Source of the DNA: Escherichia coli
GTDB lineage: Bacteria; Pseudomonadota; Gammaproteobacteria; Enterobacterales; Enterobacteriaceae
Assembly: GCF_003334335.1 (NCBI RefSeq)
Contig: NZ_QOWQ01000136.1
Length of the DNA stretch: 952 nucleotides
Direction: 5' to 3' (one strand)
Part shown: piece by piece, positions 1-952 of the stretch
How the letters are laid out: each line of letters opens with the position of its first letter
How positions within the stretch are numbered: position 1 is the stretch's first letter
The notes under the pieces: model-generated
Database searches by the model: none
What the model saw: only the letters and a program-made list of their open reading frames with translations
What the model was told of the DNA's origin: nothing
Translations under genes and position numbers: made by a program

Positions 1-102
1 GTTGAGGTCATGAAAATTGCTGGAGATGCCCAGCTTTCTACCCCATGCACTGACAGCATCATAAACAGCATTGCAACGGGCATTCGCATCAAAGGAGAGT
101 GA
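1..102 (+). CDS. 3' end of an upstream ORF (5' truncated by the window edge); hypothetical protein, C-terminal 33 aa ...VEVMKIAGDAQLSTPCTDSIINSIATGIRIKGE*
   Basis: Frame 1 is open from base 1 to the TGA at 100..102. The stop lies 1 nt before the ATG at 104, a stop/start arrangement typical of translationally coupled phage genes. No similarity recognised from memory; a 33-codon open stretch alone is weak evidence. Confidence 0.4.
   Translation, partial: VEVMKIAGDAQLSTPCTDSIINSIATGIRIKGE
93..97 (+). promoter_or_regulatory. Shine-Dalgarno ribosome-binding site (AGGAG) for the ATG at 104
   Basis: AGGAG at 93..97 followed by a 6-nt spacer and ATG at 104..106; near-consensus SD at optimal spacing. 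It sits inside the last codons of the upstream ORF. Confidence 0.65.
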
Positions 103-103
103 G

Positions 104-295
104 ATGAACGGACAAATCTCAATTGTTCGACCGGGAGCATGTGACGATCGCGAGATACGAATGATTATTCGTCTGGCGATGGGGAGAACAATAACAGCTC
201 TCATTACTCCAGAAAATCTCGCATTAGCTTTAACCGGAAAGTCAGAACTGCCAGTGGAGCTAAAACTGCGAAATGTTGAGATTAAGGTGAAATAG
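104..295 (+). CDS. Small hypothetical protein, 63 aa (MNGQISIVRPGACDDREIRMIIRLAMGRTITALITPENLALALTGKSELPVELKLRNVEIKVK); function unknown
   Basis: ATG at 104 with an AGGAG SD 6 nt upstream; open to TAG at 293..295. The ORF track starts this frame at TTG 71, the first start-like codon after the in-frame TAA at 62..64, but that start has no SD and would overlap the upstream ORF by about 30 nt. Same strand and 2-nt gap to the downstream gene. No family recognised from memory. Confidence 0.65.
   Translation: MNGQISIVRPGACDDREIRMIIRLAMGRTITALITPENLALALTGKSELPVELKLRNVEIKVK
284..289 (+). promoter_or_regulatory. Shine-Dalgarno ribosome-binding site (AAGGTG) for the ATG at 298
   Basis: AAGGTG at 284..289 followed by an 8-nt spacer and ATG at 298..300; it lies within the last codons of the small ORF, consistent with translational coupling. 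Confidence 0.6.
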
Positions 296-297
296 CT

Positions 298-952
298 ATG
301 ACCACTATTACCAAAGAACGTATTGAATTGTTCATTAAAAATCCGCTTGAAAACGGGCTTACTCGTGGCGAACAAATGGAACTGGCACGAATTGCACTGG
401 CATCACTGGAACGCGAACAGATTCGCCACGAGCATGCCAAATGGTCTGACTCCACATTTGGCTGCGTTGGCCCCATTGGTCCACTGAAACACCTCTCAAA
501 AGAGGCACTGGAAGCCGCAGCCGAACCAGACGATCTTAGCGAGTGGGCTGATATGCAGTTTCTGTTGTGGGATGCACAGCGCCGTGCTGGCATCAGCGAT
601 GCTGAAATTACCGCTGCTATGGAAGATAAATTGAAGATCAACATGGAGCGCCAGTGGCCTGAGCCAAAAGATGGTGAGCCTCGCTTGCACATTAAAGAAC
701 CCGGCAACTCTCCGGTAATTCCGGATGGTTTATCCACGGTATGCGCTGAGGCTTATCAGGTTGTAGGAGTTATGGCAGATGCGCTTGGTGTATTCGGTGA
801 TGCAGCAGTACAGAAAGTTCTGGATAACCTGTCACAGCAAAAACTTGTTCACAGAGATGTGCTGCCGTTCTCGCTTCCGGTAACTCCGGATGGTTGGATA
901 AGCTGTAGTGAGCGAATGCCGGATGATGGTCAGCACGTAATTATTTTATGTG
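298..952 (+). CDS. MazG-like all-alpha nucleotide pyrophosphohydrolase (DUF550-like, putative dATP/dGTP pyrophosphohydrolase) fused to a C-terminal DUF551-like module; 3' partial, 218 codons visible, no stop in window
   Basis: Frame 1 is open from ATG 298 to the window end, checked codon by codon with no stop. Translation begins MTTITKERIELFIKNPLENGLTRGEQMELARIALASLEREQIRHEHAKWSDSTFGCVGPIGPLKHLSKEALEAAAEPDDLSEWADMQFLLWDAQRRAGISDAEITAAMEDKLKINMERQWPEPKDGEPRLHIKEPGNSPVIPDG... It contains E-A-L-E (aa 69-72, nt 502..513) and E-W-A-D (aa 82-85, nt 541..552), matching the ExxE...ExxD divalent-metal-binding signature of the MazG/HisE-type NTP pyrophosphatase superfamily. The C-terminal ...PDGWISCSERMPDDGQHVIILC resembles, from memory, the start of DUF551 modules found in enterobacterial prophage proteins. 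Domain assignment is from recollection of family patterns, not a database search. Confidence 0.85.
   Translation, partial: MTTITKERIELFIKNPLENGLTRGEQMELARIALASLEREQIRHEHAKWSDSTFGCVGPIGPLKHLSKEALEAAAEPDDLSEWADMQFLLWDAQRRAGISDAEITAAMEDKLKINMERQWPEPKDGEPRLHIKEPGNSPVIPDGLSTVCAEAYQVVGVMADALGVFGDAAVQKVLDNLSQQKLVHRDVLPFSLPVTPDGWISCSERMPDDGQHVIILC
711..730 (+). repeat. Direct repeat copy 1 (tccggtaattccggatggtt); encodes S-P-V-I-P-D-G-L in the CDS frame
   Basis: Read directly from the sequence: 19 of 20 nt identical to 876..895, in the same reading frame, 165 nt apart start to start. It contains an imperfect palindrome TCCGG-N5-CCGGA. Confidence 0.85.
876..895 (+). repeat. Direct repeat copy 2 (tccggtaactccggatggtt); encodes L-P-V-T-P-D-G-W in the CDS frame
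   Basis: Read directly from the sequence: 19 of 20 nt identical to 711..730 (single T/C difference at repeat position 9). It is immediately followed by the DUF551-like WISCSERMPDDG segment. Confidence 0.85.

Follow-up and report, generated by a model that had tools for sequence, protein, structure and literature searches.

Conserved boundary blocks at the tight junctions of three accessory genes in a probable early operon of a lambda-like Escherichia coli prophage

What kind of junction joins three phage genes of which each starts only one or two nucleotides after the stop codon of the one before? The question is raised by a 952-nt stretch of E. coli DNA (the window, analysed here at its full length), which is 99.9% identical to positions 2898–3849 of the IMG/VR contig IMGVR_UViG_2703718798_000010 (L006). 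We consider it very probable that the window is a piece of the delayed-early operon of a lambda-like E. coli prophage, in which three accessory genes are co-transcribed, have junctions whose Shine-Dalgarno (SD) sites lie in the upstream gene, and carry boundary blocks (Table 1). Gene identity, spacing, conservation and context in relatives were read directly; co-transcription is what we infer from them.

Table 1. Coordinates of the features of the 952-nt window
Feature	Position (nt)	Strand	Remarks
ORF1, Ead/Ea22-like gene, 3' end	1..102	+	Last 33 codons and TGA; start upstream of the window
ORF2, 63-aa hkaF homologue	104..295	+	PHROG 1222, E 2.8e-40, 1-63/63
ORF3, EaA-like gene, 5' 218 codons	298..952	+	266 aa in L006
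Upstream boundary block GGCATTCGCATCAAAGGAGAGTGAG	79..103	+	Encodes the tail ...GIRIKGE*; carries SD and stop
SD of ORF2, AAGGAG	92-97	+	Within the Ea22-like CDS; 6-nt spacer; invariant in 82/83 loci
SD of ORF3, AGGTGA	285-290	+	Within ORF2; 7-nt spacer; conserved in 83 loci
Downstream boundary block ATGACCACTATTACCAAAGA...	298..320	+	Encodes MTTITKE; common to many different EaA-like genes
Direct repeat copy 1, 20 nt (TCCGGTAATTCCGGATGGTT)	711..730	+	Encodes the linker peptide PVIPDG
Direct repeat copy 2, 20 nt	876..895	+	165 nt downstream of copy 1

The window holds the first gene (ORF1) only as its C-terminal tail, beyond the Ead_Ea22 domain. In L006, the complete gene spans 2439–2999 and encodes a 186-aa protein that matches Pfam PF13935 (Ead_Ea22) over the whole model (positions 1–139/139, E 3.7e-36), and equivalents of ORF1 are labelled ead/Ea22-like in RefSeq and GenBank. 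The ORF at 10..102 in the program-made list is the tail of this 186-aa gene.

The middle gene (ORF2) corresponds in position to hkaF of phage HK620. Pfam and NCBIfam searches with its product returned no match, its full-length or near-full-length PHROG matches were only to families of unknown function, and its AlphaFold (AF2) model (pLDDT 83, element order beta-beta-beta-alpha-beta) had structural matches only to uncharacterised phage proteins. The protein relatives form 84 clusters, almost all of 63 aa and with a common first methionine, from Escherichia, Salmonella, Enterobacter, Citrobacter, Cronobacter, Lelliottia and Tatumella; a start methionine matching ATG 104 is present in 32 of the 32 aligned family members. 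TTG 71 was discarded as a start codon: its SD energy is −1.2 kcal/mol, the sequence beyond about −25 is unconserved, and the family alignment opens at the ATG 104 methionine.

The third gene (ORF3) is built, in order, of an N-terminal module, DUF550 (nt 421–708), an optional 55-codon module and the start of DUF551 (nt 892–952). The former DUF550, now the dATP/dGTP pyrophosphohydrolase family PF04447, covers aa 42–137 (model 1–96/97, E 6.2e-42), and DUF551 (PF04448) is matched at aa 199–217 (model positions 1–19, E 3.6e-6); the full-length protein of L006 has PF04447 and a complete PF04448 (1–68/68, E 2.9e-20). Relatives are annotated as Eaa, DUF550 or dATP/dGTP pyrophosphohydrolase, and a nucleotide pyrophosphohydrolase activity is predicted solely from the family name; no sequence relatives were found in the PDB at E ≤ 0.01. 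The direct repeats bound the 55-codon module, which is in frame and is present in some relatives and absent from others; those that lack nt 731–895 are joined exactly at the 711..730 repeat. One near-identical RefSeq record splits the mosaic EaA-like gene into a pseudogene fragment and a CDS with a CTG start. We set aside an antisense ORF of 151 aa (282–737), taken as a shadow ORF of the Pfam-supported plus-strand gene, as well as a hairpin at 362–432 (z −2.9), each arm of which is found without the other in relatives and which is therefore probably fortuitous.

A sequence-only reading of the window had claimed three genes and had faulted the program-made ORF list for omitting the largest and misplacing one start. 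All of this held up. ORF1 is an Ead_Ea22 tail, ORF2 is under purifying selection (see below) and ORF3 has Pfam domains; the ORF from 298 onward is absent from the list because it runs off the window, and the middle ORF is listed as 71..295 with a TTG start whereas its family starts at ATG 104.

At the upstream junction (91–106, ...AAAGGAGAG TGA G ATG...), TGA 100–102 is followed by G 103 and ATG 104, a gap of 1 nt; at the downstream junction (282–300, ...TTAAGGTGAAA TAG CT ATG...), TAG 293–295 is followed by CT 296–297 and ATG 298, a gap of 2 nt. ORF1, which enters from the 5' side, is in frame 1, ORF2 in frame 2 and ORF3 again in frame 1, open at 952. All six bases of the ORF3 site are complementary to the 16S 3' end, with which AGGTGA and AAGGAG form duplexes of −8.5 and −8.7 kcal/mol (−13.7 kcal/mol for the latter with extended pairing), and the ORF2 and ORF3 starts have the two best SD energies among the 28 AUGs in the window. 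For an estimate of chance occurrence, a junction was defined as a stop followed, at −4 to +2 nt, by an ATG that opens at least 60 codons and has an SD of ≤ −8 kcal/mol. The window has two, against a mean of 0.0105 in dinucleotide-preserving shuffles; at least two were seen in 0.05% of the 2000 shuffles.

Conservation was assessed in 83 copies, obtained from 80 IMG/VR loci that encode hkaF relatives and from the first five loci. The upstream junction had the form TGA+1+ATG in 83 of 83 loci (...AAAGGAGAGTGAN ATG, with one variant, GAAGGGGAAGTGAG), and the downstream junction was TAG+2+ATG in 79 and TAG+1+ATG in three. Fusion of ORF1 and ORF2 by frameshift or read-through was rejected; no slippery motif was seen by eye, and the two are annotated separately in all inspected records. 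The tight junctions of the window are real and conserved, yet they are an ordinary and already annotated arrangement, of a type that is common in prokaryotes.

Relatives place the triad among phage early genes. E. coli G1/2 has the same gene series, with 99.8% identity over window positions 81–923, between an XRE repressor gene and xis-int; neighbouring genes in that run are joined by 4–10 nt overlaps or 1–2 nt gaps. Like E. coli G1/2, the Salmonella P22-like phage VSe13 carries the same triad on the PL side. In phage phiv142-3, E. coli SCU-101 and L006 the triad comes after replication genes, which is the PR "nin" side. Upstream of it in L006 are a P-like helicase loader gene and a nucleoside 2-deoxyribosyltransferase-like gene; downstream are a mokW/hok-like gene, a terminator and a DUF968-type HNH gene. 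The triad is co-oriented with the early genes, whether these run from immunity/N to xis-int or from replication genes to the Q/late region. Parts of the window were matched in 2900 of 5426 complete E. coli genomes. In lambda, the exo-xis region that includes ea22 is transcribed from pL at a very early stage (PMC10834534). By analogy with these systems, co-transcription of the three genes within a phage early operon appears well supported. The earlier reading of the window as a single unit of the phage-early type agrees with what is seen in lambdoid and P22-like early operons, in which the three genes are co-oriented, with neither room nor motifs for promoters between them.

It could be argued that ORF2, flanked by two real genes, is itself spurious or decaying, which would make the second junction meaningless, and the lack of a Pfam or NCBIfam family or a known function, as well as one frameshifted copy (L212), might be read in this way. 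All 83 viral loci, however, carry the gene intact. Across 33 nucleotide alleles, 28 changes are synonymous and 18 non-synonymous (61% synonymous, with 25% expected), and 29 of the 46 fall at the third codon position, a bias that is gone in the other two frames; this pattern shows that purifying selection acts on ORF2 in its own frame. Together with the 84 protein clusters of constant length in several genera and the confident fold prediction, these data already disfavour the spurious-ORF account, to which we give almost no credence; judged by its evolution, ORF2 is a real gene. Scarcely more credible is that promoters or terminators at the junctions let the genes be transcribed independently. 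Spaces of 1–2 nt cannot hold regulatory elements, the two strands of the window yielded 0 promoter-like (sigma-70-like) sites where 1.0 was expected by chance, and in the HK620 record the interval from hkaG to hkaE bears neither a promoter nor a terminator annotation. All that was found on the side of independent transcription is a weak terminator-like motif at 711–725, the only one on the plus strand of the window, and its 5-bp stem lies inside ORF3, so that the original impression of no promoter or terminator between the genes was correct. The plus-strand promoter-like sites of L006 are at 2550–2577, inside the Ea22-like gene, and at 5339–5366, neither of them at the junctions, and its first strong plus-strand terminator (4685–4702) comes after hok. 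A non-coding RNA in the window was rejected, an Rfam search (E ≤ 1) having given a single chance miRNA match well below threshold. Separate transcription is also already disfavoured, and very improbable; a common transcript is the reading that we retain.

Whether translation is coupled along that transcript is less clear-cut. In E. coli, a stop-to-start distance between −8 and +10 nt is regarded as a predictor of termination-reinitiation, which needs no more than the final 15 nt of the upstream gene (PMC10666635), and the +1 and +2 nt gaps of the window are inside this range. What the spacing provides is compatibility with translational coupling. The genes could instead be co-transcribed and independently translated through accessible SDs, the spacing being a product of genome compaction and of a history of cassette recombination. 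The SD energies, the best in the window, fit such independence, as does the use of the same EaA-like start at −4, +1, +2, +3 and +10 nt from the preceding stop; all observed gaps are nevertheless ≤10 nt, inside the reinitiation range (PMC10666635). No structure that sequesters an SD was found: compared with shuffled sequences, the junction RNAs show no excess of structure (z −0.95 and +0.06), and coupling based on such a structure was rejected. A 2-nt gap, moreover, lowered reinitiation by 5–70% in three native E. coli gene pairs (PMC10666635). In distant relatives the junction between hkaF and the next gene is lost, with spacers of 18 or 97 nt or an intrinsic terminator directly after hkaF. 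On the other hand, the upstream hkaF junction stays within −11 to +1 nt despite nucleotide divergence. Homologues with 63–76% aa identity keep this junction tight and its SD embedded although the sequence differs; it reads GGGGGAG-TAATG or TGATG with a 1-nt overlap in Tatumella-type contigs, and AAGGAGGTGAGGG with a GTG start and an 11-nt overlap in Enterobacter contigs. Because strong SDs lie in unstructured RNA, translation of a downstream gene need not depend on that of the upstream one, and these SDs, together with the lost downstream junction, mean that coupling does not emerge as obligatory. Wholly independent translation is a serious rival that we nonetheless hold to be rather unlikely; ranked above the absence of functional coupling, and in our judgement most likely, is some coupling added to an independent initiation that is itself competent.

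The main feature of the junctions is a pair of conserved mosaic boundary blocks that are common to many gene combinations. Column conservation of at least 90% is confined to about −25 to about +24 around ORF2, and falls to about 30–70% further upstream of the block. When the flanking proteins of the 83 loci were clustered (70% identity, 80% coverage), 29 clusters were obtained upstream and 30 downstream; in one upstream protein no Ea22-like sequence could be recognised, and yet it too ends in ...AGIRIKGE. Scanning IMG/VR for ATTCGCATCAAAGGAGAGTGANATG gave 119 complete following ORFs, 23 of them hkaF-like and 96 not. ORFs after the upstream block include at least 10 unrelated families, of 49–251 aa, and in some cases an EaA-like gene follows the block directly. 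Relatedly, the downstream block ATGACCACTATTACCAAAGA, sought with ≤3 mismatches, was found in 129 distinct contexts behind at least eight different preceding genes, with gaps after the preceding stop of +2 (52 contexts), +1 (28), −4 (28), +10 (20) and +3 (1). Within the junction blocks, identity is 92% or higher for most of the 83 loci, so that much of the invariance seen there could reflect recent common descent and not selection. The sequence-only reading had been right about both stop/start pairs (100..102/104 and 293..295/298), their spacing and the location of each SD in the preceding gene, but it had missed that these sequences are boundary blocks shared by many gene combinations.

Such blocks are probably short homologies for the exchange of cassettes between phages. 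The one observation that points to them as recombination sites is the distribution of BLAST similarity breakpoints, which fall at 79–81 on the left and mostly at 312–320 on the right. Short conserved boundary sequences have been proposed (PMC2327257 and PMC3029335, which both cite Clark et al. 2001) to underlie lambdoid mosaicism through homologous exchange of modules. As a more tentative suggestion, which we regard as possible but somewhat doubtful, the junction blocks may be dual-purpose cassette linkers, serving both as a portable initiation or coupling signal and as short homology for recombinases of the Red/Erf/Sak4 type. If so, the region would be an integrase-free cassette array between Ea22-like and EaA-like anchors, with the fixed tags ...GIRIKGE and MTTITKE... 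on unrelated proteins. Recombination at boundary sequences is an old idea, reportedly to be found in Susskind and Botstein in 1978 and in the HK620 paper of Clark et al. in 2001; the dual constraint, and its scale, would to our knowledge be without experimental precedent.

In the model that we propose, the transcript would most likely originate from an early promoter of the phage (PR in L006, the source-like contig, and PL in HK620-type phages), and the triad would be read through under antitermination. Ribosomes ending an upstream gene would be released on the next initiation site, which would make re-initiation possible; free 30S subunits could also bind the junction SDs, because these sites are strong and unstructured. 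The blocks of ~25 nt would travel with the small-gene cassette and impose the ...GIRIKGE and MTTITKE... ends on unrelated neighbours. For annotation, the locus is a reminder that in phage accessory regions naive ORF lists leave genes out or give them wrong starts. It also illustrates, cleanly and in numbers, the packing and shuffling of small early genes by lambdoid phages.

Several known systems resemble the window in part. Like the coupled gene pairs of E. coli (PMC6728339, PMC10666635), its genes are −8 to +10 nt apart, with the SD in the upstream CDS; the classic, most efficient cases overlap (ATGA/TGATG), whereas the gaps here are +1 and +2 nt. The exo-xis region of lambda (orf61, orf63, orf60a, orf73, ea22), driven by pL, likewise comprises small accessory early genes with an Ea22-family member, and in lambdoid and Stx phages this block shows a high degree of mosaicism (PMC10834534). 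Lambda ea22, however, has neither an hkaF nor an EaA-like gene beside it, and the C-terminal domain of lambda Ea22 is different. The boundary sequences of lambdoid phages (Susskind and Botstein 1978; Clark et al. 2001, as cited in PMC2327257 and PMC3029335) are also blocks of 20–25 nt with unrelated flanks and many alternative cassettes; in comparison, those of the window lie within genes, act at the same time as translation-initiation regions and may be used in recombination.

The closest counterpart is hkaG-hkaF-hkaE of phage HK620 (Clark et al. 2001; NC_002730), which has the same families, order and +1/+2 nt spacing (hkaG ends at 5024, hkaF spans 5026–5217 and hkaE starts at 5220) and matches window positions 79–409 with 93% nucleotide identity. 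That triad lies in the PL operon between nutL/N and int, where terminators are annotated only upstream of it and an integration promoter only downstream. The differences are that the body of the Ea22-like gene is not the same, that the EaA-like gene of the window has the DUF550 domain and the 55-codon module, both absent from hkaE, and that the triad of L006 follows replication genes on the PR/nin side whereas that of HK620 is in the PL ea region. The arrangement of the window is already known, from the HK620 triad and from catalogued families, and reveals no new mechanism; what the window adds to it is the quantified promiscuity of the two boundary blocks.

Two copies of a 20-nt direct repeat within the EaA-like gene (ORF3) bracket an in-frame module of 55 codons. 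This module is absent from many relatives, in which the junction falls exactly at the repeat, and in other relatives it is present but placed behind a different N-terminal half. The repeat thus serves as an intragenic mosaic linker immediately before DUF551. The arms of an 11-bp stem in the same gene bracket a mosaic joint, at about 409-418, and the stem is more stable than shuffled sequences (dG -29.3 kcal/mol, z -2.9). Because single arms are found separately in relatives (5' arm alone in 21, 3' arm alone in 2, both in 7), the stem is probably fortuitous.

The intact EaA-like gene at 8218-9051 of L001, one of the loci compared, corresponds to window 298 onward; RefSeq (PGAP) divides it in two, an N-terminal fragment marked 'pseudo' (8218-8343) and a CDS in the same frame that overlaps this fragment and starts at CTG 8317 (window 397). 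This split is probably an annotation artefact arising from the mosaic N-terminal module. The 151-aa minus-strand ORF, which runs antisense to the DUF550 coding sequence supported by Pfam, most likely represents a shadow ORF.

Features in the window and, 3' of its three genes, in L006 (a source-like contig that matches the window at 99.9% identity)
Feature	Location	Strand	Details
Perfect 11-bp stem, CUCGUGGCGAA / UUCGCCACGAG	window 362-372 / 422-432		inside ORF3
20-nt direct repeat, TCCGGTAAYTCCGGATGGTT	window 711-730 and 876-895		inside ORF3; peptide PV(I/T)PDG; spacing 165 nt
151-aa ORF	window 282-737	minus	GTG start; from ORF list
MokW/Hok-type host-killing gene	L006 4404-4616		PHROG 251, E 1.5e-31; downstream of the three genes
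Strong intrinsic terminator	L006 4685-4702		downstream of the three genes
DUF968-type HNH gene	L006 5064-6110		after MokW/Hok-type gene and terminator

The slot held in the window by the hkaF-like gene is taken by other cassettes in IMG/VR loci L086-L205, where we compared the ORFs that follow the upstream boundary block. These cassettes include genes for proteins of 251 aa (MIHYHGGPITPDT...) and 171 aa (MALTHHELCQ...), small proteins of 87, 69, 65 and 64 aa, and a 107-aa protein with a Cys-rich motif at its C-terminal end that looks like a ClpX-type zinc finger. The same block also precedes a diverged, 58-aa hkaF copy in L212 (2501-2677), which matches the family over its first ~27 residues and diverges completely thereafter; its scrambled C-terminus is consistent with a frameshift, showing occasional decay of the hkaF cassette.

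In the Enterobacter contigs L209-L211 (2501-2740), the hkaF homologue begins with GTG and shares 11 nt with the gene before it. Directly after it comes an intrinsic terminator (GGCCCAATATCTGGGCC with a T-run), so this homologue is predicted to close its transcription unit as the last gene. Beyond the lambdoid group, hkaF-like proteins or folds (P0068, K4FBT9, A0A4Y1NR47) occur in Escherichia phage Av-05, vB_EcoS_ACG-M12 and Erwinia phage vB_EhrS_49, so that this type of small gene circulates outside temperate lambdoid phages.

Follow-up and report, generated by a model that had tools for sequence, protein, structure and literature searches.

A small HkaF-family gene as an optional cassette between Ea22-like and EaA-like genes of lambdoid and P22-like prophages

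Introduction

Is the 63-aa protein encoded immediately upstream of a MazG-like dATP/dGTP pyrophosphohydrolase gene a dedicated partner of that enzyme, or does the close packing of the two genes have another origin? The preliminary description of this locus took the packing as a sign of coexpression, possibly at a fixed stoichiometry, and suggested that the small protein regulates, inhibits or otherwise accompanies the enzyme, with an independent role in host takeover or superinfection exclusion as the alternative. We compared the protein, its two junctions and its neighbors with those of relatives in E. coli genomes, phages and metagenomes. The small protein is a soluble, basic, beta-rich phage protein of the HkaF family; on balance, it is probably the product of an autonomous early cassette and not a dedicated partner of the pyrophosphohydrolase.

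Results

Layout of the window

The window, that is, the whole stretch of 952 nt that was analyzed, contains three reading frames, all on the + strand. Megablast comparison with phage and E. coli collections identified it as an Ea22-like/small ORF/EaA-like stretch of lambdoid and P22-like prophages, and the position matching its upstream gene is annotated as ead/Ea22-like in locus L001 and in phage HK620. Its features are as follows.

1..102, + strand: 3' end of an ead/Ea22-like gene whose 5' part lies beyond the left edge; its product ends in ...IATGIRIKGE, with TGA at 100-102
92..97, + strand: Shine-Dalgarno (SD) sequence AAGGAG of the small ORF, within the K-G-E codons of the upstream gene
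104..295, + strand: HkaF-family small ORF, 63 aa, 7.0 kDa, pI 9.6, no transmembrane segment
285..290, + strand: SD sequence AGGTGA of the downstream gene, within small-ORF codons 61-63 (K-V-K)
298..411, + strand: N-terminal module (aa 1-38) of the downstream mosaic EaA-like gene, delimited by megablast breakpoints
421..708, + strand: dATP/dGTP pyrophosphohydrolase domain (PF04447, formerly DUF550), aa 42-137, Pfam E = 6.2e-42
892..948, + strand: start of the DUF551 domain (PF04448), aa 199-217, Pfam E = 3.6e-06 for a domain truncated by the window

The downstream ORF opens at ATG 298 and leaves the window at its right edge; in the identical locus L008, the full DUF551 domain is matched by Pfam with an E value of 2.9e-20. 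The complete downstream protein has 266 aa in L008 and 277 aa in L001. Megablast matches that cover the small ORF typically extend from about position 79 to about position 411 and break thereafter. In the PGAP annotation, the downstream mosaic ORF appears as two pieces, a fragment marked "partial" and a CDS with its start placed at a CTG (window 397-399); contrary to this split, the ORF is continuous from ATG 298.

Translation signals and conservation of the junctions

The small ORF starts at ATG 104-106 and is preceded by AAAGGAGAG at 91-99, the core of which, AAGGAG (92-97), stands at a spacing of 6 nt. The ORF stops at TAG 293-295, the dinucleotide CT follows, and the next gene starts at ATG 298, with AGGTGA (285-290) placed 7 nt ahead of it in the last codons of the small ORF. 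The near-ideal SD and ATG, the 2-nt distance between stop and start, and the position of the downstream SD had thus all been described correctly. The 5' side of the small ORF is equally tight: the TGA of the Ea22-like gene (100-102) lies 1 nt before ATG 104, so that the K-G-E codons at the end of the upstream gene double as the SD of the small ORF. As far as the nucleotide sequence can indicate, the spacing and the SD inside the ORF are compatible with coexpression with the next gene and with re-initiation at its start.

Both junctions are found well beyond the window. In the best 80 of 225 relatives in IMG/VR (at least 94% identity), "TAG nn ATG" is retained at 76 loci and the gap is 1 nt at 3; ATTAAGGTGAAATAGnnATG is conserved at 76 of the 80, the full junction being ATTAAGGTGAAATAG-nn-ATG. 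On the upstream side, a long ORF ends 1 nt before the small ORF at 79 of 87 loci, 78 of these ORFs end in KGE, and the junction ATCAAAGGAGAGTGA(g/t)ATG is identical at 76 of the 87. The end of lambda ea22 carries the same junction as a relic, ATCAAAGGAGAGTGAGATc, in which ATC replaces ATG and no ORF follows; the largest co-directional ORF between ea22 and ea8.5 of lambda has just 21 codons.

Neither a sigma-70-like promoter site nor an Rfam match was found within the window. RNA folding at the two junctions was no better than that of shuffled controls (z = 0.18 and -0.44), which means that the geometry permits re-initiation and that there is no sign of downstream initiation depending on coupling.

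Evidence for a conserved gene

Judged by its pattern of variation, the small ORF is a genuine gene on which purifying selection acts. A scan of IMG/VR with a degenerate pattern gathered 225 relatives, and in the best 80 of these the ORF is intact and has exactly 63 codons at every locus. Variable sites among 35 distinct DNA versions are distributed 32/14/55 over the three codon positions, and the mean dN/dS relative to the window is 0.14. Of 5426 complete E. coli genomes, 722 (about 13%) have the ORF, 715 of these at a coverage of at least 80%; it occupies 806 places in all, and the E. coli copies are consistently annotated as a CDS. The copy of EHEC O157:H7 Sakai is ECs_1517 of prophage Sp6, and many Stx phages have the gene as well.

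Proteins of the same length were recovered from Escherichia, Salmonella, Enterobacter, Citrobacter, Cronobacter, Lelliottia and Tatumella in a protein search that yielded 84 clusters. In an exhaustive profile search, the number of cluster representatives was 77, of which 40 had E values of 1e-10 or below, and the family spans the Enterobacterales and beyond.

Family assignment and rejected homologies

Residues 1-63 of the small protein align with all 63 profile positions of PHROG 1222 (E = 2.8e-40), a family in the category "unknown function," and the protein is 92% identical to HkaF of phage HK620 (NP_112039). It has the HkaF core motif TPE(N/D)(L/F)ALALTG(K/R)S(D/E)(L/V)P and all the family-invariant residues, S6, I7, R9, P10, R19, G27, R56 and N57, and its gene lies between Ea22-like and EaA-like genes as in HK620, which is the early-operon position expected of the family. 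At the DNA level, the small ORF shows 100% identity with the E. coli G1/2 gene that encodes WP_016232623.1 ("hypothetical protein"), a copy that sits between recombination/accessory genes and xis-int. The sequence in the window is thus not new, being identical to existing RefSeq entries, and the family itself has been on record since the HK620 genome and is listed in PHROGs/pVOGs, in each case with no function assigned. The earlier statement that no family could be recognized holds for function and not for sequence, since PHROG 1222 and HK620 HkaF are clear matches. Likewise, the remote-homology search that had been suggested returned no function-bearing family but did match PHROG 1222 full length.

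Scans of the 63-aa protein against Pfam (even at E values up to 10), NCBIfam and PADLOC gave nothing, and no PADLOC family reached an E value of 1 for either the small or the downstream protein. Sequence and profile searches of the PDB gave just insignificant local matches (a GerQ fragment and a ubiquitin hairpin), and the C-terminal extensions of longer relatives matched neither Pfam nor PHROG. A literature search found nothing on the function of the HkaF family, and the accessory-gene screen of Silas et al. does not mention it.

Several candidate homologies were considered and rejected. An AbrB/MazE/SpoVT domain was suggested by the pattern "ITPENLALALTGKSELPVELKLRNVEIKV"; hhalign of a 117-sequence family alignment against AbrB, Abh, SpoVT, MazE and 7d2n, with templates verified against the PDB, gave a probability of 0.2% and an E value of 0.26, and there was no Pfam match. 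A ubiquitin-like beta-grasp was limited to a 21-residue beta-hairpin-plus-helix-cap motif (IRxxIRLxxGKTITxxxTPE), with E values of about 0.2 to 1 for mono-ubiquitin; the lower E values with ubiquitin result from summing over polyubiquitin repeats. Hits of the exhaustive profile search to the large repeat proteins P0113, P0114, P0135 and P0143 were judged to be spurious sums over a short beta-hairpin motif. Read by eye, these four contain Listeria-Bacteroides-type and RCC1-type repeats. A match to phrog_11564, "DNA methyltransferase," was attributed to chimeras such as P0104, which joins a methyltransferase N terminus to the C-terminal 38 residues of HkaF, and gives no functional clue.

Predicted structure and properties of the protein

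AlphaFold2 (AF2) modeling from a 23-sequence alignment, a check that had been proposed for the protein, predicted a confident soluble beta-sheet domain (pLDDT 82.7, pTM 0.62) with strands at residues 4-8, 18-23, 29-34 and 52-56 and a helix at 36-43. The protein has no hydrophobic span (Kyte-Doolittle 19-residue maximum 1.05, GRAVY 0.13), and a membrane-type exclusion protein is therefore unlikely; together with the soluble AF2 model, the lack of a transmembrane segment speaks against a membrane superinfection exclusion protein. In the alignment of close relatives, R9, R19 and R56 are invariant and R23 is nearly so, and some relatives carry Zn-ribbon extensions (P0089, P0116, P0120 and P0102).

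Foldseek against AFDB50 retrieved only uncharacterized members of the same family, followed by TOBE/Mop/OB-type folds at E values of 0.2 and above. A linker-joined homodimer model reached a pTM of 0.68 and had longer strands, and two of the five dimer models were poor (pLDDT 47 and 44). The modeled dimer shows an extended antiparallel sheet with flanking helices, similar to that of Whirly/PC4-type dimers (PBF-2, 1l3a; StWhy2, 3n1h; MRP1/2, 2gia; SsgB, 3cm1; PC4, 1pcf). Residues 9-53 of HkaF align locally with residues 9-62 of PC4 at a noise-level score that generic beta-barrels equal; hhalign against PC4 plus MoSub1 reproduces the alignment made by eye and is not significant (P = 0.081, probability 0.7%), and Pfam gave no PC4 match. 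The order of elements also differs, being b-b-b-a-b-b in HkaF versus the b-b-b-b-a topology of PC4. The likeness to PC4 and Whirly proteins is a lead and not a sign of membership.

Genomic contexts of the family

All the contexts of HkaF-family genes that we examined, in temperate and lytic phages, are early replication, recombination or accessory modules. The HK620 genes hkaG (Ea22-like), hkaF (63 aa) and hkaE (DUF551) lie in the pL early-left operon, after sak4/ssb/abc2. That locus has the same 63-aa product, the same slot (between hkaG and hkaE) and the same 1-nt and 2-nt junctions as the window, from which it differs only in the downstream neighbor: hkaE combines the N-module of the window with DUF551 and has no DUF550. 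In prophage Sp6 of Sakai, the small gene follows the replication protein gene on the pR/nin side, and an Ea22-like ORF ends 1 nt upstream of it. A 98-nt gap follows the small gene in a Tatumella prophage. For metagenomic relatives, the locations are a pL accessory stretch with a Rad52-type recombinase gene on one side and int on the other, a nin region, where the gene precedes NinB, and the vicinity of AAA_24/DEAD helicase genes.

Further contexts are those of Dhillonvirus (DNA polymerase, HkaF homolog, VRR-NUC nuclease, helicase, with a 4-nt overlap), the Braunvirinae phage SU57, whose homolog heads a terminator-bounded operon with a RecE-like exonuclease (ExoVIII), a recombinase and SSB, Avunavirus (Av-05 and 24-2-1), with an EaA-like gene 2 nt downstream of the homolog, and Erwinia phage 49, with the order DnaB, HkaF homolog, Lar/NinX/NinB. 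The lytic-phage homologs (Dhillonvirus "rolling_13," Braunvirinae SU57_00046 and Avunavirus Av05_00124) have the same domain and small size at 35-79% identity, sit in early DNA metabolism clusters, and overlap or abut the next gene with their start or stop. Unlike the window, the Dhillonvirus and Braunvirinae loci have no adjacent Ea22-like, DUF550 or DUF551 gene.

The early accessory proteins of lambdoid phages, such as Gam, Abc2, Ral/Lar, Ea8.5 and Orf60a/61/63 of the exo-xis region, are small, apparently nonessential, mosaic in distribution and transcribed from pL or pR. Their genes are tightly packed, with SDs lying within upstream genes, and some of the products modulate host nucleases or the lysis-lysogeny decision. 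These genes are also treated in PMC7093339 and PMC10834534. No kinship in sequence or fold between HkaF and any of these proteins was detected, and the likeness is positional only.

The downstream gene and the cassette slot

The proteins encoded downstream of the small ORF are themselves mosaics, ranging from 66 to 401 aa across the 80 IMG/VR loci. They have at least five alternative N-modules, all starting with MTTIT or MNTLT and most ending in a linker of the ...ALASL(E/A)AEP type; variable middle modules follow, of which DUF550 is one, and most of the proteins terminate in DUF551. Among the 53 distinct complete downstream proteins found beside close relatives (at least 94% identity), Pfam detected DUF551 in 45 (85%) and PF04447 (DUF550) in 8.

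The downstream gene also occurs without the small ORF. Pieces of the window, mostly of the EaA-like gene, were matched at 6321 places in 2900 genomes versus 806 places for the small ORF. In strain HCM-22C-2 (locus L099), the slot is empty and the stop of the Ea22-like gene stands directly before the same DUF550 gene (AAAGGAGAGTGAtATGAGCACTATCACTAAAGAACGT), which has the same N-terminal module as in the window; the contiguous empty-slot junction was found in 29 genomes. In strain SCU-101 (locus L100), the slot before the same DUF550 gene holds a 65-aa Zn-ribbon ORF with two CxxC pairs, unrelated to HkaF and found in 85 genomes. In lambdoid and P22-like prophages, hkaF is thus a cassette that may or may not be present, and its slot is fixed: an Ea22-like gene lies on one side and, on the other, a mosaic EaA-like gene made up of an N-module, an optional DUF550 and DUF551. 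The alternatives to hkaF in the slot are the Zn-ribbon ORF or nothing, between identical flanks, and the stop-SD-start junctions on its two sides are standard boundaries of the mosaic region.

These observations bear directly on the proposed partnership. The consistent neighborhood with a DUF550 gene across prophages that such a partnership led one to look for was not found, because DUF550 is present in only 8 of the 53 downstream proteins and the enzyme gene also occurs without the small ORF. With the slot empty or swapped in some genomes and with other neighbors elsewhere, a specific stoichiometric, regulatory or inhibitory relation to the MazG-like DUF550 enzyme is not supported. Coexpression remains compatible with the spacing and the in-ORF SD. 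The alternative that had been offered, an independent accessory or host-directed factor, fits the cassette slot and the varied neighbors better. On these observations, the pairing of the small ORF with the pyrophosphohydrolase would be an accident of this particular mosaic, and the tight coupling would belong to the boundaries of the slot and not to the gene pair.

Discussion

The function of the small ORF has to be considered apart from that of the enzyme encoded next to it in the window. It is likely that HkaF represents an autonomous accessory early-gene cassette that is not tied to DUF550. A long early transcript, from pL in HK620 and on the pR/nin side in Sakai Sp6, would carry every cassette, and the junctions would let each one be translated by re-initiation or by local initiation; HkaF would be made early from its own strong SD and possibly by re-initiation as well. 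As conserved DNA, the junctions may in addition serve as joints for the exchange of cassettes. With the junctions acting as boundaries of both translation and exchange, the coupling to the pyrophosphohydrolase would be a by-product of operon architecture. The tight translational coupling of this region would then be a generic property of cassette-slot junctions, and it gives no evidence for a two-protein system. The preliminary description correctly portrayed an ordinary, uncharacterized phage gene and overinterpreted the packing of its operon.

The protein may act alone, perhaps as a homodimer in which the beta-sheet continues from one subunit into the other, a suggestion made with low confidence. 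With similarly low confidence, its most likely role would be that of a binder in the early DNA replication and recombination program of the phage, the candidate targets being single-stranded or branched DNA or a host protein of DNA metabolism, a nuclease or a replisome component. A target within DNA replication or recombination is a tentative proposal and on present evidence rather doubtful. The basic charge, the arginines R9, R19, R23 and R56, the Zn-ribbon extensions of some relatives and the place as first gene of a RecE/RecT/SSB operon are hints in this direction, and guilt by association carries little weight here because early accessory regions are common to many unrelated phage genes. 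A more specific version, which we regard as improbable, holds that HkaF is a new mini-domain that dimerizes into a Whirly/PC4-like sheet and binds either a host nuclease or DNA that is single-stranded or branched, and that lytic enterobacterial and temperate lambdoid phages alike use it as an accessory factor in recombination or against nucleases; if true, this would explain why HkaF heads the RecE/RecT/SSB operon of Rtp-like phages.

Four other explanations were weighed against that of an autonomous cassette. By analogy with Gam, Abc2, Ral and Lar, the small protein might serve in anti-defense or host takeover by inhibiting an immunity protein or nuclease of the host, an unlikely reading as it stands, although it is a close variant of the idea of a target in DNA metabolism. 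It would suit an optional, mobile, small early gene of temperate and lytic phages that has abc2 close by in HK620 and a Lar-like gene close by in Erwinia phage 49, and that heads the RecE/RecT/SSB operon of SU57, the place of Gam-type inhibitors in lambda. The HK620 annotation of hkaF as "similar to ORF in enterohemolysin-2 clone" (Ehly2) points the same way; phage-borne ehly determinants cause the release of ClyA and are not hemolysins themselves, according to the title of Oscarsson et al. 2002 as cited in PMC7093339. However, the phenotype is one of the Ehly2 clone as a whole, the family is not mentioned in the accessory-gene screen that we searched (Silas et al.), and no match was found among annotated families or in PADLOC, which is a library of defense and not of anti-defense systems. 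That the ORF is not functional as a protein, being a conserved spacer or recombination linker that was left open, is scarcely credible. The flanking junctions are indeed conserved as DNA and behave like recombination boundaries, but this explanation would leave unaccounted for a dN/dS of 0.14 with variation mostly at third codon positions, a protein conserved to 35-45% identity in distant phages whose DNA is unrelated, the confident AF2 fold and the 63-aa length kept across genera.

The remaining two explanations tie the small protein to one of its neighbors. A looser functional tie of this kind, for which DUF551 downstream (85%) and an Ea22-like gene upstream (about 96%, 77 of 80 IMG/VR loci) might speak, is of low probability. 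As to the downstream side, the small protein could be a partner or regulator of the EaA-like family in general, acting via the N-module or DUF551, with the coupling setting the ratio of the two proteins, which we consider quite unlikely. The presence of DUF551 in 45 of the 53 distinct downstream proteins and the TAG-nn-ATG junction retained at 76 of 80 loci would agree with it, as would the Avunavirus EaA-like gene 2 nt downstream, a Tatumella-type contig in which a DUF551 gene follows after a gap of 98 nt, and one natural fusion, P0090, of an HkaF domain with an EaA-like middle module. Yet P0090 is a singleton, synteny inside one recombining phage group is not independent evidence, and the small ORF is missing from most EaA-like loci (806 versus 6321 places). 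Moreover, the same downstream gene occurs with an empty slot or an alternative cassette, and Dhillonvirus, Braunvirinae, Erwinia phage 49 and several metagenomic loci have no DUF551 neighbor. On the upstream side, Ea22-like proteins are pro-lysogenic, coiled-coil proteins. That the small protein works with them, perhaps as a detachable C-terminal module, is very unlikely, despite the Ea22-like ORF that ends 1 nt upstream at 79 of 87 loci and also in Sakai Sp6, and despite the in-frame Ea22::HkaF fusions P0085-P0088. Ea22 C-terminal domains are known to be exchangeable modules (PMC10834534), which would favor the same reading. The fusions are nevertheless rare, with one to three members each, and like the HkaF::EaA-like fusion they are attributable to a 1-nt indel beside the junction; many Ea22-bearing phages, lambda among them, do not have the small gene, and the lytic-phage homologs of Dhillonvirus and Braunvirinae have no annotated Ea22-like gene immediately upstream.

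For the autonomous cassette, the three states of the slot (HkaF, Zn-ribbon ORF or empty), together with the conserved SD-containing junctions, provide a natural experiment on the roles of such cassettes, and the presence of HkaF beside recombination and replication genes in lytic phages offers a concrete, testable hypothesis. A role in DNA metabolism or against nucleases, if true, would annotate hundreds of prophage genes and leave current concepts unchanged.

One minor observation concerns the upstream neighbor. The "+GE" C-terminal tripeptide of Ea22 proteins is described as unexplained in PMC7093339. In the arrangement described here, this tripeptide coincides with the SD of the next cassette (AAA GGA GAG TGA n ATG).

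Junction and slot between the Ea22-like and EaA-like genes

Ea22 proteins have a conserved C-terminal '+GE' tripeptide, the significance of which was given as unknown (PMC7093339). We found that the codons AAA GGA GAG, which specify this tripeptide, are at the same time the Shine-Dalgarno sequence of the next gene (window 91-106), and the junction ATCAAAGGAGAGTGAgATG is the same in 71 of the 87 loci. At the 3' end of lambda ea22 (about 545-560 of the lambda locus, minus strand), ATCAAAGGAGAGTGAGATc persists as a relic of this junction that lacks a start codon, and the stretch from there to ea8.5 contains no co-directional ORF of appreciable length.

What lies between the stop codon of the Ea22-like gene and the start of the EaA-like gene is polymorphic, with three states. 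This slot is filled by hkaF in 722 genomes and, in 85 genomes, by an unrelated ORF of 65 aa whose product contains two CxxC pairs (MDKNTTAYWNLSLDTECPKCGH...CPECNH...) (L100, strain SCU-101: 1604-1801), and it is empty, leaving a contiguous junction, in 29 genomes (L099, strain HCM-22C-2: 1590-1610).

The block of Ea22-like, HkaF, and EaA-like genes is also found beyond the pL arm. In Sakai Sp6 (ECs_1516-1518) it lies downstream of a replication gene, on the pR/nin side, and it is also carried by E. coli plasmids of ~95 kb (H34-H37), which may be phage-plasmids.

Mosaic structure of the EaA-like gene

The EaA-like gene is a domain mosaic (window 298-411 and the downstream genes of L008-L087, the loci with close hkaF relatives). 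Its N-terminal modules are of at least five mutually unrelated kinds, every one of which begins with MTTIT/MNTLT, and most of them are closed by an ALASL(E/A)AEP-like linker. The middle modules are interchangeable, DUF550 being present in 8 of the 53 downstream proteins, and most of the proteins (45/53) end in DUF551. That the first five codons are common to the N-terminal modules suggests that the recombination joint reaches just beyond the start codon.

In E. coli G1/2 (L001), the continuous 277-aa downstream ORF is presented by RefSeq/PGAP as two features; in the window, a further open frame lies on the opposite strand:

L001:6218-6343 (window about 298-423), 'partial' pseudogene fragment, RefSeq/PGAP
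L001:6317-7051 (window 397 onward), pyrophosphohydrolase CDS, RefSeq/PGAP
Window 282-737, minus strand, GTG-initiated ORF of 151 codons, antisense to the DUF550 gene

The start assigned to the pyrophosphohydrolase CDS falls on an in-frame CTG codon (window 397-399), and the split appears to be an artefact of annotation that arises from the mosaic N-terminal module. Nothing supports a coding role for the minus-strand ORF; in all likelihood it is an open frame on the antisense strand, without significance.

Chimeric and extended relatives of HkaF

Chimeric proteins with only half of the HkaF domain exist (P0104, P0080, P0078, and P0071). Examples join either a truncated methyltransferase or DUF2737 N-terminus to the C-terminal ~38-40 residues of HkaF, or the N-terminal 43 residues of HkaF to a NinX-like C-terminus, with joints near '..MGKTIT..' and '..ALALTG'. 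We attribute the match of the small protein to phrog_11564 ('DNA methyltransferase') to the existence of these chimeras. In distant relatives, the HkaF domain is the N-terminal part of proteins of 130-210 aa (P0131, P0138, P0148, and P0152; P0103, P0105, and P0110), the unannotated C-terminal extensions of which are of at least two recurring types with no Pfam or PHROG match. Other relatives (P0089, P0116, P0120, and P0102) carry Zn-ribbon extensions.

Residues 18-38 of the HkaF protein of the window show a local, 21-residue likeness to the ubiquitin beta1-beta2 hairpin and helix cap, which produces misleadingly low E-values against polyubiquitin. We think that the same resemblance also lies behind the low E-values in the profile search against large repeat proteins, classed by eye as Listeria-Bacteroides-type and RCC1-type.

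Follow-up and report, generated by a model that had tools for sequence, protein, structure and literature searches.

The window (the whole stretch of 952 nt that was analysed) contains three closely packed genes on the + strand, with stop-to-start gaps of 1 and 2 nt:

1..102, + strand: 3' end of an ead/Ea22-like early gene (33 codons plus the stop codon TGA at 100-102), whose translation ends in ...ATGIRIKGE*
104..295, + strand: small early ORF of 63 codons, which matches phrog_1222 over its full length (E = 2.8e-40)
284..290, + strand: Shine-Dalgarno sequence AAGGTGA of the eaA-type ORF, 7 nt before its ATG, as read from the sequence
298..952, + strand: eaA-type ORF, free of stops; these are the first 218 of about 262 codons, and the ORF runs off the end of the window

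The C-terminus of the first gene is also found in the Ea22-like ORF of L002 (from the Stx1a-converting phage LC744180), and ead/Ea22-like genes are annotated beneath the DNA matches to positions 1..102. The 63-codon ORF begins with an ATG at 104, 1 nt past the TGA of the ead/Ea22-like gene. Its stop codon lies at 293-295, and the ATG of the eaA-type ORF, at 298, begins 2 nt later. By position, this small ORF is the equivalent of hkaF from HK620 and eaI from P22; the order of an ea22-type gene, a small ORF, and an eaA-type gene is found in HK620, phiv142-3, and P22.

The third gene is our main subject. ORF 298-952 covers the 5' portion of a delayed-early gene that belongs to the eaA type of lambda/P22-like phages; in P22, its mosaic equivalent is eaA. 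The initial annotation had described an ORF with a good Shine-Dalgarno sequence and tight packing; because the ORF, the Shine-Dalgarno sequence, and the spacings read as stated there, its coordinates and description are correct. The feature is already known under the NCBI name "dATP/dGTP pyrophosphohydrolase domain-containing protein."

A promoter scan of the 952 nt found no sigma-70-like promoter in the window. Three terminator-like hairpins are present, about as many as chance would give; the palindromic linker repeat described below accounts for one of them. Comparing the window to Rfam gave a single match, to a miRNA at chance level (E = 0.51). As for the proteins, no NCBIfam model matched any of the three window ORFs, no family in PADLOC-DB v2 matched the eaA-type ORF or the upstream ORF at E values of up to 0.1, and none of the PHROGs families that match the window ORFs carries an assigned function. 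An antisense ORF of 151 codons (282-737) is without support, and we attribute it to the sense gene opposite, as a mechanical by-product.

Modules of the eaA-type protein

The eaA-type protein is modular and has, in this order, a leader helix of 40 amino acids, a PF04447 core, an optional spacer of 55 amino acids, and a C-terminal DUF551 beta-barrel. In the window, these modules and the linkers between them are as follows:

298..417, + strand: N-terminal leader module (aa 1-40), also found in eaA-type proteins that lack DUF550
421..708, + strand: PF04447 (DUF550), all-alpha NTP pyrophosphohydrolase domain (aa 42-137), by Pfam
711..730, + strand: direct repeat, copy 1 (20 nt), TCCGGTAATTCCGGATGGTT, encoding the linker SPVIPDG
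731..875, + strand: optional middle module (55 amino acids) between the repeats, without a known family
876..895, + strand: direct repeat, copy 2 (20 nt), TCCGGTAACTCCGGATGGTT, encoding the linker PVTPDGW
892..952, + strand: start of the DUF551 (PF04448) module (aa 199-217), by Pfam

The initial annotation had proposed that a MazG-like domain is fused to a DUF551-like module, and the Pfam profiles bear this out, with significant matches to both families. PF04447 (dATP-dGTP_PPHyd, formerly DUF550) matches aa 42-137 across positions 1-96 of the 97 in the model (E = 6.2e-42), and PF04448 (DUF551) matches aa 199-217 (E = 3.6e-6). The DUF551 match covers just positions 1-19 of the 68 in that model because the window ends there. 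We retrieved the full-length gene and its neighbors from LC744180, where it encodes 262 amino acids (positions 6001-6789 of L002) and shares 98.8% DNA identity with the window gene. This protein has PF04447 at the same place as the window ORF (aa 42-137), and its DUF551 is complete, at aa 199-261 (model positions 1-67 of 68, E = 6.3e-17). The gene belongs to a lambdoid (pro)phage operon. The databases also contain proteins that are 98% identical to the window-gene protein over the full length.

The leader is nearly identical in P22 EaA and in HK620 hkaE, which is a DUF551 protein without DUF550. The leader region (aa 1-49) matches phrog_3323, phrog_10451, and phrog_660, and its structural model is helical, with a pLDDT of 62-77. 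The middle module matches phrog_28884 at aa 145-195; its model is helical but of low confidence (pLDDT below 50).

The two direct repeats have the consensus TCCGGTAAyTCCGGATGGTT, for which 0 matches are expected by chance, and they mark the edges of the optional module. Both phiv142-3 Eaa and HK620 hkaE lack the 55 amino acids that the window gene has at this place, and the boundaries of the difference run exactly from repeat to repeat. Loci with the middle module have two copies of the repeat and loci without it have one.

DUF551 is predicted to fold as a Tudor/SH3-like barrel. Among homologs, the core may be followed by DUF551, by "VMVP..PT.." modules, by zinc-ribbon-like modules, or by nothing. 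The alternative C-terminal modules share the same linkers, and the usual end of the protein is PLPxxPQEVK. Stand-alone DUF550 cores of 140-150 amino acids exist, and cores that stand alone or are fused to something else are common. Thus, DUF551 is a dispensable, portable C-terminal module, one of many that are interchangeable. The fusion of DUF550 and DUF551 is therefore not a special architecture, and the PF04447+PF04448 pair is present in more than 8000 database proteins.

The literature places DUF551 in Ea22_V2 and YfdS. Variant V2 of Ea22, YfdS of CPS-53, and HkaE of HK620 are all encoded in early-left regions and have the same DUF551 as the window protein, with the shared signature W-I-x-x-S-E-R-M-P ... 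T-H-W-M-P-L-P, but they lack the pyrophosphohydrolase domain. The phenotypes reported for early proteins with DUF551 are all indirect: sensitivity to peroxide, and inhibition of replication upon overexpression.

The closest well-known counterpart of the window gene is P22 eaA. The two genes share the arrangement of an ea22/eaD-type gene, a small ORF, and eaA, upstream of xis/int, and the two proteins share the N-terminal leader, a DUF550 core (80% identical), and the C-terminal DUF551 module. P22 EaA is longer, at 317 amino acids, and has additional modules on both sides of the core, so the difference between them is one of mosaic content only.

The pyrophosphohydrolase core and its characterized relatives

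The window ORF contains the acidic motif (ExxE ... ExxD) of the MazG/HisE/dimeric dUTPase superfamily. The initial annotation had reported this signature at nucleotides 502-552, and E69 (502-504), E72 (511-513), E82 (541-543), and D85 (550-552) are encoded at exactly those codons. Two sets of residues define the active site:

502..552, + strand: metal-binding motif E69-x2-E72 ... E82-x2-D85, aligned to E35, E38, E50, and D53 of MazZ from phage S-2L
571..693, + strand: further pocket residues D92, K111, N115, R118, W120, and H131, from a five-way alignment

When we compared the protein to sequences in the PDB, MazZ was the sole relevant match, and it was marginal (a single-sequence search gave E = 0.4, a profile search 0.084). 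Because the match by sequence was marginal, a comparison of folds was needed. The predicted fold does contain the four-helix core of the all-alpha NTP pyrophosphohydrolase superfamily, as the initial annotation had anticipated.

We then aligned the window core with S-2L MazZ, a protein from Acinetobacter phage SH-Ab 15497, gp72 of Klebsiella phage Sushi, and P22 EaA. The columns that are invariant in this alignment are E69, E72, D79, E82, D85, L89, D92, G98, A107, K111, N115, R118, W120, G126, and H131, and they include all of the conserved ligand and pocket residues of MazZ. In MazZ, E34, E35, E38, E50, and D53 are the ligands of three metal ions, D60 touches the 2-amino group of guanine, R83 stabilizes the transition state, and K76, N80, W85, and H95 are supplied by the partner chain (PMC8342488). 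D92, K111, N115, R118, W120, and H131 of the window protein align with D60, K76, N80, R83, W85, and H95, respectively, so the counterparts of the second-chain residues are conserved as well.

Closer homologs give a similar picture. Of 147 representative homologs, 143-145 retain the four residues E69, E72, E82, and D85, and across the catalytic and pocket positions together, conservation is 141-145 of 147 cluster representatives. Among the best 150 representatives, no DUF550 core falls below 70% identity to the query, and a profile of diverse cores cannot be derived from them.

Taken by its alignment, the core of the window ORF is a MazG-superfamily pyrophosphohydrolase domain of the DUF550 type with an intact metal site. 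Because the conserved ligand and pocket residues of MazZ are all retained, the DUF550 domain is very probably catalytically competent. For the substrate, the most economical guess is a guanine-type purine, because the Asp that contacts N2 of guanine in MazZ is kept as D92. This correspondence to MazZ at the level of single residues, with the guanine-N2 Asp among them, offers a concrete and cheap biochemical test of the substrate.

MazZ itself (PDB 7ODY) is a (d)GTP-specific pyrophosphohydrolase and a single-domain chain of 111 residues. It is co-conserved with purZ and datZ and supplies dGMP for the synthesis of 2-aminoadenine (PMC8342488). It differs from the window protein in several ways. 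The sequence similarity is marginal (E = 0.08-0.4). N20 of MazZ, which contacts O6, is apparently replaced by F54 in the window protein, judging from residue spacing alone. Also, neither of the partners of MazZ was seen around the lambdoid gene: purZ and datZ are absent from the annotation of the prophage and phage regions around it (the E. coli prophage, ev017, HK620, and phiv142-3). The eaA-type enzyme may work as MazZ does, but it would not be a member of the Z pathway.

The other characterized relative is the protein from SH-Ab 15497, which has PF04447 with the same ExxE...ExxD...D...K..N..R.W set of residues. This protein of 385 amino acids was reported to convert dATP and dGTP to dNMP and PPi, and the name "dATP/dGTP pyrophosphohydrolase" in Pfam and PGAP comes from it (PMC12884076). 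However, it is distant from the window protein (34% identity over 71 amino acids), it lacks DUF551, and it has two domains: PF18909 (DUF5664) at aa 3-98 and PF04447 at aa 170-244, where the match is weaker (E = 1e-7). A stand-alone DUF5664 protein hydrolyzes dATP, dUTP, and dGTP to dNMPs (PMC12884076). The gene from SH-Ab 15497 adjoins purZ and a gene for an HD phosphohydrolase, whereas neither purZ nor datZ is annotated in the lambdoid loci that were read. Because the source of the label is distant and has two domains, and because the other domain is active by itself in a relative, we regard dATP/dGTP specificity for the enterobacterial clade as a transferred label and as putative. Thus, of the "dATP/dGTP pyrophosphohydrolase" in the initial annotation, the DUF550-type domain stands, and the specificity is borrowed from the distant enzyme of SH-Ab 15497.

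Genomic context and distribution

Near-identical copies of the gene are found in E. coli prophages and in the genomes of free phages. This agrees with the description of the window as prophage DNA, which could not have been read from the window alone. By megablast, some part of the window is matched in 2900 of 5426 complete E. coli genomes, and the products at these matches are named "dATP/dGTP pyrophosphohydrolase domain-containing protein" or "DUF550 domain-containing protein."

In the leftward early region, the genes run on one strand from the recombination genes to an ea22/eaD-type gene, a small ORF, the eaA-type gene, and xis/int. This order is conserved in the E. coli prophage, phage ev017, HK620, and P22. 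In phiv142-3, the local order of ea22-type gene, small ORF, and eaA is all that is shared. The eaA-type gene shares its strand with ral, cIII, kil, gam, bet, and exo. By its location, then, it is an accessory gene of the lambdoid delayed-early ("ea") group, in the pL/exo-xis region. A literature search on P22 EaA turned up nothing useful.

Homologs of the core are also found outside the temperate phages. Using tblastn with the core, we obtained matches in 512 phage records, of which 365 are from Klebsiella phages. One of these is the virulent Klebsiella phage Sushi (family Drexlerviridae, genus Webervirus), whose gp72 (191 amino acids) has the core at its C-terminal end and has no DUF551.

In the Stx1a phage relative, a homolog of DpdA-like queuine tRNA-ribosyltransferases (phrog_887) lies directly upstream. 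A DpdA-like gene is paired with DUF550 in 103 of the 5426 E. coli genomes, and there is no DpdA-like gene in the window.

Overall, the scan re-identifies a gene that public annotation names in the same way, and the question about its role is a modest one. It concerns DNA and a domain pair that are very common in prophages of E. coli and Salmonella, with homologs in virulent Klebsiella phages that are used for therapy.

Possible roles of the enzyme

Judging by the position of the eaA-type gene and by its homologs, it is probably co-transcribed with the leftward early (pL-type) operon, and therefore the enzyme would be made after infection or induction and not in a stably repressed lysogen. If the match to MazZ and to the SH-Ab 15497 protein is a good guide, then the DUF550 domain would oligomerize as MazZ does, with two or three Mg2+ or Mn2+ ions held on E69, E72, E82, and D85. 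It would cut a purine (d)NTP, most likely of the guanine type, between the alpha and beta phosphates to yield (d)NMP and pyrophosphate. As the phage replicates during early lytic growth, often in a DNA-damaged, SOS-induced cell, the enzyme might remove a purine (d)NTP that is non-canonical or unwanted. We would not expect it to be a device for bulk depletion of dNTPs, and DUF551 would act as an interchangeable module for binding or targeting, outside the chemistry. Our preferred reading is that the eaA-type enzyme conditions the purine pool, as a kind of house-cleaning, during phage replication. We chose it by exclusion and by analogy, and we would put its probability at roughly 40%.

The initial annotation had suggested that the enzyme, expressed from the prophage, lowers dATP and dGTP so that superinfecting phages cannot replicate, which would protect the lysogen. 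Bacterial antiphage defenses that deplete dNTPs do exist, which is a precedent, and E. coli prophages very commonly carry the gene. The fit is poor, however: the gene lies in an early leftward operon that is under the control of the repressor and is kept off, no promoter-like site was found in the window, and no PADLOC model matches. A published transcriptome of a Kapi1 lysogen does not name the homologous Kapi1_005 among its most highly expressed genes. In addition, constitutive hydrolysis of purine dNTPs would damage the host too, and close homologs are found in virulent Klebsiella phages of the genus Webervirus, which never lysogenize. We consider protection of the lysogen to be very improbable. 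A role in the lytic cycle, whether in conditioning the pool or in counter-defense, is more likely because the operon is early, the gene does not seem to have its own promoter, and there are homologs in virulent Klebsiella phages. It is similarly hard to believe that the enzyme supplies precursors to, or excludes bases from, a modified genome, as MazZ does in phages with 2-aminoadenine or as a link to 7-deazaguanine would imply. The nearest characterized relatives do act in the Z-genome pathway, and the DpdA-like gene beside the Stx1a phage copy could be read in this way. But purZ and datZ are not annotated in the lambdoid loci that were read, and the DpdA-like pair is rare next to the roughly 2600-2900 genomes with DNA that matches the region. 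With a pair in so few genomes and none in the window, we ruled out 7-deazaguanine modification as a general explanation. Another idea is that catalysis is secondary and that the fold and the DUF551 barrel mainly bind a protein of the host or of a satellite, which could bias the choice between lysis and lysogeny, bias host replication, or derepress another mobile element. The exo-xis region as a whole alters lysogenization and induction (PMC3824215, PMC4699033), overexpression of yfdQRST, which includes the DUF551 protein YfdS, inhibits the initiation of chromosomal replication (PMC4776307), and the predicted Tudor-like fold of DUF551 would suit binding. Against this, the metal ligands and pocket residues are almost absolutely conserved, and because of this near-absolute conservation, catalysis seems to be under selection. 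Furthermore, the core occurs without DUF551, and a modeling study and a physiology study of the exo-xis region do not mention the eaA-type gene. We think that a mainly binding role is improbable.

A role in counter-defense is the main rival to our reading, though we lean against it: an early enzyme could destroy a purine signal, an alarmone, or a toxic analog and so keep abortive-infection effectors off. Candidate targets would be (p)ppGpp, dITP, or another modified purine (d)NTP. The analogy here is to Atd1, a MazG-like enzyme from Pectobacterium phage PcCB7V that depletes (p)ppGpp and protects against the toxicity of TIR-STING (bioRxiv 10.1101/2022.06.09.495361). Like the eaA-type protein, Atd1 is encoded in an accessory region of a phage, has a catalytic domain of the MazG superfamily, and is directed at a nucleotide, but the two are likened by description and not by sequence. 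In the Kongming system, the immune messenger is dITP, and phages counter it with nucleotide-metabolizing enzymes. The location of the gene, in a highly mosaic accessory early region beside the host-takeover genes ral, gam, and abc2, is consistent with counter-defense, as are its presence in temperate and virulent phages alike and the guanine-type pocket that is kept in the window core. On the other hand, the substrates shown for enzymes of the MazZ type are canonical nucleotides, (d)GTP and dATP, and not signals. A broader version, which we view as unlikely, is that the DUF550 enzymes of the eaA type, in lambdoid and T1-like phages, are early counter-defense proteins or detoxifiers, each aimed at one specific guanine-type nucleotide that is non-canonical or serves as a signal (such as dITP, (p)ppGpp, or oxidized or modified dGTP), with the core steered by swappable modules. 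The C-terminal modules (the Tudor-like DUF551, the zinc ribbon, and others) would then guide the core to different host partners, and the swaps between them would occur at the conserved 20-nt linker repeats. Should the enzyme prove to act on an immune signal or on a damaged nucleotide, this would explain a widespread accessory gene.

Modular C-termini and a repeat-bounded segment

When we compared the C-termini of homologues P0121-P0269, we found that very different small modules lie C-terminal to the DUF550 core, the MazG-like pyrophosphohydrolase domain of the eaA-type ORF. These modules include DUF551, 'GWVMVP..PT..AMLAAAP' units, and CxxC zinc-ribbon-like units. PV(I/T)PDG(W/Y) linkers connect them, and the proteins usually end in PLPxxPQEVK. 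Members of the DUF550-core family are built like beads on a string, with conserved linkers. The DUF550 protein of phage ev017 has a cysteine-rich module at its C-terminus, not DUF551, and its gene is followed by an ASCH-domain gene, with an 8-nt overlap of the two (L003 6734-7018).

Within the window, a 165-nt (55-codon) module is flanked by two copies of a repeat:

Window 711-730 and 876-895: 20-nt direct repeat, TCCGGTAAyTCCGGATGGTT

Both copies contain the palindrome TCCGG-N5-CCGGA. Phages phiv142-3 and HK620 have a single copy of the repeat and lack the 55-codon module. The repeat resembles a junction at which domains are shuffled by in-frame recombination.

Start of the eaA-type ORF

In L001, the prophage of E. 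coli G1/2, positions 12218-13051 form one continuous ORF, which the PGAP annotation divides:

L001 12218-12343: 'pseudo' hypothetical protein
L001 from 12317: CDS with an internal start, equivalent to window codon 34 (CTG)

The true start appears to be the ATG at window 298, with its SD sequence and tight coupling.

The coding region also contains a 17-nt inverted repeat at the leader/DUF550 boundary (window 356-372 and 422-438), whose arms are 88% complementary and 49 nt apart. In Kapi1 lysogens, the homologous gene Kapi1_005 has been reported to show a short and very weak antisense RNA signal close to its 3' end (PMC12922286); an Rfam search and a promoter scan of the window identified no counterpart of this signal.

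Upstream neighbours

In the prophage of E. coli G1/2, yfdQ and yfdR (L001 8990-10479) precede the DUF550 gene by about 2 kb within the same early operon. yfdR encodes an HD-domain 5'-deoxynucleotidase; thus, a predicted NTP-to-NMP enzyme and an NMP-to-nucleoside enzyme are encoded in one operon.

Another neighbour is found in the Stx1a phage LC744180 (L002):

L002 5193-5990: 265-aa homologue of queuine tRNA-ribosyltransferase, DpdA-like (phrog_887, E = 4e-103)

A Pfam search of this protein gave no match. Its gene is directly upstream of the DUF550 gene, where it replaces the window's small ORF, and the pair is present in 103 of 5426 complete E. coli genomes. The small ORF itself (window 104-295, 63 aa) matches phrog_1222. 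It also weakly resembles the C-terminal 35 residues of phrog_11564 (E = 2.5e-5), a PHROG annotated as DNA methyltransferase.

Follow-up and report, generated by a model that had tools for sequence, protein, structure and literature searches.

Two 20-nt direct repeats bracket the middle of a prophage gene in the window, that is, the whole 952-nt stretch of Escherichia coli DNA analysed here. Our comparison with related loci indicates that these repeats probably represent a conserved boundary joint, present twice and in frame, and we infer that modules have been exchanged at this joint by homologous recombination and that the segment between the repeats arrived recently. The joint appears to recur in many multi-domain genes that lambdoid and P22-like prophages of E. 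coli and Salmonella carry in their early-left (ea / exo-xis) operons. The 145-nt segment would thus be one module among others, flanked by a DUF550 nucleotide pyrophosphohydrolase domain on its left and by DUF551 on its right, and this cassette would have reached the mosaic gene recently by exchange rather than being ancestral to it. The locus is a clear fresh example of the already known mosaicism of phages.

The features of the window are collected in Table 1. The mosaic gene is ordered as variable N-terminus, DUF550, linker, cassette domain, linker and DUF551, and its complete form in phage Stx1a_EH2115 encodes a protein of 262 aa (locus L003, 3001-3789); E. coli G1/2 is another carrier of the window allele. 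Judging by significant full-length Pfam matches, it is a fusion of PF04447 and PF04448 with a predicted pyrophosphohydrolase activity. In other alleles, the N-terminal segment is replaced by unrelated sequence as far as a conserved IALASLERE motif. At the other end, DUF551 opens with a conserved WISCSERMP block (895-921), and a hypervariable core follows from about position 922. Among the matches listed, 82 cassette-bearing clusters carry 50 distinct tails, all of which begin with WISCS(E/D)(R/L)(M/I/T)P or close variants. The Ea22-like gene at the start of the window, a neighbour of this gene, is mosaic too and belongs to the same early-left (exo-xis / ea) prophage operon.

Table 1. Features of the 952-nt window, with their positions, strand and the basis of each assignment.
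Feature	Position	Strand	Basis
ead/Ea22-like family gene, 3' end (stop TGA 100-102)	1..102	+	RefSeq annotation of matching E. coli locus L001 2261-3022; ORF list
Small hypothetical gene, 63 aa, between the Ea22-like and mosaic genes	104..295	+	L001 CDS 3024-3215; ORF ending at 295
Mosaic gene, first 655 nt, open at window end	298..952	+	Translation, full-length ORFs, Pfam
Variable N-terminal segment	298..396	+	Alternative N-termini in L079, L205, P0015, P0016
dATP/dGTP pyrophosphohydrolase domain PF04447 (formerly DUF550; MazG-like), residues 42-137	421..708	+	Pfam i-Evalue 2.2e-41, model 1-96 of 97
Linker copy 1, GGCAACTC + 20-mer, G-N-S-P-V-I-P-D-G, left boundary	703..730	+	Repeat; upstream 8 nt common to left modules
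Cassette, ~48-50 aa, LSTVCAEAYQVVG...LDNLS...H.DVLPFSLP, residues 145-194 (731-875 in the first reading)	730..879	+	Relatives in 481 clusters; predicted helices
Linker copy 2, 20-mer + GG, (L)P-V-T-P-D-G-W, right boundary	876..897	+	Repeat; next GG(AT) common to right modules
DUF551 start (PF04448, residues 199-261)	892..952	+	Pfam i-Evalue 6.3e-17, model 1-67 of 68

A repeat search of the whole window returned a single family of direct repeats, TCCGGTAATTCCGGATGGTT at 711-730 and TCCGGTAACTCCGGATGGTT at 876-895, which match at 19 of 20 positions and lie 165 nt apart from start to start. An earlier note on this DNA had judged their similarity to exceed chance, and our analysis confirms this, as no direct repeat of at least 19/20 was obtained in 1000 dinucleotide-preserving shuffles of the window, for an analytic expectation of about 2.5e-5 pairs. 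Both 20-mers share the reading frame of an ORF that begins at 298 and is still open at the window end. As each of them starts at a third codon position and the 165 nt correspond to 55 codons, copy 1 reads (S)PVIPDG and copy 2 (L)PVTPDG; the P-V-(I/T)-P-D-G peptide first proposed for both copies is therefore the one found in the ORF translation, and the intervening peptide as given in the first reading agrees exactly with it. The idea that copy 1 closes the MazG-like domain and copy 2 enters DUF551 agrees with the Pfam assignments, PF04447 stopping one residue before copy 1 and PF04448 starting inside copy 2. On extension to either side, the two copies mismatch at once. An internal tandem or partial duplication, which the earlier note had offered as an alternative origin, is ruled out by this abrupt end of similarity at the limits of the 20 nt and by the absence of a second direct repeat in the window.

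Outside the window, the linker behaves as a shared nucleotide joint. Its core of about 30 nt, GGCAACTC-TCCGGTAAYTCCGGATGGTT-GG, encodes the proline-rich peptide GNSPV(I/T)PDGW. At the nucleotide level, the exact 20-mer has 36 unrelated clusters on its left side and 41 on its right; the 8 nt upstream of it (GGCAACTC) are common to 69-88% of the 36 left modules, and the GG(AT) that follows it to 70-78% of the 41 right-module clusters. Of 144 unique 90-nt contexts, 123 spell PV(I/T)PDG as CCGGTAA(C/T)TCCGGATGGT, in which GTA and ACT are minor codons, although this codon identity could in part reflect recency and sampling, loci L086 and above having been picked by exact 20-mer and loci L006-L085 being the 80 most similar to the head used as query. 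The edges of similarity fall at the same place. In alignment A1, the sequences are identical through ...GGATGGTT(GG) and then diverge at once, and most E. coli partial matches to DUF551-only genes, among the matches listed, start at query position 43, which corresponds to GGCAAC. DUF551, the cassette and WVMVPK modules all occur as continuations of the DUF550 head. The linker also attaches the identical cassette to some 10 different left modules and to no fewer than 5 types of right module. This conservation at the nucleotide level, the similarity edges located at the linker and the alternative modules on its left and right mark it as a putative boundary sequence. Of 5426 E. coli genomes, 2538 hold the linker together with the WISCSERMP block, at 5161 places in all and up to 8 per genome, so that partners for recombination are plentiful.

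The best 120 full-length protein matches all bear the cassette, and empty alleles were sought among IMG/VR loci and by BLAST in E. coli. The same DUF550 head and DUF551 tail occur with and without exactly 165 nt, in support of the earlier proposal that a cassette was inserted or exchanged between linker-encoding repeats. The predicted homologues, in which the MazG-like domain is joined to the WIS... segment through one PV(I/T)PDG copy, were indeed found, and the empty alleles keep one copy of PV(T/I)PDG. In L002 (E. coli UTME-3), which reads ...KEPGNSPVTPDGWISCSERMP..., precisely the 165 nt are absent, with otherwise one SNP relative to the window across 298-923. A synthetic allele with the precise deletion, combining the head and tail type of the window, is matched in one piece by 17 complete E. 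coli genomes (98.3-98.8%), and the corresponding cassette-bearing form by 5 genomes. Similarly, L205 is devoid of the cassette and its tail is identical to that of the Stx1a_EH2115 locus L003. Homologues with a different cassette, also anticipated in the earlier note, are represented by L075, which carries another insert of about 110 aa at the cassette position, and by further loci that join the linker to WVMVPK... modules. Among 82 IMG/VR DUF550 loci, 43 lead directly into DUF551, 32 carry the cassette and six a WVMVPK module. The state of the cassette is intermixed across the SNP haplotypes of the head, one haplotype being common to both states. Within the IMG/VR sample, we found no cassette-plus/minus pair identical save for the indel, and the nearest pair differs at 26 of 669 nt. 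Taken with the linker common to many prophage genes, these filled and empty alleles uphold the suggestion that the repeats are a footprint of module shuffling in a mosaic phage gene. An assembly artefact was considered as well and rejected, the cassette being present in 311 complete genomes.

The cassette itself is a predicted autonomous domain and not part of its neighbours, because its relatives occur as stand-alone proteins and neither flanking Pfam match needs it to be full-length; the possibility, named in the earlier note as fatal to its own reading, that these residues are integral to a flanking domain is thus not what we found. An exhaustive phmmer search (E<=1e-3) recovered relatives with many different architectures in 481 representative protein clusters; it was needed since a word-index protein search with the 48-aa cassette gave five fragments. 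The relatives include stand-alone proteins of 61-100 aa, such as the 61-aa Salmonella protein EAB4417366.1, and the domain has invariant Cys, Glu, Asp and His residues. Pfam gave no match for residues 145-192 or for any of 27 stand-alone members, NCBIfam and PADLOC gave none for the cassette, and PDB sequences none below E=0.28. The sole PHROG match is phrog_28884, a family with unassigned function, in which the cassette corresponds to profile positions 123-171 of 228. An AF2 model of the 262-aa protein with a mixed alignment, of moderate quality (mean pLDDT 59.5; the single-sequence model, with a mean of 37, was unusable), predicts two helices within the ~48 aa of the cassette, at residues 145-162 and 169-179, with block means of pLDDT of 56-77 across residues 141-180. 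The stretches with both linkers stay below 50 and the pTM is 0.28, a confidence pattern that fits domains strung along flexible linkers. The GC content of the cassette (0.476; GC3 0.39) and that of the head (0.504; GC3 0.48), which the earlier note had suggested comparing, show a contrast too small to inform. Over the same 34 loci, nucleotide diversity (pi) is 0.0016 in the cassette versus 0.0145 in the adjoining head. Identity of 99% or more is reached by 310 of 312 E. coli records for the cassette but by only 180 of 513 for the head, which is mostly 95-99% identical across records. This about nine-fold lower diversity suggests a recent spread of the cassette by recombination.

The concept of short conserved boundary sequences at mosaic junctions (PMC3029335) offers a way to produce these patterns. 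As the linker always stands in the same frame between domains, an exchange inside it would join any left module to any right module and leave the protein unbroken. Such exchanges could take place by homologous recombination between co-resident or co-infecting phages, catalysed by phage functions of the Red/Erf/RecT type or by the host RecA, and the pairing segment would be the linker with its adjacent conserved bases. We infer all these steps from comparative patterns. The minimal lengths for pairing are 23-27 bp for Red-beta and 31-34 bp for RecA (PMC3945230). The perfect runs between the two copies in the gene are of 8 and 11 nt only, below these minima, so that exchange between those two copies would be inefficient; the suggestion of the earlier note that the repeats might still allow deletion is plausible but gains no support from such lengths. 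The recombination argument needs instead the 30-56 nt of homology offered by other partners: the core of about 30 nt, or about 56 nt with WISCSERMP, is present in many of them, whereas the copies in the window share only 19 of 20 nt. It is tempting to go further and to view the 30-nt linker as a maintained recombination joint, and the operons as a combinatorial library in which dozens of small domains, the 48-aa C/E/Y/Q...D/N...H domain among them, are reassorted at this joint and at a second one, QPAPVVP. The codons would then be kept since lineages with the joint can continue to swap modules, in effect a built-in system of domain shuffling, but we consider this extended version doubtful.

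Some of the same observations could be expected if the filled form were ancestral and the empty alleles arose recurrently by slippage or recombination between the repeats, which would then be a deletion substrate only. Deletion between short, close direct repeats independently of RecA is established. The empty alleles hold exactly one repeat copy, and this copy is in the T form in most cases and in the I form in L071 and L072, as if crossovers had occurred on either flank of the mismatch. However, an ancestral cassette should have diverged with its flanks, and its low diversity relative to the head counts against this account. Deletion can yield neither an identical cassette on about 10 unrelated left modules nor the thousands of linker junctions that never held the cassette, and we regard deletion alone as rather unlikely. 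The probability is still lower that the likeness arose by convergence at the protein level, a good flexible linker peptide being retained by selection after illegitimate joining, with nucleotide identity irrelevant. The peptide is proline-rich and linker-like, in stretches of low predicted confidence, and conserved boundary sequences are commonly considered to be missing from most phage mosaic junctions (PMC3029335). Nevertheless, the same six codons, minor ones included, recur in the great majority of contexts, with GGCAACTC and GG kept on their flanks, which speaks for identity by descent; in addition, genes that are otherwise unrelated become similar, or cease to be so, exactly at the linker.

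Two further accounts are less likely still. The earlier note had drawn attention to an imperfect palindrome, TCCGG-N5-CCGGA, which could drive repeat conservation as a functional DNA or RNA site, for instance for protein binding or as a regulatory hairpin. The inverted repeat is present in both copies, each able to form a 5-bp stem with a 5-nt loop (-6.8 kcal/mol), and the conservation at the nucleotide level is unusually strict. A function, in contrast, lacks statistical support: the folds have z-scores of just -1.5 to -2.5 and are equalled or bettered by 7-18 of 200 shuffled sequences. The stem arises directly from two CCG-G codon junctions, it lies within coding sequence where other regulatory context is absent, and the Rfam search found no family in the window (E<=1) save a chance miRNA match, all of which makes a functional site very improbable. 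Finally, an empty site with one 20-mer and a filled site with two around the insert formally resemble a mobile insertion with a 20-bp target-site duplication, or a self-splicing mini-intein. This hardly seems credible, as the repeat search found no terminal inverted repeats at the cassette ends, no transposase is encoded and many other modules are flanked by the same linker. Moreover, the cassette has relatives that lack the second linker and stand at the C-terminus, upstream of DUF550 or alone in a gene of their own. With 48-55 aa, the unit is also far too small for an intein, whose minimum size lies far above this.

Boundary sequences are part of the modular theory of Susskind and Botstein and were described in HK620 by Clark et al. 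(2001), both as presented in PMC3029335. According to that account, the boundary linkers of lambdoid phages are, as here, short nucleotide-conserved sequences where the similarity of unrelated segments begins or ends, and one left segment can be followed by various right segments and the reverse. The present joint differs from the linkers so described in being intragenic and of fixed frame, in encoding an interdomain peptide, so that the exchanged units are protein domains and not genes, and in occurring twice in one gene, where it brackets a module. The ea22 genes of Stx phages are mosaic, and DUF551 has been called a 'portable domain', one that occurs in fusion with dATP/dGTP pyrophosphohydrolase as well (PMC10834534). 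The Ea22 and DUF551 proteins of the exo-xis region discussed in that work belong to the same operon and protein families as the mosaic gene; mosaicism is treated there at the level of domain blocks, and the words 'linker' and 'modular' are absent. Relaxed recombination by Rad52-like phage recombinases is a recognised source of phage mosaicism (PMC3945230, PMC2327257). Those studies supply the mechanism assumed here, namely exchange between a phage and a resident prophage at short or diverged homologies, although they used several hundred bp of diverged homology, as opposed to the block of 30-56 nt considered here. The linker peptide strings are absent from the literature searched, Clark et al. 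(2001) lying outside that search, and within the same limits we found no earlier description of the nucleotide-conserved joint, of the 48-aa cassette domain or of its presence/absence polymorphism.

Whether mosaic junctions originate by homologous exchange at short boundary sequences or by random illegitimate joining followed by selection is a matter of debate, in which the latter view has been favoured because boundary sequences could not be found at most junctions (PMC3029335). The mosaic-gene locus appears to be an unusually clean and abundant example of boundary-sequence exchange: a 30-nt, fixed-codon, in-frame joint turns up at thousands of places, in about half of the complete E. coli genomes, and one gene has natural alleles in both the filled and the empty state. 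Such an abundant joint and such alleles make the origin of mosaic junctions directly testable. Our work also defines an unannotated family of small phage domains, which is a candidate for inclusion in domain databases. The mosaicism of domains would account for the inconsistent automatic annotation of these genes, whose CDS are split, partial or differently named.

Two minor observations concern individual loci. In L001, PGAP splits the mosaic gene at the boundary of the N-terminal segment. In HK620, hkaE-hkaG, which lie in the same early-left region, match the window.

The window contains a single family of direct repeats, whose two copies (TCCGGTAATTCCGGATGGTT and TCCGGTAACTCCGGATGGTT) are identical at 19/20 positions and spaced by 165 nt, or 55 codons. 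Direct repeats of at least 19/20 appeared in none of 1000 dinucleotide-preserving shuffles of the window, and the analytic expectation is about 2.5e-5. Both copies are in frame with an ORF that starts at position 298 and remains open past the window end, the first being translated as (S)PVIPDG and the second as (L)PVTPDG. In the 262-aa product of the full-length gene of phage Stx1a_EH2115 (L003), Pfam recognizes PF04447 (dATP/dGTP pyrophosphohydrolase, formerly DUF550) at residues 42-137 and PF04448 (DUF551) at residues 199-261, each over essentially the full model length, and has no match to residues 145-192. Repeat search, ORF and Pfam results thus agree throughout with the description of the repeat, its frame, its peptides and the flanking domains in the earlier note, which was made by a model from the sequence alone. 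Two of its further suggestions were not borne out. The 145-nt segment between the copies (hereafter the cassette) is no partial duplication, since it duplicates nothing nearby and the repeat identity ends abruptly on both flanks of each copy. The inverted repeat TCCGG-N5-CCGGA, proposed as a structural site, has a folding energy within the range of shuffled sequences and no Rfam match; its 5-bp stem results from two CCG-G codon junctions.

Many E. coli matches to the window are exactly 165 nt shorter than the query span. In the protein of E. coli UTME-3 (L002), ...HIKEPGNSPVTPDGWISCSERMPE..., one linker copy joins DUF550 straight to DUF551, and over 298-923 this allele differs from the window by one SNP (position 622) besides cleanly lacking 165 nt. 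A synthetic precise-deletion allele of the window-type gene (same head and same DDGQHV... tail, 346 nt) was matched as a single alignment along its whole length, at 98.3-98.8%, in 17 complete E. coli genomes, and the filled form of that head and tail is present in five E. coli genomes. The empty allele of L205 has a DUF551 tail identical at the protein level to that of L003. Among 82 classifiable DUF550 loci, a sample biased towards the query head (the 80 IMG/VR loci closest to it, plus L001-L003), 43 pass from one linker directly to DUF551, 32 have the cassette with a linker on each side, and six pass from one linker to unrelated WVMVPK... modules. In L006 and L009, the cassette and linker are followed by WVMVPKQVTPEIS..., and in L075 HIKE and GNSPVTPDGW are separated by a different insert, about 110 aa long. 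Homologues with one PV(I/T)PDG copy and no cassette, or with another cassette at the same position, therefore exist as had been predicted. Filled and empty states are mixed among the SNP haplotypes of the head, one of which has both. The single copy in empty alleles is commonly PVTPDGW and in L071 and L072 PVIPDGW; some empty alleles may be secondary deletions.

Coordinates of the repeat, the mosaic gene and related features in the window and in other loci
Feature	Locus or protein	Coordinates	Remark
3' end of Ea22-like gene	window	1-102	
Small hypothetical gene	window	104-295	
Mosaic boundary near IALASLERE	window	298-420	
Inverted repeat	window	356-372 / 422-438	17-nt arms, 88% complementary, 49 nt between
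Direct repeat, copy 1	window	711-730	
C149, E151, Y153, Q154, D176, N177, H185, P190	window	~742-867	
Direct repeat, copy 2	window	876-895	
DUF551	window	895-952 onward	
DUF551	L003	3598-3789	
Gene for 262-aa protein	L003	3001-3789	
PGAP pieces of mosaic gene	L001	3218-3343 and 3317-4051	matching E. coli locus
Stand-alone cassette gene	L206	5001-5186	Salmonella element
Stand-alone cassette gene	L004	3589-3780	metagenomic element, similar to the Salmonella one
Stand-alone cassette gene	L207	5001-5231	~100-kb phage contig
(A)QPAPVVP(D/E) linker	L075		after HIKE
(A)QPAPVVP(D/E) linker	L001	2261-3022	QPSPVVPEG
(A)QPAPVVP(D/E) linker	P0178-P0186, P0193, P0201		

The linker recurs between modules in a gene pool sampled almost wholly from Enterobacteria. 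One and the same cassette (51 aa, 100% identity) is joined via ...(G/T)NSPV(I/T)PD-G to N-terminal modules of about ten different kinds and via PVTPDG-W to DUF551 and at least four different WVMVPK... modules. A scan of IMG/VR with the exact 20-mer yielded at least 120 stretches, a set biased by this choice of probe; across 205 occurrences, with flanks clustered at 60% nucleotide identity, the 20-mer is bordered by at least 36 unrelated clusters on the left and at least 41 on the right. In the 8 nt upstream (GGCAACTC), conservation climbs above background to 69-88%, and in the first 4 nt downstream (GGAT) it is 70-78%, so that the linker core spans about 30 nt and encodes GNSPV(I/T)PDGW. Of 144 unique 90-nt contexts, 123 write PV(I/T)PDG as CCG GTA A(C/T)T CCG GAT GGT. 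As two of these codons, GTA and ACT, are minor ones in E. coli, the sharing reflects common descent rather than convergence on a suitable linker peptide. The 5426 complete E. coli genomes contain 5161 sites with the roughly 56-nt block that runs from GGCAAC through WISCSERMP, spread over 2538 genomes with up to eight in one genome and lying mostly in genes annotated as DUF551 alone; the DUF550 head is found in 512 of the 5426 genomes and the cassette in 311.

In 310 of 312 E. coli records the cassette shares at least 99% identity with that of the window, whereas 180 of 513 records reach this level for the head and 328 lie at 95-99%. Nucleotide diversity in 34 loci with both parts is 0.0145 for the head (313 nt) versus 0.0016 for the cassette. 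An ancestral cassette would have diverged along with its flanks and is therefore unlikely; the ninefold lower diversity, together with the unchanged presence of the cassette on many unrelated heads, suggests that it spread recently by exchange. Phage Rad52-like recombinases tolerate short or diverged homology, and efficient pairing needs at least 23-27 bp with Red-beta and 31-34 bp with RecA (PMC3945230). An event between the two internal repeat copies is the less likely origin, as their perfect runs of only 8 and 11 nt fall below these sizes, whereas the 30-56 nt of homology with other linker-bearing genes are of about this length. The most likely history is that the mosaic gene would have gained the cassette by exchange with another linker-bearing gene already carrying it. 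This recombination mechanism is inferred, and the repeat may still be unstable.

When the 51-aa cassette was used as query against 1.84 billion representative proteins in an exhaustive phmmer search, relatives were retrieved in 481 clusters at E<=1e-3, and in 91 at E<=1e-10. Their shared region is a compact unit of conserved sequence, L..(I/V)CAE(A/S)YQVVG.LA...F......K.LDNLS...L(V/I)H.DVLP(F/W), which is N-terminal, central or C-terminal in proteins ranging in length from 61 to several hundred residues and lies upstream of DUF550 in one of them (P0201). Twenty-seven small proteins (61-105 aa) contain little beyond this unit and, ahead of it, a short RI.EL stretch resembling a coiled coil. Their alignment shows no variation at C, E, Y, D, N, H, L and P positions and conservation of 90% or more at Q, V, G, F and others. 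The stand-alone genes of L004, L206 and L207 encode products of 61-76 aa. In L004 and L206 the gene ends a short operon transcribed divergently from a gene for an Aca2/YdiL-type regulator, and in L207 it lies amid small early-type ORFs, with genes for RtcB and an RNase T-like protein on the same contig. The cassette had no match in Pfam, NCBIfam, PADLOC or PDB sequences, and the sole family match covering it, phrog_28884, has no assigned function. AlphaFold2, run with a mixed alignment, gave a model of moderate quality in which the DUF550 part is poorly predicted: helices span 145-162 and 169-179, residues 141-180 have pLDDT block means of 56-77, the two linkers fall in stretches (108-141 and 185-197) that stay below 50, and DUF551 is confident (84-91) and beta-rich. 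The pTM of 0.28 fits independent domains on flexible linkers. The separate conserved unit, the stand-alone proteins and the model all speak against the intervening residues being part of a flanking domain, which would have undermined the proposal of an exchanged cassette. Eight residues, C149 to P190, are invariant or nearly so in diverged cassette relatives; the Cys, Glu, Asp and His residues among them, lying in a helical hairpin of 48 aa, might together make up a metal or ligand site.

Ea22 genes have been described as mosaic, and DUF551 as a 'portable domain' also fused to dATP/dGTP pyrophosphohydrolase (PMC10834534). The linker resembles the short conserved boundary sequences between mosaic modules of lambdoid phages (Clark et al. 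2001, as cited in PMC3029335), of which, with its module exchange, it is a very clear case; it differs from them in lying within a gene, in frame, and encoding an interdomain linker. In the literature searched, which did not cover Clark et al. 2001, we found no account of this in-frame nucleotide-conserved joint, of the cassette domain or of its presence/absence polymorphism, nor the linker peptide strings. A second proline-rich linker type, (A)QPAPVVP(D/E), recurs between modules of the same gene pool, including cassette-domain relatives and P0201. DUF551 itself has a hypervariable core between conserved ends, WISCSERMP at the start and THWMPLPEPP(Q/R)... at the close, which may be further exchange joints for the core; among the best matches listed, 82 cassette-bearing protein clusters have 50 distinct DUF551 tails.

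Sequence matches place the window in the early-left (ea / exo-xis) region of lambdoid and P22-like E. coli prophages, with phages Stx1a_EH2115, ev017 and phiv142-3 among those matched. The gene order in E. coli G1/2 is ead/Ea22-like, small hypothetical gene, mosaic gene, DUF4222, excisionase and integrase. Neither the complete E. coli genomes nor the phage records contain the whole window in one piece, the best matches covering 81-923, or 298-952, or 1-920 in two pieces; the window is thus itself a recombinant mosaic of common segments. The same DUF550 core is preceded by several unrelated N-terminal segments of 30-40 aa (L079, L205, P0015, P0016). A second mosaic boundary lies near IALASLERE, and an inverted repeat flanks the N-terminal mosaic boundary. 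In L001 and L002, PGAP splits the gene into a partial pseudogene and, overlapping it in frame, a CDS with a CTG start, which looks like an annotation artefact of N-terminal mosaicism. At the other end of the gene, the frame passes from WISCSERMP directly into lambda-type integrase sequence (its C-terminal part) in L011 and into a short hydrophobic tail in L084, both apparent deletion fusions with breakpoints just after the WISCSERMP block.
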